A stretch of DNA of 64,000 bases from Candidatus Peregrinibacteria bacterium. Lineage in GTDB: Bacteria > Patescibacteriota > Gracilibacteria > UBA1369 > UBA12463. The translations under genes and the position numbers were made by a program. Numbering within the stretch: position 1 is the stretch's first letter; each line of letters begins with the position of its first letter. Positions 1 through 64,000 of this stretch are shown here, piece by piece. The notes beneath the pieces are model-generated. The model did not search any database and had not been told where the DNA came from. It was given only the letters and a program-made list of their open reading frames with translations. The stretch is taken from NCBI GenBank assembly GCA_037447365.1, contig JBBIGU010000001.1:9670-73669 (forward strand). The letters are read 5' to 3'.

Positions 1-586
1 AGTATGCTCCTTTTGGGCTTGTCGCGTCTTTTTCTGAGGCGGGAATTATTTGGAAGGTTAGTTTGCTATCCATTTTTACCCCTGACCATGAGGTCGTGAG
101 ACTCTGTAGTCCGGTGGCCGTCCAGGTCGTTCCGGGTGCTGGTTGATTGATGACAATTGGTGATGGTTTTGCTGCGATCGTGAATGGTTTTGATGTGTAG
201 AAGATATTTCCTATGCCTGTTTTCCACCCGATCATGTTGAATTTGAATGTGTTCGTGTTGTAGTGTGCCATGTCGACGATCCAGTCGTAGAATCCTTTAT
301 TGTTTATTTCTGATCCGGGTGTTACAGGTACTACAGCTCCAGTTGGTAAGACTAAATACACCGCTATGGTATCAATATTGGTCGAGTTCCATGTGATGCG
401 ATAGGGTTGGCCTTCTTGGAGTACTTCGTTTTCGCTCGGACTCATGACTTCAATGCTGAGGTCAGTGTTCGCTGCCTGTACCGTCGTTCTTGGAAGAAAG
501 GCGAGGAGCATAGCGAATATCACGCCCAATACAAGGGTTGTGGACGCGTTTCTGTTCGCTCTTGGATGATGTTTTTTATCCATCAT
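1..586 (-). CDS. secreted hypothetical protein (partial; 3' part runs off the window edge)
   Basis: Own minus-strand translation. ATG-ATG at 586/583, then an open frame to position 1; absent from the ORF track because there is no stop in the window. The N-terminus MMDKKHHPRANRNASTTLVLGVIFAMLLAFLPRTTVQAAN has a basic n-region, a hydrophobic core and a VQA-A cleavage-like site. Confidence 0.6.
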   Translation of the reverse strand, partial: MMDKKHHPRANRNASTTLVLGVIFAMLLAFLPRTTVQAANTDLSIEVMSPSENEVLQEGQPYRITWNSTNIDTIAVYLVLPTGAVVPVTPGSEINNKGFYDWIVDMAHYNTNTFKFNMIGWKTGIGNIFYTSKPFTIAAKPSPIVINQPAPGTTWTATGLQSLTTSWSGVKMDSKLTFQIIPASEKDATSPKGAY

Positions 587-613
587 GTTTTAAGTATGCG
601 CTATAACAAGCTT

Positions 614-1015
614 CTATGCAATCTCTCCATCTTCCTCTTCCTTTTTGCGAAGCTTGAGGCGTACGAGATTGTTGACGGTGCATGCTCCGCAGGCGCAACC
701 CTGTGATCCATGATTTGTAGAGGTGTTATTTACGGGTGTTGTCGTTGTCGATCCAAGGGTAAACGTTGCATTGCCGCGTTTCTCGTGGTCGTGCCCCGGA
801 ATCTCATTGAACTCTGCTGCTTGCTGTAGGTGTAACTGAAACAGTGCCGTCATTGTCGTGATCAATCGTACGACACCTGCACAGACTTCTATTCTTGTTC
901 TTGGTGGAAAATCCTCAGCATCCCTCAGTTCGCTTGGCATAGTTGATTGCTGAGGTACTCTCACGGTATATACCGTAGTTGCCGGTACGGGACACTTTCC
1001 TGTATCAAGGTCCAT
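614..1015 (-). CDS. hypothetical protein, 133 aa, with a Cys cluster (GCACGAC) near the C-terminus
   Basis: The only sizeable ORF in the 587-1070 gap. It is co-oriented with its neighbours and ends in TAG. I recognise no family. Confidence 0.35.
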   Translation of the reverse strand: MDLDTGKCPVPATTVYTVRVPQQSTMPSELRDAEDFPPRTRIEVCAGVVRLITTMTALFQLHLQQAAEFNEIPGHDHEKRGNATFTLGSTTTTPVNNTSTNHGSQGCACGACTVNNLVRLKLRKKEEEDGEIA

Positions 1016-1070
1016 CGTTATGTCCTGTTACCTAAATAAGGTAATACCTTAGCACGAATTTGAGTATCTA

Positions 1071-1099
1071 AAAAGCCCAGGAGAGTTTCCTGGGCTTTT
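1071..1099 (-). terminator. intrinsic terminator downstream of dnaK
   Basis: AAAAGCCCAGGA-gagtt-TCCTGGGCTTTT: a perfect 12 bp stem with A/T runs on both sides, 22 nt past the dnaK stop. It could work in both directions. Confidence 0.7.
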
Positions 1100-1120
1100 G
1101 GGCATATTATGATATATGAT

Positions 1121-3049
1121 TTATTCCCCCTTCTCATCTACAACCTCACCCTCTACAACATCACCTTTCTTGTTGTTGTCTTTGACCCGAACACCGTCGT
1201 CGGATGAACCTGCATCAGCACCCGCAGCAGCCTGATCCTGACCCATATGCTTGTATAGCTCTGAGCCAACCTTCTGCAGCTCCTCTGACAACGAGTCGTA
1301 TGCGGTCTTCAAGGTTTCCATTGGCGAGTCCTTATTCTCTAATACCTTCTTCAGCTCATCGATCTTCTCCGTAATTGGTTTCATGATGTCATCACCGACT
1401 TTGTCGCCAACTTCTTTCAAGGTCTTCTCAGACTGCAAAACCAACGACTCACTCTTATTGCGCATCTCGATTTCTTCGAGGCGCTTCTTGTCTTCTTCGG
1501 CGTACTGTTCGGCTTCTTTGCGCATCTTTTCGATTTCGGCTTCGGACATGTTGGAGGTGCCGGAGATCGTAATTTTCTGTTCTTTGTTCGTAGCTTTTTC
1601 GATAGCCTTTACGTGGAGAATTCCGTTGGCGTCGATGTCGAAGGTGACTTCAACTTGTGGGACGCCGCGTGGTGCTGGGGGGATACCGTCCAAGTTGAAT
1701 CGGCCGAGGGACTTGTTGTCATGGGCCATTGGGCGTTCACCTTGTAACACATGAACTTCGACGGAAGTCTGGTTGTCGGCTGCGGTGGAGAAGACCTGAG
1801 ACTTGCTGGTAGGAACTGTGGTGTTGCGTTCGATCAATTTCGTCATGACACCGCCGAGCGTCTCGAGACCGAGAGAAAGGGGAGTGACGTCGAGGAGCAA
1901 GATATCTTTGACGTCGCCCATCAACACACCACCTTGGATGGCGGCACCGATCGCGACGACTTCGTCTGGGTTGATACCTTTGTGGGGTTCTTTGCCGAAG
2001 ATTTTCTTTACCATTTCCTGGACGGCTGGCATACGGGTCTGACCACCCACGAGAATCACCTCGTCGATGTCAGAGAGTTTTACGCCGGCGTCTTCGAGTG
2101 CTTTTTTACAAGGACCTTCGGTTCGCTTGATGAGGTCCGCGACAAGGTCTTCGAGCTTGGCGCGGGTGAGCTTCATCTGAAGATGCTTTGGACCGGCGCT
2201 TGTTGAAGTAATATATGGAAGGTTGATTTCTCGCTCCTGGAGCGTAGAAAGTTCGCACTTGGCTTTTTCTGCCTCGTCACGAATACGCTGGAGTGAGAGT
2301 TTGTCGTCTTTCAAATCAATGCCTTCGCTCTTTTTGAACTCACCGAGAATCCAGTTGACGATTGCGTTATCGAAGTCATCACCACCGAGCTGCGTGTCAC
2401 CGTTGGTTGATAATACTTCGAAGACTCCATCACCGAGATCGAGAATCGAGACGTCAAACGTACCACCACCGAGATCGTAGACGGCTACTTTGGAAGCCTT
2501 ATTTTTCTTGTCGAGACCGTACGCGAGTGCGGCTGCAGTTGGTTCGTTGATAATTCGCTTCACATCGAGACCGGCAATTTTACCGGCATCTTTTGTAGCC
2601 TGACGCTGTGAGTCGTTGAAGTAGGCAGGAACCGTAATAACGGCTTCCTTTACCTCTTCTCCGAGGAAGGCTTCGGCATCTGCCTTGAGCTTCTGTAACA
2701 CCATCGCAGAAATTTCTGGTGGTTGTCGGTTTTTGCCATCGAGGACGACATCTGGCTCACCATTTTTTCCTTTTACGACTTTGAAAGAAAACTTGTCGAT
2801 GATTGGTTTTACTTCGTCGTACATACGACCGATCAGACGCTTGGCTGAATAAATCGTGTTGTCTGGGTTCATGACGTTCTGGCGCTTGGCGAGAATACCG
2901 ACGAGACGCTGACCATCTTTTGAGACGGCAACAATGGAAGGTGTGGTTCGCATACCTTCGGTGTTTGGGACGACGACAGGTTCTTGACCCTGCATGACGG
3001 CAACGCAAGAGTTCGTGGTTCCAAGGTCGATTCCAATGATTCGTGACAT
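1121..3049 (-). CDS. dnaK: molecular chaperone DnaK (Hsp70)
   Basis: Canonical [19 protein letters not shown]-terminus plus the [10 protein letters not shown] and [11 protein letters not shown] motifs. I trimmed the start to the ATG at 3049, because the longer track ORF (to 3082) would read through the CIRCE operator. Confidence 0.97.
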
Positions 3050-3071
3050 AGTGTGATTGTAATAATTAAAA

Positions 3072-3098
3072 TTAGCACTCATTATTTTAGAGTGCTAA
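3072..3098 (-). promoter_or_regulatory. CIRCE operator (HrcA binding site) of dnaK
   Basis: TTAGCACTC-N9-GAGTGCTAA, a perfect match to the CIRCE consensus, 23 nt upstream of the dnaK ATG. Confidence 0.9.
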
Positions 3099-3112
3099 TA
3101 GTGTGTCGTCAA
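3084..3112 (-). promoter_or_regulatory. sigma-70-like promoter of dnaK overlapping CIRCE
   Basis: The minus strand reads TTGACG - 17 nt - TAAAAT. The -10 lies in the CIRCE spacer, the same geometry as at groES. Confidence 0.5.
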
Positions 3113-3253
3113 GGGTGATTTTTGAAGCTAAAATTACATATCCCACTCGGTTCGATCATTGATCATGTCTTGAAGAATTCCGTGCCTATCTGCTTCGCGA
3201 AGCAGATGTCGTGCACGATCGGCATCTTTATTCAGATGGTGTTTTGAGTGCCC

Positions 3254-3682
3254 TTAAGCGGCTTCTGCAAGCGTTTCTTTCACTTCTCTACGTGCAGCAT
3301 ATCGTATGTGTCGCATATCGTTTCGTGGATCTGGAATTACTTCAGTTCCAGTCATAACTCGATTGACCGCTGCGAGACCTTCGCTCTTATGACCTTCTTC
3401 GATGAAGATTGTTCGAGTTTTTCTGTCGGCTGAGAATTCAACTCTATACAGGATACCAGCCCGGTTTAGTGCGTCACCGATAGCATCGAAACGAACGGCG
3501 TCTTCAATTTCGCCGTAAAGGTTTGATGTGTGCATAGCAACCATTCCCTGGGGAATAGTGAGAAGAGAGTTGTCTGGATATTCTAATGGCGTGTTCATGA
3601 CTTTGATGGTTATGCGAATGAGTAAATTTGTGCACATTAAAAGTGCAGGTGGCTTTTTACCTGTGAAATGGCTTGTTGTCAA
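3254..3682 (-). CDS. hypothetical protein inserted between grpE and dnaK
   Basis: 142-codon ORF starting 6 nt after the grpE stop. Alternative starts are M16 (3637) and M29 (3598, MNTPLEYPD...). No recognisable family. Confidence 0.55.
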   Translation of the reverse strand: MTTSHFTGKKPPALLMCTNLLIRITIKVMNTPLEYPDNSLLTIPQGMVAMHTSNLYGEIEDAVRFDAIGDALNRAGILYRVEFSADRKTRTIFIEEGHKSEGLAAVNRVMTGTEVIPDPRNDMRHIRYAARREVKETLAEAA

Positions 3683-3688
3683 TGTTTT

Positions 3689-4225
3689 TTATTGGCCGTT
3701 TCCGACGATAACTTTGGCTGGGCGGAGGACTTGGCCAGCTATGAGATAGCCTTTTTCGAACTCTTCGACGACAATACCGTCTGGGCCTGGGGCTGCACTG
3801 AGAACTTCGTGCATGTTTGCATCGAAAGGCTTACCAACGGTTTCTATTGTTTCGACACGGTTTTTTTGGAGGACCGCCTTGAGCTGGCGAGCGATCGCCT
3901 CAACTCCTTCTCGGTGCTGGGGTTCGAGTTCGCTCATGTGTTGAAGTGCGCGATCGAAGTTGTCGATAATCGGAAGGAGATCTTTGAGAATTTCTGCCGT
4001 TCCGTACCATGCGGCTTGTTTGCGCTGTTCTTCGACGAATCGTTTGTAGTTGGACAGATCAGCGAGAGCGCGTCGACAGGTCTCGGTCATCGATGCAAGT
4101 TGTGATTTGAGAAGTTCGATATCGTTTTCTGCCTGCGTGTTTCCCTGTGCGCCTTCATCTGGAATTGGCTGCTGAGGATTTTTTGAATTTTTTGGATCTT
4201 GTGGCTTTTGTGTGTCGTCTGACAT
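3689..4225 (-). CDS. grpE: nucleotide exchange factor GrpE
   Basis: 178 aa. A coiled-coil N-terminal part is followed by a GrpE-like C-terminus (LLPIIDNFDRAL ... FDANMHEVL ... GYLIAGQVLRPAKV). It sits between hrcA and dnaK. Confidence 0.9.
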   Translation of the reverse strand: MSDDTQKPQDPKNSKNPQQPIPDEGAQGNTQAENDIELLKSQLASMTETCRRALADLSNYKRFVEEQRKQAAWYGTAEILKDLLPIIDNFDRALQHMSELEPQHREGVEAIARQLKAVLQKNRVETIETVGKPFDANMHEVLSAAPGPDGIVVEEFEKGYLIAGQVLRPAKVIVGNGQ

Positions 4226-4249
4226 AACGTGAGTATAAAAGAAAATAAT

Positions 4250-4957
4250 TTATTCGATGAGCTTGATGATTTCTTGTACGAGGGCGATGTTGTAGGCGTA
4301 GTCCATGCGAGTTGGGCCGAGGAGTCCGATGAATCCTTCAAAACCTCCGAGTTGATAACGTCCAACAACAATCGAGCATGACTGAATTTGTGGAAGAATA
4401 TTTTCCTGGCCAATGAACGCCTGCGGCGTGTCTTCGATGCCGAGCTGCATGAGCGTGTTGATGAAGTTGTCATCATTTTCGAGAACCTCGACCACTTGTG
4501 ATGTGCGCATCGGATCTTCGATGAACTCTGGTTGTTTCAAAACGTTTGAGAGCCCGAGGAAGAATGTTCGTCGGTTGTCGGGAACGGTTGCGAAGGAAAC
4601 GCTTCCTGTAGAGCGTGCTAATAAGTGCACGGCGTCATACATTTTTTCACGAGCCTTTTCGACGGCGTATTCTTTTTGTACATTGGCGACGATCAGCTGT
4701 GCGCGTTTACGAGCGTCTACGAAATCCGCAATTTCGTCGATGTACTTTCGGTAACCGAGTTCGGTTGGAACACGTCCAGAAGAGGTGTGTGGTTGATAAA
4801 TGAGGCCTTCTTTTTCCAGGGAGGCCATCTCGTTTCGAATCGTTGCCGGTGAGACGTGAAACTTGTAGCTCACGATAATCGTATTCGATCCGACTGGCTC
4901 AGCTGTTGAAATGAAGTGCTGCACAATGGCCTTCAGTACTTGTGTTCGTCTGTCCAT
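4250..4957 (-). CDS. hrcA: heat-inducible transcription repressor HrcA (short form, 235 aa)
   Basis: The N-terminal winged HTH (RTQVLKAIVQHFISTAEPVGSNTI ... VSPATIRNEMASLEKEGLIYQPHTSSGRVPT) is typical of HrcA. The gene is adjacent to grpE, and two CIRCE sites lie in the window. Confidence 0.85.
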   Translation of the reverse strand: MDRRTQVLKAIVQHFISTAEPVGSNTIIVSYKFHVSPATIRNEMASLEKEGLIYQPHTSSGRVPTELGYRKYIDEIADFVDARKRAQLIVANVQKEYAVEKAREKMYDAVHLLARSTGSVSFATVPDNRRTFFLGLSNVLKQPEFIEDPMRTSQVVEVLENDDNFINTLMQLGIEDTPQAFIGQENILPQIQSCSIVVGRYQLGGFEGFIGLLGPTRMDYAYNIALVQEIIKLIE

Positions 4958-4985
4958 AAGAGTTCTTAAGTCAGGTTGCTCTCTC

Positions 4986-6191
4986 TTAGTATTTCTTGGA
5001 TATTGAGAGCGATGATAACGCGATTAGTATAAACATAAATGCCGCTCCATACCAAACTCCATTCATTCCAAAGCTGGAAAGTAGGATAGCGCCGAGAGTT
5101 GGCGCGATAATATAAGCGATTGGATATGACGCGTTATAGATGCCATAAAATCGTTCTTCATCTTCCTGTCGCACAATTTTGAAGAAGAATAATTCTTTGT
5201 TTGGTTCGATGAAGGCGGCTCCAATGTTCACCAAGATCATGAGTTTGATGAGTATGTCCGGTGTGCTCATTGTAAAAAGTAGGAGCGATATACTCAGAAG
5301 TACATATCCCCATATAATATATCTTCGAATGCCGAATTTTTTTGCTCCATCAGTGGCATGAAACTCGAGAAGAACTAGCGGAATCACGCTGAGCGAGATG
5401 ACGAGACCGATAACTGCCTGTGAATATCCTAAATTACTCAGGGCGAGAGGTATGTAGATAGAGCTAATTGACCACCAGAAGAAGAGACCAAATGAGATGA
5501 GAAATGCCTGACGAAGCTCCTTGATTTTTACGTAGTCGCTTACATTTTTCCAGAATGTGAACTCAGAGTTCGGAATAATTTCTTCTTTTTTATGATGAAG
5601 ATGTGGATTTTTTGCGACCAGATTTTGGTGGAAAAAGATTGCGACAAGTATGAGGTAGCATACAGCTGCAAATATAAGAGCTGCCTCGTTTCCGTAGGTT
5701 CTTGCGAGAAGTCCACCGGCCATTGGTCCGATTATCCAGCCAATATTCGTAAAGAGGTAGAAACGTCCTTCGGCGAGTGCTATCTCTTTTTCTTCAGCAT
5801 AATCGTGCACGAAAATTGCGAGAATGATAAAAAAGAGCGTGATGCAAATCACGCGCATGATGTCGATAGCTGCAAAGTTGTAAATGCTTGATGCAAATGA
5901 AAGTCCGACGAAAGCGATGGACAATACACTCAGGATAACTTTTGTAATTGCTACTTTGGAAAATCGCTTGAGGAGGACAGAGCTTGAGAGCGATACAATT
6001 AACGAGATGACGGCAATTCCAGAGTAGTAGTAACCGATGTGAGTATCGTTGTGGAGCTTTTCTGAAAGAATGATTGGGAGCATCGTGAGAAAACTTGCAT
6101 ATCCGATACTCGAAAGCAGCGCCATCCAGGCGAAGATTCGTCCGTCGGGCTGCTTGTGGTGTGTTCCAATTTTTTCAGAAGATACGTGCAT
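4986..6191 (-). CDS. MFS transporter
   Basis: 401 aa with about 12 hydrophobic segments in a 6+6 arrangement and a central loop. Confidence 0.75.
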   Translation of the reverse strand: MHVSSEKIGTHHKQPDGRIFAWMALLSSIGYASFLTMLPIILSEKLHNDTHIGYYYSGIAVISLIVSLSSSVLLKRFSKVAITKVILSVLSIAFVGLSFASSIYNFAAIDIMRVICITLFFIILAIFVHDYAEEKEIALAEGRFYLFTNIGWIIGPMAGGLLARTYGNEAALIFAAVCYLILVAIFFHQNLVAKNPHLHHKKEEIIPNSEFTFWKNVSDYVKIKELRQAFLISFGLFFWWSISSIYIPLALSNLGYSQAVIGLVISLSVIPLVLLEFHATDGAKKFGIRRYIIWGYVLLSISLLLFTMSTPDILIKLMILVNIGAAFIEPNKELFFFKIVRQEDEERFYGIYNASYPIAYIIAPTLGAILLSSFGMNGVWYGAAFMFILIALSSLSISKKY

Positions 6192-6223
6192 GTTCGGGGT
6201 GAGTTGACCCTACTTTAGCTGTT

Positions 6224-7234
6224 TTACAGCTTGCTAGCAATGTATCCTGCGAGGTCGAGAAGGCGGCAGCTGTAACCCCACTCATTGTCGTACCAACCCA
6301 TGACTTTGACCATGTTGCCTCCAGAAACGTTGGTGAGTTTGCTGTCGAAGACACATGATGCCTCGTTGTGAATGATGTCAGATGAGACGATTGGATCGAT
6401 GCAATACTCGAGAAGTCCTTTGTATCGTGGCTCCTGTGATGCTTTTTCGTAAGCGGCGTTGATTTCTTCTTTTGTGACGTCACGTGAGACCTGGCAGACG
6501 AGGTCAACAAGTGATGCGTCGATCACTGGAACTCGGAGTGCGAGACCGTCGAGTTTTCCTTTGAGGTCCGGGATAACTTCACCGATAGCAGATGCTGCAC
6601 CAGTTGTTGTTGGAATGATATTTGATGCTGCTGCGCGGCCTCGTCGTGGGTCTTTGTGTGCGAGGTCGAGAACACGCTGGTCGTTGGTGTATGCGTGAAC
6701 GGTGGTCATCATTCCTTTGACGATACCAAAGTTGTCGTTGAGAATTTTGGCGAGAGGTGCGAGACAGTTGGTCGTGCATGATGCGTTTGAGAAGACGATG
6801 TGTTTTGCTGGATCGAAGTTTTCGTGATCGATTCCGTAAACAAATGTTCCGTCGACGCCTTTTCCTGGAGCGGTAATCATGACACGCTTGGCTCCTGCTG
6901 TGATGTGCTGACCGGCATCATCTTTCTTCGTGAAGACACCAGTTGCTTCGAAGACCATATCGACATTGAGAGAAGCCCAAGGAAGTTTGCTTGGATCTCG
7001 TTCCTGGAAGCATGGAATTTCGGTGCCATTAACAATAATAGATGTTGGAGTTGCCTTGATATCTGCACTGAGTTTTCCGTGAGTTGTGTCGTACTTGAGA
7101 AGGTAGGCGAGTGATTCTGTTCCGTTTGGATCATTGATTGCTACGATATCGACGAGATTCTTTTCGAGATTAGCACGAAAAAGAAGGCGTCCAATTCGAC
7201 CGAAGCCGTTGATCGCTGTACGAAGTCTAGCCAT
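6224..7234 (-). CDS. gap: type I glyceraldehyde-3-phosphate dehydrogenase
   Basis: INGFGRIGR Rossmann N-terminus, the active-site motif SNASCTTNCLAP, and WYDNEWGYS near the C-terminus. Confidence 0.95.
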   Translation of the reverse strand: MARLRTAINGFGRIGRLLFRANLEKNLVDIVAINDPNGTESLAYLLKYDTTHGKLSADIKATPTSIIVNGTEIPCFQERDPSKLPWASLNVDMVFEATGVFTKKDDAGQHITAGAKRVMITAPGKGVDGTFVYGIDHENFDPAKHIVFSNASCTTNCLAPLAKILNDNFGIVKGMMTTVHAYTNDQRVLDLAHKDPRRGRAAASNIIPTTTGAASAIGEVIPDLKGKLDGLALRVPVIDASLVDLVCQVSRDVTKEEINAAYEKASQEPRYKGLLEYCIDPIVSSDIIHNEASCVFDSKLTNVSGGNMVKVMGWYDNEWGYSCRLLDLAGYIASKL

Positions 7235-7366
7235 AAAATGGGTTTTAAAAAATAGTTTTGCGCAAGTGCGCGGGTTTCAAAACGCCATTAGTTTAGAGGA
7301 TTCCATGGGAGAGTCAATGGCCATAGAGTTGTCCTTTTTGGGTATCTTTAGTACAATCCCATCCCA

Positions 7367-7990
7367 ATGAATACATCTATGGAACATCTTGTCGTTGAGG
7401 CTTGTCAGGTCTTGGAAAGTGGGGGAGTTGTCCTTCATCCGACTGAGACGTGTTATGGCTTGGCTGCTGATATCTTTCATGAGGAGGCGGTAGAAAAGGT
7501 ATATAGCTTGAAGGAGATGTCGAGTGATAAGCCGGTGTCGGTGATGGTTCCAAGTTTCGAGCAGGCAGGGGAGTATGGGGTGTTTGATGAGCGCGCGAGC
7601 AAGCTCGCGCGCGCCTTTTGGCCCGGCCCACTCACCCTCATTGTTACGCGCACCCCAAAACTTCCTTCTTATATTAACCCTGGCATCAGTTCTGTCGGTC
7701 TTCGTTGTCCGGGTCACGAGCTCACGCTCGATATTCTTCGTCAGTATGGAAAACCCCTTATCACTACTAGTGCTAACCGAACAGGGGAGCCACAGGCGTA
7801 CGAAGTTGATGACTTTCTCGATGGGCGCACTGAAAATATGATTCCCGACTTCATTGCCGATCTTGGCCGGATTCCCCAAACGCCACCATCAACAATCATT
7901 GACCTGACCGGTGAGTCAGGCGTTCCTATGGTTATTGTTCGACATGGCCCGATTTCTCCAGAACAACTTGAAGCTGTTCTCAAGGCGTAA
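7367..7990 (+). CDS. tsaC: L-threonylcarbamoyladenylate synthase (TsaC/YrdC type)
   Basis: 207 aa with YrdC-domain motifs: HPTETCYGLAAD, GPLTLIV, LRCPGHELT, ITTSANRTGEP. Confidence 0.85.
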   Translation: MNTSMEHLVVEACQVLESGGVVLHPTETCYGLAADIFHEEAVEKVYSLKEMSSDKPVSVMVPSFEQAGEYGVFDERASKLARAFWPGPLTLIVTRTPKLPSYINPGISSVGLRCPGHELTLDILRQYGKPLITTSANRTGEPQAYEVDDFLDGRTENMIPDFIADLGRIPQTPPSTIIDLTGESGVPMVIVRHGPISPEQLEAVLKA

Positions 7991-8076
7991 CTTTTGGCTT
8001 GTATTAGCTATATATTTGACTTTTTTCGTGAAGATGTTAGAATGAGACCTTCTTTTTATATTTTCCATTCTTCTTT

Positions 8077-8481
8077 ATGTCTCTTAATTCAGGTTCCAGC
8101 GCCGCAAATGAAGGTAAGAATATCGTCACTCCTCAAGAGATAGGTGAAGTTTCCCAACTTATTAGACACTGTCCTCCAGCTTCAAATGTTGATGCTGGAA
8201 GAGTGGTTATTACCGTTACGGGCAATGATGACGACATGAGTTTTCGTCGATTTGCTTTTTCCGCTAAGCCTTCTGGTGATAATCAGCATCCTTCGCAAAC
8301 GGTTATTGAGCGTAATGATCGTGGAGGATTTCGAGTCTGGATCGACAAGAATCCACCTATTTTTCTCTATGATTCTACGAATCCAAAAGTTCCAAATACT
8401 TTGTCTTTTGACCAGACTGCCAGGTTGCGTGAATTTATTGCTGGCTATATGAGGGCCGTAGAGCTTGCCGATGTGAGATAA
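8077..8481 (+). CDS. hypothetical protein
   Basis: 134-codon ORF in a gap with no competing ORF. No recognisable family. Confidence 0.55.
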   Translation: MSLNSGSSAANEGKNIVTPQEIGEVSQLIRHCPPASNVDAGRVVITVTGNDDDMSFRRFAFSAKPSGDNQHPSQTVIERNDRGGFRVWIDKNPPIFLYDSTNPKVPNTLSFDQTARLREFIAGYMRAVELADVR

Positions 8482-8658
8482 ATTTATTTACGTGTAGATT
8501 TTTAGGTGAGCCTTCACTCACTGTATACAATTGTTATGCAATAACTAAAAAGTTGTGCAATTTTATCTGTGTAATGCTGTTTTTGATTCTAGGATTCGAA
8601 AAAGCACATAGAATCTCTTTTTGTGTACAGTTTTTGTGCACAGTTTTAGGCAAACGCA

Positions 8659-8687
8659 TTGACGGCTTTGGTCGGCTTCCTTATATT
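8659..8687 (+). promoter_or_regulatory. candidate sigma-70 promoter of rsmH
   Basis: TTGACG - 17 nt - TATATT, ending 36 nt before the TTG start of rsmH. A tandem GTG(T/C)ACAGTTTT repeat at 8623-8647 lies just upstream. Confidence 0.4.
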
Positions 8688-8722
8688 ACTATCCAGTTTA
8701 GAGCACAAAAGTTATACGCACA

Positions 8723-9709
8723 TTGGATACAAGATTTGAACAGCCAGGAAACGAGTTCTTTCATCAGCCAGTTCTTCGACAATCGGTAAAGGAATTTTTG
8801 TCTTTGAAAAGCGGTGATATTGCTGTTGATGCGACACTCGGTTTGGGAGGTCATACGATGGATATGATGGAGGCGGTTGGTCCAAAAGGACACGTCTACT
8901 CATTCGATCAGGATCTCACGCACCTTGAGGTGGCACGTCAGCGGATTACTGAGAAGTTTGGTACAGAAGGTTTGGGTCGCGTTACGCTGATCCATTCTAA
9001 CTTTGTCTCTCTTCAAGAAAAGCTTCTCGAGGCTGGTGTAGACATTGCATCGGTCAATGGAATACTTTTTGATCTTGGTCTTGCGCTTCCTCATCTCACA
9101 CGCAGCGAGCGTGGGTTTTCATTTCAACATGAAGGTCCGCTTGATATGCGAATGAGCCGGGAGTTCACAGCCCTTACTGCCGCGGACGTTCTCAATACGT
9201 ATAGCGAGCATGATCTCGCGGATATCTTCTTCCAATTTGGAGAAGAACGTCTCTCTCGAAAAATCGCAAAAGCGGTCGTAGAGTTTCGTCGTAAGAATCA
9301 GTTCGCTACTACGAAGCAGCTCGAAGATCTCGTTTTTCACGCCTATCCTGCACATCTCCGACACGGCAAATCTCATCCAGCGACACGTGTCTTCCAGGCG
9401 CTTCGTATCGCTGTTAATTCTGAACTTGATGTTTTGGAAAAAGTTTTACCGCAGGCAGTCACTATGCTTGCCCCTCATGGAAAGTTGGTAGCTATCAGTT
9501 ACCACTCTCTCGAGGATCGAATCGTGAAACATTTTCTAAGATCTCAAACTCGGGACTGCATCTGTCCTCCTGAAGTTCTTCGCTGCGAGTGTTCTGCGAC
9601 TCCGGTCTTATCCGTTTTGACCAAGAGTCCTGTCACCCCAACTGACGAAGAAATTGCGGAAAATCCCCGCAGCAGGAGCGCTAAAATGCGCGTTGCCGAA
9701 AAGATCTAG
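8723..9709 (+). CDS. rsmH: 16S rRNA (cytosine1402-N4)-methyltransferase RsmH
   Basis: HQPVLRQSV, DATLGLGGHT, FDLGLA and SYHSLEDRIVK motifs, with the C-terminus NPRSRSAKMRVAEKI. TTG start, TAG stop. Confidence 0.92.
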   Translation: MDTRFEQPGNEFFHQPVLRQSVKEFLSLKSGDIAVDATLGLGGHTMDMMEAVGPKGHVYSFDQDLTHLEVARQRITEKFGTEGLGRVTLIHSNFVSLQEKLLEAGVDIASVNGILFDLGLALPHLTRSERGFSFQHEGPLDMRMSREFTALTAADVLNTYSEHDLADIFFQFGEERLSRKIAKAVVEFRRKNQFATTKQLEDLVFHAYPAHLRHGKSHPATRVFQALRIAVNSELDVLEKVLPQAVTMLAPHGKLVAISYHSLEDRIVKHFLRSQTRDCICPPEVLRCECSATPVLSVLTKSPVTPTDEEIAENPRSRSAKMRVAEKI

Positions 9710-9750
9710 TTCATTCCTCTACCGTTCTACCCCTCACCCTCACCCCTCAC

Positions 9751-10314
9751 ATGTTTCGTTTGTTTTCCCGCGGTCGCCGCGTACGCCACGTTTCATCCCG
9801 CTATTCCATGAGCTCTGCTCCTGTTTTACAGTGCGGTTTTGCTCGACGTACTCATGATAACTCAAGCGTCAGCATGGGTTCTAGTTTGAATATGAGCTCT
9901 AGTATGAATTCTGGTGCTGGTGCACTTCGATCTTCAGATATGTTTTCTGCATTTCAACTTGGTGATTTCAATCCGGTTAAAATGCTTCAGAATATCATGA
10001 AGGGCGATAAGGAAAGTGTGGCGTTGAATCTTGATATTAAACCTTCTTTTTTTATTGTTACGATTGTTGGAGCGATTGCTGTGAGTACGGTTATGACACT
10101 CGTCTTTTCAACACGAGGTGTTACGCAGGGTTACCAACTTCGTGATCTTGAAACCAAAAGTCAGGCTCTCGTTCGTCAAAATGAAGTCATGACGATGGAG
10201 CTCGCCCAGGCACAATCTCTCGATGCCGTTGTTCACAACGATATTCTCCTCAATATGCGTCCTGCTCAGAAAACGTATTACATGAGCGGAAGTAATGCGA
10301 TTGCGAGTCGGTAA
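9751..10314 (+). CDS. FtsL-like bitopic membrane protein (start uncertain)
   Basis: Directly downstream of rsmH, as in dcw clusters. One TM helix (FFIVTIVGAIAVSTVMTLVF) is followed by a short coiled coil (YQLRDLETKSQALVRQNEVMTMELAQ). The true start is probably an internal Met. Confidence 0.5.
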   Translation: MFRLFSRGRRVRHVSSRYSMSSAPVLQCGFARRTHDNSSVSMGSSLNMSSSMNSGAGALRSSDMFSAFQLGDFNPVKMLQNIMKGDKESVALNLDIKPSFFIVTIVGAIAVSTVMTLVFSTRGVTQGYQLRDLETKSQALVRQNEVMTMELAQAQSLDAVVHNDILLNMRPAQKTYYMSGSNAIASR

Positions 10315-10419
10315 TTGATTTACATTAGTTCAGCTTTAGCTGGTTTTTCTGTATTTCTCCAAATTTGACAGATATTGCCGTTGGGGTAGGCTATTGGCAC
10401 GTATTTTTATCTTACGACA

Positions 10420-12996
10420 ATGGCTTCAAATACTGTTTCTTTTGCTTCTCGCGATATTCTTCCTTTGATTGATCAGCTTGGTAGTACTCGAGTTTCGCTC
10501 GATCCTGCTTTGCAAGGGGAGTTAGATAGTGTTCGAAGTCAGTTGGGTCTTACGGAGACAGAGGGTCGTCCTGAAGTTCCGGATGCCATTATAGTGAGTC
10601 AGCGACTTGATCAGCTTTTGAGGGATGTTCGAATGCTTCCGCAGGGTGTTGGAGATGCTTGTCCAACAAATGATGATATTCAAATTGTCGATAATCTCTC
10701 ACTTCGTGGTTCATTTGATGAAATTGCAGCTGGGCTTTTTTCGATCATAGCTCAAGATGGTTTTCATGCTGCTTCTGATTACTATAATCGCCTTGCAATA
10801 TATGATTCCAGGCAAGCTGCGTTTATCTGGAATGCATATATCAATCATCCTGAAATTGCACCTGTTCTTTCTCGGATTGCTGATATTCTTGCACAATCTA
10901 TCCCTGGATCCGATCTTTCCGATCAACAGAAAAAAGAGTTGGCCTATGCTGATATTCAAAAAAATCTTACCCATCTTCCTTCTCAGTATATTACTGCAAA
11001 AACCCCTGCAATGATTTTGCTCGGACGTGTTAAACGAAGTCTTATTGGTTCGTTTATGCATATTGTTACCGATAAGATTGCCGTCGGAGATATGCCTCTT
11101 ATTGCAGGAGGTGAGTTGGTAAAAAATCCGGAACTGTTTCAAAAAAGTTTTGAAGTTGCCGGTTTATTTGAAGACATGGATCAACTTGCATACATGGATA
11201 TGCTTAATAATCCTCTTGGACAAGCGCAAACTGCGAATCCAACTCAGGCTGAGTCGTACTTCCGTCAGCGTGAGGCGATCCCTGAAATGAAGGTTCATAA
11301 TAACTTTGGATACGTGTATTTGAGCCTAGCACAGGCAGAAACGCTTGGATTAAATCCTCAGAAGGACGCCGTTTTTCCATTTAGTTATTACAATGAACAG
11401 TATGTTGCTGTTCCTGCTGGTTTGTATTTCTCAAAGAAGTCTCCTGATGCATTCCGGGCATCTATTGGTCATCTCCATGCTCTTGCTGATGCGTATCCTG
11501 GAACACCTGCTGAAGAGTATTATAACTCTTTGATCGCTTATTATATGTGCGGTGTTGATGAGTCAGCGAATGCATCAGATTCAAAAGATTCAAAAGCTTT
11601 CGTGAAGCAGTATTATGATTTGTGTTATGCATCTGAGCGAGCTTGGGTTCGCTATATTGCTTTTGCAGAAAAAGAACAGCATCAGTTTATTCATATTCAT
11701 CCTTTTGAAAAGTACAGTACAGTTTCTACGAAATCACACGATCTTTCTCTTGGTATTACTAATCCTGCAGAGACGGCGCAGTATGTTGAAAGTAAGCAGC
11801 GTTTTCAGGAAAATGCTTCGAGATTTTTTGAACAAACAGGTATTACTGAGAAACATCCTGAGATGATTGCGGAGACAAGTCGGCTTATTCAGTCTGCCGG
11901 AACAATTTCTCTTAGTGCGCGCTTTTTCTCTGCTATTCCTGGAACGCTCGCTCAAAATATTCCTAACGAAGAAGATGGTCGTCAGGATGGAATTGTCGCA
12001 CTTTTTGATACTGCGTTTGCGAAGGGTGCTATTAAATCTTCTCGTGGACAGGTAACTCGAAGAAGCGATCCAGTTGGTGTTATTGCGGATACGTTCGATC
12101 AGGATATCGACGTTCCGGAGAAATTTATGCTGCATTACATCGGCGTCGTTCTTTCTCATGAACTTAATCATAATGCGTACAAAGGACGTGAGGGAAGTTT
12201 TCAGAGTGATGGTCATGGACTTGAAGTTAAGCTTATCGAAGAGGCAAAAGCTACTGTTGGAATGGCTCTTGCATTTAACGATCCTTACAATCTTTCAGAG
12301 TCTGATCTCACCGAACTTCGATCTTCGATTCTCTTGATGGCAACTTGGTCGATGATGCGACTTCGTCCGCAGTTACGGGCTCAATACACATCTCATCAGT
12401 ATTTCCGTGAGGGTGCCGTGATGCTTGATCATATGATGAAGTCTGGTCTTGTTAAGGTCGTTGGAATGGGGTTGCAGGAAGATGGTAATTTCCAGCCAGT
12501 GAGTGATGCAGGACTTGATGCTGCTGATTTTGAGTTTTTGAGATTTGATTTTACCGATGATGTTTTGAAAGATTTTATTCGACGTTGTGCAGATTTTCTT
12601 AAAGAGCTTTCTGAGCCGTATTATGAAACTCAATTCAAGCCAGATGCTTCGCCTGATAGAGTCGTTCCTGATGTCACGTCTGTCGACTTTTGGCAGGCTC
12701 TTTTGAGAACGTGTTACGATGAGGATATTGCCAAGAAGAGGGCTAATCCAAAATCTACTCCGTCAGATATTGCTGGGCTTGAGGCACGAAAAGATGCAGT
12801 TCGTCTTCCTGCTGATCCTGATATGCTTCCAAAAGTGAGGGCACTTGTTCGCTACTCAGACTTTAGCTCTGTTCAGCGTTTCCGTCAGGCTGTTGCACGA
12901 CAACATCATATTGATCTGACCGATCCATCTCTTGATGAACACGTGAAAGCTGCTCAACAAAAAATTCAGTCAATGTATCCGGCGATTACTGGCTGA
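10420..12996 (+). CDS. large cytoplasmic zinc-metallopeptidase-like protein (HExxH; M49/DPP III-like signature)
   Basis: 858 aa. HELNH at 12157-12171 (aa 580-584) is followed 22 residues later by EEAKAT at 12238-12255. That resembles the two-motif M49 signature. No signal peptide. Confidence 0.6.
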   Translation: MASNTVSFASRDILPLIDQLGSTRVSLDPALQGELDSVRSQLGLTETEGRPEVPDAIIVSQRLDQLLRDVRMLPQGVGDACPTNDDIQIVDNLSLRGSFDEIAAGLFSIIAQDGFHAASDYYNRLAIYDSRQAAFIWNAYINHPEIAPVLSRIADILAQSIPGSDLSDQQKKELAYADIQKNLTHLPSQYITAKTPAMILLGRVKRSLIGSFMHIVTDKIAVGDMPLIAGGELVKNPELFQKSFEVAGLFEDMDQLAYMDMLNNPLGQAQTANPTQAESYFRQREAIPEMKVHNNFGYVYLSLAQAETLGLNPQKDAVFPFSYYNEQYVAVPAGLYFSKKSPDAFRASIGHLHALADAYPGTPAEEYYNSLIAYYMCGVDESANASDSKDSKAFVKQYYDLCYASERAWVRYIAFAEKEQHQFIHIHPFEKYSTVSTKSHDLSLGITNPAETAQYVESKQRFQENASRFFEQTGITEKHPEMIAETSRLIQSAGTISLSARFFSAIPGTLAQNIPNEEDGRQDGIVALFDTAFAKGAIKSSRGQVTRRSDPVGVIADTFDQDIDVPEKFMLHYIGVVLSHELNHNAYKGREGSFQSDGHGLEVKLIEEAKATVGMALAFNDPYNLSESDLTELRSSILLMATWSMMRLRPQLRAQYTSHQYFREGAVMLDHMMKSGLVKVVGMGLQEDGNFQPVSDAGLDAADFEFLRFDFTDDVLKDFIRRCADFLKELSEPYYETQFKPDASPDRVVPDVTSVDFWQALLRTCYDEDIAKKRANPKSTPSDIAGLEARKDAVRLPADPDMLPKVRALVRYSDFSSVQRFRQAVARQHHIDLTDPSLDEHVKAAQQKIQSMYPAITG

Positions 12997-13085
12997 TTTT
13001 AGCCTGCTCTCCCGTTGACTTTCCCCTGCGTTCCGCTAACCTAATGGCGACCTCTTTTGAGGCACATTAGCATTAACTTTTCTCT

Positions 13086-14147
13086 ATGATTGATTCATCG
13101 AAAGTTGCAGAACTTGCCAAGGTTGCGAAGCAGATGGTAGCTCCGGGTAAGGGTATTTTGGCTGCGGATGAAAGTATGAAGACGGTTGGAAAGCGATTTG
13201 CATCTATTGAACTTGAAAATAACGAAGACAATCGCCGAGCGTTCCGTGAGATGCTTCTTACGGTTCCTGGTGAGGCGCAGTACATCAGCGGAGTTATTTT
13301 GCACGATGAGACGATTCGACAGACGATGGCTTCTGGAAAGACATTTGTTGCTGCGTTGCAGGAGGCTGGAATTCTTCCGGGAATCAAGGTTGATCTTGGT
13401 CTCGTAGAAGTTGGCAGTGAGAAGTTGACGACTGGTCTCGATGGACTCGACGCTCGTTTGAAAGAGTACGTCGCGCTTGGTGCGAAGTTCTGTAAGTGGA
13501 GGTCGGTGATTACGATTGCTGATGATGGATCAACTCCAACTGAAGAGAATATTCGTCAGAATGCGAAGGATCTCGCTGCGTACGCTTTGGTCTGTCAGGA
13601 AAATGGCCTTGTTCCAATGGTTGAGCCAGAGGTGTTGCTCGATGGTGCACACACACAGGCACAGGCGGAGGTTGCAAGTGAGAGGATTTTGACAGCGCTT
13701 TTTGAAGAGCTGGCTGCCGTTGGTGTTGCACTCGAAGGAACGATTTTAAAGACGAGCATGGTATTACCGGGAAAAGATTCTGGTGTGAAGGCTTCGCCAC
13801 AGCAGGTTGCAGAAGCGACACTTCGAGTGTTTAAGAAGTGTTTGCCTGCAAATCTTGCAGGTGAGGCGTTTCTTTCTGGAGGACAGGGTGACACCGAGGC
13901 GACTGAAAATCTCAATGCGATTAATCAGGACAAAGCGTTGCCATGGCCTTTGAGTTTCTCGTATGCTCGAGCGCTTCAGGACGCTGCTACGAAGACTTGG
14001 AAGGGAAGTGCTGCGAATTTGGAGGCAGCTCAAAAAGTTTTCCTTCACCGCGCAAAGATGAATAGCCTCGCTTCGCTCGGCCAATATTCATCCGACATGG
14101 AACAGAATTTTGTTCCTGAAACAGGTGCAACCGTCACTCAGGATTAA
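13086..14147 (+). CDS. fba: class I fructose-bisphosphate aldolase
   Basis: GKGILAADES, the LEGTILKTSMV Schiff-base lysine region and LSGGQ are typical of class I (eukaryote-type) FBA. Confidence 0.9.
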   Translation: MIDSSKVAELAKVAKQMVAPGKGILAADESMKTVGKRFASIELENNEDNRRAFREMLLTVPGEAQYISGVILHDETIRQTMASGKTFVAALQEAGILPGIKVDLGLVEVGSEKLTTGLDGLDARLKEYVALGAKFCKWRSVITIADDGSTPTEENIRQNAKDLAAYALVCQENGLVPMVEPEVLLDGAHTQAQAEVASERILTALFEELAAVGVALEGTILKTSMVLPGKDSGVKASPQQVAEATLRVFKKCLPANLAGEAFLSGGQGDTEATENLNAINQDKALPWPLSFSYARALQDAATKTWKGSAANLEAAQKVFLHRAKMNSLASLGQYSSDMEQNFVPETGATVTQD

Positions 14148-14261
14148 ACTCAAGCTCGTTGTCCATTTGTATAGTAATAAGATATCAAAATGGACACAGT
14201 GGCTTCGAAATATTCCCTGGTCGTTTGATCATTATCGTTATCGTTTAACTCCATTTGCAAT

Positions 14262-15197
14262 ATGCAACTCGATGAACATCTCAAAACACTTAGTGCAGAA
14301 GACCATGTGCAGCAGGTTATCATGACTTGTGCTCAGGGCGTCTATGAAATTGCGGCGCTCGTGCATACGGGTGCGGCGCTTGGATATGCGGGTTCGCAAA
14401 ATGTTTTCGGTGAGCAGCAACTCAAACTTGATGTCGCCTCGAATGATATTTTATTGAAAGTTCTCGGCGAGCAACCACTCGTCGATTTCGTTGCTTCTGA
14501 GGAGATGGATCACGAGCAACAACTCCATGTCTCTAATACCGAAGAAGGAGGTCCACAGAGTTCTGGTGAATTTTCTGTGGCCTTCGATCCGCTCGATGGG
14601 TCGTCACTTGTTGATGTGAATTTTGCGGTTGGGACGATTATTGCGATCTATCCGAAAGGTTCATTCATTGGTAAGAAACCTGGCGAGATGCATGCTTCCG
14701 TGATTGCGGTGTATGGTCCACGAACAACACTTTTTGTTTCCATCAAAGGAAAGGGGACGCATCAGTATCTTTTGACCGACGGTGGTTTTATGCTCCAGAA
14801 GGAGTCTTTGAAAGTTGCTGACGAGGGAAAGTACTTCGCTCCTGGAAATCTTCGAGCCTGCCTTGAAAATCCTTCATACAAAAAACTCGTCGACTTCTGG
14901 CTTGAGAGCCAGTACACGCTCCGGTATTCCGGTGGCATGGTTCCTGATATCAATCACATCCTTCTCAAGGGGAAAGGTGTTTTCACCTACCCGGGTTATC
15001 TTGGTCAGCCAGACGGGAAACTCCGACTCTTATTTGAATGCGGAACGATGACCTTTGCTATGGTTGAGGCTGGTGGATATGGCACTGATGGAAAGATCTC
15101 CCTTTTGGACAAATCTATTGAAGCTCTTGATCAGCGAAGTCCTATTTTTGTTGGATCGGTGAAAGAAGTTGAAAAAGCAGTTTCTTTCTTTGTATAA
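14262..15197 (+). CDS. fbp: class 1 fructose-1,6-bisphosphatase
   Basis: FDPLDGSS metal site, YGPRTT, and RYSGGMVPDINHILLKGKGVFTYPG. Confidence 0.9.
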   Translation: MQLDEHLKTLSAEDHVQQVIMTCAQGVYEIAALVHTGAALGYAGSQNVFGEQQLKLDVASNDILLKVLGEQPLVDFVASEEMDHEQQLHVSNTEEGGPQSSGEFSVAFDPLDGSSLVDVNFAVGTIIAIYPKGSFIGKKPGEMHASVIAVYGPRTTLFVSIKGKGTHQYLLTDGGFMLQKESLKVADEGKYFAPGNLRACLENPSYKKLVDFWLESQYTLRYSGGMVPDINHILLKGKGVFTYPGYLGQPDGKLRLLFECGTMTFAMVEAGGYGTDGKISLLDKSIEALDQRSPIFVGSVKEVEKAVSFFV

Positions 15198-15264
15198 TGC
15201 TCCTACGCTTCGTTACTGCATTTGCTTTGTAACAGGTATTGTTTCAACTTCGTATTAACAGATC

Positions 15265-15816
15265 ATGACCGAGCCAGAGATTCAGAATTTGGTTGAGCGA
15301 ACCAAGAAAGGTGACAGAGATGCCTTCACGTCGCTCTATGAGCACTTCGTCGATCAGATTTATCGATATGTGTATTTCCGTGTGAATTCGGATGATGCTG
15401 AGGATATTACCGAAAATGCCTTTGTAAAGGCTTGGGAGAAGATCCATACCTATACAAACAATGGTAATACGACATTTTCTTCGTGGCTCTTTCGAATCGC
15501 TCATAATCTCGTGGTCGATCACTATCGTCAAAGCAAAACGATCGAGTCGATCACCGAGGAGTATCAGGAGTATCGCGCCGAGCATCATCCTGGTGTTGTG
15601 ACTGAGCGAAAAATCGAAGGCGATATTTTAAAGGAAGGACTGAAGCTGCTCAAGGATGATTATCAGCAGTTTTTGGTTCTTAAGTATATTAACGAGCTTT
15701 CTAATCGGGATATCTCCAAGATGCTTGGAAAAAGCGAAGGGAGCTTGCGTATTTTGCAGTATCGGGCTCTCAAAGCCCTGAGGGTTGTTTTGGAAGATAA
15801 AGGCTTGAAATGGTAA
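15265..15816 (+). CDS. RNA polymerase sigma factor, ECF (sigma-70 group 4) family
   Basis: 183 aa with region 2 (FTSLYEHFVDQIYRYVYFRV ... WLFRIAHNLVVDHYR) and region 4 (LSNRDISKMLGKSEGSLRILQYRALKAL). Confidence 0.85.
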   Translation: MTEPEIQNLVERTKKGDRDAFTSLYEHFVDQIYRYVYFRVNSDDAEDITENAFVKAWEKIHTYTNNGNTTFSSWLFRIAHNLVVDHYRQSKTIESITEEYQEYRAEHHPGVVTERKIEGDILKEGLKLLKDDYQQFLVLKYINELSNRDISKMLGKSEGSLRILQYRALKALRVVLEDKGLKW

Positions 15817-15893
15817 ATCTGTAAAGTAAATTGTAACAAAATGTCATTTTTCCCGTTTATAGACATGTAAAACGACCAAAAGTCATCAGTACA

Positions 15894-17912
15894 ATGAATA
15901 TTCCATGGTTTTACAATAAGGAAACTCTTGAAGAAAAACAGCTTGAAAAGCTGGGTGAGTTGTTACGTACAGAAGTGGCAGGGGAGAACTTTTCTCCATT
16001 GTCACGCGAAAAGAAAGATAAGATTCGTGGACATATGTTTGAGCGAATTGATGCTCTCACAGGTGTTGCCCAGCAAGAGCTTCCTCTTATTATGGCGCAG
16101 GTCGAAGGTCAGGTCGCAGATGGCGAACCGGATGGAGATGAGGCAGAGGCTTATTTGATCGATCGACTCATTACATGGATGAAAGATGCTTCGCAGACAA
16201 TTAAGATGGATCCTATCAAGAAGGCTGTTATACGAGAACATCTCTATGATCTTCCGGATCGAATGGTGTTTCCTTTTTTCAAGCGACTTACTGCGGCAGT
16301 TTCTGTTGCGGGTATTTTGAGTGTGACGGTTTTTGCTTTTGCACTCAAAGTTCCGGTTACTTTTGCAAAAGAGCTTACGGTTGTTCATGATGTTGAAGGA
16401 AGTGTCATGATTCTTCGTAATGGCAGAGAGCTCTCCGCATCCAAAGGTTTTGAGATTCGTGAGGGTGACAAAATTATTACAGGACAAGATGGAAAAGCGG
16501 TGATTACCTACTTCGATAAAAGTATTACCCGCTTTTTTGAAAATACCGACGTGTCGTTTGATGCCCTTCGATCAGAAGATTTTGGTTTCAATCATACAGT
16601 TTCTTTGAGTCTTACTCAGGGACGTATTTGGTCTAATGTTATGGATTATGTTTTGAATTCTGACTTTACTGTGAAGGCGAATGATTTGATTGCAACTGCT
16701 TCGAAGCGTGCTACCTTTGCTCTCTCTTCCGAAAATCATGAGGCATCACTTCAGGTGTTCCATAATCTCGTGAGTGTTGAAACTCCTTCGAATTCCGAAA
16801 CAAAGACAGTAGTGAAGGGTTTTCAAATGGTTACAAATCCAGAAGTTGCTCGACAAATTGTTGAACCAATCCAGCTCAAAGAGAGTGATAAGAAATGGGT
16901 TGCTGCCAATCTTGTTAATGATCAACAGGTTCTTGGTGAAGTTGAGAAAAATAATACTGGTGTTGTTGCTGGTCCCCTTGGAAAGTTCCAGGAAAATGCT
17001 TCACTCCTCCTTGCTTTCAATGATGATGAGCGTTTCCGACTCGAACTCAATGTTGCAGAGAAATCTTTTTATGAGACGTTGAAGAATCCTGGGGCAACTG
17101 CCGAACAAGTGAAGTGGTCGTTTGATGGCCTCCAGAGCATTGTTGCCAAAGTAGAGTCGCTCCAATCTGACGATTCAAAAAAGTTGGCAAATGCGGTTTT
17201 GCAATCAGCTCGCAATGAACTTCTTAGTGCCAAGCCAGATTCTCGAATTTATGATCTGAAGATTGCTCTTGAGGATAAGGACTTTACTGATGCCTCTGAA
17301 GATACGAAGTTAGCTCTTGCTCTTGATCAGGCTTCGCAGTTTCTCGCAGAGGCCCAGGATCTTCAGGACAAGGGTTTGAAGGATCCTGCACAAAAGGCTG
17401 CTCATAAGTATCAAGAACGCATGAAAGATATCAGTGCTCTTGTTGCCGCACGCGAGGAAAAGAAATTGCCAGTTGATGAGGCGTTGTCTTCGAAACGAGC
17501 TGGTCTTGAAAAATTATATATTGCCTATAAGAATCCAACGCCAGTTGTTGAGGAAGTGGTAAAAATTGCTGCACTTCCTGCGGATGGCGTGAAGCCTGAT
17601 GATACGAAAGGCGATGTTGCGAGTGGCTCTGTGGCGAGTTCTTCCACGGCAGTTATGGGTGGCGGTGCGCCTGCTGCTGGTGTTTCCGTTGGTGCAACTA
17701 CGGCTGCTACGGTGGGCGGTGTGCCGTCTGTTGGCGGTGGATCTGTTGATTCTGCTGCTCGTTCAACGGATGTAAGTGGCTCGACTGGTGGTTCAGCTGG
17801 TGGCTCGACGACTCTTCCTTCTGGTGAAGTTGCAGAACCTCTCGTTGATACAAGCATTCCTCCAGAGGGTGAGACTGATCTACCACCGAAGTTACAGATT
17901 AATAAGTATTAG
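15894..17912 (+). CDS. putative anti-sigma factor with a FecR-like domain and a long extracytoplasmic region
   Basis: Adjacent to the ECF sigma gene. One TM helix (AAVSVAGILSVTVFAFAL) is followed by a FecR-like beta segment (VMILRNGRELSASKGFEIREGDKIITGQDGKAVITYFD). The C-terminal tail is G/A/S/V-rich. Confidence 0.6.
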   Translation: MNIPWFYNKETLEEKQLEKLGELLRTEVAGENFSPLSREKKDKIRGHMFERIDALTGVAQQELPLIMAQVEGQVADGEPDGDEAEAYLIDRLITWMKDASQTIKMDPIKKAVIREHLYDLPDRMVFPFFKRLTAAVSVAGILSVTVFAFALKVPVTFAKELTVVHDVEGSVMILRNGRELSASKGFEIREGDKIITGQDGKAVITYFDKSITRFFENTDVSFDALRSEDFGFNHTVSLSLTQGRIWSNVMDYVLNSDFTVKANDLIATASKRATFALSSENHEASLQVFHNLVSVETPSNSETKTVVKGFQMVTNPEVARQIVEPIQLKESDKKWVAANLVNDQQVLGEVEKNNTGVVAGPLGKFQENASLLLAFNDDERFRLELNVAEKSFYETLKNPGATAEQVKWSFDGLQSIVAKVESLQSDDSKKLANAVLQSARNELLSAKPDSRIYDLKIALEDKDFTDASEDTKLALALDQASQFLAEAQDLQDKGLKDPAQKAAHKYQERMKDISALVAAREEKKLPVDEALSSKRAGLEKLYIAYKNPTPVVEEVVKIAALPADGVKPDDTKGDVASGSVASSSTAVMGGGAPAAGVSVGATTAATVGGVPSVGGGSVDSAARSTDVSGSTGGSAGGSTTLPSGEVAEPLVDTSIPPEGETDLPPKLQINKY

Positions 17913-18097
17913 GACGGGGTATTTTTGAGATTCATGGATGAGATACATCGCTGATCTGGTTTTTTCGTGGTGCATCTATCGTAGCTTGATCTGGTGCGTG
18001 AGTTGCAAATTAAAGATGATGTTTTAATATATCATACATCTCAAAAAAGTGCCAAAAATGAAGCTGAATTCTTCCCCTCAGGCCTTAGTTTGGAGTT

Positions 18098-19159
18098 TTA
18101 GAATTTTCCTGCGAGTCGTAGGATGAGTCCAATTGCGGCGAACATGCCGCCGAGAATCCAGAAACGCATAACAACAGTGGCTTCGTTCCAGCCGAGTTTT
18201 TCGAAGTGGTGATGGATTGGGGCGATGAGGAAGACTTTGCGACCAAAAAACTTCTTAGAGGTCAACTGGATGATAACTGAGAGGGTCTCAATGACGAAGA
18301 CGGCTCCGATCAAAATGAGTGCGATGGCCGAGTCGGTCATCATCGCGATCACACCGAGCGTGGCACCGAGGGCGAGGGCGCCCGTATCGCCCATGTAGAA
18401 TTTGGCGGGCATGATGTTATACCAGAGGAAGGCGAGGAGGGCGCCAACAATAATCGCGCAAAAGGTTGCGAGAATAAAGAGGCTTTGTACGAAGGCAATG
18501 ACAGAGAAACTTCCAAATGCAATCACAAGAAGTCCGCCCGCAAGTCCATCGAGCCCATCGGTGAAGTTGACTGCGTTGGCTGTTCCACTGATAACGAATA
18601 CGAAAAGGGGAATATACCAGAGTCCAATTTCGAGTGATCCGAACCCTGGAATGTGAATCGAGGTAATGTTGAGCTTGAAGTAAAACCAAAGCGCTCCGAG
18701 TAATGAGAATAAGAGGAGCCAGAACATTTTTGGTTTAACGTTGAGTCCTTTGGATTTCCCTTTGATGTTAATGTAATCATCAACGAGACCTAAGAGTCCT
18801 GCGGTAATGAGCGTAAAAATAGGAAGCCAAGTTTCATTACGATTGATGAGGGCGTGGTCGATAATGCCAAAGAATGAAAGAACTCGTGAGAAGATAAGCG
18901 TAATGAGAACGGTTCCCCAAATAAGCACGCCTCCCATGGTCGGCGTGCCAGCTTTTTTCGCATGTAGTTCATTAAAAATCGTCGCCTTTTCTCCGCTTGT
19001 GGCATTGATTCGCAGTTGTTTTCCGAGTTTATGGTGATGAAGGAATCGGATAAAGGCAGGCGCGAGCGCGAGCGCGAGCGCAAATGCAAACATTTCCGAT
19101 CCGACAATGAGAACGATTTGTCGAAGTGCACCCGAGAAGAAAAAAAGTGTTTTTTCCAT
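18098..19159 (-). CDS. mraY: phospho-N-acetylmuramoyl-pentapeptide transferase MraY
   Basis: Polytopic protein with NAVNFTDGLDGLA, MGDTGALALG and APIHHHFE motifs. Confidence 0.95.
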   Translation of the reverse strand: MEKTLFFFSGALRQIVLIVGSEMFAFALALALAPAFIRFLHHHKLGKQLRINATSGEKATIFNELHAKKAGTPTMGGVLIWGTVLITLIFSRVLSFFGIIDHALINRNETWLPIFTLITAGLLGLVDDYINIKGKSKGLNVKPKMFWLLLFSLLGALWFYFKLNITSIHIPGFGSLEIGLWYIPLFVFVISGTANAVNFTDGLDGLAGGLLVIAFGSFSVIAFVQSLFILATFCAIIVGALLAFLWYNIMPAKFYMGDTGALALGATLGVIAMMTDSAIALILIGAVFVIETLSVIIQLTSKKFFGRKVFLIAPIHHHFEKLGWNEATVVMRFWILGGMFAAIGLILRLAGKF

Positions 19160-19168
19160 GAGAAGATA

Positions 19169-20071
19169 TTACCAGTTAAAGTTTGATGCTGCCCAATCAA
19201 CGAGCGCGACCGACTCCTTGAATCGATCAGGGGAGTCGAGAACGACGGTTAAGAGTGGGGCATTATTGTTTGGAAGAGTTGCAACACCGACAAACGAGTA
19301 GCCCGCTTCAAGCGTATGTCCTGTCTTGAGTCCCTTGAAGCGTGGATCTTTTATGAGCAAGACATTGGTGTTTTCGAGTTCATGCTTGAATTTTCCATTC
19401 ACTGAACTGACGGTTGTTTTTGAAATTCCTACTGTGTATCTAATAAAACTATTGCGATAGGCATATGACCCCAGAAGCGCAATGTCTTCCGCTGTTGAGT
19501 AGTTATTTGCATGATCAAGTCCCGCTGGATTTCCAAAGTGCGTATTACTGAGTCCAAGTTTTTTTGCTTTTTCATTCATTTTTTCTACAAACTTATCGAC
19601 ACTTTCCGCATTAAAAATGGCAAGAGTGTACGCAGCGTCGTTTCCCGAATGAATCAAAAGTCCTGAGAGGAGGTCGCGCACAGTAATTTTTTCTCCTGAC
19701 GCGAGCCATATCCTTGATCCCTCAACCTTTGTTGCACTTTCGGGAACTGTTACAATATCGTTCAAATTATTCTCGTCGAGAATAATGAGCGCGGTAATAA
19801 GTTTCGTAATACTTCCGATTGATCGTCTTTCTCCGATGCTCTTCTGGCCGAGCATTTTTCCACTTCGTAAATCCATTACAACATAAGCGTTTGCCTGGAT
19901 TTTTGGCGGTGGAATGTTTTTTTGATCACTTGTTGTTTTTGCTTCTGGAACTGGCGCAACAGAGAGAATGTTTTGGAATGGAGCTGGTCCTTGATTTTGG
20001 ATTTCCACCTTTGCCTGTGGAATTGAGTGGAGGATAGATGCGAAGTAGAGTGAGAGGAATCCGCTAATCAT
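19169..20071 (-). CDS. D-alanyl-D-alanine carboxypeptidase (peptidase S11)
   Basis: SxxK (SITK), SxN (SGN) and KTG (LKTGHT) boxes in the correct order, plus an N-terminal signal/anchor. Confidence 0.85.
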   Translation of the reverse strand: MISGFLSLYFASILHSIPQAKVEIQNQGPAPFQNILSVAPVPEAKTTSDQKNIPPPKIQANAYVVMDLRSGKMLGQKSIGERRSIGSITKLITALIILDENNLNDIVTVPESATKVEGSRIWLASGEKITVRDLLSGLLIHSGNDAAYTLAIFNAESVDKFVEKMNEKAKKLGLSNTHFGNPAGLDHANNYSTAEDIALLGSYAYRNSFIRYTVGISKTTVSSVNGKFKHELENTNVLLIKDPRFKGLKTGHTLEAGYSFVGVATLPNNNAPLLTVVLDSPDRFKESVALVDWAASNFNW

Positions 20072-20835
20072 GGGTGTTTTGAGGGTGATTGTTTGAATGA
20101 GGCTATTTCTCGAGGTGAGAGTTCCCGGTAAGTACCTTCTTCGAGTCTTCCGAGTTTTACTTCTCCGATACGGACTCTTTTGAGATATTGTACCGTAAAG
20201 TGCATGGATTTGAACATTCTTCTGATCTGTCTTTTTTGACCTTCTTCGAGAATGACTGCGAGATAGGTTCGTCCAGTGCTCTTTTTCGTAATCGTTGCTG
20301 ACTTTATTTTTGCGAGTTTTTCTTTAAGAGCCGATGGTTTGCCTTTTTCATTTTCTTCATCTGTTAGTATGATGCCTTTTTGCATCTTTTCAATATCGTT
20401 CTCCGTGACATCTCCGACACATATGACAAGATACTCTTTCTCACATGTGTATCTCGGATGCATAATGGTATTAGCAAACGCTCCATCGGTCGTGACGAGA
20501 ATAATTCCCTCACTGTCTTTGTCGAGTCGTCCGACCGGATAGAGGTGGGGGATTTTTGGCAAATATCGAACAATTGTCTCTTCAGCGTGAATATCTGAAA
20601 GAGTGCAAGTTACTCCTTTTGGCTTATTGAACACTAAATATGTGTGCTTTTGTCGTGGAATAATCTTTTTCCCCTGATACTCTACCTTATCTTTACTTGG
20701 GTCAATTTTGGTTCCGAGTTTTGTGCATGGTTCACCATTTACAATAATTTTCCCCTGCACGATAAGCTCTTCGGCTTTTCTTCGAGAACAGACGCCACAA
20801 TCTGAAAGATACTTTTGAAGTCGAAGTGGTTCCAT
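20068..20835 (-). CDS. rluB: pseudouridine synthase, RsuA/RluB family
   Basis: An N-terminal S4 domain (RLQKYLSDCGVCSRRKAEELI) and the catalytic GRLDKDSEGIIL motif. The stop overlaps the next start (ATGA). Confidence 0.85.
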   Translation of the reverse strand: MEPLRLQKYLSDCGVCSRRKAEELIVQGKIIVNGEPCTKLGTKIDPSKDKVEYQGKKIIPRQKHTYLVFNKPKGVTCTLSDIHAEETIVRYLPKIPHLYPVGRLDKDSEGIILVTTDGAFANTIMHPRYTCEKEYLVICVGDVTENDIEKMQKGIILTDEENEKGKPSALKEKLAKIKSATITKKSTGRTYLAVILEEGQKRQIRRMFKSMHFTVQYLKRVRIGEVKLGRLEEGTYRELSPREIASFKQSPSKHP

Positions 20836-21089
20836 TATTTTTTCTTAGGGGTTGCTGGTACTGGAGTTGTTGTCTTTGTAGATGTTGTCTTTGTGGTAGG
20901 AGCTGCGGTTTTGGTTCCTAGTGGAGCCATACCGATTCCCGTGTTTGCTGTTCCTCCTGTTGTGTCCTTTGGAGCCGCTTCGCCGGAAACGACAGTTGGT
21001 GTAAGTGGTACAATTCCATCAAAAGAGTCTTTCATCTTCCTAGGAATGTAGTCGGCACCTAACTCTATGATAATATCCGCGTCACTCAT
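20835..21089 (-). CDS. C-terminal remainder of the LytR_C domain plus a T/P/K-rich tail; in frame with the upstream LCP gene across a TAG
   Basis: The frame is open from the LCP stop (21168-21170) through 21090-21167 (IIETLQKLIPGVISTQIPPKYLEPQY) into this ORF (MSDADIIIELGADYIP...). Its stop overlaps the rluB start (TAATG). Confidence 0.55.
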   Translation of the reverse strand: MSDADIIIELGADYIPRKMKDSFDGIVPLTPTVVSGEAAPKDTTGGTANTGIGMAPLGTKTAAPTTKTTSTKTTTPVPATPKKK

Positions 21090-21167
21090 GTACTGAGGTT
21101 CGAGATATTTTGGTGGGATCTGTGTTGATATGACTCCAGGAATGAGTTTTTGGAGTGTTTCGATGAT

Positions 21168-22430
21168 CTAACCCGGGATATCTTTTTTGAGATAATAGGT
21201 TGTTTTTTGAATGTCTTTTGCTTGTCCGTTTCCAAATCGAATAACGTTTAAACAAAGTCTATTGAGGATGATTTTTGTTTCTGCGGCTAGTCCGATTCCT
21301 TTGGTGCCATTCAGTATTTGTAATTTCAAATCAGATTGTTTTATTTCTGGATGATTGAAGATGACGTCAGTAAGATTGTGAATGTCTTCATTGTTTGATT
21401 TTGCGGCTACAAGTACTGATGCACCGTTATAAAGGTCTCGTGCTGGAGTGTATAGAAGTCCACCGCACTGAGCTGGATCATCATGAATTCTATACGTTAC
21501 GATGTTTTCTCTCTTCACTTGTGATCCAATTTTTCCAAGTGTGAGAATTTCTCTGAGAGCGAGATCGGTATCGATGTATTTTTGTAATGATTCGTAAATA
21601 TCCTGGAGTTTTCCGGTATCTCCCAGTACCCCTTTTTGTTCAGCTGTTTCTTTTAGAGCGTAGAGAATGATTTGCTGTCTCGTTGAACGATCAAAGTCTG
21701 ATGTACTATGTCGACTTCGGGCATATTTAAGGGCAGTTTCCCCATCAAGATGCTGTTGACCTGCCGAAATGGAAAAGATCTCATAGCCAATATTCTCTCC
21801 CTTTGGATACATTGGATCGTACACGGCTTGCGGAACATTCACATCAACACCACCAAGCGTATCGATAATTTCTTTGAAACCTTGGAAATCCAACTTGAGA
21901 TAGTACTGTACCTGTATTCCTGTAACATCTTTAACGTGCTCTTCGAGCATCTTGATTCCAAGTTCTGCGCTTCCCAATTCATTTTTTCCTATGTGATACA
22001 GGTTGTTAATTCTCGTGCTACCAACTTTTTTGTCCGTGATATAAAAATCTCGCGGAACGGATAATAATGTTACCTGATTGGTTTTTTGATTGATGCTTGC
22101 GACAATGATAGTGTCGGTCAGATCCGCGCCTTCATGCTCTCCTCCTCCTGTTCCAAGAAGAAGAATATTTGTGTGTCCATAGCTATCTTCTTGCAAGTCT
22201 TTTCCAAGAGAAAAAACGATATTACGTAGGCTGATGCCTTTAATAACTTTGTATGCACTAAATATCATGACAAACGCAATGATCGCACTTAAGATAATCG
22301 TCTTTTTTGGTGTAAAAAACTTGAAATCCTGAGGTGGTTTTAGCTTTTCCCTAAAGCTTTTAAAACTTTCCCGACGATGTGCATATTGAGAGAGTCGATC
22401 GGTCCGGATTTTTCGTCGTTGAAACTCCAT
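21168..22430 (-). CDS. LCP (LytR-CpsA-Psr) family protein, ending at a TAG inside its C-terminal LytR_C domain
   Basis: An N-terminal TM anchor, the LCP core (NILLLGTGGGEHEGADLTDTIIVASI ... LLSVPRDFYI ... ALKYARSRH), then the start of a LytR_C domain (LQILNGTKGIGLAAETK ... TTYYLKKDIPG-stop). Confidence 0.85.
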   Translation of the reverse strand: MEFQRRKIRTDRLSQYAHRRESFKSFREKLKPPQDFKFFTPKKTIILSAIIAFVMIFSAYKVIKGISLRNIVFSLGKDLQEDSYGHTNILLLGTGGGEHEGADLTDTIIVASINQKTNQVTLLSVPRDFYITDKKVGSTRINNLYHIGKNELGSAELGIKMLEEHVKDVTGIQVQYYLKLDFQGFKEIIDTLGGVDVNVPQAVYDPMYPKGENIGYEIFSISAGQQHLDGETALKYARSRHSTSDFDRSTRQQIILYALKETAEQKGVLGDTGKLQDIYESLQKYIDTDLALREILTLGKIGSQVKRENIVTYRIHDDPAQCGGLLYTPARDLYNGASVLVAAKSNNEDIHNLTDVIFNHPEIKQSDLKLQILNGTKGIGLAAETKIILNRLCLNVIRFGNGQAKDIQKTTYYLKKDIPG

Positions 22431-22498
22431 GATTCAAAAATAGGTTGCCAAAGTATTTTACGCAATTTCCAGCTCTTTTGAAGGGCTTTATTTGTTTT

Positions 22499-24454
22499 TT
22501 ATTTGCTTAAAAGAATGGTTATTTTTAACTCTCCTAGCTTTGTTGCTCCAAGTCCGATACCAATTCGCTGCCAGCTGCCATTATCTGCTTCTGATTCTGT
22601 AAATATTCGAGAAGCTACGTCCTGTACACTATTGGTTGAAAAGATGAACATCTGTGTTGAACTTTGAATATTTGCTGCTTGTACCATTTGAGAGAGTGAG
22701 CTTCCATCATCCGTTTTGAGTCCGAACGTATCGAGTTTTGCGAGTTTTTGACTCCAGCTGTTGGCAACTTGCAGAAGCGCTGCACTTTCTGTCAGCGGTT
22801 TGTTTCCCTGAGATGTTCTTTGATTATTGAAAGAGGTGAGAATGTTATTTTTTAGCGTTATGAGAGAGTCTTCCGCGAGAGGATCTCCAGAAAATTCTTG
22901 GGTGATTTTGAGGGTACCATCGCTACTTTTGACTATTCCAATGCCTACTCGTGTCCAAACAGGGTTGAGGATGTTTTTTCGATGAATCGGACTTCGTAAT
23001 AGTCCCTGCATAGATGAAAAAAGCGTTTGTGCATTTGCGAGATTTTCACCTACTTCACTTGCGTAATGAGCTTTTTTTCTTCGATCTTCAGGAGCCTCTC
23101 CACTTGGATTTATGTGCCCAAAGAAGTGTCGATTTTCCATGTCGACACTGTGATTTTGTGCGAGAGTATTGAGATTAGCATCTAGCTTTACAGATGAAAG
23201 GCCTATTCCAGTTCGAATTGCATTAATCATATTCAGCATGGATTGGCGATCTTTTGCGAGATTTACATTTCGCTGTAATGGACTAAAATCATTTGCCATA
23301 TCCTGAAAATCAGGAATAAGTGGAGTTGCTGTTGTTGCATAAAATGGGAGATTGATTGCCGCACCCCCACCTTCGTTATTTATTTCTATGATGTACGTTC
23401 CGTTTTCTTTTGTATTGTAATTAAACGTAAAGATGTTTCCCTTTTGAATGATGTCACTTGAGGAAATTTTGCTACCTTCTACTGTTCCATTTGGGCGTGT
23501 TATTAATGCGGTTCCTTGTAGATTTTCAAGGGCTGTTCCTTGAATAATGATGGATGATTTTGTTTTAAGGATACTCGAAGATTTGTTTGATATGCTGATG
23601 TCGGTTTTTTCGATCGTTCTAAATCCATGATACGTAATTTGTACTTTTTGTTTTATGCCGTTCGTCCATGTTCCTGTATTCCCAGGTGTTTTTGTTGATA
23701 GAGTTATTGTTGCTGATCCTGGCTTGAATAAGCGAAAATCACTATATTTGAGTGGGATGGTATTTGTGTTTTGTCTCACAATATAGCTTATTGTTTTTTC
23801 ATCTTGTTGAAATGTGATTTTATACCAATCGTCCCTAGTTCGTTTCCAGGTAACGGAGGTTGTGTCTTTATCTTCATCGTATGAAAGATATATTCGATTT
23901 TGGATTCCTGTTGTCTTGGCCGTTCCCTTTGATTCGGCTTTTAGTGGATCTACATGTATTTCTCGAATTTTGCTTTTTCCGTTATTTCCGAGAATGATTC
24001 CGAGTTTGTAGTTTCCGGTTTGGGGAAAACGTAGTGGAATTGTAAACGTATTATTTACGATTGGTGAGCCGAAGTTGATGAAACTTTCTTGATTGTTAGT
24101 ATCTGTGTAGTTCAAAAAAGCGAAAAGTTCGGTAGCGTTATTGGGATTTTGAGTAACGCGACCTTTGATTACATAGGTTTCGTATTGGTAGAAGATATTT
24201 GGAAGAGGGGAGTCGAGTTGAACATTATCAAATGCAGTAACTTCAATGTTTGATGGAGTGATTGAAGTAGTGGTTTTTGACGGTAATATTGGCTTGTATA
24301 CTTCATTATTGAGAATAGGGCTTTGATATTCATCAAATAATGTCGATGCAGCAAAAGCTACCTGTCCTCCAATGCTATTGCCTAAAAGGCAGATTGCTAA
24401 TAAGAATGAGAGGTATTTTTTTCTTTGATCTTGGGATGGTTTTTTTGATCTCAT
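22499..24454 (-). CDS. secreted protein with two CAP/SCP (YkwD-like) domains
   Basis: Signal peptide (LLAICLLGNSIGGQVAFA). A CAP-like segment follows (LNMINAIRTGIGLSSVKLDANLNTLAQNHSVDMENRHFFGHINPSGE ... HRKNILNPVWTRVGIGI), with a second, more divergent copy at the C-terminus. Confidence 0.7.
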   Translation of the reverse strand: MRSKKPSQDQRKKYLSFLLAICLLGNSIGGQVAFAASTLFDEYQSPILNNEVYKPILPSKTTTSITPSNIEVTAFDNVQLDSPLPNIFYQYETYVIKGRVTQNPNNATELFAFLNYTDTNNQESFINFGSPIVNNTFTIPLRFPQTGNYKLGIILGNNGKSKIREIHVDPLKAESKGTAKTTGIQNRIYLSYDEDKDTTSVTWKRTRDDWYKITFQQDEKTISYIVRQNTNTIPLKYSDFRLFKPGSATITLSTKTPGNTGTWTNGIKQKVQITYHGFRTIEKTDISISNKSSSILKTKSSIIIQGTALENLQGTALITRPNGTVEGSKISSSDIIQKGNIFTFNYNTKENGTYIIEINNEGGGAAINLPFYATTATPLIPDFQDMANDFSPLQRNVNLAKDRQSMLNMINAIRTGIGLSSVKLDANLNTLAQNHSVDMENRHFFGHINPSGEAPEDRRKKAHYASEVGENLANAQTLFSSMQGLLRSPIHRKNILNPVWTRVGIGIVKSSDGTLKITQEFSGDPLAEDSLITLKNNILTSFNNQRTSQGNKPLTESAALLQVANSWSQKLAKLDTFGLKTDDGSSLSQMVQAANIQSSTQMFIFSTNSVQDVASRIFTESEADNGSWQRIGIGLGATKLGELKITILLSK

Positions 24455-24475
24455 GTGGTAGGTTAATAGTACACT

Positions 24476-25609
24476 ATGTTTGCTGATTTTGCTGATGATT
24501 TTATTGGATCTTTAAATCCGCTTGCCCGAGCCAAGAATGAACGGCTGGAGCGGGGATTGCCACTGTATGATTACGCAAGTGGTAGCGTGCATGATGCTGG
24601 AATTCTTTTTCCGCAGGATGTTTTGAAGTCTGCGATGGATCATGCATTTGTTCGTGCTGAGAAGTATGCTCCGGATTCAAAAGGTCAATTGCTGGCCCGT
24701 GAAGCCATTGCTCGTTATTATGCTGGATACAAGAATGGGGATGAAGAGCGGGTGATTTTGACACCGGGAACGAGTCAGTCATATTGGTATGTTTTTACAC
24801 TTCTTGCGAATGCGGGGGATGAGATTGTCGTTCCGCGGCCTTGTTATCCATTGTTTGAATACATTGCGAAACTCTGTAAGGTTACACTTACGTATTATGA
24901 TCTTGAAGTTAAGGATGGTATCTGGAAACTTAACATTGATTCACTCCATCGAGCGCTGAATGCGAAAACTCGGGCGATTGTTTTGATATCTCCACATAAT
25001 CCAACAGGTCATGTTCTTTCTCATACAGAGCTGGAACTTATTCGACATATTGCATGTGAAAAGAATATTCCCCTTATCATTGATGAGGTTTTTTATGAAT
25101 TTGTTTTTGATGAGACGTGTTATGAAAATGGGAACTTACCTCAGCGAACTGTTCTGGCCGATTGCCCTCTTGTTTTTACATTAAATGGTTTCTCTAAGAT
25201 GTTTGCCCTTCCTGGAATGAAGATTGGATGGATTAAGATTGATGGGTATGCTGATGCTGTTCATACAGCTGTTTCTGCCCTTGAAATGATTGCTGATACC
25301 TTTCTTCCCGTTCAGGATATGGCGCAATTTGCTGCTGCGGAAATTTTTGAAAGTGGTCAGCTTTTTTTACGAGATTATAAAAAAACAATTCGAGATGCCT
25401 GGACCGAAATGAAGGATATGTATTCTATTGTTCCACAGGGTGGATTCTATGGAGTGAAGTTTATTGGTGACCGAGATGAGGATGTATATGCCCTTGAGCT
25501 TTTGCATAAACATGGAGTTTTAGTGCATCCTGGCTACTTCTTCACTTGCCCAGAACCTGCTGTTGTTTTTTCCTTCTTGAAGGGCATTGAACATTTTGCG
25601 CTCGTGTGA
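24476..25609 (+). CDS. pyridoxal-phosphate-dependent aminotransferase, class I/II
   Basis: The PHNPTG and NGFSKMFALPGMKIGW (PLP lysine) motifs at the typical spacing. Confidence 0.85.
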   Translation: MFADFADDFIGSLNPLARAKNERLERGLPLYDYASGSVHDAGILFPQDVLKSAMDHAFVRAEKYAPDSKGQLLAREAIARYYAGYKNGDEERVILTPGTSQSYWYVFTLLANAGDEIVVPRPCYPLFEYIAKLCKVTLTYYDLEVKDGIWKLNIDSLHRALNAKTRAIVLISPHNPTGHVLSHTELELIRHIACEKNIPLIIDEVFYEFVFDETCYENGNLPQRTVLADCPLVFTLNGFSKMFALPGMKIGWIKIDGYADAVHTAVSALEMIADTFLPVQDMAQFAAAEIFESGQLFLRDYKKTIRDAWTEMKDMYSIVPQGGFYGVKFIGDRDEDVYALELLHKHGVLVHPGYFFTCPEPAVVFSFLKGIEHFALV

Positions 25610-25650
25610 GTTTTGTGGTATTGATATATTGAATTCCTCATTCAATTTCT

Positions 25651-26247
25651 ATGCCTCCAAAAAAGGCTCCTTCTCCTCGAAAAACTTCTGTGAAGAAGGC
25701 TGCTCTTCAATCTTCAAAAAAAACAGTTCGTCGCGCTCCTGCGTCGCGCTCCCTCTCTGCTCGATTTTCCGCATGGCTCGATACTATCTCCCCTGCGTCC
25801 GTTCTTGGAATCGGATTGTGTGTCGTTGTTTTTTCTATTATTCATTCTCTTTTTGTTGATCTCGGAGACTGGTATTCTTCTCTTTCTAAACCAAGTATTG
25901 AAGTTAACGGATGGATCTTTGAATTTGTTCTTACGGGCGTTTTTGCCTTTGTTACTGCCTCTATTGTCATTCTCTGGAATGTTCGAACTCGTGGAAGAGC
26001 GTTTCTCATGTGGCTCTTTGTACTGTTAGGCATGGTTCACATTATGTGGAGTATGTTTTTCTTTGGCCTTCATGCAACCCAGATAGCACTTCTTGATATT
26101 GTTGCTCTTTGGATTCTTCTTTGGACTATTATTCTTCTTGCATGGCGTCGCTCTAAATTCGCTGCATTTTTTCTTCTTCCGTATCTTGGATGGGTTACAT
26201 TTGTTACCGTATTTAACGGTCTGATCGTTCTCAATTATCTTGCTTAA
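25651..26247 (+). CDS. TspO/MBR family protein with a basic N-terminal extension
   Basis: WYSSLSKPS ... WSMFFFG ... LLPYLGWVTFVTVFN matches the TspO five-helix pattern. About 45 aa of K/R/S-rich leader precedes it. Confidence 0.75.
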   Translation: MPPKKAPSPRKTSVKKAALQSSKKTVRRAPASRSLSARFSAWLDTISPASVLGIGLCVVVFSIIHSLFVDLGDWYSSLSKPSIEVNGWIFEFVLTGVFAFVTASIVILWNVRTRGRAFLMWLFVLLGMVHIMWSMFFFGLHATQIALLDIVALWILLWTIILLAWRRSKFAAFFLLPYLGWVTFVTVFNGLIVLNYLA

Positions 26248-27403
26248 AAATTCTCACATTATGCCTCGTGCAAAAGCAAAAGTCGTATCGAATATTTCTG
26301 AAGATGTGAATGAAAAAATCTTGAAAATTCATCACATCCCAGCATATTTCTTGATATTTGCCCTTGTTGTTGCTTTTTACTTTTTATTTGTTTCTCTTCA
26401 GCCGTTTTTTACTGTCATTATTTTTGCCGGTGTTTTGGCCACTGCTTTTTATCCAGTTTATCGTCGTATCTTTTTGGGTGTTAACCACTCGACATTAGCA
26501 GCTGTGTTGAGTTGTATTATTGTAACACTTATTATCGTCATTCCTCTTGTTATTATCTTCTTTCTTCTTGCGAGCGAGGCGGTAAATGCCTATGCCTCTA
26601 TTCAAATGAAGGTTAATTCTGGTTTTTTTGATCCAATTTTGAAGTGGAAGCCGGGAAGTTTTGTGTACGACGCATATCGTCATTATTTCCCTGATTTACG
26701 TTTGAGCGACGTTGATCTTTCTGCCCAGATTACAACTTTTGCCCAGACAGTAAGTACTTTCTTGATTGAGCAAGCACAGGCATTTGTTTCTGGAATTTTT
26801 GGCTTCTTCATCAGTTTTCTTATCATGACTGTTACGCTGTTTTATTTCTTTAAAGATGGTGAACATATTGCTCATAGAATTTTGGAACTCAGTCCTTTGC
26901 CTGTTAAATATGAAAAACGCTTGTTGACTCATTTACATCGAATGACGAAAGCAACTCTCTATGGCACGTTTTTGACGGCTATTGTCCAGGGTGTTATTGG
27001 TGGAATAGGTTTTGCTATCGCGGGAGTTGAACAACCTGTTTTATGGGGATCGGTTATGGCATTTTTTGCACTCCTTCCTTATGTTGGTACTGGTTTTGTC
27101 TGGCTTCCTGCTTCTGTCATTCTTCTTGCTACAGGGCATACCGGATCGGCTATTTTTCTCTTTCTTTGGGGTGTGCTCATTGTTGGTACTATTGATAATT
27201 TTTTGCGACCATATCTTGTTGGGAAAGGCATTATTACTAATTCACTTTTAACGTTCCTTGTTGTCCTCGGAGGAGTTATCGTTTGGGGTTTTCCGGGTGT
27301 TGTCTTTGGCCCACTCGTCCTTACGATGCTCACAGCTCTTCTTGAAATTTATGAGAAGGAGTATGGCTCTGTTCTGAAGGGTCTCGATCATGACGGAATT
27401 TAG
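26240..27403 (+). CDS. AI-2E family transporter (PerM/UPF0118)
   Basis: 387 aa, polytopic, with the typical C-terminal part (LLPYVGTGFVWLPASVILL ... IDNFLRPYLVGKG). The start may be the internal Met at 26261. Confidence 0.85.
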   Translation: MLKNSHIMPRAKAKVVSNISEDVNEKILKIHHIPAYFLIFALVVAFYFLFVSLQPFFTVIIFAGVLATAFYPVYRRIFLGVNHSTLAAVLSCIIVTLIIVIPLVIIFFLLASEAVNAYASIQMKVNSGFFDPILKWKPGSFVYDAYRHYFPDLRLSDVDLSAQITTFAQTVSTFLIEQAQAFVSGIFGFFISFLIMTVTLFYFFKDGEHIAHRILELSPLPVKYEKRLLTHLHRMTKATLYGTFLTAIVQGVIGGIGFAIAGVEQPVLWGSVMAFFALLPYVGTGFVWLPASVILLATGHTGSAIFLFLWGVLIVGTIDNFLRPYLVGKGIITNSLLTFLVVLGGVIVWGFPGVVFGPLVLTMLTALLEIYEKEYGSVLKGLDHDGI

Positions 27404-29261
27404 TTTTTATTATCCATCCTGTTATTATTGCTGCGATGATACTTCCGCTTATGAGAAGCGGTATGAGTATTGATGATGATTCTGACTGGCTTGATTCATT
27501 GATAACTTTGTAACTCTCTAATATGAGAGTGTCTCCTTTTTGTATTGCGGTGATTTCTATTGTTTCTCCCTTTTTTGTTATTAACTGTATGAGATCTGGT
27601 TGGATTTTTTTTGGATCAACATGCACAGTGAATACCTTTCCATTTCTTTCGATATCGAATGAGTTTTCTGTGTCTAGTTCGCGACGCACTACTCCTTTGA
27701 TGCGATAGTACACTGGATTTGGTTTTCCTTTTGTAATCATGTCCGTCCATTCCCATTGGCTTTCTTGTGCTGTTTTCATGCTTTGTGCCTCCGCACTTCC
27801 AATGAACCAGTTTTTCCAGCTCACGACGTTTTGTGTCGGTGCGTCACCTGTGTTTCCATCTTCGATTCCTATAGTTGTGATGTTTGCAAATGAAATATTT
27901 TCTGGTGCGTTCTGAAATTCTATGGTGTCCTGTACAACATTGTCTGCGTCAATAAGCTGTACTTGATCTCCAGTATTTTTGAGCTGAATTTTTGTCGTTT
28001 TGTCCGAGATAGTGATGTATCCGAACGCATCAATGCTCGTGCCTTCTGGAAAGGTAAATGTTTTTCCTGCGGCGTTTTTTATCTTCCATCCACTTACATT
28101 CAAAACTGTTCCTGATGAGTTTCGAATTTCTATCCACTCATTTCCGCTGTCGCTTCCGGATGGGTTTGGAAATACCTCAGATACGTCTACAGGGCTTTGG
28201 TTTCCGGTTTCTGGATTAGTAGTATTTGCATCAGGTTCAGTGATGGAATTCGTATCTGTTGTGGTAGTTTCCTCGTTTTCTTCTCCTGGTGTTGTGTTTG
28301 TTGCGATTTCCCACTCTCCATTTTTTATCCTTGCCCAACTTTTCCCTGTTTCTACCTTAGTATAGATGTATTGAGATGTTACTGCTCCGTTTGGGTCTAT
28401 GAGGCGTACTGCGTCAGTGGTGTTGTTGAGTGTAATATTCGTAATGGTATTTGACATGAGAAGGAAACTTTCTGAACCGATAGTTTCATCTTTGAATGTA
28501 TACGGTTTACTTCCTCCTTCTATGTCGTCGAGTTGCCAACCAGAAAGACTTACTGGATGATCACTTGTATTTTTGAGCTCGATCCACTCTTTGCCGTCAT
28601 CGCTTCCTTCTGGATCGGCGAGAAGTTCGTTGATGATCACTTCGTTAGCTGCGACTGGAAGTGATGGAGAGATTGCGAGTGGTGTTGGGGTTTCGACAGG
28701 GGTTAGGAGCGTTGCTTCTATCTTCCAATCATTTCCGGTATTGGTGTCGATTCCTGGGCTACGGGCAAAAATAGTTTCTTTCGGAAGTCCACTACTTGAA
28801 AGACAGTCTCCAACAGTTCCATTCCATTCGGTTCCAAGTTTCAGGAAGTCCGATTTTTCCTGGTCGGTTGGTGTTGAACTCCTCCAACAGACGGCATCTT
28901 TTATAGATCCCTTGTCATCGACGATCACAATCTGGTCAGTGGTTGCGGTGAGTCCCGGTATGTCCTTGAAGCTATATGTTTCTCCAGTTCGAATAGGGAA
29001 GTTGGTTAATGTCTTGAGGGTTGAGTCGATCGTTCCAAGCTTCCAATTATTGAGTACTGCGCCGTTTCCATTATTTCCGTCATTTATTACAGTTATATCG
29101 ACGAAGTCAGTTGCACTATTGAAGCTGAATTTACTGATTTCTACCTGTAGCTCGGCGATTCCGCAGGGAATAATGGTTGCTGCCAAAGCTGGAGTGACGA
29201 GTTGTCCTCCTATAATAAGGAGCGTGATGAGTGAGATATGGGCGCGAAGGTGTTTTTTCAT
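27330..29261 (-). CDS. cell-surface protein with two lamin-tail domains (LTD) and a C-terminal TM anchor
   Basis: Two LTD signatures: VIINELLADPEGSDDGKEWIELKNTSDHPVSLSGWQL and VSEVFPNPSGSDSGNEWIEIRNSSGTVLNVSGWKI. I set the start at MKKHLRAHISLITLLIIGG (signal peptide) rather than the track start at 29363. Confidence 0.7.
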   Translation of the reverse strand: MKKHLRAHISLITLLIIGGQLVTPALAATIIPCGIAELQVEISKFSFNSATDFVDITVINDGNNGNGAVLNNWKLGTIDSTLKTLTNFPIRTGETYSFKDIPGLTATTDQIVIVDDKGSIKDAVCWRSSTPTDQEKSDFLKLGTEWNGTVGDCLSSSGLPKETIFARSPGIDTNTGNDWKIEATLLTPVETPTPLAISPSLPVAANEVIINELLADPEGSDDGKEWIELKNTSDHPVSLSGWQLDDIEGGSKPYTFKDETIGSESFLLMSNTITNITLNNTTDAVRLIDPNGAVTSQYIYTKVETGKSWARIKNGEWEIATNTTPGEENEETTTTDTNSITEPDANTTNPETGNQSPVDVSEVFPNPSGSDSGNEWIEIRNSSGTVLNVSGWKIKNAAGKTFTFPEGTSIDAFGYITISDKTTKIQLKNTGDQVQLIDADNVVQDTIEFQNAPENISFANITTIGIEDGNTGDAPTQNVVSWKNWFIGSAEAQSMKTAQESQWEWTDMITKGKPNPVYYRIKGVVRRELDTENSFDIERNGKVFTVHVDPKKIQPDLIQLITKKGETIEITAIQKGDTLILESYKVINESSQSESSSILIPLLISGSIIAAIITGWIIKTKFRHDRDPSEQSHTPSHKFQEEL

Positions 29262-29397
29262 GGGATAAGGGGTTAGTGATTTTTGTTCATGACCCCATCC
29301 TACCGAGTCGACCTTACCAATTTTTAAACTTTTCTTAACATTTTCTTTAAAAAAATCTGACAAAGAGTCAAAAGAGCCCCTTATCCAAAGCTGAATC

Positions 29398-29425
29398 TTG
29401 ACTTGATTGACCTTTTTCTTACAAT
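29398..29425 (+). promoter_or_regulatory. candidate sigma-70 promoter upstream of rny
   Basis: TTGACT - 16 nt - TACAAT. This would give a leader of about 215 nt before the rny ATG. Confidence 0.35.
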
Positions 29426-29648
29426 TTGGTATTTTTGAGCTGTTTCACATCGTGTCTATTTTTGTTTCGAAATTCATGTCAACTATCCATCATTCAGCTT
29501 CAAACAATTCGAGAAAAGCGCTATGCCTACGAGTCGGTCGCCTGATGATTCATGGAAAATTTAGCTTTGAAAGGATCTAATAGTTGGTCTGGTTTTTCAA
29601 TATAGGTACGGGTGAACGAAGATTATTTGATCTAACGTTCCTTACCCC

Positions 29649-31175
29649 ATGAGTACATTATCATTGTTGCTTGGAGTCATCGGCCTTGCCATTGGAGCTG
29701 CCGCTGGTTACAGTATTCGAAAAGTTTTTCTTAGTAAGCGAGATCGTGAAGTTATGGAGCAGACTCAACGCCTTGTTGATGAAGCTCATTTGAAGGCGAA
29801 AGAGATGGTTATGGAGGCGAAAAATGAGTCTCTCAAAATGCAGGAGGAGCTTAAGCGCGAGGAGCGATCGAAGCATGAGCAGCTTGAAAAAATGGAAGAG
29901 CGTCTTACTAAAAAAGAAGAAATGCTCGATAAGAAGCTCGATGAGTCTGAAAAAATGAAGACTGATCTCGAACACAAGGCTCAATCAGTCAAGACACTTC
30001 GTGAAGAGATCGAGAAGATGTATAACGCCCAGGCAACACAGCTTCAAAAGATTGCAGCACTTACTCCGGAGCAGGCAAAAGAAATTCTCCTTAAGCAGGT
30101 TGAAGAAGAGGCAAAAGGTGATCTTTTGGCTCAGATGGAAAAGGCCGAAAAAGAACTTAAAGAAAAAGCAGGCGAGAGGGCACGTTACATGATTGCTGAT
30201 GCGATTCAGCGCGTGGCTGCCGATGTGACTGCTGAGTCTACGGTGACGATCGTGAACTTGCCGTCAGACGATCTCAAGGGTCGAATTATCGGACGTGAAG
30301 GACGAAATATTAATACATTTGAACAGATTACAGGAATCGATGTTATCGTTGACGATACGCCAGGTTCGATTGTGATTAGTGGTTTTGACATGATTCGACG
30401 ATACATTGCGAAGATGACATTGGAGCGACTCATTGTTGATGGTCGTATTCATCCAGCTCGCATCGAAGAAACCTATGAAAAAGTAAAAGAAGACGTCAAT
30501 AATATTATCAAAGAACTTGGTGAGAAGGCGGTCTTCGAGACTGGTGTCACAGGTCTTCATCCAAACTTGGTGAAGTTGCTCGGACGACTTAAGTTCCGAA
30601 TTAGTTACGGACAAAATGTGCTCAAGCACTCTATGGAAGTTGCTGTTCTTGCTGGCGCGCTCGCTGCGGAACTTGGTGCTGATGTGAATGTTTGTAAAAA
30701 GGCGGGTCTGCTCCATGATATTGGAAAGGCTGTTGATCATGAGATTCAGGGAAATCATGTGAAGATTGGGGCCGAGATCGCGAAGAAGTTCGGTCTTACT
30801 CCTGATGTGATTCACGCGATCGAGGCGCATGACGGAGAGATTGAGCCAAAGACTGTTGAGGCCATGCTTGTTGAGGCAGCAAATCTTATTAGTAATGCTC
30901 GACCAGGTGCATCGAAAGAAAATCTCGACACCTTTATCCGACGCATGCAGGAACTTGAAAATCTCTGTATGTCATTTGGCGGCGTGAAGAAGGCCTATGC
31001 TCTTCAGGCTGGTAATGAAGTTCGTATCTTCGTGAATGCTGACGATCTCGATGACTTGGGCAGCAAACGCTTGTCACACGATGTCGCACGCAAGATCGAA
31101 CGTGACTTCCAGCACCCAAATCCAATCAAGGTCAACGTCATCCGCGAGATCCGACGGGATGCTACGGCGGATTAA
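29649..31175 (+). CDS. rny: ribonuclease Y
   Basis: An N-terminal TM helix, a long K/E coiled coil, a KH domain (LKGRIIGREGRNI) and an HD domain (VLKHSMEVA ... LLHDIGKA). Confidence 0.93.
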   Translation: MSTLSLLLGVIGLAIGAAAGYSIRKVFLSKRDREVMEQTQRLVDEAHLKAKEMVMEAKNESLKMQEELKREERSKHEQLEKMEERLTKKEEMLDKKLDESEKMKTDLEHKAQSVKTLREEIEKMYNAQATQLQKIAALTPEQAKEILLKQVEEEAKGDLLAQMEKAEKELKEKAGERARYMIADAIQRVAADVTAESTVTIVNLPSDDLKGRIIGREGRNINTFEQITGIDVIVDDTPGSIVISGFDMIRRYIAKMTLERLIVDGRIHPARIEETYEKVKEDVNNIIKELGEKAVFETGVTGLHPNLVKLLGRLKFRISYGQNVLKHSMEVAVLAGALAAELGADVNVCKKAGLLHDIGKAVDHEIQGNHVKIGAEIAKKFGLTPDVIHAIEAHDGEIEPKTVEAMLVEAANLISNARPGASKENLDTFIRRMQELENLCMSFGGVKKAYALQAGNEVRIFVNADDLDDLGSKRLSHDVARKIERDFQHPNPIKVNVIREIRRDATAD

Positions 31176-31199
31176 TAATGAGTAATTTTAACTATTTCT

Positions 31200-32063
31200 A
31201 TGATGTACTTTAACCGGGGCTTGTATTTCATGATAATGTCCTCGGTTCAGAAAAAAATGAATAGTAAGGGCCAAAAGTTGTCCCAGGAAGAAGTTGATGA
31301 AAGACTAAAAGAGAAGTTTCCAAAAAGATACACCTACCTCTACTCATTTGTAGTGATTTTGTTCATTGTGGGCGTTCTCGCTGGCTTATTTGTTTTTTTA
31401 TTTGGCCTCATTGGTCTGCAGAGTAAAATATATAGCCCTCATGATGCCTGGTTATTCGCCTCTACAGGTCTTTCAAGCGGCATTTTCGGTGCCATGAGTC
31501 TTATTTTTGCAATCATAATGAGTGCACTCATTTTTTTTGGAATAGCCCCCTACTTCTTATTCATTTTCATTCCGAGATTTAAGCGTTTCCTTGAAATGAT
31601 GAGCCTTAAGCAAGGTTGGCGCAGTATTTTTTCATTTCAAATGCAGATGTTTCTTATGTTAAAAATACTATTCGTAATTTGTATCGTTGCTACTCCTCTT
31701 TTGTTTCTTTCGCTTAATAATTACAGCTATGTAACTCAGAATGGAGCTTGTCTTAATACATTTTTTAATTTTCATGAACGGTGTTATTCATGGAAAGAGA
31801 TATCAAAGGTTTCAATTGCTGGCCATATGCGCTCGAGGACTAATTTATATCTAGCTTATGTTTTGCACTTTGATGATGGAGAGAAGGTTGATCTTTGGAA
31901 TACGAGCGATTTTCTCGATAAAATTACGAAGATTGATCAGACGTTGGTTTTATATAATATTCCATTTGAGGTTGAGTCAGTGGATGAAGTGGCACGTCAA
32001 AAGATTAATGATCGATTTTCTGGAAAGTATCTGCAAGTTATTAGAAAAATTCTAAGAATCTGA
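31200..32063 (+). CDS. hypothetical polytopic membrane protein
   Basis: 287 aa with four or more hydrophobic segments. No recognised family, and the start is uncertain. Confidence 0.55.
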   Translation: MMYFNRGLYFMIMSSVQKKMNSKGQKLSQEEVDERLKEKFPKRYTYLYSFVVILFIVGVLAGLFVFLFGLIGLQSKIYSPHDAWLFASTGLSSGIFGAMSLIFAIIMSALIFFGIAPYFLFIFIPRFKRFLEMMSLKQGWRSIFSFQMQMFLMLKILFVICIVATPLLFLSLNNYSYVTQNGACLNTFFNFHERCYSWKEISKVSIAGHMRSRTNLYLAYVLHFDDGEKVDLWNTSDFLDKITKIDQTLVLYNIPFEVESVDEVARQKINDRFSGKYLQVIRKILRI

Positions 32064-32077
32064 TATAATGTTTTCCT

Positions 32078-32818
32078 ATGCGAGCTCTCTTTCTTGATAC
32101 TGAGACGACTGATATTGGAGCTGATGCTCGACTGGTTCAGCTTGCCTATAAAAATGCGCTTACTGGAGAAGAGGTGAGTGCTTATTTCAAGCCACCTGTT
32201 GAGATTTCGTATGGCTCGATGGCGGTGCATCATATTACCAACGAGATGGTTGCTGATAAGCCGGTCTTTGCTGGAAGTCAGGAGCAGATCGCGTTAGTTG
32301 CCTTACTGGCAGATACGATTTGTGTTGCGCATAATGCGCCTTTTGATGTTGGTATTTTGAAAAACGAAGGCGTGGACATCACGACGTATATCGATACTCT
32401 TCGTGTCGCGAAACATTTGATTGTCAGTGAGCAGTACAATTTGCAGTATCTCCGATATTTTTTGCATCTGAATACGACTGAAGTTCGTGCGCACGATGCG
32501 GTAGGGGATGTGCTTGTCCTTGAGGCGTTATTTTATCACTTGGTTGATGTTGTTCGTGAAAAGTTTGGTTGCGAGACAGATGATGATGTTATTTCAAAAA
32601 TGCTCGAGTTGACCTATGTTCCGGTTCCTTTGAATGTTTTTACCTTTGGCAAGTACAAGGGCAAAACGTTCGATGAGGTTCGCGGAATGGACAGGGGATA
32701 CATTACCTGGCTTCATACGAGTGAGTCGCAAAAACCTGCGAGCGAGCAGAATGAAGATTTGATGTATACGCTCCAGTTGTGTATCGGTGGCAAGTTGAAT
32801 ACGCCGACGCTTTTGTAG
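32078..32818 (+). CDS. DEDDh 3'-5' exonuclease domain protein with a DUF3820-like C-terminus
   Basis: Exo I (FLDTETTD), Exo II (HNAPFDVGIL) and Exo III (HDAVGDVLVLEAL), followed by FTFGKYKGKTFDEV ... YITWL. Confidence 0.8.
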   Translation: MRALFLDTETTDIGADARLVQLAYKNALTGEEVSAYFKPPVEISYGSMAVHHITNEMVADKPVFAGSQEQIALVALLADTICVAHNAPFDVGILKNEGVDITTYIDTLRVAKHLIVSEQYNLQYLRYFLHLNTTEVRAHDAVGDVLVLEALFYHLVDVVREKFGCETDDDVISKMLELTYVPVPLNVFTFGKYKGKTFDEVRGMDRGYITWLHTSESQKPASEQNEDLMYTLQLCIGGKLNTPTLL

Positions 32819-32851
32819 CTATTTAGCTTTATTTTTACGCCGTTTTTCCTC

Positions 32852-32880
32852 TTGAAAGTAATGTATTAGCACTCTAAAAT
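32852..32880 (+). promoter_or_regulatory. sigma-70-like promoter of groES-groEL
   Basis: TTGAAA - 17 nt - TAAAAT. The -10 lies inside the CIRCE spacer. Confidence 0.5.
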
Positions 32881-32892
32881 ATCAAGTGCTAA
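32866..32892 (+). promoter_or_regulatory. CIRCE operator of groES-groEL
   Basis: TTAGCACTC-N9-AAGTGCTAA (17 of 18 consensus positions), 37 nt upstream of the groES ATG. Confidence 0.85.
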
Positions 32893-32928
32893 TTTTAGCA
32901 TTTTCTTATATTCCTAAATTCTTATTTT

Positions 32929-33225
32929 ATGAGCATTACACTCAAACCAACCGACGATCACATCGTCGTAAAGGCTGAGGAGCAGGAGACGCAGACTCAG
33001 TCCGGACTGTATATTCCATCAACTGTTTCTAAAGAGCGTCCGCAGATGGGCGAGGTCGTGGCCGTTGGTCCTGGAAAAATGACCGATGATGGCAAGCGCC
33101 TTGCGATGGATGTAAAAGTAGGGGATACAATTCTCTTTTCGAAATACGGTCCAAGTGAGGTGAAGATCGATGGTAAAGATCTTCTTATTCTCAATCAGAG
33201 TGACGTTTTGGCGATCGTTCAATAA
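32929..33225 (+). CDS. groES: co-chaperonin GroES
   Basis: 98 aa (LKPTDDHIVVK ... GEVVAVGPG ... VGDTILFSKYG), directly upstream of groEL. Confidence 0.95.
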   Translation: MSITLKPTDDHIVVKAEEQETQTQSGLYIPSTVSKERPQMGEVVAVGPGKMTDDGKRLAMDVKVGDTILFSKYGPSEVKIDGKDLLILNQSDVLAIVQ

Positions 33226-35354
<2,129 letters not shown>

Positions 35355-35503
35355 GTCTACAAATTTAAAAAATAATAAATATCTGTACGAATTTGATTAT
35401 ACCCGATCTAGTTATTTTGTATATGGCAGTGCCCCGTCTGCTTCATTGACACGCGAATACTGCGTGATACCATGAGTGACGTTGTATTTTAATTATTAGA
35501 ATT

Positions 35504-36514
35504 ATGAATTCTCCACGCAGAGCCCTGACAGTTGCCCTTATTGCCGCTCTTGCTCTTTCTTCTGGATGCGCTTGGTTTGCTCCAAAACCACCAAAAGAGG
35601 CAAAAGATATGGTTCAGACTGCTCTTACTAATTTCTTCACACAGTCATCGCACAGCCATACAGGTACGTTTGAACTTAATATGTTAGGTAAGGATACAAC
35701 AGGAAAGGCGCAGAACGTTACTCTTCGTATGAGCCTTACTGGTAGTGAAAACAAACCATTCCAGGGTGGTACAGGATTTACTGAAAATATTGGTATCAAT
35801 GCAAAGGTTGATCAGGATACGTATGCTACTAATCTTGAAATTCGAAATAAAGAAAATAATTTCTTTGTGAATATTGCTAATTTAACAGGTCCAGAGTCTC
35901 AAATTCCAAAAGATCAGGTTAGCGCTCTTCTTGCTAAGTGGTGGAAAATTCCACTTCCTGGTGATGTGTATGCCAAACTTGCTGATCAGGGAGCCCAGTC
36001 ATATATGAGCCAGATCCAAAATAACTGGCTTGCTGCTTCTAACTATCTCAAGCGCCTTGATTATGATGGTACTGATACAATCAATGGTCTCAAGAGTTAT
36101 CACTATACAGGCGAGGTTGATGTTGGAAAGTTGCAGGCATTCTTCGAAGGGTTCTTCAAGAGTCAGGGTGCTGAAATGACGTCTGATGACCTCAAGAGCC
36201 TTCAGGAAATTTTTAATAGCTCTAAGGCGACGGTTGATTTTTGGATTTCAATGGATACGCTCGTCCTTGATCGCGTAAAAATTACTGCTCGAATTGATAA
36301 AATTACTGGTGATGATGGCAAGACCGCAGGAAAGGCCGATGCTACCTTTGATCTCTCATACTCAGACTTCGGTAAACCGGTTGTGATTGAAGAGCCAGCT
36401 GGTTCTACAGAATTTAATTTGTTTGGACTGTTCGGTGATGGAGATGAAGTTCCTCTCGAGGAAAGTGTTCCAGCTCCTGTTAAGACACCAGCTAAAACTC
36501 CAGCGAAGAAGTAG
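35504..36514 (+). CDS. putative lipoprotein
   Basis: Signal peptide with a lipobox (ALALSSGC), and a PAKTPAKK tail. No recognised domain. Confidence 0.65.
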   Translation: MNSPRRALTVALIAALALSSGCAWFAPKPPKEAKDMVQTALTNFFTQSSHSHTGTFELNMLGKDTTGKAQNVTLRMSLTGSENKPFQGGTGFTENIGINAKVDQDTYATNLEIRNKENNFFVNIANLTGPESQIPKDQVSALLAKWWKIPLPGDVYAKLADQGAQSYMSQIQNNWLAASNYLKRLDYDGTDTINGLKSYHYTGEVDVGKLQAFFEGFFKSQGAEMTSDDLKSLQEIFNSSKATVDFWISMDTLVLDRVKITARIDKITGDDGKTAGKADATFDLSYSDFGKPVVIEEPAGSTEFNLFGLFGDGDEVPLEESVPAPVKTPAKTPAKK

Positions 36515-36535
36515 GTTATTGTTTCATATCGAATG

Positions 36536-36563
36536 AAAAGAGAGGTGGAATATCCTCTCTTTT
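36536..36563. terminator. bidirectional intrinsic terminator between convergent genes
   Basis: AAAAGAGAGG-tggaatat-CCTCTCTTTT: a 10 bp stem flanked by an A-run and a T-run, between the stops at 36514 (+) and 36564 (-). Confidence 0.7.
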
Positions 36564-36923
36564 TTATTTGGTATTTTCTAATTTGATCAGTGCCTCTTTG
36601 AGGTTCTGTATTTGCTGATTAATTTTCGTTCGACGATTGTGGAGAAATTTCAGAAAGGTGCTTGGGTGAATGGCTTCATATCGGAGTTGATATATTTGGT
36701 TTTGGCGATGTTCTTCTTTGAGTTGCCTGAGGGCTCCACGCTTCAATAAACCAACAATGATGTTGTAGGTACTTGAACGTGGGAGCTTTATGATTTTTGC
36801 GATGTTTGTTATGAAACTCGGCCCCATCTTGAGTATCGTGATATATACGACGGATTCTTTCTCGCGAAATCCGATGTTTTTGAGAAGTTCTATGAGGTGA
36901 TGGAATGTTCCTGGATTGATCAT
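36564..36923 (-). CDS. TrmB-like winged helix-turn-helix transcriptional regulator
   Basis: FREKESVVYITILKMGPSFITNIAKIIKLPRSSTYNIIVGLLKRGAL resembles the TrmB N-terminal HTH. Confidence 0.55.
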   Translation of the reverse strand: MINPGTFHHLIELLKNIGFREKESVVYITILKMGPSFITNIAKIIKLPRSSTYNIIVGLLKRGALRQLKEEHRQNQIYQLRYEAIHPSTFLKFLHNRRTKINQQIQNLKEALIKLENTK

Positions 36924-37068
36924 GTGTGTATTTTTTCAGCGATGGGTTTGTGGTGACAAGCATTTTCTGTTGTTGATAATTGGCAATTTTTTAGCTGGCT
37001 TCTGTTGATGATTGTTGACAGCGGGTAGCTATGGATAGCCATGGGTAACCACTGATACGATACTTGGC

Positions 37069-38496
37069 ATGATCTTTGCGTATCTCGAGGTATTTTTGTT
37101 GGCTTTTTTGAGTGGCATTATTGGCGGCTCTTTTGGTTGGATTACTGGTGGAATTGTTGTAGTGAGTAGTTATTGTTTCTTTTGGTATCGAAGTAGAAGG
37201 CGATTAACATGGCTTGTTGCCCTGATTATTTGTTCGATGGTTCTTCTTGGATATGGAAGGTTGTATGTGGCGCAGCAAGGGAGAGAGAGTTTTTCTCGGT
37301 TTCTTGTTTCTTCTGGGGAGATAGGACAAGTGCCAATGACATTTTCTGGTGTGATCGACTCCGATCCAGCCGAAACAGAAAAAGGGAGTATGGCATATGT
37401 GAATGTTGGGATGGGGGTGATTCGTGTCGGGTTGCCGAGATATCCATTATTGTGGCGAGGACAGTTGGTAACGGTTCGCGGGAAGGTTGCGCTGGCTCGT
37501 GATGGCACGACGTGGGCCATGCCAGAGGCGATAGCGGTTCGAGTCGAAGATCCCCATGGAATTACAGGATTCGTATTTCACGCGCGACGTGAGGTGATTA
37601 CACGTATGGGAAAGTTGTTTCCCGGAAGTAGTGGAGGGTTTCTCGTCGGAGTATTGGCGGGTGGAAGTCGCGGGATGAGCCGGTCGGTTATCGATGATGT
37701 TCGCGCGACCGGTTTGACCCATGTGATTGCGGTTTCTGGGTATAATGTCACGATTGTTTTAAGTCTTATTATTGGGGCGTTTGCCTACCTTCCCAGACGG
37801 TGGAAAGCGTTGCCGGTTGGTGTGTTTTTGGTTTTATTTGTGCTGTTTGTTGGTTTAAGTGCCTCGGCTCTTCGTGCAGCCATTATGGGTTTTCTTTCTG
37901 TGTATGCCCTGGCGGTTGGACGTAAGCGTGGTCTTTTTTTGGCGCTCCTTTGGAGCGCCATCTTCATGCTTCTCTGGAAACCCTTCATGCTCGTTGAAGA
38001 CAGGGGATTCCAACTTTCCTTTCTCGCAACGATCGGCGTCTGTTATATTGCTCCGATTATGACTTCGCGCATTCCTTCCGCTTTTTCTCCGTGGATTCGT
38101 GAGTTTCTCCTGGAGCCATTTCTTATGACGTTTGCTGTCTATCTTGCAACACTTCCAGTGCTCTTTTCTTTTGAGCAGTTTTCTTTGATCGGACTTGTTA
38201 CGAATATTATTTTTGTGCCTTTTATCCCGTATTGCATGATACTCGCATCCCTTGTTTTGACCTTAAGCTTCATATATTTCCCCTTTGCTCTTTTTCTTGG
38301 CCACCTTGGAACAATACTCATTGATGTGTATTTTTTTCTTATTCATCAGTTTGCCATACTACCGTTTTCGAATATTCAGGTACCGCAAATGGCTCGTAGT
38401 TTTGTGATGAGCTACTATCATATTTTGTGTGCGACGGTTTTCCGTATGACTGCATCGCGTTCTACGAACATTACAAAAACTACGCAACGTTCTTGA
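37069..38496 (+). CDS. comEC: ComEC/Rec2 family competence protein (channel core only)
   Basis: Polytopic, with the ATGLTHVIAVSGYNVTIV competence-domain motif. At 475 aa it has no C-terminal metallo-beta-lactamase domain. Confidence 0.8.
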   Translation: MIFAYLEVFLLAFLSGIIGGSFGWITGGIVVVSSYCFFWYRSRRRLTWLVALIICSMVLLGYGRLYVAQQGRESFSRFLVSSGEIGQVPMTFSGVIDSDPAETEKGSMAYVNVGMGVIRVGLPRYPLLWRGQLVTVRGKVALARDGTTWAMPEAIAVRVEDPHGITGFVFHARREVITRMGKLFPGSSGGFLVGVLAGGSRGMSRSVIDDVRATGLTHVIAVSGYNVTIVLSLIIGAFAYLPRRWKALPVGVFLVLFVLFVGLSASALRAAIMGFLSVYALAVGRKRGLFLALLWSAIFMLLWKPFMLVEDRGFQLSFLATIGVCYIAPIMTSRIPSAFSPWIREFLLEPFLMTFAVYLATLPVLFSFEQFSLIGLVTNIIFVPFIPYCMILASLVLTLSFIYFPFALFLGHLGTILIDVYFFLIHQFAILPFSNIQVPQMARSFVMSYYHILCATVFRMTASRSTNITKTTQRS

Positions 38497-41020
38497 AGTC
38501 ATCGAACTCGTCGATAGCTTTCATCATCTCATCGACAACCTCGTCGCTCGGAGTTCCTGTGATCTGACCATCGGTTCCCATGCTGAGAATTTTTGCCGCA
38601 AATGCTGTGGCCTTTCGGCGCTTGTACTGCATAAGTTCTTCGCCCTTCATTTCTTTTCCAGTGTGATCTCGAACGCCATACTGACCAAGTCGTGCTGGTG
38701 AGTCGGTAAACTGTTCTCCATCTTTTTTGAAGCGCTTTCGGTGTTCACGAATATCAACTAGTTTCTTGTTTCGGAAGATGTCAGTTTCATCGAAAATCTG
38801 CATGTCTTTCACCTTTCCAGTCTCTCGATCGAGCATCTGTTCACCATCGCTATACTCAAATAATTCTCCGGAAAGTTCTCCAAACTCAGTGTTGTCGTTG
38901 CTTGCGACACGTGCCTCCATGCCTTGTTTCTTTGTGTGAAGTTCATGCGCATGCGCGCGATCTGCAATCTCAAACAAAAGGTGATTTGCTTGAATCTCTT
39001 CCTCCATTCCTGCCTGATCTTTGACGTGCGAAAGAAGATCTCCAATAAACTGACTATCTGGATTTTCGAGCATTCGAAGCTCTTCGAGACGTTCCATGTT
39101 GGCTTCGTCATCTGGATTGAGTCTTGCGATTTTTTCTCGAATTTCAAGCTCTGCTTGCTGATTTTTCTTTTCACGGAACTCATTTGCCATGTTGAGATAG
39201 GCGTTGAGTTTTGTCTGTTTCTGGAGATTTTTCGTGAGCTCTGTTGCTGCCTCCATACTAGAAAGCGTTCGTTCAAGTTCTGCACCGCCGTCTGGAAGAA
39301 GTGTCTTGAGCATCTCGATACGACCGGTCAAATCTTCTTTATAAAAAGTTGCCTCGTGTGTTTTTCTCACGTCATCAGGCAGTTCGCCGAATACCTCAAG
39401 AACCTTTTCACGCTGCGGATTATCCAAGTCAGAGTCTTCCATAGCTTCTTCCATTTCTTCGACATCCAAGTCCGCAAACCACTCTTCGTATGATTCGACA
39501 CTATCGGGTGAGAGGAGGTGACTTGCTACCATTTTCTTGAGTTTTTCTCCCCAAGCTTCCTTCATATCTTCGCTCTTTTCCATATTGTTTTCGATCTCTT
39601 CAACGAGTTTCGTTCGATCTCTTAAGCGCATCTCGTAGAAGTGCTCATGTTTACTTTGAACATCCTTTGGAAGTGCCTCGAATCGATCTCGAACATCTTT
39701 TCGTCGTGGGTCGTCGAGTGTCGATTTCCCGAGAACGAGTTCCTTTTCTTTGAGGTTGAGTTTCTCAAATTTCGTTTTGTATTTTCCAGCACTTTCTTTT
39801 CCGATGAGTCTTTCTTTTAGCGCAGCATCAAGCTTCTTGTTCCACTTTCCAATTTTATCCATATGCTCACCGCACTCCTTCGCGATTTTCTCTTTATCAG
39901 CATATTCTGCATTCCAAAAATCGTATTGTGCTTGAACATTTGGTGGTGTTGCTTCGTAAGCTTTTGCAAAGCCTTTGAGTGTTTTCTCCACCTCTGCAAA
40001 GCTCTTCACAAACATCTCTAACATCTCTGGTTTTTCTTCTTTTCCGATACTTGAAACGATGAAGCTTTTTTCTTTTGGACTCTGATATTTGGAACCTTGC
40101 CAGAGTGCAATAAGCGTGTCTCTTAAGCCTTTTTTCATGTTCTCGATAACTTCTTTTTTTGCCTTGAGTCCTCGTGCTTTTTTGAGATCTGCTTCATATT
40201 TTTTTTGTGTTTCTGGAGAGAACTTTTTGAAAGTATCCTGAACTGATTTGATGGAGTCTGTTTTTGCATCTTCCTCGAGTTCTGCGAGCATTTTTTTCTG
40301 TTGGTCGAGCGGTGCCTCACGGAAACGAACACTGAGCTGCTTTATTTCTTCGTCACTATAAAGGCCTGACTTCTTCAACGTCTCGGTGACTTTTGCGAAA
40401 CTTTCTACACTTGTTTTGAGCTCTTTGAGGAAGTCTTTCTTTTCGTGACGTCGGAGTTTGTTGAATTGGTCGAAGTAAGCCTTTGACTCTTTGCCATCAC
40501 CAACAACCTTGATGAGCTGATTACGCAGGTCTTGGAGCGATTTAATCTCATCACCAAGCTTTCCTGCCCATTCTTTTTTCTTGTCGACTTTCTGTTCGCG
40601 GAATTGATTCTTGTACTCTTCGAGCGTATCGACGTTACGAGACTTGTCCTTTCCAAAGAGCTCCTTGTTTTTGTCGAGACCTTGGAAGTAATCCTGCGTG
40701 AGTTGGTGTGTGAGTTTGATCGTTTCGTTGATACTCTTCTCAATCGCTGCGAGTTTTTTTGGATCTCGATCTTGGTTTGCGAGCATGAGTTTTTCTTGGA
40801 ACGCCTTTCTTTCTTCTTCGCTCAAAACGGTTCCGTTACTCATTAATTGTTTTCGAGCCGCATTATAAATACCCGTGAACTCTCGATTCTCGGCCATAAT
40901 TGTGGCTGCATCCTTTTTTCCTTTCGATACTGACTCGAGTTGCGAGTCCGCAAATTTCCGGTCGGAGTCTTCGGTATCGGTGTCGAACGCTCGTGCTGCT
41001 GATTCTGGACCTTTTGCCAT
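38480..41020 (-). CDS. large, highly charged (K/E/D-rich), internally repetitive alpha-helical protein of unknown function
   Basis: 846 aa with no TM helix or signal peptide. A recurring module is visible, e.g. LDDPRRKDVRDRFEALPKDVQSKHEHFYEMRL and LDNPQREKVLEVFGELPDDVRKTHEATFYKEDL. The 3' end overlaps comEC by 17 nt. Confidence 0.75.
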   Translation of the reverse strand: MAKGPESAARAFDTDTEDSDRKFADSQLESVSKGKKDAATIMAENREFTGIYNAARKQLMSNGTVLSEEERKAFQEKLMLANQDRDPKKLAAIEKSINETIKLTHQLTQDYFQGLDKNKELFGKDKSRNVDTLEEYKNQFREQKVDKKKEWAGKLGDEIKSLQDLRNQLIKVVGDGKESKAYFDQFNKLRRHEKKDFLKELKTSVESFAKVTETLKKSGLYSDEEIKQLSVRFREAPLDQQKKMLAELEEDAKTDSIKSVQDTFKKFSPETQKKYEADLKKARGLKAKKEVIENMKKGLRDTLIALWQGSKYQSPKEKSFIVSSIGKEEKPEMLEMFVKSFAEVEKTLKGFAKAYEATPPNVQAQYDFWNAEYADKEKIAKECGEHMDKIGKWNKKLDAALKERLIGKESAGKYKTKFEKLNLKEKELVLGKSTLDDPRRKDVRDRFEALPKDVQSKHEHFYEMRLRDRTKLVEEIENNMEKSEDMKEAWGEKLKKMVASHLLSPDSVESYEEWFADLDVEEMEEAMEDSDLDNPQREKVLEVFGELPDDVRKTHEATFYKEDLTGRIEMLKTLLPDGGAELERTLSSMEAATELTKNLQKQTKLNAYLNMANEFREKKNQQAELEIREKIARLNPDDEANMERLEELRMLENPDSQFIGDLLSHVKDQAGMEEEIQANHLLFEIADRAHAHELHTKKQGMEARVASNDNTEFGELSGELFEYSDGEQMLDRETGKVKDMQIFDETDIFRNKKLVDIREHRKRFKKDGEQFTDSPARLGQYGVRDHTGKEMKGEELMQYKRRKATAFAAKILSMGTDGQITGTPSDEVVDEMMKAIDEFDDFKNVA

Positions 41021-41038
41021 GGTAGTTGAGGAATATTA

Positions 41039-41060
41039 CTTAGGCCTTTTTAGGCCTAAG
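41039..41060 (-). terminator. hairpin between the nrdJ stop and the start of the 846-aa gene (possible terminator or RNA stabiliser)
   Basis: CTTAGGCCT-tttt-AGGCCTAAG: a perfect 9 bp stem. No clear U-tract follows on the minus strand, so the function is uncertain. Confidence 0.3.
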
Positions 41061-41151
41061 GTTTGGTATTGTATCATGTTTTATCGAGAATGCAAGGCAG
41101 AATAAAGCAGACATGGGGGCGGGCTACGCACGCTCACTATGTTCGCGTGTG

Positions 41152-43497
41152 CTAGACACTACAAGCTGAAAACCCACAACTCAAACAGAGCATGCATCCT
41201 TCAGCAATCTGAACCTGACCCTGACACTCAGGGCACTCCTTGTTGATAATGAGTTCGGCTTTCGATTTAATTTTTTGATGAGGACGTGTCGACTGAATTT
41301 CGAGATCGTTCAATTTTGCTGTCACAGCGCTCGTTGCACTGACCATAACGGGTGGTGGGGGAATGAACTCGGCCGCGCGATGTTCGATAGGTGTTGGAAC
41401 GGGTGCGGGTGCAGGCAGCTCCGTCTTCGACTTTGCTGTGTTGTTAACCTTTCCAATATTAAGAACTTGATTGTCTCGTGAGCCATCTCGGTAAATAGTT
41501 ACTCCTTTGCAGTTGAGATCGTAGGCGAGCATATAAGCTTTTTCGACATCCTGCATTGATGCTGAATTTGGGAAGTTGATCGTTTTGGAAACGGAGGCGC
41601 AGATGTTTTTTTGAAATGCCGCCTGCATCCGGATGTGATTTTCTGGAGAAATGTCTTGTGCGGTAACGAAGACTCGTCGTACGTCTGCTGGAATTTCTTC
41701 GGTGAATCCCTGGATGGTTCCAACCTTGGCAATTTCTGCCATGAGATCTTTTGAGTAGAAGCCTCGTTCGCGTGCCACTTCTTCGAAGTAGGTGTTGGTA
41801 TATACGAGCTCGGTGTTGTCCATCATGTTCTTGATGAACGAGATGGCAAAATTCGGTTCAAGTCCTCCACTAGCCTCTGCAAGCATACCGATCGTTCCAG
41901 TTGGAGCGACAGTAGTGAGGTAGGAGTTGCGGACTTTGATACCTCGTTTTTCCCAAGTTGAACCTTTGTATGCACCGAATGTTCCTCGAGTTTTTGCGAG
42001 CTGTACAGATGTTTCAATGGCTGCATCTCGAATAAACTTCATCATTTCTTCGCCTTTTTTGAAACCCTCTTCTGAATCGTATGGGATCATGAGTTGGTAG
42101 AGCGCGTCTGCAAATCCCATGACGCCAAGTCCAATGCGTCGAGTGTTTTTCGACATCTCTTCAATTTGAGGAATAGGGTACTTGTTCATGTCGATCACGT
42201 TGTCGAGAAAGTGTGTCGTTATAGCAACAACTTCTCGAAGATGATCCCAGTCGAAGTCTTTTTTGTCTGGACGAATAAATCGATTTACGGCGATCGATCC
42301 GAGATTACACGAGTCGTATGCGAGGAGGTCTTGTTCGCCACATGGATTCGTTGCCTCGATCTCCCCGAGATGAGGTACAGGATTCGTGGCATTCATATTG
42401 TCGATGAAAACGAGACCTGGATCACCATTGAGCCATGCATTACTAATAATGAGATTAAAAACCTCTCGAGCTCGGAGCTGTTTGATAGCTGTCTTTGTTC
42501 GAGGATTGATGAGGTCATAGGTCGTATCTCGCTTGAGAGCTTCCATAAATTTTGCTGTGATACCGACGGAAATGTTGAAGTTCGTAAGAGTTTTCATGTC
42601 TGCCTTGCAGGTGATGAACTCGAGAACATCTGGATGATCAACGCGAAGGATTCCCATGTTTGCGCCACGTCGCTTGCCTCCTTGTTTGATTTCCTGTGTC
42701 GCAGCGTCGAAGATTTTCATGAAAGAAACTGGACCGGATGCTACTCCAGATGTCGACTTTACCATGTCGTTTGATGGTCTTAGACGCGAGAAAGCGAATC
42801 CTGTTCCGCCACCAGATTTGTGAATAATGGCTTGGTATTTGAGTGCATCGAAAATCCCTTCAATTGAGTCTGGGACTGGTAAAACAAAGCATGCTGAAAG
42901 TTGCTGAATCTCTGTTCCTGCGTTCATGATCGTTGGCGTGTTTGGCATGAACTCGAGGTTTGCCATCACGTCATAAAACTTCCGTGCAGTTTCTTCATAT
43001 TGTTCTTGTGTTGCTCCATAGTTTTTGTCGGCGAGGGCGATATTGTTGGCGATTCGTTCGACAAGTTGTCGTGGCGTTTCTTTGATCTCGCCGTTTTCAT
43101 CTCGTAGCAAATAGCGTCGCTTGAGCACTTCGAGGGCATTGTTGGAAAAGTTCAGTCGCTCGTCGGCATTTCCCTTGCCAAGAATAGACTCGGTCTGTTC
43201 GCGTTCCTGTGTTTGTTTGGCTCTATAAAGAATATAGGCCTTTGCGGTTTTGGCGTGACCTCCTTCGATCAATATCTTTTCAACGAGGTCCTGAATTTGT
43301 TCAACCGTTGGAATCTCATCTGGCCCTTTGAAAAAAACTTCAATGACGGCTGTGACTTGATTGGCGATTCTTTCAGCAATACTTCGATCCGTTCCACCAA
43401 CCGTCTCAGCTGCTTTCCAGATTGCTTCTGCGATTTTGGATTGATCGAAATCAACGATACGACCATCCCGTTTCTTGATGTTTTTTATTTGTGCCAT
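41152..43497 (-). CDS. nrdJ: adenosylcobalamin-dependent ribonucleoside-diphosphate reductase (class II, dimeric NrdJ type) with an ATP-cone and a C-terminal Cys-rich tail
   Basis: ATP-cone N-terminus (IKKRDGRIVDFDQSKIAEAI), the TNPCGEQ thiyl-radical loop, and SKTINFP. The C-terminus is CPECQGQVQIAEGCMLCLSCGFSACSV. Confidence 0.9.
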   Translation of the reverse strand: MAQIKNIKKRDGRIVDFDQSKIAEAIWKAAETVGGTDRSIAERIANQVTAVIEVFFKGPDEIPTVEQIQDLVEKILIEGGHAKTAKAYILYRAKQTQEREQTESILGKGNADERLNFSNNALEVLKRRYLLRDENGEIKETPRQLVERIANNIALADKNYGATQEQYEETARKFYDVMANLEFMPNTPTIMNAGTEIQQLSACFVLPVPDSIEGIFDALKYQAIIHKSGGGTGFAFSRLRPSNDMVKSTSGVASGPVSFMKIFDAATQEIKQGGKRRGANMGILRVDHPDVLEFITCKADMKTLTNFNISVGITAKFMEALKRDTTYDLINPRTKTAIKQLRAREVFNLIISNAWLNGDPGLVFIDNMNATNPVPHLGEIEATNPCGEQDLLAYDSCNLGSIAVNRFIRPDKKDFDWDHLREVVAITTHFLDNVIDMNKYPIPQIEEMSKNTRRIGLGVMGFADALYQLMIPYDSEEGFKKGEEMMKFIRDAAIETSVQLAKTRGTFGAYKGSTWEKRGIKVRNSYLTTVAPTGTIGMLAEASGGLEPNFAISFIKNMMDNTELVYTNTYFEEVARERGFYSKDLMAEIAKVGTIQGFTEEIPADVRRVFVTAQDISPENHIRMQAAFQKNICASVSKTINFPNSASMQDVEKAYMLAYDLNCKGVTIYRDGSRDNQVLNIGKVNNTAKSKTELPAPAPVPTPIEHRAAEFIPPPPVMVSATSAVTAKLNDLEIQSTRPHQKIKSKAELIINKECPECQGQVQIAEGCMLCLSCGFSACSV

Positions 43498-43523
43498 AGG
43501 AGTATGGGTAAAATGTGTGCGTA

Positions 43524-45899
43524 TTAGCTGATTTCACAAGCGCCTCCGGCGCAAGCGAGCTCTTTCGAACCTTGTGTCTGATCTTCTCGTTCATAAGCAA
43601 CAATCTTTGAGAAGTCGACCTTTGGGAACTTTTTCATCATCGTCTCGTACTGCTCCTCAGTAATTTCCTCGTATGGAGCGAGTCGGTAGACGTGATTGGA
43701 TCGTGGAAGGAATGAGAGACCTCCGATCATATCCCAGTTTTCGTAGAGCCAGTTGGCAACATTGATCCACTCATCTTCTCCGACAGAAATTGTGACCGAA
43801 GGGTTGTGTTCGGTGAACGCCTCCTTGACCATTTTCCAGTAGTTGAGTTGTTCGAGAGCTGTCTGATCGTTTTTGTAGATAGACTTTTCTGGGGCTTTGA
43901 CAGGGAATTCGAGTACGTATGTCACAGCATTTTCTGCAGACTGTCCGACCTCTGGGTGGTACGGAACACCCTGATCTCGCATCATCTTGAAAAGGCTATC
44001 TGTAGCGGAAATTCGGATGCGTCGGATATAGTATTGTGAGTTTCGTGGGTGCATGCCTGATGATGCATCGACGAGTTGCGAAACTGTTCCTGATGGCTTA
44101 ACCGCAGTGACTGACGCTGAAGGATTGATGCCAAATCGCTTTGCGTATTCTTTGTTGACGTTGACTGCCTCATCCTTGAGTTTTGCCATGAGGACTGGAT
44201 CGCGGACTACCTTGCAGTCCCACTGACCAGTGATTGAAACTCCGAGAAGTCGCTCTCCTTCGCAGTTTTCTTTCCATTCTTTAGAAAGGTAGGCGAAGTT
44301 GGTGAGTGATGATTGATAGGTTCCAATAATAGATGCGAGTCGAGCCTTCTTCATAAGTGTCGCTTCGGTATCTTCTGATCGAGCAACGATCTCTGAGAGG
44401 TTACAGAACTGTTTTGATTTCAAAATAATTTCTCCACATGGATTGGTTCCGCAGGTATCCATGTCTTTTTCGAATGTCTTCCATCGTCGCTCTGGGATCT
44501 GGTTTGCGAGTGATCCTCGGTTGAAGATTCCGCGTTCTCCAGAACCACCTTTCATGAGCGAGACCCACTCGTCGAGGAAGGCAGCATTTGAAGGTTTGTC
44601 CCAATAGACAGCTGAGTTGTTGGACATCATTCGCTGCGGATCGGTGAGATAGAACTGACCATCCTTAGCATGTCGCATGTCGTGATCGTCGAGATCTGAA
44701 AGTGAAATAAGGGCACTTCGTCGAACTCCACCAGAAACAACCACTTCACCAATTTTACAAATAATATCGTGAAGGTCGAGGTTAGAGAGACGTCGTCCCT
44801 GCTTCTTCATAATGCGCTGTCGTGAAAAGTCGATCAGTGAAATAAGTGGCTCTGGACCTGAGCTTTTGCCACCCATCGTTTCGAGACGTGCACCTGCTGG
44901 TCGAAGTTTACTGTAATCAAATTTGATATCTCCACCGCTGAACCATGTGTTAAGACCGAGAACATATGCGTCAGCCCATCCTTCCTTACTATCTTCAACA
45001 ACGTGCGTTGTAACTTCTCTTCCTGGTTGTTGTTTTTTGATCTGTGGAAGTGATTGTGCGCTCTGACTTTCGACAGAGTAACCAACTCCTGTTCCGCACA
45101 TGAGGAGGTACATGATCTCACCCAAGTCCTGAAGACATGAAGGTGCGATATATGAGCAGTTGTAGCCAGCGACGTTTGACTTTCGCGCAGCATCTCCTGC
45201 AGCCCAAAGAAGGCGCATAGAAGGCATAACTTCTTGTTTGAGAATAGCCTCTCGGATCTCGGTGTATTCCGCTACCGTGAGCTTGTCTCCGAGGTTTTCC
45301 TTCATGAAATTCATGTAACGATCGACGGTTTCGATCCACGTTTCACGTCGTCCTTCCTTTGGCATCCATCGTGAGTATGTTCGGTAGTAAACGAACTCAG
45401 AAAGGGGATTTCGGAAGTATTTTTTTCCTTCGTTGACGAGCGCTTTTACTTCTTCTGGAATCTCGCTCTGTTTTTCACGAGCACGAGTTCGCTCCTCTCT
45501 ATATAGGATGTACGCTTTTGCGGTTGCTGGAAATTCCTCCATGATGAGTTCTCGTTCGACGACATCCTGGATTCCTTCAACAGTTGGAATGAAGTCTTTC
45601 ACGATTCTTCCGATTCTCTTGAGCTCAGACTCTACTTTTCGTGCGATATAGTCGGATTCACGTCGTCCTCCTTCTTTCGTTGTCTCCATGGCCTTTGCCA
45701 CTGCTCGTGCGATCGCATCTCGATCGAATGGCGAGATGGTACCGTCACGCTTTCGTACACTGACAATGGAAGGTGTTTTGACTTCTGTGGCCTCTGGTCG
45801 GGCATGCGAAGTGATAACTTCTGTCGTCGTTGTTGATGTGGTAACCGGTGTAGTAGTGGTTGTTCCGGCATTAGCGACCGGATCTTTTGTCTGAACCAT
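43524..45899 (-). CDS. class II ribonucleotide reductase of the monomeric RTPR (Lactobacillus leichmannii) type, with an added N-terminal ATP-cone
   Basis: YYRTYSRWMPKEGRRETWIETVDR, GTNPCGEIILKSKQFCNL and the C-terminal CAGGACEIS. These resemble my recollection of the RTPR sequence (TYARWLPEKGRSENWDETV; GTNPCGEISL; CEGGACPIK). A T-rich low-complexity leader and an ATP-cone (VRKRDGTISPFDRDAIARAV) precede it. Confidence 0.85.
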   Translation of the reverse strand: MVQTKDPVANAGTTTTTPVTTSTTTTEVITSHARPEATEVKTPSIVSVRKRDGTISPFDRDAIARAVAKAMETTKEGGRRESDYIARKVESELKRIGRIVKDFIPTVEGIQDVVERELIMEEFPATAKAYILYREERTRAREKQSEIPEEVKALVNEGKKYFRNPLSEFVYYRTYSRWMPKEGRRETWIETVDRYMNFMKENLGDKLTVAEYTEIREAILKQEVMPSMRLLWAAGDAARKSNVAGYNCSYIAPSCLQDLGEIMYLLMCGTGVGYSVESQSAQSLPQIKKQQPGREVTTHVVEDSKEGWADAYVLGLNTWFSGGDIKFDYSKLRPAGARLETMGGKSSGPEPLISLIDFSRQRIMKKQGRRLSNLDLHDIICKIGEVVVSGGVRRSALISLSDLDDHDMRHAKDGQFYLTDPQRMMSNNSAVYWDKPSNAAFLDEWVSLMKGGSGERGIFNRGSLANQIPERRWKTFEKDMDTCGTNPCGEIILKSKQFCNLSEIVARSEDTEATLMKKARLASIIGTYQSSLTNFAYLSKEWKENCEGERLLGVSITGQWDCKVVRDPVLMAKLKDEAVNVNKEYAKRFGINPSASVTAVKPSGTVSQLVDASSGMHPRNSQYYIRRIRISATDSLFKMMRDQGVPYHPEVGQSAENAVTYVLEFPVKAPEKSIYKNDQTALEQLNYWKMVKEAFTEHNPSVTISVGEDEWINVANWLYENWDMIGGLSFLPRSNHVYRLAPYEEITEEQYETMMKKFPKVDFSKIVAYEREDQTQGSKELACAGGACEIS

Positions 45900-46059
45900 G
45901 AGAGTGAAAGATAAAGGGGGAAATAATAATGGATGAAACCGAATTTCTCGTCGAAATTCAGTACAAACGGATGAAGAAACGAATGTCTTCTTGTAGGTTT
46001 CATCTTAGAATTTGGAACCTTTCTTATCAATGGATTGTGTCACATTGTTATTGCTCCTC

Positions 46060-46075
46060 TTGGAATATGTAGTGT
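46060..46075 (-). promoter_or_regulatory. NrdR-box-like site (proximal)
   Basis: The minus strand reads ACACTACATATTCCAA: 11 of 16 positions match the consensus acaCwAtATaTwGtgt, and the left half is perfect. Confidence 0.4.
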
Positions 46076-46091
46076 TATTCAAAATTTTAAC

Positions 46092-46107
46092 CTACTACAT
46101 ATAGTAT
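46092..46107 (-). promoter_or_regulatory. NrdR-box-like site (distal)
   Basis: The minus strand reads ATACTATATGTAGTAG: 12 of 16 consensus positions. It starts exactly 32 bp from the proximal box, about three helical turns. Confidence 0.5.
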
Positions 46108-46221
46108 ATGCATATCAAGGAAGCATACACTACTGGAATGAAATGTGAAGAGAGAATTATGACTATGAATTGACCTTTGATCGTATGTATTTTCGTGTAT
46201 TTTTTTCGCCGCGAAAATATG

Positions 46222-46252
46222 GGATTCAGAGCCAAGGAACTCATCTGAATCC
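46222..46252 (-). terminator. candidate intrinsic terminator after the ferredoxin gene
   Basis: GGATTCAGA-13 nt-TCTGAATCC, followed on the minus strand by CATATTTT. It begins 21 nt after the ferredoxin stop. Confidence 0.45.
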
Positions 46253-46272
46253 TGCTGTCAAATTTTTCGCAC

Positions 46273-46551
46273 TTATTGTTGTGGATAGATCTGTTTTCCT
46301 TCTTTATACAATTTGATGGCGAGGACTGGGCAGGCCTCGGCTGCCATCTTGATCGTTTCTTCGTCTGTTGAATCTGGATCGACGACGTAGGCCTTTCCCT
46401 GTTCTTCGTCGAGTTGAAATACGCCTGGGGCGACTGCAACGCATGGTGCTGCGCCAATACAGAGCTTACGGTCAACGACGATCTTCATTGCTGGTTTCTG
46501 TGTTGTTTCTCCTTCTGAGCTGTCTCCGAGCTGTACTGGTACTTCTGCCAT
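46273..46551 (-). CDS. single-cluster ferredoxin
   Basis: 92 aa: VDRKLCIGAAPCVAVAPGVFQLDEE ... AAEACPVLAI, a Cx4-5C...CP pattern typical of small 3Fe/4Fe ferredoxins. Confidence 0.8.
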   Translation of the reverse strand: MAEVPVQLGDSSEGETTQKPAMKIVVDRKLCIGAAPCVAVAPGVFQLDEEQGKAYVVDPDSTDEETIKMAAEACPVLAIKLYKEGKQIYPQQ

Positions 46552-46718
46552 GGTAATAGGGGATTATGGTATGGGTCGTTTTGATGCGGCGGTGTGCGTG
46601 TTATCGTGCTTTTAATGCGCTTTTGTGCCGCGCTTCGAAATACTAGCGCGAGTTCGACGTTGAGTCTAGGGGTAGTGGAGTGGGCACTAGCGATAGCGAT
46701 TGGGCTCATGTACAGATT

Positions 46719-47573
46719 TTATCTGCTTCTCCTCATTTTCTTCTCCCAATACCGTCGATCCACGTGGTGCGCCAATGTATGATGGCCTTTGCACAGTGGT
46801 GCGAGGTAGTGAGGATCATGAGTTTTGGCTATGGAGAATCGTTGGGTGTGATGGACTTCTTCGGATGACTTGTGACACGTCGCGATCGAGCACTTGGTGC
46901 CGTGTTCTTCTGCGATAATTCTTCTCGTGCGTGCGGGTATATAGCGTGAATTTATTTTTTCGCATTCCTCTGCAATATTCTCTTTTTCTTGTGCGATCTT
47001 TTCTTCACGTTCCTTGATGGCATTGAGGATAATTTTGTTGATGTCTATGCCCTTGATATGAAGTTCTTCGAGTTTTTTCTGGACTTCTGGAGCAAGTTGA
47101 AAAGTACAAGTCTGCACGTGCAGACCTTGAGAAAATATTTCTGTATTCTGGCAATTTTCCGATTGTGCTGCTTTTACGTCCCGCACATATGTTTCCAGTG
47201 CTTCACGTGGAAGTATTTTTGCAGTTTCCATAAGCTCTTCTGCATTTTCTATGGTTGCAATTGAAGCCACTCGCGCGAGTTTGTTTGCGCTAACTTCACC
47301 ACTAATGAGCGCTTGATGCAGTGCCGGCTTATCTTCGAAGCGCCGTTCGAGGTTCAGGATCAGGCGAACCTGTTCTTCACTCACACCACCAACCTTAAAC
47401 GCGAATACAAAGATTGATGAGCAGCCCTGTTTCTCATACAACTTCCGTCGATGAATCTCAGGCAATAACCCTAGAAATCTATTTCTCCAGTTGCGTGCCT
47501 CTTCACCGTATCTCACGGCGGTAGATAGGAGCTGCATGTCGGACCAGTTACTCAGATTGGGCAAATTTTCCAT
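46719..47573 (-). CDS. HNH endonuclease domain protein (DUF222-like N-terminus)
   Basis: C-terminal HNH: CSIATCHKSSEEVHHTQRF ... LAPLCKGHHTLAHH. Confidence 0.75.
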   Translation of the reverse strand: MENLPNLSNWSDMQLLSTAVRYGEEARNWRNRFLGLLPEIHRRKLYEKQGCSSIFVFAFKVGGVSEEQVRLILNLERRFEDKPALHQALISGEVSANKLARVASIATIENAEELMETAKILPREALETYVRDVKAAQSENCQNTEIFSQGLHVQTCTFQLAPEVQKKLEELHIKGIDINKIILNAIKEREEKIAQEKENIAEECEKINSRYIPARTRRIIAEEHGTKCSIATCHKSSEEVHHTQRFSIAKTHDPHYLAPLCKGHHTLAHHVDRRYWEKKMRRSR

Positions 47574-47835
47574 ACAGAATAAAAAGGTTACAAAAATAAA
47601 GGTGCCGGAGCGCCGAATACGCGATATGCGTACGAAGTTAGTGCTCTTTAGGCGAGTATTTTTGCGGGCCTTTTACTAGAATCTGGAACTGTGTGCCGCT
47701 AAATGAGAATGCGTAGGAAATCTATGGTGAAATTATACCTTAAATAAGCCGTAAATTACAGATTTCTATGTTGCGAATTTAAATGAGTTGTGGCGAAGAT
47801 AGCCATGAGCTCTGGCGGAATTTCTAAATCTACTT

Positions 47836-48381
47836 TTAACCCTTTTCATCAATAAGATAGAGTCGATTGTCCTCAACCTTATATAAGAGGGGAGCGACGA
47901 GAATTTTTGGATAACGGAGACGAAGGCGCTTCACCTCACTGAGAATGAAATCTACTTCGTTACCAATTTCAAACATCGGCGCGAAGTGGTCGAAATGCTC
48001 TTCTGCTGCGGCTTTTTCCCATCCAGCATTTTCCGCAAGACCTGCGATGAATTGCTCTTTGCGACTAATGAGATTTACCATCGCGCACTTGGTGTGGCCC
48101 ATCAGCGCGATCGTGTGAATATTTCCCACCGCAATGGCATACGAAACTTTGAACTCACTGTAGCGGAGATTCGCCCCACCCGCTCTCAAGATAAACGCAA
48201 AATTATCCGGAATATGCAGGTGCTTCCGATTGTCCATACACATGCCGATCAAGAGTTGCGCATTCGAGTAGGTCTCATGTTTCTTGTCGAGATTGTGATA
48301 TTCGAGAAGAAGCTCGATCGACGTTCCTCGATATTTCTCGGGAATGTCGGCGGTGGAGTTGATGGGGATGAGGCGGTGCAT
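47836..48381 (-). CDS. beta-carbonic-anhydrase-like protein
   Basis: CxDxR (GMCMDNR) and HxxC (GHTKCAM) zinc-ligand motifs at the appropriate spacing. Confidence 0.6.
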   Translation of the reverse strand: MHRLIPINSTADIPEKYRGTSIELLLEYHNLDKKHETYSNAQLLIGMCMDNRKHLHIPDNFAFILRAGGANLRYSEFKVSYAIAVGNIHTIALMGHTKCAMVNLISRKEQFIAGLAENAGWEKAAAEEHFDHFAPMFEIGNEVDFILSEVKRLRLRYPKILVAPLLYKVEDNRLYLIDEKG

Positions 48382-48383
48382 AA

Positions 48384-48845
48384 TTATTTGATTGAATCCA
48401 AAATTGCCTGTTCTAATTTCCTCGGTTCATCCGTGCCTATCCTATATATCTTCCCGTTTTTCAGCTGGATTTCAACGGCATCAAAACCGGAAACATTGTA
48501 AATGCACATCTTTGGCCACAGCCATCCTCGTATTCCCCATCCATAATACCAGTGATTCTTTACGGTTTTCGCGGACGTGATGTCGTGGAGCGAAAACTTT
48601 TTCCTATAGATACCGTAGCCGAATTTGATGTGTAGATATCTTTCATCAACCGTTACTTGAAGTGAGGTGAATGAGGCAAGAACAAACACAACGATCACCA
48701 TGATCGCCGTAACGAGAAAATTCGTACCTGAGTCGATCGAAGGTGGTTCAGCGCGTGCCGTCATTTGAGCCCACCCAAAAAGCGCTGCTATAGCGAGCGT
48801 AATAGTCAGCATGAGGTAGCCAATTTGGGTGTGTTTGTAGGGCAT
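48384..48845 (-). CDS. hypothetical membrane protein (two TM helices plus a small soluble domain)
   Basis: 153 aa, starting 2 nt upstream of the carbonic-anhydrase-like gene. No firm family. Confidence 0.6.
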   Translation of the reverse strand: MPYKHTQIGYLMLTITLAIAALFGWAQMTARAEPPSIDSGTNFLVTAIMVIVVFVLASFTSLQVTVDERYLHIKFGYGIYRKKFSLHDITSAKTVKNHWYYGWGIRGWLWPKMCIYNVSGFDAVEIQLKNGKIYRIGTDEPRKLEQAILDSIK

Positions 48846-48990
48846 AAATATTTACTGTATGTATCCGGTAATTTTAAATTTTTAAGGTCAATTAAAATAT
48901 CCGAATATAGTTGAAGTTGATTGATATGATAGTATCATGCTGATAAGCGTGTTGCTATCTGTTAACTCGCAAAATGCATTAAGTGCAAAA

Positions 48991-49018
48991 TTGACAAGCG
49001 TTAAATGCTTGATATACT
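48991..49018 (+). promoter_or_regulatory. candidate sigma-70 promoter
   Basis: TTGACA - 16 nt - TATACT in an AT-rich 490 bp intergenic region. Confidence 0.4.
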
Positions 49019-49049
49019 TGCCTGCAGTAGAAGCAAATTTAACTCTAAT

Positions 49050-49133
49050 ATGATCGATTCTGTTTTAAGCGCATCCTATTTTGGAATGATGATGAGCTCC
49101 ACGAACTTCGTGGTGAGCTCTTCTGGTGTCTAA
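49050..49133 (+). CDS. 27-codon candidate leader peptide (MIDSVLSASYFGMMMSSTNFVVSSSGV)
   Basis: ATG about 25 nt after the predicted TSS. The ORF carries three consecutive Met codons (49086-49094) and overlaps hairpin segments 1 and 2 of an attenuator-like structure. No clear SD. Confidence 0.3.
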   Translation: MIDSVLSASYFGMMMSSTNFVVSSSGV

Positions 49134-49160
49134 GGCAGAATAGAAGATTAATACTCACAT

Positions 49161-49194
49161 TCACGAAGTTCACAAGAACATCGTGAGTTTTTTT
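49161..49194 (+). terminator. candidate attenuator terminator
   Basis: TCACGA-14 nt-TCGTGA, then G and a run of 7 T. Its left arm can instead pair perfectly (10 bp) with 49103-49112. Confidence 0.4.
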
Positions 49195-49214
49195 ATGCAT
49201 AACTTTTATTTATA

Positions 49215-49334
49215 ATGAATTATTTACTGAGAGAGCATGTTCGATTGATTCGTAAAATAGCACGACTTGTTGATGCAAGTGCTGGAACCGTCATGCGATT
49301 TAAAAAAAGAATTTTAATAATTAATTATCTATAA
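49215..49334 (+). CDS. 39-codon ORF with a possible HTH-like segment
   Basis: MNYLLREHVRLIRKIARLVDASAGTVMRFKKRILIINYL. The stop is 2 nt before the next ATG. The region might instead be only promoter/UTR, since a TATAAT lies at 49211-49216. Confidence 0.25.
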   Translation: MNYLLREHVRLIRKIARLVDASAGTVMRFKKRILIINYL

Positions 49335-49336
49335 TA

Positions 49337-50251
49337 ATGAAAACTTTAACACATATTACTGACGTAGGTTCATCTGCACATGATGGTGTCGATTCGAGTG
49401 AGCGAATTAGAAAACAATATTTGAGATTGGGCGTTGAGCCAAGAGTTGTAACTGCTGGTCAATCTCCTTTGCACGTTGCTTTCACTGCTTGTACTGATGT
49501 TTCCTTGAAGGCTCGGGAAAATGTTCAAAAGGTATTAGATCTACTTCAAATAAGCAAATCGGCCTTGTTGCCAACTGCACTTAATAGTGCACCAAGAAAT
49601 GTTGCTAAATCCCAGGCAAATGGACAAGAAGATTATATTTATAGGGTAAGTTCTGGAAATAAAATTGATGAAACATTTCTTATCTATGGGCCTGAAGTGT
49701 TACGATGGGTTTTGGTCTTTCGCGGTAGGGCTGGAGTGGTGGTTGAAAAAATTACTGAAATTCATGGTGTTATTCCAAATACATCGAATGGATCTCAATT
49801 TCGATCTGCTGAACATTTACCTTTAGTACATTTTCTCGAAGTGCATGGAAAGCTTTGCGAAATGTCCGAAAGACAGCCTGTCGAATTAAATGCAATTCCT
49901 GATATCTCTCCGGATGATGGTAGTGTTGTAGTTGTTCCTCCTGATGAGTATGGCAATGGGCGAATTGTAGCTAGGATTGGTACTTTCAGTGAGGTTTTAG
50001 AAAGAAATCGGATTGAAATTGCTGGAATTTCTCCGCGATCTATCGCCGTTAAAAAATCTTTGACCGAAGTTGTTCCCGGTGTGCTTTCTATTTGGCCAAG
50101 CTCAAATCATTTTCCTGATGAAACCCTTGGGGTATTAAATATTGGTACTAGATGGAGTAGTGGGTCAACAAAAACAACAAATGAAGAGGTTATTCAATTA
50201 TCGAAAAGACTCTCTAATCAAGTCGGTGAAAGGCATAGGGTTAAAACTTAA
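49337..50251 (+). CDS. hypothetical protein, 304 aa
   Basis: A long ORF with no competing frame. No recognised domain. Confidence 0.65.
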   Translation: MKTLTHITDVGSSAHDGVDSSERIRKQYLRLGVEPRVVTAGQSPLHVAFTACTDVSLKARENVQKVLDLLQISKSALLPTALNSAPRNVAKSQANGQEDYIYRVSSGNKIDETFLIYGPEVLRWVLVFRGRAGVVVEKITEIHGVIPNTSNGSQFRSAEHLPLVHFLEVHGKLCEMSERQPVELNAIPDISPDDGSVVVVPPDEYGNGRIVARIGTFSEVLERNRIEIAGISPRSIAVKKSLTEVVPGVLSIWPSSNHFPDETLGVLNIGTRWSSGSTKTTNEEVIQLSKRLSNQVGERHRVKT

Positions 50252-50414
50252 AAACTTGTGAAATCAGAAAAGTCAAATATGTTGCGAGCAGACTTGTATT
50301 AACTTTTCGAAGCATTGCTAACCCGTTCTTTATATTTTCTTATATTACGCCTTGCTTCATCCAACTATTTTTGATCTCCCGTTTTTTGCACAGAATCATT
50401 CAGTGAATCGCCGG

Positions 50415-51065
50415 TTAGGCTTTGTTCTTTAATACTTTTGCGAATCTCATGACTCCGTAGAGTATGAGTAAGCTTCCGACTGTTGTGTTTAATATTTGAA
50501 TGAGGGATGTTGGCACCGTTTTCTTTACTAATGAAAATACGATTACTGATGTTCCCATGAATAACAAGGTTGCGAGTCCTACCGACAAGCCAAATATGAG
50601 CAACTCTCGTTTTGTGTAATTATATTCAATCGCTTTTGCTGTGAATAAACTTGTATACCAAATAATAGTCATTGGGCTGGAGATGGTGAGTAGAAAAGTT
50701 GCAGAAAAGCTCGCAAGAAGGCTTGAAGACTGAATAACTGAGGTCGTTGAAATGTTTGCACCTGATACACCTTTGACAATGATCAGTCCGAAAATAACCA
50801 AGACAACTGAACTGATAATTCCGAATGCTTTTTTGATATTCTTTTTTTCGAGCAACTTCCCAATGCCAAGAATGGCGAGTGATATGTACAATACATCTAC
50901 GAGCGTAACTGCTGCTACAGCAACAAGTCCATCGTAAATCGACCTCTGCAATGCAAGGTTTATGATGAAAAAGAAAACTGGACCAATCGCCGTTTGAAGT
51001 ATCAGCCCTGTTAGTAATCCATTTGCGAATACTCTCATGGTTTTATTATAGCTGTTTTCAAGCAT
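50415..51065 (-). CDS. LysE/RhtB-type amino-acid exporter family protein
   Basis: LLTGLILQTAIGPVFFFIINLAL ... LVDVLYISLAILG and six hydrophobic segments. I chose the start at M24 (or M33 at 51038), because the track start at 51134 would read through palindromic element E1. Confidence 0.7.
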   Translation of the reverse strand: MLENSYNKTMRVFANGLLTGLILQTAIGPVFFFIINLALQRSIYDGLVAVAAVTLVDVLYISLAILGIGKLLEKKNIKKAFGIISSVVLVIFGLIIVKGVSGANISTTSVIQSSSLLASFSATFLLTISSPMTIIWYTSLFTAKAIEYNYTKRELLIFGLSVGLATLLFMGTSVIVFSLVKKTVPTSLIQILNTTVGSLLILYGVMRFAKVLKNKA

Positions 51066-51068
51066 GGC

Positions 51069-51184
51069 ATCTAACGTTTCGGCATATACGATGTTTGGTA
51101 GGGCTATAATATCGCGAAGCGGTAGCCCTGCCAAATATGGGCGGAGCGACCATCGGGAGCGTAGCTGTATATGCCGTGTTATAT
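51069..51184 (-). repeat. attC-like nested palindrome E1 (116 bp)
   Basis: The gene strand reads ATATAAC-A-CGGCATATAC ... inner hairpin TTGGCAGGGCTA/TAGCCCTACCAA ... GTATATGCCG-AAAC-GTTAGAT. It is homologous by eye to E2 and E3. Confidence 0.6.
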
Positions 51185-51192
51185 GCTGTAAG

Positions 51193-51804
51193 CTAAAAAG
51201 GACTAAATTCTCCTAATTCTAAATTATTATTTTGGGCGATAGATTCTAAATTCTTTTTAAATACATAAAAATCCTCGGCGTTTTTAATGCTCGAAAATTC
51301 TGATTTTAAAACCAGTCTTTCATGTTCATCAACATATGGGCTGACTATGCTAATTGATTTTTCTGAATATGTGATTATTTGGTTTACATAACTGTACTCC
51401 ACAATAAATATATACAAAAAAGCGATAGCGAAGATTGAAATGAAACATGTGAAATAATAACCCTTCTTAGATTTTATAAAATTTGAAATTGCAATATCCC
51501 ATTTTGATTTTTTATCCTTTACATGCGGATGATGAGTGATCAATCTTTGATATAACATTACTAAAACAAGTATAAGTATTAACATTACAAATAATGATGG
51601 AAATTCATGAAATCCATCCGAAGCTTTTTTGTATATATTGTCTTTATAGTTTAGGAATATATGACTCATCAATTCTATGGTCCATATTCCAACAAAATGA
51701 AAGACTGGTTTTAGTATCCCTTCCCATAGCCCATTACCTATAGCGCCGAGAAATAATGTACCAATTACTCCGAGGCTGTACTTAAGTGTTTTATTTAGTT
51801 TCAT
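51193..51804 (-). CDS. hypothetical membrane protein, 203 aa (cassette-like ORF E)
   Basis: AT-rich ORF with 3-4 TM segments, flanked by 22 bp inverted repeats (51178-51199 and 51809-51830). Confidence 0.65.
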   Translation of the reverse strand: MKLNKTLKYSLGVIGTLFLGAIGNGLWEGILKPVFHFVGIWTIELMSHIFLNYKDNIYKKASDGFHEFPSLFVMLILILVLVMLYQRLITHHPHVKDKKSKWDIAISNFIKSKKGYYFTCFISIFAIAFLYIFIVEYSYVNQIITYSEKSISIVSPYVDEHERLVLKSEFSSIKNAEDFYVFKKNLESIAQNNNLELGEFSPF

Positions 51805-51823
51805 ATAATTTTTAGCTTATGGT

Positions 51824-51941
51824 ATATAACGTCCGCGCATATGCAAAGTTGTTGCGCGGTATAATTTAGCGCGGAGCGCTTCACCGCGCAACAATTTGGG
51901 TGAGCGACTGTAAGGAGCGAACTGCATATGCGCTGTTAAGT
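51824..51941 (-). repeat. attC-like nested palindrome E2 (118 bp)
   Basis: The gene strand reads ACTTAAC-A-GCGCATATGCA ... inner hairpin ATTGTTGCGCGGT/ACCGCGCAACAAC ... TGCATATGCGC-GGAC-GTTATAT. Confidence 0.6.
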
Positions 51942-51948
51942 GATGTGC

Positions 51949-52383
51949 TTATTTCAACTTGATTGAACGATCACTTAATTTTGATTTTTGCCCGTCTTTA
52001 TCGGTAATAAATATATCCTCTTTCGTAATTTCAAATGTGTAAGTGTCATCTTTTGCCACGACGTGGTTTTCTGTTTTTTCAACTACTTCATATTCTTTTA
52101 GATCAAGATTTACTATCGATGATCCAGTAATTACAACTTCTCTTGCATAAAATTTTGAAGATTCACCGAATGACGAATTATCGAAGAAGTGGATGTAAAA
52201 TACTGTATTCCAGTCTTTTGGAGCCTCGTAGTTGATAGCCTCTAAGAAACCATGAGCATCAATTTCATTGAAATTCCATTTTACGTCCTTAGCAACATAT
52301 AGATTTGTCGGTTGAAAAAACAGAAAAAACACATTTGCTACGGCTGAAATTATGAGGGCAAAAATCAAAATTTTCTTATTCAT
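51949..52383 (-). CDS. hypothetical exported/anchored protein, 144 aa (cassette-like ORF D)
   Basis: I set the start at MNKKILIFALIISAVANVFFLFF (signal/anchor); the track GTG start at 52437 lies inside element E3. Flanked by 24 bp inverted repeats (51935-51958 and 52419-52442). Confidence 0.65.
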   Translation of the reverse strand: MNKKILIFALIISAVANVFFLFFQPTNLYVAKDVKWNFNEIDAHGFLEAINYEAPKDWNTVFYIHFFDNSSFGESSKFYAREVVITGSSIVNLDLKEYEVVEKTENHVVAKDDTYTFEITKEDIFITDKDGQKSKLSDRSIKLK

Positions 52384-52435
52384 ATTGTAGTTATTAGGAT
52401 TACTTTGTGAATTGCACTGTTGAAATAAGCATTTC

Positions 52436-52804
52436 ACTTAACGTTCCGGGCTAGCCGATGTTTTGCGGCGGTATAATGTCTGGGCGGAGCCCAACACCGT
52501 CGCAAAATATGGGGGAACGAGTTAAAAAAACGTTTTGAATAGCCAAATAAAAAACATGATATTTCCAGCTATAAATGCGATAAAACCGTACCCGCCAACA
52601 AGTTGCCCGAAATGATGATCTGAGTTCGAGATAGATTTGTCTATCTTTCCATAGTTGTCACTATGCACTTTAAAAATATGAAATGCACTTGCCATACTCA
52701 AAAACCCTATAATTATGAGCAATAATGATTCGACGCCATTCATGTTTTTTTATTGTTAAATAATAAGTTTTTTTAGCTCGCTCACCGGCTAGCCCGTGTT
52801 AAGT
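52436..52804 (-). repeat. attC-like element E3, expanded to 369 bp by an internal insertion carrying ORF C
   Basis: The gene strand reads ACTTAAC-A-CGGGCTAGCCG ... [ORF C] ... inner hairpin ATTTTGCGACGGT/ACCGCCGCAAAAC-AT-CGGCTAGCCCG-GAAC-GTTAAGT. Confidence 0.55.
52522..52743 (-). CDS. small two-TM-helix membrane protein, 73 aa (ORF C, inside E3)
   Basis: MNGVESLLLIIIGFLSMASAF ... GYGFIAFIAGNIMFFIWLF, preceded by an A-rich leader. Confidence 0.5.
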   Translation of the reverse strand: MNGVESLLLIIIGFLSMASAFHIFKVHSDNYGKIDKSISNSDHHFGQLVGGYGFIAFIAGNIMFFIWLFKTFF

Positions 52805-52821
52805 GGTGTGTTTGCCGGGCG

Positions 52822-53463
52822 TCATTTTTTCTTTATCACTGATGTTTCGGAATATTCCCATATTTCCTGCATGGCTTCAGTTGGCATAAGCTCATTGGGA
52901 ATCTCGGCTGGATTTTTCGGTTTAAAAAGAAGCAATTTATGTCCATCTGTATCAGGTATATAACAAAAAATCGCAGATAGCCAGCTTCCTAAAATTTTAT
53001 TGTCCTGTTTAGCTTTTTTCTCTGGGTGAAAGCCGCGTGGACCATTATATATCGTTTTTCCACCTCGTATTACTGTAATCCATGGACCGAATGCAGCCTT
53101 CAATACCATTCGTGAATCTGCATAAGAATCATCAAGAATGAGATATAAAATTTTAGGAAGTTTTGTGTCAAAATCCTTCAATTGTTTTTTTGAGCCATCA
53201 ATTGCGCCTTGAATCGCTTTGTCTATTGTAATTCGATGAACATGTTCTAAGTCACTACTTGGTGAGTATTTGATGAGTTTTATTTCTGCAAGTGCGATTT
53301 TTTGTTTCTCTCGCAAAATCCAGCCGTCGGGTATTGTACCTTTTTTATCTTTTCGAATTTTTCTTAATTTTAAACCCAGCGACGGGAAGAATTTTTTTCT
53401 CAGAAAATCTTCAGCGTATTCGCCACTTTTTTTATGCCAACTGAAGCGTTTTGTTATTCTCAT
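52822..53463 (-). CDS. hypothetical protein, 213 aa (cassette-like ORF B); weak PD-(D/E)xK-like pattern
   Basis: AT-rich ORF flanked by 23 bp inverted repeats (52798-52820 and 53471-53493). IPDGW ... AEIKL could be a PD...ExK nuclease motif (weak, by eye). Confidence 0.6.
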   Translation of the reverse strand: MRITKRFSWHKKSGEYAEDFLRKKFFPSLGLKLRKIRKDKKGTIPDGWILREKQKIALAEIKLIKYSPSSDLEHVHRITIDKAIQGAIDGSKKQLKDFDTKLPKILYLILDDSYADSRMVLKAAFGPWITVIRGGKTIYNGPRGFHPEKKAKQDNKILGSWLSAIFCYIPDTDGHKLLLFKPKNPAEIPNELMPTEAMQEIWEYSETSVIKKK

Positions 53464-53486
53464 AGATTAAGCCCAGTAAACATTTC

Positions 53487-53534
53487 ACTTAACTCAATTC
53501 TATACGAAAACATTTCGTATAGAAAACCTTAATC
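53487..53534 (-). repeat. reduced attC-like/terminator element E4 at the suf-proximal end of the array
   Basis: The gene strand reads GATTAAG-GTT-TTCTATACGAAA-tgt-TTTCGTATAGAA-TTGA-GTTAAGT. The 12 bp hairpin probably also terminates the suf operon. The GTTRRRY box is perfect; the opposite box is degenerate. Confidence 0.45.
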
Positions 53535-53554
53535 CGGCTTTAAATTCCCTATAA

Positions 53555-54085
53555 TTAAAAATTAAACAACATATCTCTCACGTCTGGTTTCATTCTATCG
53601 GGGCTCCAGGCGGGGTCCCAGACGATGACGACGTCGGCGTGGTCGATTTCGGGGACGATTTGGGGGACGAGGGTTTCGATTTGTTCGACGATCATGGGGC
53701 CGACGGGGCAGCCCATGGAGGTGAGGGTCATGGTGATGATGGCGTGGCGTTTGTTGAGCGTGACGCCATAAATGAGGCCGAGGTCGACGATGCCGATACC
53801 GATTTCTGGGTCGATGATTTCGTTGGTGGCGTCGACGATTTTTTTGACGATAGGATTTTCAGCGCACTGTTCGTCGAGAGTTTTGGTGAGTGGTTTTGGA
53901 TTTTTTTCGTGATCGATGCGCTTCTGGAGGTCCGGGCCGAAGACGGATTTTGGAGTTTTTTTGGTAGTAGGTTTTGAGGAGGTTTTTTTTGTTGGTTTGG
54001 TAATAGCTTTTTTAACAGTAGGTTTTTTGGTAACCTTTTTCGTCGTAGTTTTTGTGACTGATTTCTTGATGATTTTCTTGGCCAT
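53555..54085 (-). CDS. sufT: SufT/DUF59 (MIP18-family) Fe-S assembly protein with a Lys/Thr/Pro-rich N-terminal extension
   Basis: C-terminal DUF59: IIDPEIGIGIVDLGLIYGV ... MTLTSMGCPVGPMI. The N-terminal region of about 65 aa is KK(x)T(x)KK-type low complexity. Confidence 0.8.
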   Translation of the reverse strand: MAKKIIKKSVTKTTTKKVTKKPTVKKAITKPTKKTSSKPTTKKTPKSVFGPDLQKRIDHEKNPKPLTKTLDEQCAENPIVKKIVDATNEIIDPEIGIGIVDLGLIYGVTLNKRHAIITMTLTSMGCPVGPMIVEQIETLVPQIVPEIDHADVVIVWDPAWSPDRMKPDVRDMLFNF

Positions 54086-54086
54086 A

Positions 54087-54473
54087 TTATTGGTGTTTCA
54101 AAAGAATGAGAGCTTTTTTCAGGAGAGAATAGGAGAGGAGGGCGCATTTGACGCGGGCGGTACTGAGGGGGACGCCGAGCATTTCGTAGATCGTTTCTTT
54201 GGTGATGTTTTCGGCGTCTAGGAGGTTTTTTCCGTAGAGTTCTTCGGCGATCATCGACATGGCGGCTTGAGAAATGGCGCAACCAGAGCCTTCAAAACCG
54301 ATGTCTTTGATGACTGGATTCTTTGGGTTGGTGCTGTCGATCTGAAGAGCGAGTTTGAGTTTGTCACCGCAAAGTGGATTGGCGTCTTCGAGTTCGATCG
54401 TAGGCGTGATGATAGCGCCCTTGTGACGAGGATGTTGGAAGTGGTCGAGAATGTTTTCTGCGTACATGTCCAT
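54087..54473 (-). CDS. sufU: SUF-system NifU-family scaffold SufU
   Basis: ILDHFQHPRHKG, NPLCGD, GSGCAISQA and RVKCALL (three conserved Cys). Adjacent to sufS. Confidence 0.88.
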   Translation of the reverse strand: MDMYAENILDHFQHPRHKGAIITPTIELEDANPLCGDKLKLALQIDSTNPKNPVIKDIGFEGSGCAISQAAMSMIAEELYGKNLLDAENITKETIYEMLGVPLSTARVKCALLSYSLLKKALILLKHQ

Positions 54474-54494
54474 ACTGAGATGGTGTGAGTTGGA

Positions 54495-55757
54495 TTAGTT
54501 TACGTGAAATGTTTCGAGTACTTTTTTGATCGCGTCGATGGCTGCATCGACGTCTTCTTTTGTGTTGTAAATGTAGAAACTCATGCGTGCTGTTGAGCTG
54601 ATCTTGAGCTTCTCCATGAGAGGTTGGGCGCAGTGATGACCTCCACGAATGGCAACTCCTTCGCTGTTGAAAATTTCTGCGATGTCGTGTGGATGAACAG
54701 AAAGTCCTGGAACGGAGAGATTTGAAAGTTCAAATGAAACGATTCCGGTCATTTGTTTGGTGTCGCGTGGGGCGTGGACTACGACCTGCGGAATTTTTGC
54801 GAGTCGTGATTTTGTGTAGGCCACGAGCTCTTGGTCGTGTGCGAGGACGTTGTCGAGGCCAAGTTTTTTGAGATAGCGAAGAGCTTCTCGGAATGCGACC
54901 ACGTCAGCGATATTTGGTGTGCCCGCCTCGAACTTCCAAGGGAGGTCGTTCCAGGTTGATTCATACTGATGAACTTCGCGAATCATATCGCCACCGAAAA
55001 GGAATGGAGGCATTTTTTCGAGGATGGATTGTTTTCCGTAGAGAACGCCGACACCTGTTGGGCCGAGCATTTTGTGGCTTGAAAAAGCGAGAAAGTCTGT
55101 GTCGAGATATTGGACATCGATTGGCATATGTGATGCAGATTGCGCTGCGTCGATCAGCGTGACGGCGCCATGTGCGTGGGCAATGTCGATAAATTCTTTT
55201 ACCGGAACGATCGTTCCTGTCGTGTTACTTGCCTGCGTAATCGCGAGAAGTTTGAGTGAGCTGTCGACATTTTTTCTAAACCATTCGAGATCGAGTGTGT
55301 AGGCTTTTTCTGGGTCGTCCGAGAATGGAATTACTTTGAGAGTGGCACCTGTTTTTTTGGCTAATTGCTGCCAAGGAACGAGGTTGCTGTGATGTTCGAG
55401 TGTGGAGACGATGATCGTATCACCCGCGTGAATATTTTCGGTACCCCAAGTATAGGCGACGAGATTGATACTTTCTGTGGTGTTACGTGTGAAGATAATT
55501 TCTTCGAGTTGTTTTGCGTTGATGAACTTCCGAACTTCTTCGCGTGTGCCTTCGTAGGCGAGCGTTGCTTCTTCGGCGAGTGTGTAGACCGCGCGGTGGA
55601 TGTTCGCGTTATGTTGTGTGTAATACTTCGTGAGTGCGTCGATAACTGACTTCGGTTTTTGGCTTGTAGATGCGTTATCCAAGTATACCAAACGACGACC
55701 ATCGAACTCGCGGGCGAGAATAGGGAAGTCTTGTTGAATGGTTTTTGGATCGAACAT
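54495..55757 (-). CDS. sufS: cysteine desulfurase SufS
   Basis: YLDNASTSQKP, the FSSHKMLGPTGVG PLP lysine, and the RGGHHCAQP catalytic Cys loop. Confidence 0.93.
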   Translation of the reverse strand: MFDPKTIQQDFPILAREFDGRRLVYLDNASTSQKPKSVIDALTKYYTQHNANIHRAVYTLAEEATLAYEGTREEVRKFINAKQLEEIIFTRNTTESINLVAYTWGTENIHAGDTIIVSTLEHHSNLVPWQQLAKKTGATLKVIPFSDDPEKAYTLDLEWFRKNVDSSLKLLAITQASNTTGTIVPVKEFIDIAHAHGAVTLIDAAQSASHMPIDVQYLDTDFLAFSSHKMLGPTGVGVLYGKQSILEKMPPFLFGGDMIREVHQYESTWNDLPWKFEAGTPNIADVVAFREALRYLKKLGLDNVLAHDQELVAYTKSRLAKIPQVVVHAPRDTKQMTGIVSFELSNLSVPGLSVHPHDIAEIFNSEGVAIRGGHHCAQPLMEKLKISSTARMSFYIYNTKEDVDAAIDAIKKVLETFHVN

Positions 55758-55773
55758 TGTGTCGTGAGTGTGA

Positions 55774-56124
55774 TTATTCTGTTGGAGTTTCGAGGAGTTT
55801 TTCTTGATCTTCTGCTGGCGTTTCTGGAATATCTACCATAACCATGCCGTTTTCGATTTTTGCTGGATAGGTTTTGAGAGGGGAGACCGCTGGGAGACTG
55901 AGGACGCGTCCATCAACCATATCGAACATGGATCCATTTGGACATTCAATAATTGAACCTTCTAGGTGACCCTGAGTTAGATCTTCGTTGTCATGAGTGC
56001 ATGTTTTTTGGGTTGCGTAGATGTTGCCATTCACGTTGGCGATCATGAGATCGATGTCGTTAACTGTGAAGGCAGTTTTGTTGCCAGGAGTAAGTTGTTC
56101 GATTGAGATAGTTGCACTAAACAT
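55774..56124 (-). CDS. Rieske-fold [2Fe-2S]-like protein with an incomplete ligand set
   Basis: CTH (55993-56001) is present, but the second box reads CPNG (55933-55944) instead of CPxH. The remainder (GSMFDMVDGRV) aligns with the usual HGxxFD. Confidence 0.7.
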   Translation of the reverse strand: MFSATISIEQLTPGNKTAFTVNDIDLMIANVNGNIYATQKTCTHDNEDLTQGHLEGSIIECPNGSMFDMVDGRVLSLPAVSPLKTYPAKIENGMVMVDIPETPAEDQEKLLETPTE

Positions 56125-56158
56125 AGAGAAGGGGATAAGGGTTGCGCGTAGTATACGC

Positions 56159-56815
56159 TTATGTTAGGGATTTTTTAAGACTTTCTCGAAGGTCGTTGGC
56201 GATTTGTGTGTCAGAAATTTGCATGAGCATTTCTTCAAAAAATCCTTCGATCATGAGTTCGCGTGCTTGCTGCTCGTCAAGTCCGCGTGATCTGAGGTAG
56301 AAGAGTGCCTCCTCGTCAACTTGGCCTACTGATGCGCTGTGTCCGGCTTTTACATCGTTGGCTTCGATCTCAAGTGCTGGGACAGATTTCGACTTGGCCT
56401 GTTTGGAAAGAAGCATTGTGTCGTGAGAAAGTTGACCATCATTTCCGGTGGTATGTTTCTCGATTCGAATGAGTCCGAAATAGTCGGATTTCGCCTCGTC
56501 CCGGAGAAGTGTTCTGACGTTGGTATGTGCGGTAGTGGAATTTCCCGAGTGAATCGTTCGTGTTTCGAATTTCACCTGGTCGTGATTTTTCCCTGCGAAT
56601 AAGCCATAAATTCGAGCCTTGCTGTTATCACCTTTGAGCTCGAATTGGATGATGCTTTTTGATGATGCGGTTTCTTGTGATTCCACTGGCGCGTCCTTGA
56701 ACGACATAATATATTCAATCTCGGCGTTTGGTTCGAGAATGATCGTGTGTGATCCTGGTTTGTCCTGGAAGATCAGCTGTTTTTTGTTGGCGGGGATGGT
56801 GATGGTTTGAGTCAT
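56159..56815 (-). CDS. sufD: Fe-S cluster assembly protein SufD (short, 218 aa)
   Basis: Beta-helix/C-terminal SufD-like region (LEIEANDVKAGHSASVGQVDEEALFYLRSRGL). It sits between sufB and sufS. Confidence 0.8.
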   Translation of the reverse strand: MTQTITIPANKKQLIFQDKPGSHTIILEPNAEIEYIMSFKDAPVESQETASSKSIIQFELKGDNSKARIYGLFAGKNHDQVKFETRTIHSGNSTTAHTNVRTLLRDEAKSDYFGLIRIEKHTTGNDGQLSHDTMLLSKQAKSKSVPALEIEANDVKAGHSASVGQVDEEALFYLRSRGLDEQQARELMIEGFFEEMLMQISDTQIANDLRESLKKSLT

Positions 56816-56866
56816 AATTTTGGTTAAGAGGGGACGGGAACGGGAACAAAGTGTGGGCCGCTTCGC

Positions 56867-58282
56867 TTACCCCACACTCCCTTCCATTTCGAGGGCGATC
56901 AGGCGGTTAAGTTCGAGAGCGTATTCCATTGGGAATTCTTTGATGAGTGGTGCGAGGAATCCATTGACGATCATGTTGCTGGCTTCTTGTTCGGAGAGGC
57001 CGCGAGACATGAGATAAAATAACTGCTCTTCGGAAATTTTCGTGACGGTTGCTTCGTGTGCGATGGCGACATTATTTTCGTCGATCTGCATCGTTGGGTA
57101 GGTGTCGGTAGAGGATTCCGTGTCGAGAAGAAGTGCGTCGCATGTTACGCGAGAACGGCTTCTTTCTGCGCCTGGAGCGACTTGCAAGAGTCCACGATAT
57201 GATGTTCGTCCACCACGAAGTGAGATAGATTTTGCGTTAATCACCGAAGATGTATCTGGTGCGAGGTGAATAATTTTTCCACCGGCATCTTGGTGTTGAT
57301 CTTTGTTGGCCATGGCGATCGAGAGAATTTCTCCGCGTGCACCTTTTCCACGTAAATAAATACTTGGATATTTCATCGTAAGTTTTGAGCCGATGTTACA
57401 GTCGAGCCACATCATCGTCGCGTTTTCGTGGGCGATAGCGCGCTTCGTAACGAGGTTGTAGACGTTACGTGACCAGTTTTGAACGGTGGTGTATTGAACG
57501 CGTGCGTCCTTGTGAACGACGATTTCAACGACGGCTGAGTGTAATGAATTTGTTGTGTAAATCGGTGCGGTGCATCCTTCTGTGTAGTGAACGGACGAGC
57601 CTTCTTCGGCGATGATGAGGGTTCGTTCGAACTGTCCGGCATTCTCTGCGTTGATACGGAAGTAGGCCTGAAGAGGGAGTTCGACGTGCACACCTTTTGG
57701 AATGTAGACAAACGATCCGCCGCTCCATACTGCGGAATTCAGCGCTGCGAGCTTGTTGTCTCGTGGTGGGACAACGGTTGCGAAATATTTTCGTACGAGG
57801 TCTGGATATTTCTGAACGGCTGTATCGGTGTCCACGAAAATCACCCCTTTTTCTTCGAGATGTTTTTGAAGTGAGTGATAGATTGTTTCACTTTCGAACT
57901 GTGCGCCAACACCTGAGAGAAACTTTCTCTCGGCTTCTGGAACGCCCAATTTATCAAAGGTATTTTTAATCTCCTGCGGAACGTCGTCCCAACTCTTTGC
58001 CTTGTTTCCGCCCGGCTTGATGTAGTAGTAAATATCTTCAAAATCGATGTCCTTGAGATACGAACTTCCCCAAGTCGGCATCGGTTTCTCTCGATAGATT
58101 TTGTAGGCTTTAAGCCGAAAATCGAGCATCCATTCTGGTTCTTTTTTGTGCGCAGAAATCATTCGCACGATTTCTTCCGTGAGGCCTTTTTCTGATTTGA
58201 ACTCGTACTTTTCCTCGGTTTTGAAACCGTATCGATAGTCAGTGAGCTGCTGTGTAATTTCTTTTTGCTGTTTGGTTGCCAT
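56867..58282 (-). CDS. sufB: Fe-S cluster assembly protein SufB
   Basis: 471 aa, including YRYGF, EGCTAP and [22 protein letters not shown]. Confidence 0.95.
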
Positions 58283-58312
58283 GAAAATCTTGGTTGTAAT
58301 ATTGTCTAAAAA

Positions 58313-59083
58313 TTAAGCCGTCACTTCGGTTGATTCGGTAATAAACTTTTCATATCCGCTCGCCTCAACTTCTTCAACGAGGTCCATTTTTCCTGTCTTT
58401 ACAATCTTTCCTGCTGACATGATATGTACGAAATCTGGCTTAATGTAGTTCAAAATTCGCTGGTAGTGCGTGATAAGTAACACTCCACATTGCGTATCTT
58501 TTGCAATTGCCATTGCGCCCTTCGCAACAATTTTCAATGCATCGACATCGAGACCAGAGTCAGTTTCATCGAGAATAGAGAACTTCGGTTCGAAGACCGC
58601 CATCTGCAAAATTTCTGCACGCTTTTTTTCACCGCCAGAAAATCCTTCGTTCACTGATCGTTCGAGGAAGTCTTCGTGGAACTTCAAAATTTTCATCTTC
58701 TCTTTGAGAAGTTTTACGAACTCTGGAATCTTCACTGGTGGTAAACCTTTGGCTGCCAATAAAGCATTTTTTGCCTGTCGTAAAAAGCTCGCATACTTCA
58801 CACCAGGAATTTCTTGTGGATACTGGAAACTCAAAAAGAGTCCAAGTTGCGCGCGTTGATTCGGTTCCATCTCGGTAATACTCATCCCATCGAGTTCGAT
58901 TGTTCCACTTGTGATGGTGTACTTCGGATGACCCATAAGGATGTGACAGAGTGTTGATTTTCCCGATCCGTTCGGACCCATGATCGTGTGAATTTCACCA
59001 GAATTAATCGTGAGAGAAATTCCTTTGAGAATCTCTTTGTCGGCTACCGTAGCGTGTAAATCTTTAATGACGAGCTGTGACAT
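58313..59083 (-). CDS. sufC: Fe-S cluster assembly ATPase SufC
   Basis: Walker A (GPNGSGKST), the ABC signature (FSGGEKKR) and Walker B (ILDETDSGLD). Confidence 0.95.
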   Translation of the reverse strand: MSQLVIKDLHATVADKEILKGISLTINSGEIHTIMGPNGSGKSTLCHILMGHPKYTITSGTIELDGMSITEMEPNQRAQLGLFLSFQYPQEIPGVKYASFLRQAKNALLAAKGLPPVKIPEFVKLLKEKMKILKFHEDFLERSVNEGFSGGEKKRAEILQMAVFEPKFSILDETDSGLDVDALKIVAKGAMAIAKDTQCGVLLITHYQRILNYIKPDFVHIMSAGKIVKTGKMDLVEEVEASGYEKFITESTEVTA

Positions 59084-59540
59084 TGCGTTTTTTGGTTACA
59101 GATTTGATAGGGGATGTGTGAAATTTCTGAATTTTTGGCGTAATAAAGTCCTGAAGCGTGATGCTTGATAATGATTTTTTGAGGTCGTTATTGAGCAGCG
59201 AAAGTCCGTGATGCGTGGTAAATAATTTTTCATTCAAGCATGGGAGTTTTGTTTTTGCTTCGAGTCCGTATGAGATTGATACTGGTCCTTCGAGTGTCTC
59301 GAAAATTTCTCCTAGGGTAACTTCCTGTGGTTTTTTTGAGAGGAAGTATCCGCCTGTTTTGCCTCGAGAAGCCTCTATGAGGCCACTTTTTCGAAGCTCA
59401 TAGGCGATCTTTTGAAGGAACAAAAATGACATAAATCGGCTTTTGGCGAACTCCTTGAGGGAGATGGTCGCCCCTTCTTGCTGCGCCAACTCGATGAGTA
59501 GGAGCAGTCCGTAGTCGATTTTTCGTGATAAATGGAACAT
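59064..59540 (-). CDS. Rrf2 family transcriptional regulator (probable suf regulator)
   Basis: MFHLSRKIDYGLLLLIELA ... IAYELRKSGLIEASRGKTGGYFL. It is the first gene of the suf operon, and its 3' end overlaps sufC by 20 nt. Confidence 0.85.
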   Translation of the reverse strand: MFHLSRKIDYGLLLLIELAQQEGATISLKEFAKSRFMSFLFLQKIAYELRKSGLIEASRGKTGGYFLSKKPQEVTLGEIFETLEGPVSISYGLEAKTKLPCLNEKLFTTHHGLSLLNNDLKKSLSSITLQDFITPKIQKFHTSPIKSVTKKRNVTARH

Positions 59541-59569
59541 TCTTATGGCTTTTTAAAGCTGAATCCCCT

Positions 59570-59594
59570 AATTCATACTAAAATAGTATGAATT
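59570..59594 (-). promoter_or_regulatory. palindromic operator candidate upstream of the Rrf2-suf operon
   Basis: AATTCATACTA-aaa-TAGTATGAATT: perfect 11 bp arms, ending 30 nt upstream of the Rrf2 start codon. Confidence 0.5.
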
Positions 59595-59717
59595 GGAGCC
59601 ATACTTTGCCAGAGAGGGGAGGGAGAGTCAAGATCATTCCTTCCATATTTCTTCAAAATCTTTGTCTTTTGCGTTATTTTTTGCTTTAATTTTCTCTTAT
59701 ATTTAAAAATTTTCCAT

Positions 59718-60365
59718 ATGAATGGTAATGCTCTTGCTCGATTAAGTGCTCAGCCAGTTAGCGAACTTCAAGCGCGTGCGGATCGATTGGCAGAACAGGC
59801 TCGTGCAGCTCGTACGAGACCGGCTCAAGGCATTTCGTCTGCTCTTCGTATGACAAAAGCTGCTATCGCTCGAGCGCTAGAATTGCAAGCTACAGGTGCG
59901 GCAAAAGGTCATGCTGAAAAACCAAATAAACAGCGTTATGCCGACCCTTTCCCTCAATTATCCCATGGAGCCGAAATCCAAAATCTTCATAATGGAATGT
60001 TCGTATTATCCGTTTATAGACCGGATAATTCTAGTCCTGCTCAGGTTAGTGTTTCCACTTCTAGTCGAACGGCTCGTCGAGAATTTCAAGGAAATGTATT
60101 TAAAACGCTTCAGGGCGCCATAAATGCATGCAATGTATATGTTCAAAAAAATGGGGCTTCGGCAGATCGTCCATTGCAATCTCCTGATAGAGAAGTTGAT
60201 TATGTTTATGCTCGTTCACCTCGTGGAAAGGCGGATGAGACAGAAGCTGCTCTTAGAAATCTTCCAAAATTTGGGCCTGGCGAACTGCGCGGTTCCGACT
60301 TTAGGGATGGCGGCAGGGGGAGGGTAACTCATTATCCTGTTCGCAGTTGGGATGAGTGGTTTTAA
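59718..60365 (+). CDS. hypothetical protein, 215 aa
   Basis: A long ORF with an Ala/Arg-rich helical N-terminus. No recognised family. Confidence 0.6.
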   Translation: MNGNALARLSAQPVSELQARADRLAEQARAARTRPAQGISSALRMTKAAIARALELQATGAAKGHAEKPNKQRYADPFPQLSHGAEIQNLHNGMFVLSVYRPDNSSPAQVSVSTSSRTARREFQGNVFKTLQGAINACNVYVQKNGASADRPLQSPDREVDYVYARSPRGKADETEAALRNLPKFGPGELRGSDFRDGGRGRVTHYPVRSWDEWF

Positions 60366-60425
60366 GAACATCCCTGCTCCATAGCGCGAAGAGGTGATGG
60401 TTTGATTTTTGACTGATTTCGAAGT

Positions 60426-60500
60426 TGGTAGCACCAACGGGGATCGAACCCGTATTTCCACCTTGAAAGGGTAGCGTCCTAACCATTAGACGATGGCGCC
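60426..60500 (-). tRNA. tRNA-Glu (anticodon UUC), CCA encoded
   Basis: Hand-folded cloverleaf: acceptor GGCGCCA/TGGTGCT (two G-U pairs), D arm GTCT-AATGGTTA-GGAC, anticodon arm CTACC-CT[TTC]AA-GGTGG, T arm ACGGG-TTCGATC-CCCGT, discriminator A plus CCA. 75 nt. Confidence 0.9.
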
Positions 60501-60627
60501 ACATGCGGCTGGGGAAGTATAGGGAGGGGCCTAAAGAAAGTCAACGGACATGCGTTGGCTTTTGTCGATGGGGTTTGGTTGACCCTGAGCTTTAGTTATG
60601 AAATTATAGCTTTGAAATCCTGTTTTT

Positions 60628-63570
60628 ATGAATACGAATCATCCTATATCGCTATCTCGACGTTTTTTCAGTTTTTTGGCCGGAAGTGTCCTTTTGGTTG
60701 TTTCCGTCGCCGTGACCCCTCAGGCTGGTGCTCAGGAAGTTCCCCAGGCGTTGGTTGATGGTCAGCAGTTTGTTCCGGGGGAGGCGCTTGTGAAGTTCAA
60801 AGAGCAGAAAATTGATATTGAGCAGGTGAGTGGTAAGGCCTCGCTCAATGCATTTATTTCGAATAAAGATCTTACGAAGGAGGATGTGTTTGCTCCTGAA
60901 AATGTGGCCCTCGTTTCTTCCAATACCGGAGAGTCGACAGCGGCACTTATCGATCGATTGGATAATGACTCTCGAGTTGAATACGTGGAGCCGAACTATG
61001 TGCGAAAGGTTTTTGATACGCAGAGGTTTCCGAGCGAAAATACTCCGGGGTCTGGTTATTTTAATTTGCAATGGGCCCTTCATAATACAGGGCAGACGGT
61101 GAATAGCGTTGCTGGTACTGCGGATAGTGATATGGATGCGCCGGAGGCGTGGAATACGACGACAGGAAGTTCAAATGTTATTGTTGCCGTTTTGGATACG
61201 GGTGCTGATATTACTCATCCTGATTTGACCGCTAATCTTTGGGATGGATCGGGTGGATGCGTGGATGATGCGGGCGTTGTTATTGATGGTGGTTGTCCGA
61301 ATCATGGTTGGGATTATGTGAATAATGATAATGATCCAACGGATGATCATTATCATGGTACTCATGTTGCCGGTATTCTCGGGGCTCGTGGCAATAATGG
61401 AGTCGGTATTGCTGGTATGAGTTGGAATGTTTCTGTTATGCCGATCAAGGTGGCGAATGCGGCCGGGCTTTTGACTTCTGCTGACTGGATAAAAGGTTTG
61501 AATTTTGCAAGACGCAATGGTGCTACCATTGTGAATGCGAGTTTTGGAGGTGAGAGTTTTTCTCAGGCTGAGGTGGATGCGCTTACGGCTTTCAATGGGC
61601 TTTTTGTGGCCGCCGCCGGTAACGGCGGCGGCGACCAACTCGGTGACGATAACGACTTACTTCCAACGTATCCTTCAAGTTATAATCTTCCAAATGTTCT
61701 CGCTATCGCTGCAACAGATTCTTCAGATGTCATTGCGAGTTTTTCGAATTACGGGGCTACTACTGTCGATGTTGCTGCTCCAGGTAAAAATATTCTTAGT
61801 ACGTATCCGCAATATCTTTCTGGAATCAATCCTCCATATGCGTATATTAGCGGTACCTCTATGGCGACCCCATATGTTGCTGGTTTGGCAGCACTTATCT
61901 CTGGTTACTATCCCAACCTCACTGTTGCTCAAATCCGTGGAATTATCGAAAGAACAGGGGATAGTATTCCCGCTTTGAGCGGTGTGATTGCGACTGGAAA
62001 GCGTGTTAATGCAGCTAATTCAATCAGTGCATTTGTTCCACAATTAAGTCTCACAAGTGTCGTTCTTGGTGATGATGGTGTGAGTGGCAGAGGACTTGTG
62101 CAGGTGAGTTTTACGGTTACGGATAATGTTGGCGGACTTCCAATAACTCTCAATACTTTTGAATATAGTGTTGATGGCGGTCAGACATTTGTAGCTCCTA
62201 CGAATGCCGATGCAACCCAGGCGCTCAGTGCTTCTTGGGCTGATAATACCTATACCACTTCAGTTACCGGCAATGGTACTCCAACCACATATACTTTTTC
62301 TCTCGATCTTAATCATGCCGATCTTGCAGCTCTTACGACACCGCTTCAGTCAGATGTCAGAATACGCTTTATTGCCAATAATGGCGTTGTGAATTCTGCT
62401 GTGGTGACTTCAAATGACTTTACCCCACCGGTAGCTACCCTTACTGGCGCTCCTGTTGATACGGTATCTGCTACAACAGCATCTGTTACTGTTGGTGGAA
62501 CCGATGTTGTCTCTTATAAATACAAAGTTGATAGTGGTGCATTTAGCGAGTTTATCAATATAGCTACGCCTATCTCTCTTTCTGCGTTGAGTGACGGAAG
62601 TCATACCCTTACTGTTCACGGTAAAGATGCTCAGGAGAATGTTCAGGTAACCCCTACGACTGCAACTTGGTCGGTTGATGCAACGGCTCCAGTGGGAACT
62701 ATCACGCTTGTCACAGCGAGCCCTATGAATACCTCCACTCCTACTATTTCCCTAACCGCCGATGATGCTGGTATTGGAAATGCTGGCATGAAGATGGCTT
62801 TCTCTTGCGATGATATTGCCTATACTGATTTCATTGATTTTGCTGTCTCGCACAATACCTTTGATGTTCAGTCCGGACTCAACGGTTGTGCTGCCTCCGA
62901 TGGCGATCGTCAGATTTTCGTAAAGTTCCGCGACTCACTTGAAAATACCTCTACATCTTATTCGACAGACTCATTCACCGTTCATACTGCTGCGGTTGTT
63001 GCAACGTTTACTTCGACACCTTCTAATGGATCTTCAGTGAATGTTACCTTTGTTGTCGGTGGATCATTTGTTTCTGCGTATAAATATCGTCTTGATTCTT
63101 CATCGGTTGATGCTTTTTCTGCCGATAGACTTGTGGCCCAGAGTATTTCTTTGAGTGACTTGAGTCCGGGGTCTCACACCATAGATGTCATCGCAAAAAG
63201 CGCCTTTGATGTTTATCAATCAACTGATAGTCCAACGACTTATACCTGGACTGTCGCGGCCCCTGTGGTTGTTAGTAATGGTGGAGGAGGTGGCGGTGGA
63301 GGTGGCGGTGGCGGATATTATCTTCCACCCGTGACTACAACTACTTCAAATACACCAAAAAGCTCCCAACCTGTTTCATTGGAAGATCTTAAAAATGATA
63401 TGATTATTAAAGTGAAAAATAGAGCGCTGTACTACATCATGATTGATGGACAACGTAAATTAATTTCCTACTCTGTGTATCGAAAAAAATACTACAAAAC
63501 TTCTCGTGCTGTTACGATTTCTGATACCCTCTTTAAGAAAGTTCCAGCATATCGCCCAACGAAAAAATAA
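60628..63570 (+). CDS. secreted subtilisin-like (S8) serine protease with a long repeat-containing C-terminal region
   Basis: Signal peptide and the catalytic triad motifs VAVLDTGAD, HGTHVAGI and GTSMATPYVAG. Two tandem domains of about 95 aa (..VSYKYKVDSGAFSEF.. and ..VSAYKYRLDSSSVDAF..) and a 12-Gly linker follow. Confidence 0.88.
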   Translation: MNTNHPISLSRRFFSFLAGSVLLVVSVAVTPQAGAQEVPQALVDGQQFVPGEALVKFKEQKIDIEQVSGKASLNAFISNKDLTKEDVFAPENVALVSSNTGESTAALIDRLDNDSRVEYVEPNYVRKVFDTQRFPSENTPGSGYFNLQWALHNTGQTVNSVAGTADSDMDAPEAWNTTTGSSNVIVAVLDTGADITHPDLTANLWDGSGGCVDDAGVVIDGGCPNHGWDYVNNDNDPTDDHYHGTHVAGILGARGNNGVGIAGMSWNVSVMPIKVANAAGLLTSADWIKGLNFARRNGATIVNASFGGESFSQAEVDALTAFNGLFVAAAGNGGGDQLGDDNDLLPTYPSSYNLPNVLAIAATDSSDVIASFSNYGATTVDVAAPGKNILSTYPQYLSGINPPYAYISGTSMATPYVAGLAALISGYYPNLTVAQIRGIIERTGDSIPALSGVIATGKRVNAANSISAFVPQLSLTSVVLGDDGVSGRGLVQVSFTVTDNVGGLPITLNTFEYSVDGGQTFVAPTNADATQALSASWADNTYTTSVTGNGTPTTYTFSLDLNHADLAALTTPLQSDVRIRFIANNGVVNSAVVTSNDFTPPVATLTGAPVDTVSATTASVTVGGTDVVSYKYKVDSGAFSEFINIATPISLSALSDGSHTLTVHGKDAQENVQVTPTTATWSVDATAPVGTITLVTASPMNTSTPTISLTADDAGIGNAGMKMAFSCDDIAYTDFIDFAVSHNTFDVQSGLNGCAASDGDRQIFVKFRDSLENTSTSYSTDSFTVHTAAVVATFTSTPSNGSSVNVTFVVGGSFVSAYKYRLDSSSVDAFSADRLVAQSISLSDLSPGSHTIDVIAKSAFDVYQSTDSPTTYTWTVAAPVVVSNGGGGGGGGGGGGYYLPPVTTTTSNTPKSSQPVSLEDLKNDMIIKVKNRALYYIMIDGQRKLISYSVYRKKYYKTSRAVTISDTLFKKVPAYRPTKK

Positions 63571-63603
63571 TCCTTTGCATTGCTTTGAGTGATTTTCCGA
63601 GTT

Positions 63604-63954
63604 CTATTTCTTTATTTGACTCTTTTTACTCGTAACATACTCTTTCATGTCTGGAGGAGTCATGTCTTTTACATTTCCCGCATCTTCTACGCTTTTGAAA
63701 GACCTCGAGTCAGTTACTTCACTACGCAGTTTCTCATTCTCAATTTGAAGTTGTTCATTCTCGAGTTGAAGTTGTCTGAGCTCATAGCCTTTTTGAGAGG
63801 TTGCGCTTGTCATTGAGACAAATACGGCACTCAAAATGATAATCATACCGCCAAGCGTTAAGACGAGCATCGTGATCGTCTTGTTGGTTTTTCGAGAGAA
63901 CGTCTCTCGACTGAATATCTTTACGTTGCGCTTTGGGAGGATGACCTCATTCAT
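63604..63954 (-). CDS. FtsL/septum-formation-initiator-like bitopic protein
   Basis: One TM helix (ITMLVLTLGGMIIILSAVFVSM) followed by a coiled coil (YELRQLQLENEQLQIENEKLRSEV). Confidence 0.55.
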   Translation of the reverse strand: MNEVILPKRNVKIFSRETFSRKTNKTITMLVLTLGGMIIILSAVFVSMTSATSQKGYELRQLQLENEQLQIENEKLRSEVTDSRSFKSVEDAGNVKDMTPPDMKEYVTSKKSQIKK

Positions 63955-64000
63955 GCTAGAAAGGTTTGATGTGTGTAGATTACTTTTTTGGTTGTACTTC

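Follow-up and report, generated by a model that had tools for sequence, protein, structure and literature searches.

Chromosomal integrons and CALINs, the latter being clusters of two or more attC sites that are spaced under 4 kb and lack an integrase in the vicinity, are the described systems closest to the locus analyzed here. Both consist of co-oriented, short and mostly orphan ORFs, each followed by an imperfect palindrome of 110-130 nt with inverse cores AAC...GTT, of which the bottom strand folds and whose R' half-site is part of the cassette that follows. attI and a divergent tyrosine recombinase gene lie side by side, an integrase is missing from many arrays, sites within a lineage are closely similar (the attC sites of the Vibrio superintegron are the VCRs, of about 120 nt) and cassette content differs between close relatives. 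The integrase, IntI, has a specific domain that contacts extrahelical bases of attC. Integrons have also been described in archaea, with nine tested attC sequences given in supplementary tables (Ghaly et al. 2022; PMC9668308).

Further systems bear comparison. In CTX phage and other IMEX-type elements, an Xer-like recombinase without the IntI domain recombines a folded single strand, which has two binding arms and an unpaired centre, with a double-stranded chromosomal site, presumably exchanging one strand; in CTX phage the folded strand is an attP hairpin and the chromosomal site is dif. The pdif modules of Acinetobacter plasmids are discrete gene modules bounded by inverted recombinase-related repeats, namely XerC/D sites, and are shuffled between replicons. 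Simple Xer-related recombinases of about 270 aa that are specific to the candidate phyla have been grouped as the 'Cand' subgroup and are presumed to replace Xer (Smyshlyaev et al. 2021; PMC8138268).

The window, a 64-kb stretch of DNA analyzed here as a whole, holds at positions 50415-53534 an array that resembles chromosomal integrons and CALINs in the respects listed above and differs from them in its recombinase and in the structure of its sites. We read it as an orphan array, similar in type to a CALIN, and not as a canonical integron. On the sequence evidence presented below, its units are probably mobile gene cassettes, and the site-specific recombination system to which they would belong is integron-like and common throughout Patescibacteria (CPR).

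The cassette array of the window

Elements E1, E2 and a split E3 stand between minus-strand orphan ORFs in this array, and the variable region reaches beyond it, to about position 48846. The features are as follows, with the boxes of cassette 1 and of E1-E3 given on the gene strand.

53494-53534, no strand: E4, attI-like site, on the chromosomal side of the first junction
52442-53492, minus strand: cassette 1, ORF213 (52822-53463, orphan) with attC-like element E3; R' box GTTAAGT at 53493-53487, R'' box ACTTAAC at 52804-52798
52436-52804, plus strand folds: E3, left part 52436-52521, right part 52776-52804; R'' ACTTAAC, R' GTTAAGT
52522-52775, minus strand: nested module in the variable arm of E3, a 73-aa ORF (52522-52743) with AT-rich inverted repeats on both sides
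51830-52441, minus strand: cassette 2, ORF144 (51949-52383) with attC-like element E2
51824-51941: E2; R'' ACTTAAC, R' GTTATAT
51075-51829, minus strand: cassette 3, ORF203 (51193-51804, membrane protein) with attC-like element E1
51069-51184: E1; R'' ATATAAC at 51184-51178, R' GTTAGAT at 51075-51069
50415-51074, minus strand: cassette 4, LysE-family exporter gene (50415-51038), attC-like body missing
48846-50414, no strand: remodelled distal end of the variable region, ORF304 and a candidate small-RNA gene
49337-50251, plus strand: ORF304, orphan
About 48991-49212, plus strand: candidate small-RNA gene

The coordinates, boxes and layout of E1-E3 given in a first-pass annotation were reproduced on re-examination, and the three are, as it had stated, mutually homologous (nhmmer E from 5e-33 to 2e-23; 1.8e-23 for E3), co-oriented nested palindromes of about 116 nt. 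The four ORFs that it had listed (213, 73, 144 and 203 aa) are likewise real, matched no Pfam, NCBIfam or PADLOC family in searches of the window, and lie in a stretch with a GC content of 0.35-0.38, compared with about 0.45 for the window; the N-terminus of ORF144 is signal-peptide-like. E3 is one element, interrupted in its variable arm by the nested module, which is bounded by inverted repeats I1 and I2 and whose 73-aa ORF looks, by its sequence, like a small membrane protein. The outer-stem arms of E3, GGGCTAGCCG and CGGCTAGCCC, pair across this insertion. Elements split at the same insertion point were found in L110, L097, L039, L103, L107 and L119, and the relative L110 carries another ORF at the identical position of the same E3-type element.

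The LysE gene (Pfam LysE, E = 1e-17), previously taken for a flanking gene, turned out to be a cassette itself. Cassette 4 retains the R'' box alone (GCCTAAC on the gene strand, which is GTTAGGC at 50415-50421 of the plus strand), and the gene and its flanks have 80% nucleotide identity to L017, a Buchananbacteria MAG, and L027, a bin labelled Zixibacteria, where the homologue sits between E elements with boxes GTTAGGC and GCCTAAC. The LysE cassette is present in three unrelated bins. The distal end (GC 0.375-0.381) has no counterpart in L127 or L110, where the last E directly adjoins orf153, and its small-RNA-like segment is 81% identical to one located inside an array in L070.

The cassettes have terminal inverted repeats, which are 28 nt long and 75% complementary in cassette 1 (52798-52825 and 53466-53493), 24 nt and 92% in cassette 2 (51935-51958 and 52419-52442), and 22 nt and 86% in cassette 3 (51178-51199 and 51809-51830). 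As noted at first pass, the 64-kb window contains no tyrosine recombinase, either by phmmer with IntI1 and XerC or by tblastn with the cognate recombinase of related loci, the sole weak match of which lies within a coiled-coil protein.

A strand-specific fold with covarying stems

Covariance model R1 scored the plus strand of E2, E1 and E3 at 113.8, 104.3 and 46.6 bits, respectively, and the minus strand of E2 at only 13.7 bits. Neither nhmmer nor R1 found further copies of E1-E3 in the 64 kb, the next-best R1 match (E = 0.12) being merely the reverse strand of E2. Single-strand folds of the window elements are more stable than those of shuffled sequence (z from -2.7 to -6.5), and the plus strand, which is the bottom strand relative to the ORFs, folds better than the minus strand (-27.2 versus -19.8 kcal/mol for E1, and -32.1 versus -29.2 kcal/mol for E2). 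The fold on the strand opposite the ORFs is a three-way junction. Its R stem is short (TAACG/TGTTA), its bulge measures 3 nt and its outer stem 11 bp; the inner hairpin, of 15 bp, contains an unpaired TATAAT and a C-GAA-G mini-hairpin, and a further arm is variable and G/A-rich. When the own ends of a cassette are joined, the site folds 9-20 kcal/mol better than in the array (-51.8 versus -32.1 kcal/mol for cassette 2, and -40.8 versus -32.1 kcal/mol for cassette 3).

Across the family, stem partners pair in 96.8% of cells, against 29-43% with slid partners, a comparison in which the selection of full-length elements by a near-perfect 9-bp outer stem inflates the pairing of helices 2 and 3 and leaves the inner stem unaffected. 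Double changes occur in 23 of the 33 stem pairs, and the covariation score of 0.58 (0.03-0.10 for slid controls) was reached by none of 500 shuffles. The pair G8·T141 is invariant and G29·T86 is present in 46 of 54 sequences; due to such invariant G·T pairs, full pairing is available to the plus strand only. TAAC...GTTA is invariant in 164 full-length elements, the selection of which partly required these letters, and only about 26% of boxes fit the strict consensus RYYYAAC/GTTRRRY, unlike those of chromosomal integrons. The body of E1 is 95% identical to that of an element in L001 whose boxes differ.

The first-pass annotation had read E1-E3 as attC sites. The inverse cores AAC...GTT and the bottom-strand fold stand, but no L-box with extrahelical bases accompanies that fold, and the claimed likeness in spacers does not hold, these being 1 and 4 nt here against about 5 and 5-6 nt in attC. 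The covariance search that it had proposed was run with a proxy for the canonical attC model (R2), made from nine experimentally validated archaeal attCs with trimmed loops. In the controls R46 and pFBAOT6, R2 recovered 3 class 1 attCs (39-49 bits) out of about 5, but on E1-E3 it gave no hit at E <= 10. Together with the spacers, the missing L-box and the three-way junction, which also set these sites apart from those of chromosomal integrons, this proxy result indicates that E1-E3 are not canonical attC sites. Neither GGTATAAT nor AAATATGGG occurs in the archaeal-integron supplementary tables (PMC9668308). The CALIN label given to the array is accordingly retained in part: three co-oriented, structured, attC-like sites lie within 1.7 kb in a window without an integrase, but the sites fail the proxy model.

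Cassette boundaries and turnover across genomes

An exact-pattern scan covering one genome per species returned at least 119 loci of the family, mostly in Patescibacteria, where about 7 would be expected by our own chance estimate. Among the 119 loci listed, nhmmer identified 279 element copies, with up to 11 in some 8-kb blocks and a median spacing of 769 bp. The copies share one orientation in 118 of these loci and are mixed in the remaining one, and in 126 of 146 intervals (median ORF length 164 aa) the longest ORF lies opposite E(+), as it does in the window. Near-identical element bodies are present in bins assigned to different phyla, which is unlike the situation in chromosomal integrons.

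The 12-nt flank to the right of one element and that to the left of the next match at 7.8 of 12 positions (p = 9e-18), whereas the left and right flanks of a single element agree at 4.6, equal to random pairs (4.6). As far as sequence can tell, this neighbour-flank pairing is the cassette-boundary signature of integrons. Since it is the flanks of neighbours that pair and not an element's own, the units are ORF-containing and are not insertions of the element. In the window, inverted repeats I4, I5 and I7 fit an R' half-site that belongs to the downstream cassette (crossover G|TT).

The two comparisons suggested at first pass, of element copies in other genomes and of ORF content between relatives, came out as expected of cassettes. 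L127/L004 has the window's attI-like site, and its flanks are 91% identical to those of the window next to sufT and 82% next to orf153/orf181; the array there consists of an 86-aa ORF and a 1220-aa ORF and has zero cassettes in common with the window. The content of L110 differs yet again. What these alignments indicate is complete cassette turnover between close relatives at one chromosomal slot. Mobility of a single cassette is suggested by L130, where an ORF 81% identical to ORF213 stands in other genomic surroundings, with its boxes unchanged and an E downstream of it. On whether an element body travels with the ORF that precedes it, only three homologous cassette pairs were found.

Recombinase, attI-like site and competing readings

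A tyrosine recombinase of about 270 aa is encoded in 20 of the 119 blocks listed, and in 20 of 20 the gene adjoins the R' side of the array, with its transcription directed away from the cassettes. The catalytic residues R, K, H, R, H and Y are all conserved, identity to IntI1 is 33-38%, compared with 27% for XerC, and a C-terminal SPL motif is common to the recombinase and IntI1. Against IntI1 it shows, as does XerC, a 42-column gap at the IntI-specific domain; it aligns to VchIntIA in two pieces with about 43 aa missing, and TIGR02249 scores it at 187-233 bits, under the cutoff of 265. The search for an integrase in relatives that the first-pass annotation had advised thus yielded a divergent recombinase, but one without the domain that defines IntI in chromosomal integrons: an IntI with an additional domain around patch III occurs neither in the window nor in the related loci, which leaves both without an integron integrase as strictly defined. 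Because the IntI domain is lacking, recognition of the site by the cognate recombinase must differ from that by IntI.

In the related loci, the recombinase gene is separated from the first cassette by a stretch that includes a conserved attI-like site with inverted arms of 11-12 bp and, unlike in chromosomal integrons, repeated TATACGAA motifs. E4, earlier described as a reduced element in an array with no obvious attI, is such a site. Its sequence is TCAA-TTCTATACGAAA-ACA-TTTCGTATAGAA-AACC, with the inverted arms at 53498-53524 forming a hairpin of -9.6 kcal/mol (z = -5.2). Its core, ATTTCnnnTAAC|TCnnTTCTATRCGAA, is also present in the close relative L004 and is identical to the site that precedes the recombinase gene by 100-150 bp in L099, L085, L008, L027, L063, L122, L123 and L125. 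sufT lies about 20 bp beyond E4 (stop codon 53555), and the recombinase gene is absent there. The arrangement of attI beside a divergent integrase gene at the head of an array is hence found in related loci and, in the window, as a core without its gene.

The most substantial competing reading is that the recombinase is the housekeeping Xer of Patescibacteria with the palindromic TATACGAA site as its normal substrate, and that the cassettes are hijackers, i.e., small integrative elements that use a mimic folded from single-stranded DNA, in the manner of CTX phage with XerCD at dif, with no dedicated integron platform. The missing IntI insertion fits this reading, as do the best solved relative of the recombinase (Pyrococcus XerA, 4a8e, E = 2e-42), NCBIfam XerA_Arch scores about equal to the integron-integrase scores, more than 7400 homologues that are about 60% identical across CPR classes and named XerC or XerD at source, the presumed role of the 'Cand' subgroup (PMC8138268), and the dif-like inverted arms of the attI-like site. 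We nevertheless regard it as unlikely, due to the closer identity to IntI1, with its common SPL motif, and to the geometry of the loci. The cassette junction, at TAAC, lies 4-5 nt to the left of the palindrome and not in a central spacer, and all recombinase loci examined, including distant Parcubacteria-type ones, have the cassette end ATTTCnnnTAAC abutting the site and small orphan genes beyond. One recombinase copy with its site is about 6 kb from dnaA and not at the terminus, no GC-skew switch occurs at E4 in the window, and the L015 MAG, which carries E elements, has a more XerC/D-like recombinase as well. Many single-gene cassettes in arrays, each with its own structured site, and a chromosomal site next to the recombinase gene, away from the terminus where this can be judged, are also unlike CTX phage. 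The separators, as co-oriented folded elements with covarying stems, differ from pdif, which is a 28-bp double-stranded dif-type site in alternating orientation. The present proteins resemble the 'Cand' subgroup and may correspond to it, but they accompany cassette arrays, in an arrangement that is constant and integron-like.

Two readings without a recombinase are far less probable. GC-rich intergenic palindromes of about 116 nt that are repeated and highly conserved between genomes could be selfish REP/BIME- or MITE-like elements or terminators amongst ordinary resident genes, but this is already contradicted by the clustering of the three window copies, which are adjacent and co-oriented, by the nearly uniform orientation in the family, by pairing with neighbours' flanks instead of their own, and by the wholly different ORFs between the same flanking genes in a close relative; as for terminators, the hairpins lack a T-run and the scan called none at any E element. 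Least credible of all is a structured RNA (an antisense small RNA or 3'-UTR element) with TATAAT as its promoter. The G·U-type pairs and strong covariation would be expected of an RNA fold, and TATAAT is nearly invariant in Peregrinibacteria-type copies, with TGG in front of it in many (extended -10). However, a transcript from downstream of TATAAT would miss the 5' halves of both stems, and Parcubacteria-type variants do not have the TATAAT module. In the window, the GGTATAAT motif is present as first annotated, but its promoter reading fails: the copies have neither a -35 box nor a TG extension, and the promoter scan makes no call. In Rfam searches, one tRNA alone reached the gathering score in the window, and nothing relevant matched at E <= 1 in 48850-53600. 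The apical C-GAA-G loop is that of GCGAAGC, a DNA mini-hairpin motif well known for its high stability, and an RNA would leave the flank pairing, the attI-like site and the linkage to a recombinase unexplained.

In the integron-like reading that we prefer, a cassette would consist of one ORF, usually an orphan, followed by its attC-like element. The IntI/XerA-related recombinase would join the folded single strand to the double-stranded attI-like site nnnTAAC|TCGTTTCTATACGAA..., with the crossover probably at or beside TAA|C, which is invariant and reads G|TT along the gene strand. With a crossover at this point, new cassettes would therefore enter beside attI and each would keep matching ends, and the intermediate would presumably be resolved by replication. 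In the window, the recombinase gene appears to have been lost, leaving the attI-like core alone beside sufT, and for its cassettes to move again a recombinase would have to be provided in trans. The cassettes are oriented as the suf operon, and expression by read-through could occur.

No description of the element family or of the system was found in the searchable literature, and a CPR family with a different folded site and a shorter Xer/IntI-like recombinase than those of classical integrons is apparently undescribed. We put at about even the chance that it constitutes a second, previously unrecognised integron type in Patescibacteria, and perhaps in some DPANN archaea, with an IntI-related recombinase without the IntI-specific domain, an attI with TATACGAA repeats and a conserved class of three-way-junction attC. 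The 'Cand' proteins, until now regarded as replacing Xer, may be its recombinases. Such a system would escape IntegronFinder-type criteria or be picked up by them in part only, and might mark a branch, early or parallel, in the descent of integrons from Xer-like recombinases.

Probable cassette array between the suf operon and a LysE-family gene

In the reading of 50400-54600 and the ORF list, four co-oriented minus-strand ORFs are placed between the suf operon and a LysE-family gene, with the sizes reported in the first-pass annotation, which a model had made from the sequence without database searches. As that annotation also held, the ORFs belong to no recognised family (Pfam, NCBIfam and PADLOC gave no match for the 213-, 73-, 144- or 203-aa product) and are AT-rich, the GC content being 0.35-0.38 over 49-53 kb versus ~0.45 in the rest of the window. 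An exact-sequence look-up of ORF213 and SufS returned no record. The features of the region are:

50415-51074, LysE cassette, shared with two unrelated bins (L017:4739-5396; L027:2559-3240)
51069-51184, separator element E1
51193-51804, minus strand, ORF203 (203 aa)
51824-51941, separator element E2
51949-52383, minus strand, ORF144 (144 aa)
52522-52775, nested module in the variable arm of element E3, holding the 73-aa ORF
52522-52743, minus strand, 73-aa ORF
52822-53463, minus strand, ORF213 (213 aa)
53555-54085, sufT-like gene on the suf operon side, with NifU and SufS
51178-51199 with 51809-51830, inverted repeat pair, 22 nt, 86% complementary
51935-51958 with 52419-52442, inverted repeat pair, 24 nt, 92% complementary
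52798-52825 with 53466-53493, inverted repeat pair, 28 nt, 75% complementary

E1, E2 and E3, attC-like nested palindromes of ~116 nt, are homologous and carry the boxes that had been read from the sequence. E3 is a single element whose variable arm is broken at 52522-52775 and whose outer stem pairs across the insertion. Profile search, short-word BLAST and an unfiltered covariance model found no further copies in the 64-kb window. The LysE gene, previously taken as a flanking gene, is itself a cassette: copies that share 80% nucleotide identity with it, boxes included, are flanked by E elements in a Buchananbacteria MAG and in a Zixibacteria-labelled bin. In a further related locus, L099, the cassette closest to the recombinase carries another LysE-family gene.

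The inverted repeats detected by a repeat finder in the window begin at the boxes, extend outward and bracket each ORF, and each R' box finds its match in the R'' box of the neighbouring element downstream, not in the R'' of its own element. The same end matching is found in integron cassettes, because after the G|TT crossover the TTRRRY half stays with the cassette that follows. When cassette ends were joined in silico, the predicted folding energy was -51.8 kcal/mol for E2 and -40.8 kcal/mol for E1, versus -32.1 kcal/mol unjoined in both cases.

The nested module consists of a small ORF between AT-rich inverted repeats of ~20 nt starting GTTAAAAA, and its insertion point always follows GAGCGAGC, both in the window and in six related loci (L110:165-445, L097, L039, L103, L107 and L119). 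The window and L110 hold different nested ORFs inside the same E3-type element, and the modules suggest a second, nested insertion site in the variable arm. Separately, a candidate small-RNA gene is located at 48991-49212 on the plus strand. Its promoter match is the best of the region (TTGACA, 16-nt spacer, TATACT; 11/12 positions plus TG), and its predicted structured transcript of ~170 nt (-48.7 kcal/mol, z = -3.6) ends in a hairpin followed by seven U. It has no Rfam match, and ~220 nt are 81% identical to L070:2020-2236, within the E array of a Magasanikbacteria MAG.

Fold and distribution of the element family

An alignment (A1) of 54 non-redundant full-length elements, with the consensus taken on the plus strand, gave, from the outside inward, an R stem (TAACG/TGTTA), an outer stem of 11 bp and an inner stem of 15 bp, the last bearing an unpaired TATAAT and a small C-GAA-G hairpin at its top. 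The 5' side carries a 3-nt bulge and the 3' side a variable, G/A-rich arm. Paired cells amounted to 96.8%, versus 29-43% with the partners slid by 1-3 columns; the covariation score was 0.58 versus 0.03-0.10 in the slid controls, and none of 500 shuffles matched the observed pairing and covariation values. Compensatory double changes were present in 23 of the 33 pairs, in a set that is biased toward helices 2 and 3 by the choice of full-length elements with a near-perfect 9-bp outer stem; in the inner stem, outside that selection, 12 of the 15 pairs showed them. Shorter Parcubacteria-type variants retain the boxes, the bulge, both stems and the variable arm, and lack the module of TATAAT and mini-hairpin. 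Only ~26% of the boxes fit RYYYAAC or GTTRRRY, while the AAC/GTT core is invariant.

The G·T pair at columns 8/141 is invariant and a second, at columns 29/86, occurs in 46/54 sequences; both would become C·A mismatches on the opposite strand. The covariance model of the elements (R1) scored E2 at 113.8 bits on the plus strand versus 13.7 bits on the minus strand, and DNA folding energies favoured the plus strand as well. By these three observations the folding strand is the bottom one with respect to the ORFs, which is also the strand that folds in attC sites and the one that the first-pass annotation had proposed to fold. The annotation had also pointed to a perfect -10 hexamer in the inner-hairpin loop; a promoter scan of the region led us to reject TATAAT as a promoter in the window copies. 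GC skew is positive and AT skew negative nearly throughout window positions 1-64000, and the genes listed at ~43.5-58.3 kb are mostly on the minus strand; if the plus strand is the leading strand, the element folding strand would sit on the lagging-strand template.

One genome per species (GTDB) was scanned with an exact pattern built from the invariant positions of E1-E3, which matched more than 119 loci, against ~7 expected by chance on our own estimate. Most of the loci listed belong to Patescibacteria (Peregrinibacteria/Peribacteria, Gracilibacteria, Uhrbacteria, Magasanikbacteria, Saccharibacteria and others), and some are in bins labelled DPANN archaea, Methanoperedens, Gammaproteobacteria, Omnitrophota and Zixibacteria. 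The labels outside Patescibacteria, including that of the "archaeon" contig L098, may come from mis-binning. A profile built from the pattern matches found 279 copies in the 119 loci listed, with up to 11 per 8-kb block and a median spacing of 769 bp. Orientation was mixed in only 1 of these 119 loci, which does not fit the dispersed, randomly oriented pattern named in the annotation as a refuting outcome. As in the window, the longest ORF lies on the strand opposite the element's folding strand in 126 of 146 intervals (median 164 aa).

The flank-pairing rule is valid family-wide: the 12-nt flank to the right of one element and that to the left of the next match at 7.8 positions on average, versus 4.6 for an element's own two flanks and 4.6 for random pairs (p = 9e-18). 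Only 3 homologous cassette pairs between loci were found among 102 cassettes; the gene pool is therefore very diverse, and these 3 pairs are the ones in which co-travel of an element body with its upstream ORF can be compared. More than 20 MAGs whose labels name different phyla contain a near-identical element body, CTGCGTATGCGATGTTTGCCAGTGGTATAAT...GCATACGCAG, with boxes that differ each time (L001, L007, L009, L014, L029, L030, L044 and many others), which points to either recent wide transfer or mis-binned contigs.

Cognate recombinase, attI-like site and cassette turnover

A tyrosine recombinase of 270-300 aa is encoded in 20 of 119 blocks. With its gene set on the plus strand, every element is on the plus strand and upstream of it in all 20, and, like intI, the gene adjoins the array at its R' end, with transcription leading away from the cassettes. 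Members score about equally on NCBIfam XerA_Arch ("tyrosine recombinase/integron integrase") and on the integron-integrase model TIGR02249, the latter in a two-piece match below its cutoff; both models score above those for XerC and XerD, and the best solved-structure match is Pyrococcus XerA. The first-pass annotation had proposed a search for an IntI-type integrase with its specific insertion. The cognate recombinases lack this domain: VchIntIA aligns to them in two pieces with ~43 residues skipped, and in a multiple alignment with IntI1 (sequence verified as 100% identical to plasmid intI1 genes) a 42-column gap falls exactly at the IntI-specific domain. The six catalytic residues are all conserved; the recombinases are 33-38% identical to IntI1, versus 27% for XerC, and have a C-terminal SPL motif in common with IntI1. 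The family exceeds 7400 proteins at E <= 1e-30, is ~60% identical across CPR classes and carries the source names XerC, XerD or "integron integrase".

The reported absence of a recombinase from the window extends to remnants, none of which was detected there or in L127. Two weak candidates were discarded, one at 39512-39820, which lies in a Lys/Glu-rich coiled-coil protein, and one in L130 (42% identity over 26 aa, E = 0.1).

The related loci share a conserved site, nnnTAAC|TCGTTTCTATRCGAA, which separates the first cassette from the recombinase gene and is accompanied by extra TATACGAA copies in inverted or direct orientation. E4 (53494-53534), ~20 bp from sufT, aligns with this site, as does its counterpart in L004. 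What had been described as a reduced fourth element, in an array with no obvious attI, is thus an attI-like site. A recombinase gene and an attI-like site (L122, 16741-18105; 10001-10813) also occur ~6 kb from dnaA on a 517-kb Patescibacteria contig, with HNH, Y1-transposase, GIY-YIG and orphan genes on the cassette side.

The contig JBAYUX010000011 (L004, L127) is from a close relative: its SufT is 96% identical at the protein level, and its nucleotide identity is 91% toward suf and 82% toward orf153/orf181. It has the same flanking genes and attI-like site and a different array, made up of an 86-aa membrane ORF, an E element, a 1220-aa ORF and a second E element. The elements aside, no cassette is common to it and the window, in line with the expectation that ORF content should vary between relatives. 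In a second relative, L110, an E3-type split element with a different nested ORF stands directly against orf153; in the more distant L128, neither array nor attI-like site follows sufT. The close relative also has a 311-aa ORF, which we read as a predicted SAM-methyltransferase-like gene, between the attI-like site and sufT (L127:1190-2125, equal to L004:1278-2213); it is absent from the window, and the breakpoint lies ~10 nt past the attI hairpin.

Only 26 of 5.8 billion proteins belong to the ORF213 family. The homologue in L130 is 81% identical, has the same boxes and a downstream E element, and adjoins yebC/ruvC. In the element behind it (L130:3170-3295), the 5' outer arm, GCGCGTAGCC, and the 3' arm, GCATACACGC, are of different types and do not pair; the element looks like a hybrid from exchange within the conserved inner part, and among the 62 copies without a matching outer stem there may be similar hybrids.

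Relation to integrons and alternative readings

What defines an integron is IntI together with a special domain of this protein that reads the extrahelical bases of the folded attC. The architecture and inferred logic of the arrays are those of an integron and, in the window, those of a CALIN. Strict membership fails on two defining features, the IntI domain, which is absent from the cognate recombinases, and the canonical attC architecture. The earlier integron/CALIN reading is partly supported: architecture, flank pairing and turnover agree with it, and the canonical attC fit and the IntI domain do not. The attC covariance-model check proposed with it was run by proxy, using a model (R2) built on the nine archaeal attCs with experimental validation in Ghaly et al. 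2022 (PMC9668308); their loops were trimmed because the MAFFT/RNAalifold alignment of full-length canonical attCs was too poor. R2 recovered three class 1 attCs in the R46 and pFBAOT6 loci at 39-49 bits as a positive control and gave no match on E1-E3. The element motifs are absent from the supplementary tables of that paper, which hold the nine tested attC sequences, as are the accessions of the archaeal E loci.

Xer-mediated integration of folded single-stranded DNA is known from the CTX phage and is the nearest alternative to the integron reading. That the recombinase is purely a housekeeping Xer would agree with the "Cand" subgroup of Smyshlyaev et al. 2021 (PMC8138268), Xer-related recombinases of candidate phyla presumed to replace Xer. 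We consider it unlikely, since in every recombinase locus examined a cassette already ends against the attI-like site, the cassette junction lies outside the palindrome of that site, one recombinase copy is ~6 kb from dnaA, and no GC-skew switch occurs at E4 in the window. REP- or MITE-type repeats would be a very improbable explanation of the elements, contradicted by their orientation, flank pairing and turnover between relatives. The same observations speak against the elements being RNAs, to which we give almost no credence; Rfam returned nothing for them at gathering and E-value thresholds. A terminator function was rejected, there being no T-runs behind the hairpins.

In our assessment, Patescibacteria have an integron-like cassette platform whose recombinase lacks the IntI domain and whose folded sites form a distinct, highly conserved class; the window holds an orphan array of this platform. 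In the proposed mechanism, single-strand recombination would take place at TAA|C, replication would resolve the intermediate, and the cassettes would be expressed by read-through from the suf operon. Full-text literature searches found no description of an integron-like system in Patescibacteria/CPR or CPR+DPANN, and the one matching paper was unrelated. The arrays may already be present, unremarked, in CALIN catalogues, and the system may escape surveys that rely on the intI_Cterm profile and the canonical attC model. As the elements are short and highly conserved, the system is directly testable in E. coli with integron recombination assays.

If this reading is true, the IntI domain would not be needed for integron-type gene capture, a plain Xer/IntI-like recombinase and another fold being sufficient, and the system would be a candidate for the evolutionary step from Xer recombinases to integron integrases. 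The accessory gene pool of CPR bacteria is poorly understood, and the platform would represent a major route of gene gain in these ultra-small, genome-reduced organisms.

Follow-up and report, generated by a model that had tools for sequence, protein, structure and literature searches.

Three small cassettes of a Peregrinibacteria genome are crossed, throughout their coding sequences, by nested perfect inverted repeats, a layer of DNA structure apparently new for integron cassettes, as no description of it was found for them. Each cassette carries 3-5 such helices, 12-25 bp long, with arms 140-610 nt apart, which together take up about a fifth of the cassette, and the helices are conserved among homologues. 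The cassettes lie in a window of 64,000 nt, the whole stretch of DNA that was analysed (Candidatus Peregrinibacteria bacterium, assembly GCA_037447365.1, contig JBBIGU010000001.1, positions 9,670-73,669 of the forward strand).

Judged from its sequence, the region 51069-53493 is best read as a short array of integron-type cassettes that lacks an integrase (CALIN), hosted by a Peregrinibacteria/Peribacteria-like (CPR) genome. It is located directly 3' of a SUF operon, in DNA with a GC content of 35-36%; the best SufS match for this genome is 64% identical. The array includes cassettes B, D and E, all on the minus strand, each made of an ORF followed by an attC-like site of 115-120 nt. Cassette B (52798-53493) is the first, starts at the G of a GTT at 53493, and encodes a protein of 213 aa (ORF 52822-53463) in which a PD..E-x-K-like motif was recognised by eye only. 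Cassette D (51935-52442) encodes a protein of 144 aa with a signal-peptide-like N-terminus (ORF 51949-52383), and cassette E (51178-51830, from flank repeat to flank repeat) a predicted membrane protein of 203 aa (ORF 51193-51804). None of the three products matched a protein family. A fourth, small ORF, denominated C (52522-52743; 73 aa), sits within the attC of cassette B.

Integron attC sites are imperfect palindromes of 57-141 nt with an L''/L' stem, conserved in structure rather than in sequence. The three attC-like sites of the array, as many as the cassettes, are all co-oriented on the minus strand, one after each ORF, and have R'' (RYYYAAC) and R' (GTTRRRY) boxes: ATATAAC and hybrid GTTAGAT in E1, the attC of cassette E (51069-51184), ACTTAAC and hybrid GTTATAT in E2, the attC of cassette D (51824-51941), ACTTAAC and GTTAAGT in E3, the attC of cassette B (52436-52804). 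The E1 and E2 boxes reported in the original prediction are correct when read on this strand. The sites are imperfect palindromes, with fold z-scores ranging from -3.5 to -5.4 (for E1, -5.4 with the plus, or bottom, strand and -3.5 with the top one; for E2, -5.1), and the R box is followed by an unpaired spacer of 3 nt. In all three the bottom strand folds more stably than the top one (-30.7/-22.1, -32.1/-29.2 and -30.4/-24.4 kcal/mol), canonical extrahelical G/T bases not being identified. The covariance model R1 retrieves these three sites, all on one strand, and no others in 64 kb, E1 with 118.8 bits, E2 with 113.7 bits, E3 by a partial match (52436-52552, 33 bits), and it detects at least 13 co-oriented sites (E<=0.05) in the related array L009, one of which is 91% identical to E2. 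The L stem covaries; over sites of 115-126 nt, RNAalifold yields 24 pairs, 11 of which show compensatory changes. E3 is interrupted by ORF C, which is bracketed by the outer R and L boxes (ACTTAAC..GGCTAGCC / GGCTAGCC..GTTAAGT) and by a 42-nt inverted repeat (I1; 52512-52553/52745-52786; 71%).

The one-to-one association of ORFs and co-oriented attCs, the similarity of the attCs within the lineage, comparable to that of Vibrio VCRs, and a content made mostly of ORFans all liken the array to integrons and CALINs. Differences are also evident. A tblastn search with IntI1 gave no match in the 64 kb, and the window lacks a complete integron, meaning intI with the IntI-specific domain, attI and Pc. 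An IntI-like tyrosine recombinase is encoded, divergently, in the related Peribacteria MAG L024, beside an attC array that likewise occupies the post-SUF locus. Its best NCBIfam match is the integron integrase TIGR02249 (201.9 bits, below the cut-off of 265); it is 34% identical to IntI1, and is missing about 48 aa of the IntI-specific region, thus most of this insertion. The junction between SUF operon and array (53494-53554, minus strand) features a hairpin, CTATACGAA..TTCGTATAG, and the motif TAAAGCCG..TTCGTATAGAA..AGTTA. Since the motif is also found upstream of the first cassette of the integrase-bearing L024 array (two sequences compared), the junction is suggestive of an attI-like site, and is proposed as a candidate.

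Strand exchange in integrons takes place at G/TT, and a cassette begins consequently with the TTRRRY of its own attC. ORFs E, D and B were originally predicted to be flanked by inverted repeats beginning at GTT, and alignment of the flanks reproduced both their positions and the number of matches (19/22, 22/24 and 18/23). The terminal helix of cassette E pairs 51178-51199 to 51809-51830 (22 nt, 86%), that of cassette D 51935-51958 to 52419-52442 (24 nt, 92%), that of cassette B 52798-52825 to 53466-53493 (28 nt, 75%, the 18 matches referring to the shorter span originally considered). In all three cassettes the 7-bp box at the start matches the RYYYAAC at the end of the same cassette at 7/7 positions, as anticipated, and the complementarity of these boxes follows the classical hybrid-junction logic of integrons. 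That the two boxes of a single element pair poorly with each other is true of E1 and E2, the only visible hybrids; those of E3 are mutually complementary, the box of cassette B being identical to that of D.

The crossover within GTT, to which the whole of the flank repeats had been attributed, accounts for the 6-7 bp box only, and not for the further 15-17 bp. Over the 17 positions past the box, 15 match in D (binomial P=1e-6 at p=0.3), 12 in E (P=7e-4) and 11 in B (P about 3e-3). The extended pairing recurs in most of the well-delimited cassettes of the related arrays L009 and L011, and is hence not due to chance. It proceeds outward from the R box past a 2-nt bubble, at positions 10-11 of the terminal helix, which is conserved across unrelated cassettes, a trait setting these elements apart from known integrons. 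In the nest of exact inverted repeats that continues into the coding sequence, similarly outside the integron description, the extension represents the outermost helix. Arm 1 holds the stop codon in both cassettes E and D, and arm 2 of E lies at the cassette's 5' untranslated end; the three mismatches of the E helix are all G.T wobbles on the bottom strand.

Cassette E hosts two internal helices, E-2 (51302-51326/51694-51718; 25 nt, 88%, with an exact core at 51307-51323/51697-51713) and E-3 (51407-51423/51623-51639; 17 nt, exact), the latter identical in L007. Two exact 17-nt helices, D-2 (51977-51993/52356-52372, with codons 5-10 of ORF D in arm 2) and D-3 (52067-52083/52311-52327), are found in cassette D. 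Four are found in cassette B: B-2 (52874-52889/53432-53447; 16 nt), B-4 (52962-52975/53293-53306; 14 nt) and B-5 (52985-53000/53145-53160; 16 nt), all exact, and B-3 (52905-52916/53315-53326), which measures 12 nt here and 14-16 nt in homologues. Some arms are of low complexity. All of the seven exact non-palindromic inverted repeats of at least 14 nt (arms within 1500 nt) found in the window fall inside ORFs B, D and E. Each cassette features 2-4 such repeats, against 0.002-0.1 expected, and none of 1000 shuffles, preserving either dinucleotides or synonymous codons, reached the observed counts. The array contains 3.5 such repeats per kb, about 48-fold more than other genomes, in which 1.29 Mb gave 0.073 per kb. 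Folded as DNA, the whole cassettes gave z-scores of -8.7/-8.4 (D), -4.2/-5.5 (B) and -2.4 (E), and the neighbouring genes of +0.4 to -2.2. An in-silico circular fold of cassette D is a rod closed with the R box, beside a separate attC hairpin.

Helices are found at the same positions in homologues 62-83% identical, recovered from independent samples and by independent assemblers; homologues with covariation represent over 10 different samples and assemblers. Some of the compensatory changes are non-synonymous (CCT/AGG, CCC/GGG, CCA/TGG). One column of B-5 shows three different Watson-Crick pairs among homologues, a G>T change is compensated by C>A in D-2 of the D homologue in L103, and T>C by A>G in D-3 of L009. 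A formal count gave 85.6% paired cells, and sliding the partners lowered this to 39-48%; 16 pairs changed on both sides, a number reached by none of 500 shuffles. Third codon positions are less variable in the arms (68% vs 84%, p=0.035). Helices also turn over between lineages: some homologues retain them, in L011 and L013 they have decayed, and L103 has new ones.

Nested exact repeats are carried by most L009 cassettes, irrespective of the gene family (PALP, abhydrolase, S66 peptidase, AAA_33, DUF4440, ORFans), and are absent from the housekeeping genes flanking that array. Helices are likewise absent from distant homologues lacking attC, and both nested helices and extended flank pairing from the class 1 integron cassettes analysed (n=2, the sole classical controls). 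The D homologue in L103 keeps perfect helices, some of which are lineage-specific, and no attC of this family was detected nearby, so that helices persist, or are renewed, outside a recognisable array. In L009, one cassette (11312-11962) has the ORF inverted relative to the attC and also displays helices of this kind. An ORF-less mini-cassette is a hairpin too. Several helices cover start codons (for example at L009 8548 and 5915), a location that would also suit a translational control at the RNA level.

The best reading of these data, to which we give an even chance, is that in a CALIN-type array each cassette may fold as a single-stranded DNA rod continuous with its own attC stem, and that the repeat arms are homogenised. 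Once a cassette is excised as a single-stranded circle, its R''/R' duplex would lead without a break into the attC stem at one end and into the rod at the other; the circle as a whole would form a quasi-duplex that locks the recombination site in the folded state. In the chromosome, the helices might also shorten the single-stranded distance between flanking attCs. For excision of an integron cassette, the two attCs at its sides have to fold as single strands at the same time, and the distance between them matters as well (PMC5371416). As long as a cassette sits in the array, its terminal helix competes for the R boxes with the attC hairpins on either side, and could there hinder folding rather than help it. 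The simplest explanation for arms so perfect and so sharply delimited is that they are homogenised again and again, which would occur in the folded strand through template switching or mismatch correction, either with or without selection for a function. Repeat arms are known to become more uniform, and longer, when the template switches between them (PMC13100816).

Extensive intramolecular pairing that overlaps coding sequences and evolves by compensatory changes is a feature of single-stranded DNA replicons and viroid-like rods, and the rod-like circular single strand predicted here resembles them in shape. The analogy is partial, as the elements described here are non-replicative chromosomal cassettes of 0.5-0.7 kb, whose circular single-stranded form is inferred, and they pair in separate perfect blocks, not as one continuous imperfect duplex. 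More tentatively, CPR bacteria may host a distinct integron lineage, with a compact IntI-like recombinase devoid of the IntI-specific domain and cassettes selected as rod-shaped, almost fully paired circular single-stranded DNA. Structure would in such a lineage run from the attC stem to the R box, the conserved outer bubble and the nested helices in the coding sequence, and correction within the folded strand would keep the arms perfect. If so, the whole-cassette structure, and not the attC alone, would be part of the substrate for recombination or persistence, and would measurably constrain protein evolution.

The helices might instead act in RNA, long-range pairing of the transcript stabilising the mRNA or silencing promoterless cassettes at the translational level, as in hok-type fold-back inhibition. 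The terminal helix does pair the 5' untranslated end to the stop-codon region, some L009 helices start right at the start codon (8548-8563, 5915-5929), and the L103 homologue of D has helices with no attC nearby. The type of pairing points elsewhere. Over 92 helices and 1302 bp only 6 internal mismatches were counted, pairing is essentially Watson-Crick with almost no wobble pairs, and G.T wobbles within ORFs are symmetric between the strands (26 vs 25), with no excess of G.U on the sense strand. Strict Watson-Crick pairing and the lack of a wobble bias inside ORFs favour DNA over mRNA. In terminal helices, wobble-type mismatches favour the bottom, recombinogenic, strand by 17 to 3, being A.C in the sense strand and able to pair only on the antisense one, a bias resting largely on the recurrent position 11, which is non-independent across cassettes. 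Such pairing is shared by the cassette with the inverted ORF and by ORF-less mini-cassettes, and in a search of the window against Rfam 15 the gathering score was reached only by a tRNA (60429-60500). We infer that the helices act on single-stranded DNA, and consider an action in RNA unlikely.

Doubtful to about the same degree is the hypothesis that the helices are a functionless mutational by-product, chance quasi-palindromes having been perfected by template switching or hairpin correction in folded single-stranded cassettes. Such a mechanism is documented elsewhere (PMC13100816), and would explain why the arms are perfect and sharp-edged, evolve in concert, are surrounded by random flanks, and come and go between lineages. 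Known cases of quasipalindrome correction are short-range hairpins; the cassette arms lie much farther apart, are nested, and are confined to cassettes. Homologous positions are moreover retained across homologues that have diverged to 62-83% identity, synonymous variability is lower in the arms, the terminal bubble is the same in unrelated cassettes, and some 20% of each coding sequence is committed to helices in spite of the cost to the protein.

The mobility of the cassettes is indicated by the finding of B, D and E homologues in differing genomic contexts, among which L007 and L008 for P0028, an 87% homologue of cassette E; the ORFs thus behave as discrete mobile modules, as originally proposed. 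Homology starts at 53493 in B, exactly at the G of GTT, at 52443 in D and at 51837 in E, in line with integron-type G/TT boundaries. The same proposal had considered, as an alternative, that each ORF is a MITE-like unit bounded by TIRs and inserted in a repeated palindromic target. Repeats of 22-28 bp bracketing a small unit are indeed reminiscent of MITEs, and blastn homology of B cassettes, spanning 53493 to 52797, ends with the flank repeat. Homology of E and D runs instead 20-45 nt into the attC, no palindromic half-site precedes cassette B, and the single insertions found in L003 and L007 have an attC at the 3' side only. The attCs are asymmetric, oriented as the ORFs and equal in number to the cassettes; the repeats begin at the recombinase crossover box; direct repeats denoting target-site duplications are missing at the flanks. 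The cassettes code for proteins, do not form a multicopy family of near-identical units, and are accompanied in L024 by a tyrosine recombinase, not by a transposase. The MITE alternative is accordingly discarded as very improbable.

Equally remote is the hypothesis that the repeats are intragenic invertons, nested around invertible coding segments whose flipping would recode or switch proteins. Perfect intragenic repeats of 12-17 bp would be suitable for this, and recombination could maintain the identity of the arms. The sequence differs from one repeat pair to the next, leaving no common recombinase site, all of the about 20 homologous genes are colinear with no inverted segment, antisense ORFs of at least 40 aa spanning the inter-arm segments are absent, and the position of the outermost pair is that of the cassette ends and R boxes. 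That the repeats are chance matches in AT-rich, partly low-complexity DNA, or an assembly artefact, has next to no probability, given the shuffling results, the low background and the covariation among homologues, and the sequence recurs unchanged in an independent Logan assembly.

The region 51060-53500 hosts four minus-strand ORFs, E (51193-51804, 203 aa), D (51949-52383, 144 aa), C (52522-52743, 73 aa) and B (52822-53463, 213 aa), with elements of about 115 nt and higher GC content between them. On the strand that encodes the ORFs, these intergenic elements start with RYYYAAC and end with GTTRRRY; they are 115-126 nt long. The inner stem covaries, with compensatory changes in 11 of the 24 predicted pairs, and the better-folding strand is the complement of the ORF strand in all three elements tested. 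Judged by these sequence features, the elements are attC-like sites, one behind each ORF. A regular expression coupled to an MFE filter was too strict, recovering 2 sites only, and a covariance model (R1), trained on five such sites, was used instead. R1 matches in the 64 kb only these three sites, all on the minus strand, and reveals long arrays of co-oriented sites in related loci. The array starts 60 nt past the last gene of the SUF operon. No tyrosine recombinase was found in the 64-kb window by tblastn with IntI1, and the array is therefore described as a CALIN. ORFs B, C, D and E have no Pfam, PHROGs or PDB-sequence match; that ORF B may be a PD-(D/E)xK protein is an idea suggested by a motif recognized by eye. 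The attC following cassette B is split (52436-52804). The membrane-like ORF C, which has a 42-nt inverted repeat of its own on either side (71%; GAACGAGTTAAAAAAAC / GTTTTTTTAGCTCGCTC), is located between the halves. Either a cassette could have been inserted in the variable loop of the attC, or two attCs could have been fused by deletion.

ORFs E, D and B had been noted to be flanked by inverted repeats, and a repeat finder returned all three at the positions given. The repeats measure 22 nt in E (86%), 24 nt in D (92%) and 28 nt in B (75%; 18/23 over the span originally proposed). In the 17 positions past the 7-bp box, 15 match in D (P=1e-6), 12 in E (P=7e-4) and 11 in B (P about 3e-3). The original prediction ascribed box and extension alike to integron crossover. 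This holds for the 7-bp boxes; the extension is part of a whole-cassette fold, and the flank repeats form the outermost pair of a nested repeat series.

Exact inverted repeats of 12-17 nt, with arms separated by 144-542 nt, are found within each ORF, two in E, two in D and four in B. All seven exact, non-palindromic inverted repeats of at least 14 nt with arms within 1500 nt identified window-wide are located inside ORFs B, D and E. These repeats are sharply delimited, and the bases next to them show no relationship. The array contains 3.5 repeats per kb, versus 0.073 per kb in other prokaryotic loci (1.29 Mb). Whole-cassette single-strand folding energies are outliers, with z-scores of -8.7 for cassette D, -4.2 to -5.5 for B and -2.4 for E; neighbouring genes range from +0.4 to -2.2. 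In the predicted minimum-energy structures every cassette is closed end to end.

Helices are found at the same codon positions in B homologues (62-83% protein identity), and are perfect despite differing sequences. The helix with arms starting 303 and 463 nt into the ORF reads CTTCCTAAAATTTTAT in the window, and GCTCCCCAAAATTTTAT and GCTTCCAAAAATTTTAT in the homologous loci L002 and L003, respectively. One of its columns features CCT/AGG, CCC/GGG and CCA/TGG, the last pair at the cost of a Leu-to-Phe change. In a formal count on seven sequences, 85.6% of cells are paired, versus 39-48% with slid partners, and sixteen pairs changed in both partners. Covariation scores 0.168 versus 0.04-0.085, a value reached by 0/500 shuffles, and third-codon-position variability is lower in the arms (68% vs 84%, p=0.035). 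D and E homologues exhibit the same pattern of conserved, compensated helices, with changes such as T>C with A>G in locus L009, and G>T with C>A in locus L103. Distant B homologues (37-46% identical), which have no attC nearby, lack helices, and these are decaying in the attC-less L013 homologue (63% identical). A D homologue (69% identical) is located at 9984-10415 of L103 between genes, with spacers of 17-20 nt. It retains ACTTAAC as a remnant, and has three internal helices that are perfect, including a lineage-specific one. Helices are kept and renewed there, and no nearby attC of the cassettes' family was detected.

The L009 array spans roughly 10 kb, and most of its cassettes contain nested exact repeats of 13-28 nt. 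The products of the repeat-bearing cassettes are unrelated (PALP, abhydrolase, S66 peptidase, AAA_33, DUF4440, ORFans); no nested exact repeats were found in the adjoining 8 kb of cell-wall genes. The extended terminal helix was found again in most well-delimited cassettes, and positions 10-11, counted after the G, form a conserved bubble of 2 nt in it (GAAAT in the 5' arm; GATGT in the 3' arm when reverse-complemented). Nothing comparable was found in the class 1 integron cassettes blaIMP-1 and aac(6')-IIa, the two sole classical controls. In the L009 array, a mini-cassette without an ORF, about 106 nt long, also recurs many times (9834-9942, 10518-10626 and four or more further copies). A 34-nt hairpin, GTTGTGACGAAATCGCTTCGCTTCTTCGTCACAAC, forms its first part, and an attC of a second type, roughly 72 nt long and not detected by R1, makes up the rest. 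The whole-cassette fold, the main finding here, was found described nowhere; full-text literature searches yielded no description of cassette-internal helices, and literature searches none of integrons in Peregrinibacteria.

Helices could act in RNA or in DNA. Structured mRNA is expected to tolerate G.U pairs in the sense strand. In 92 helices (1302 bp) only six internal mismatches were found, and wobble pairs are almost absent. G.T counts in the B family are 26 for the sense and 25 for the antisense strand, with no folding-strand asymmetry inside ORFs. Wobble-type mismatches in terminal helices are pairable in 17 cases on the bottom (recombinogenic) strand and in 3 on the top strand, ten of the 17 coming from one recurrent position. 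The same architecture is found in an ORF-less mini-cassette, and in a cassette with the ORF inverted relative to attC. Because of the paucity of wobbles, the G.T symmetry, the strand bias of terminal helices, and these two cassette types, the sequence data favour helices acting in single-stranded DNA. When cassette D is circularised and folded in silico, the result is a rod that the R-box duplex closes, beside a separate attC hairpin. In the excised form, attC stem, R box, bubble and cassette helices would make one continuous quasi-duplex. Within the array, the terminal helix and the R boxes of the flanking attCs are mutually exclusive. In published work, excision depends on both flanking attCs folding as single strands at the same time, and on the distance between them (PMC5371416); repeat arms are homogenised and extended through template switching between them (PMC13100816). 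From these reports we infer a plausible function for the single-stranded DNA fold and a plausible way of keeping its arms perfect.

Homologues of B, D and E are found in many unrelated contexts, including long arrays, and adjoin relA, yebC-ruvC, a Memo-family gene (PF01875) or a NUDIX gene. Nucleotide homology to B begins exactly at the G of GTT, at 53493; homology starts at 52443 for D and at 51837 for E. Single cassettes in loci L003 and L007 have an attC on the 3' side only, and the upstream side of cassette B has none. One-sided attCs and homology starts fit ORF-plus-attC cassettes exchanged at G/TT. On the same evidence the alternative, also originally proposed, of MITE-like units inserted into a palindromic target is rejected. 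A chance origin of the repeats is rejected, as shuffling of dinucleotides or synonymous codons predicts 0.002-0.1 repeats per cassette, and the observed counts of repeats of at least 14 nt were reached in 0/1000 shuffles. An assembly artefact is similarly rejected, since a Logan contig from an independent assembly matches the segment 49342-52929 at 100% identity, and homologues derive from more than 10 different samples and assemblers. The ORF E product is on public record, identical in an independent assembly; no public record of the exact ORF B and SufS products was found at look-up. The reading of the repeats as intragenic invertons was also rejected.

Integron recombination is understood to rely on recognition of a folded single-stranded attC hairpin, and the cassette body is viewed as passive cargo. 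Here the cargo has a conserved, covarying fold, physically continuous with the recombination site. If functional, the fold would be direct evidence, at the level of sequence, of selection acting on cassettes in single-stranded form, and a second code would overlap the protein-coding sequence. Nested perfect repeats bracketed by GTT...AAC would provide a new signature of cassettes in metagenomes, and integron-like systems with an unusual integrase would extend into the candidate phyla radiation.

The window, part of a 79-kb contig, is assigned to this radiation because the closest SufS relatives are found in Candidatus Peribacteria/Peregrinibacteria MAGs (62-64% identity); a SufS scan of the genome collection revealed no close relative of the window genome. 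An IntI-like tyrosine recombinase is encoded in the Ca. Peribacteria MAG CALREA010000008.1 (locus L024; 12245-13129, minus strand). The 294-aa protein is divergently oriented, at the same post-SUF position, alongside an attC array, and is followed by cassettes whose attC sites belong to the same family. Its top NCBIfam match is 'integron integrase' (201.9 bits, under the 265 cut-off). Identity to IntI1 is 34%, and about 48 residues of the IntI-specific insertion (additional domain) are missing. The sequence TAAAGCCG..TTCGTATAGAA..AGTTA, found before the first cassette, is common to the window (53494-53540) and L024 (14030-14062). This shared sequence makes the pre-cassette region (window 53494-53554, L024 14030-14062) a candidate attI-like site. 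A terminator-like hairpin, CTATACGAA..TTCGTATAG, is located behind the SUF operon in the same window interval, 53494-53554.

The SUF iron-sulfur cluster operon (53555-59540, minus strand) is complete, and is located immediately upstream of the array. It includes sufB/C/D-like genes, sufS, a NifU-like scaffold gene and a gene for a FeS_assembly_P protein with a Lys/Thr-rich N-terminus. A tRNA gene is found beyond the operon (60429-60500); tRNA was the sole match in an Rfam scan of the window. On the other side, the last attC (R' GTTAGAT) is directly adjoined by a LysE-family transporter gene (50415-51134). This gene is no cassette of the array kind, having no attC downstream, no internal inverted repeats and a fold z-score of +0.24, and the array is probably bordered by the chromosome here. 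A plus-strand ORF (49337-50251, 304 aa), without Pfam or PHROGs match, is located beside LysE in a low-GC stretch. Cumulative GC skew rises near-monotonically over 1-64000, irrespective of gene orientation. The whole window seems to be on one replichore, with a G-rich plus strand; if so, attC bottom strands would be on the lagging-strand template.
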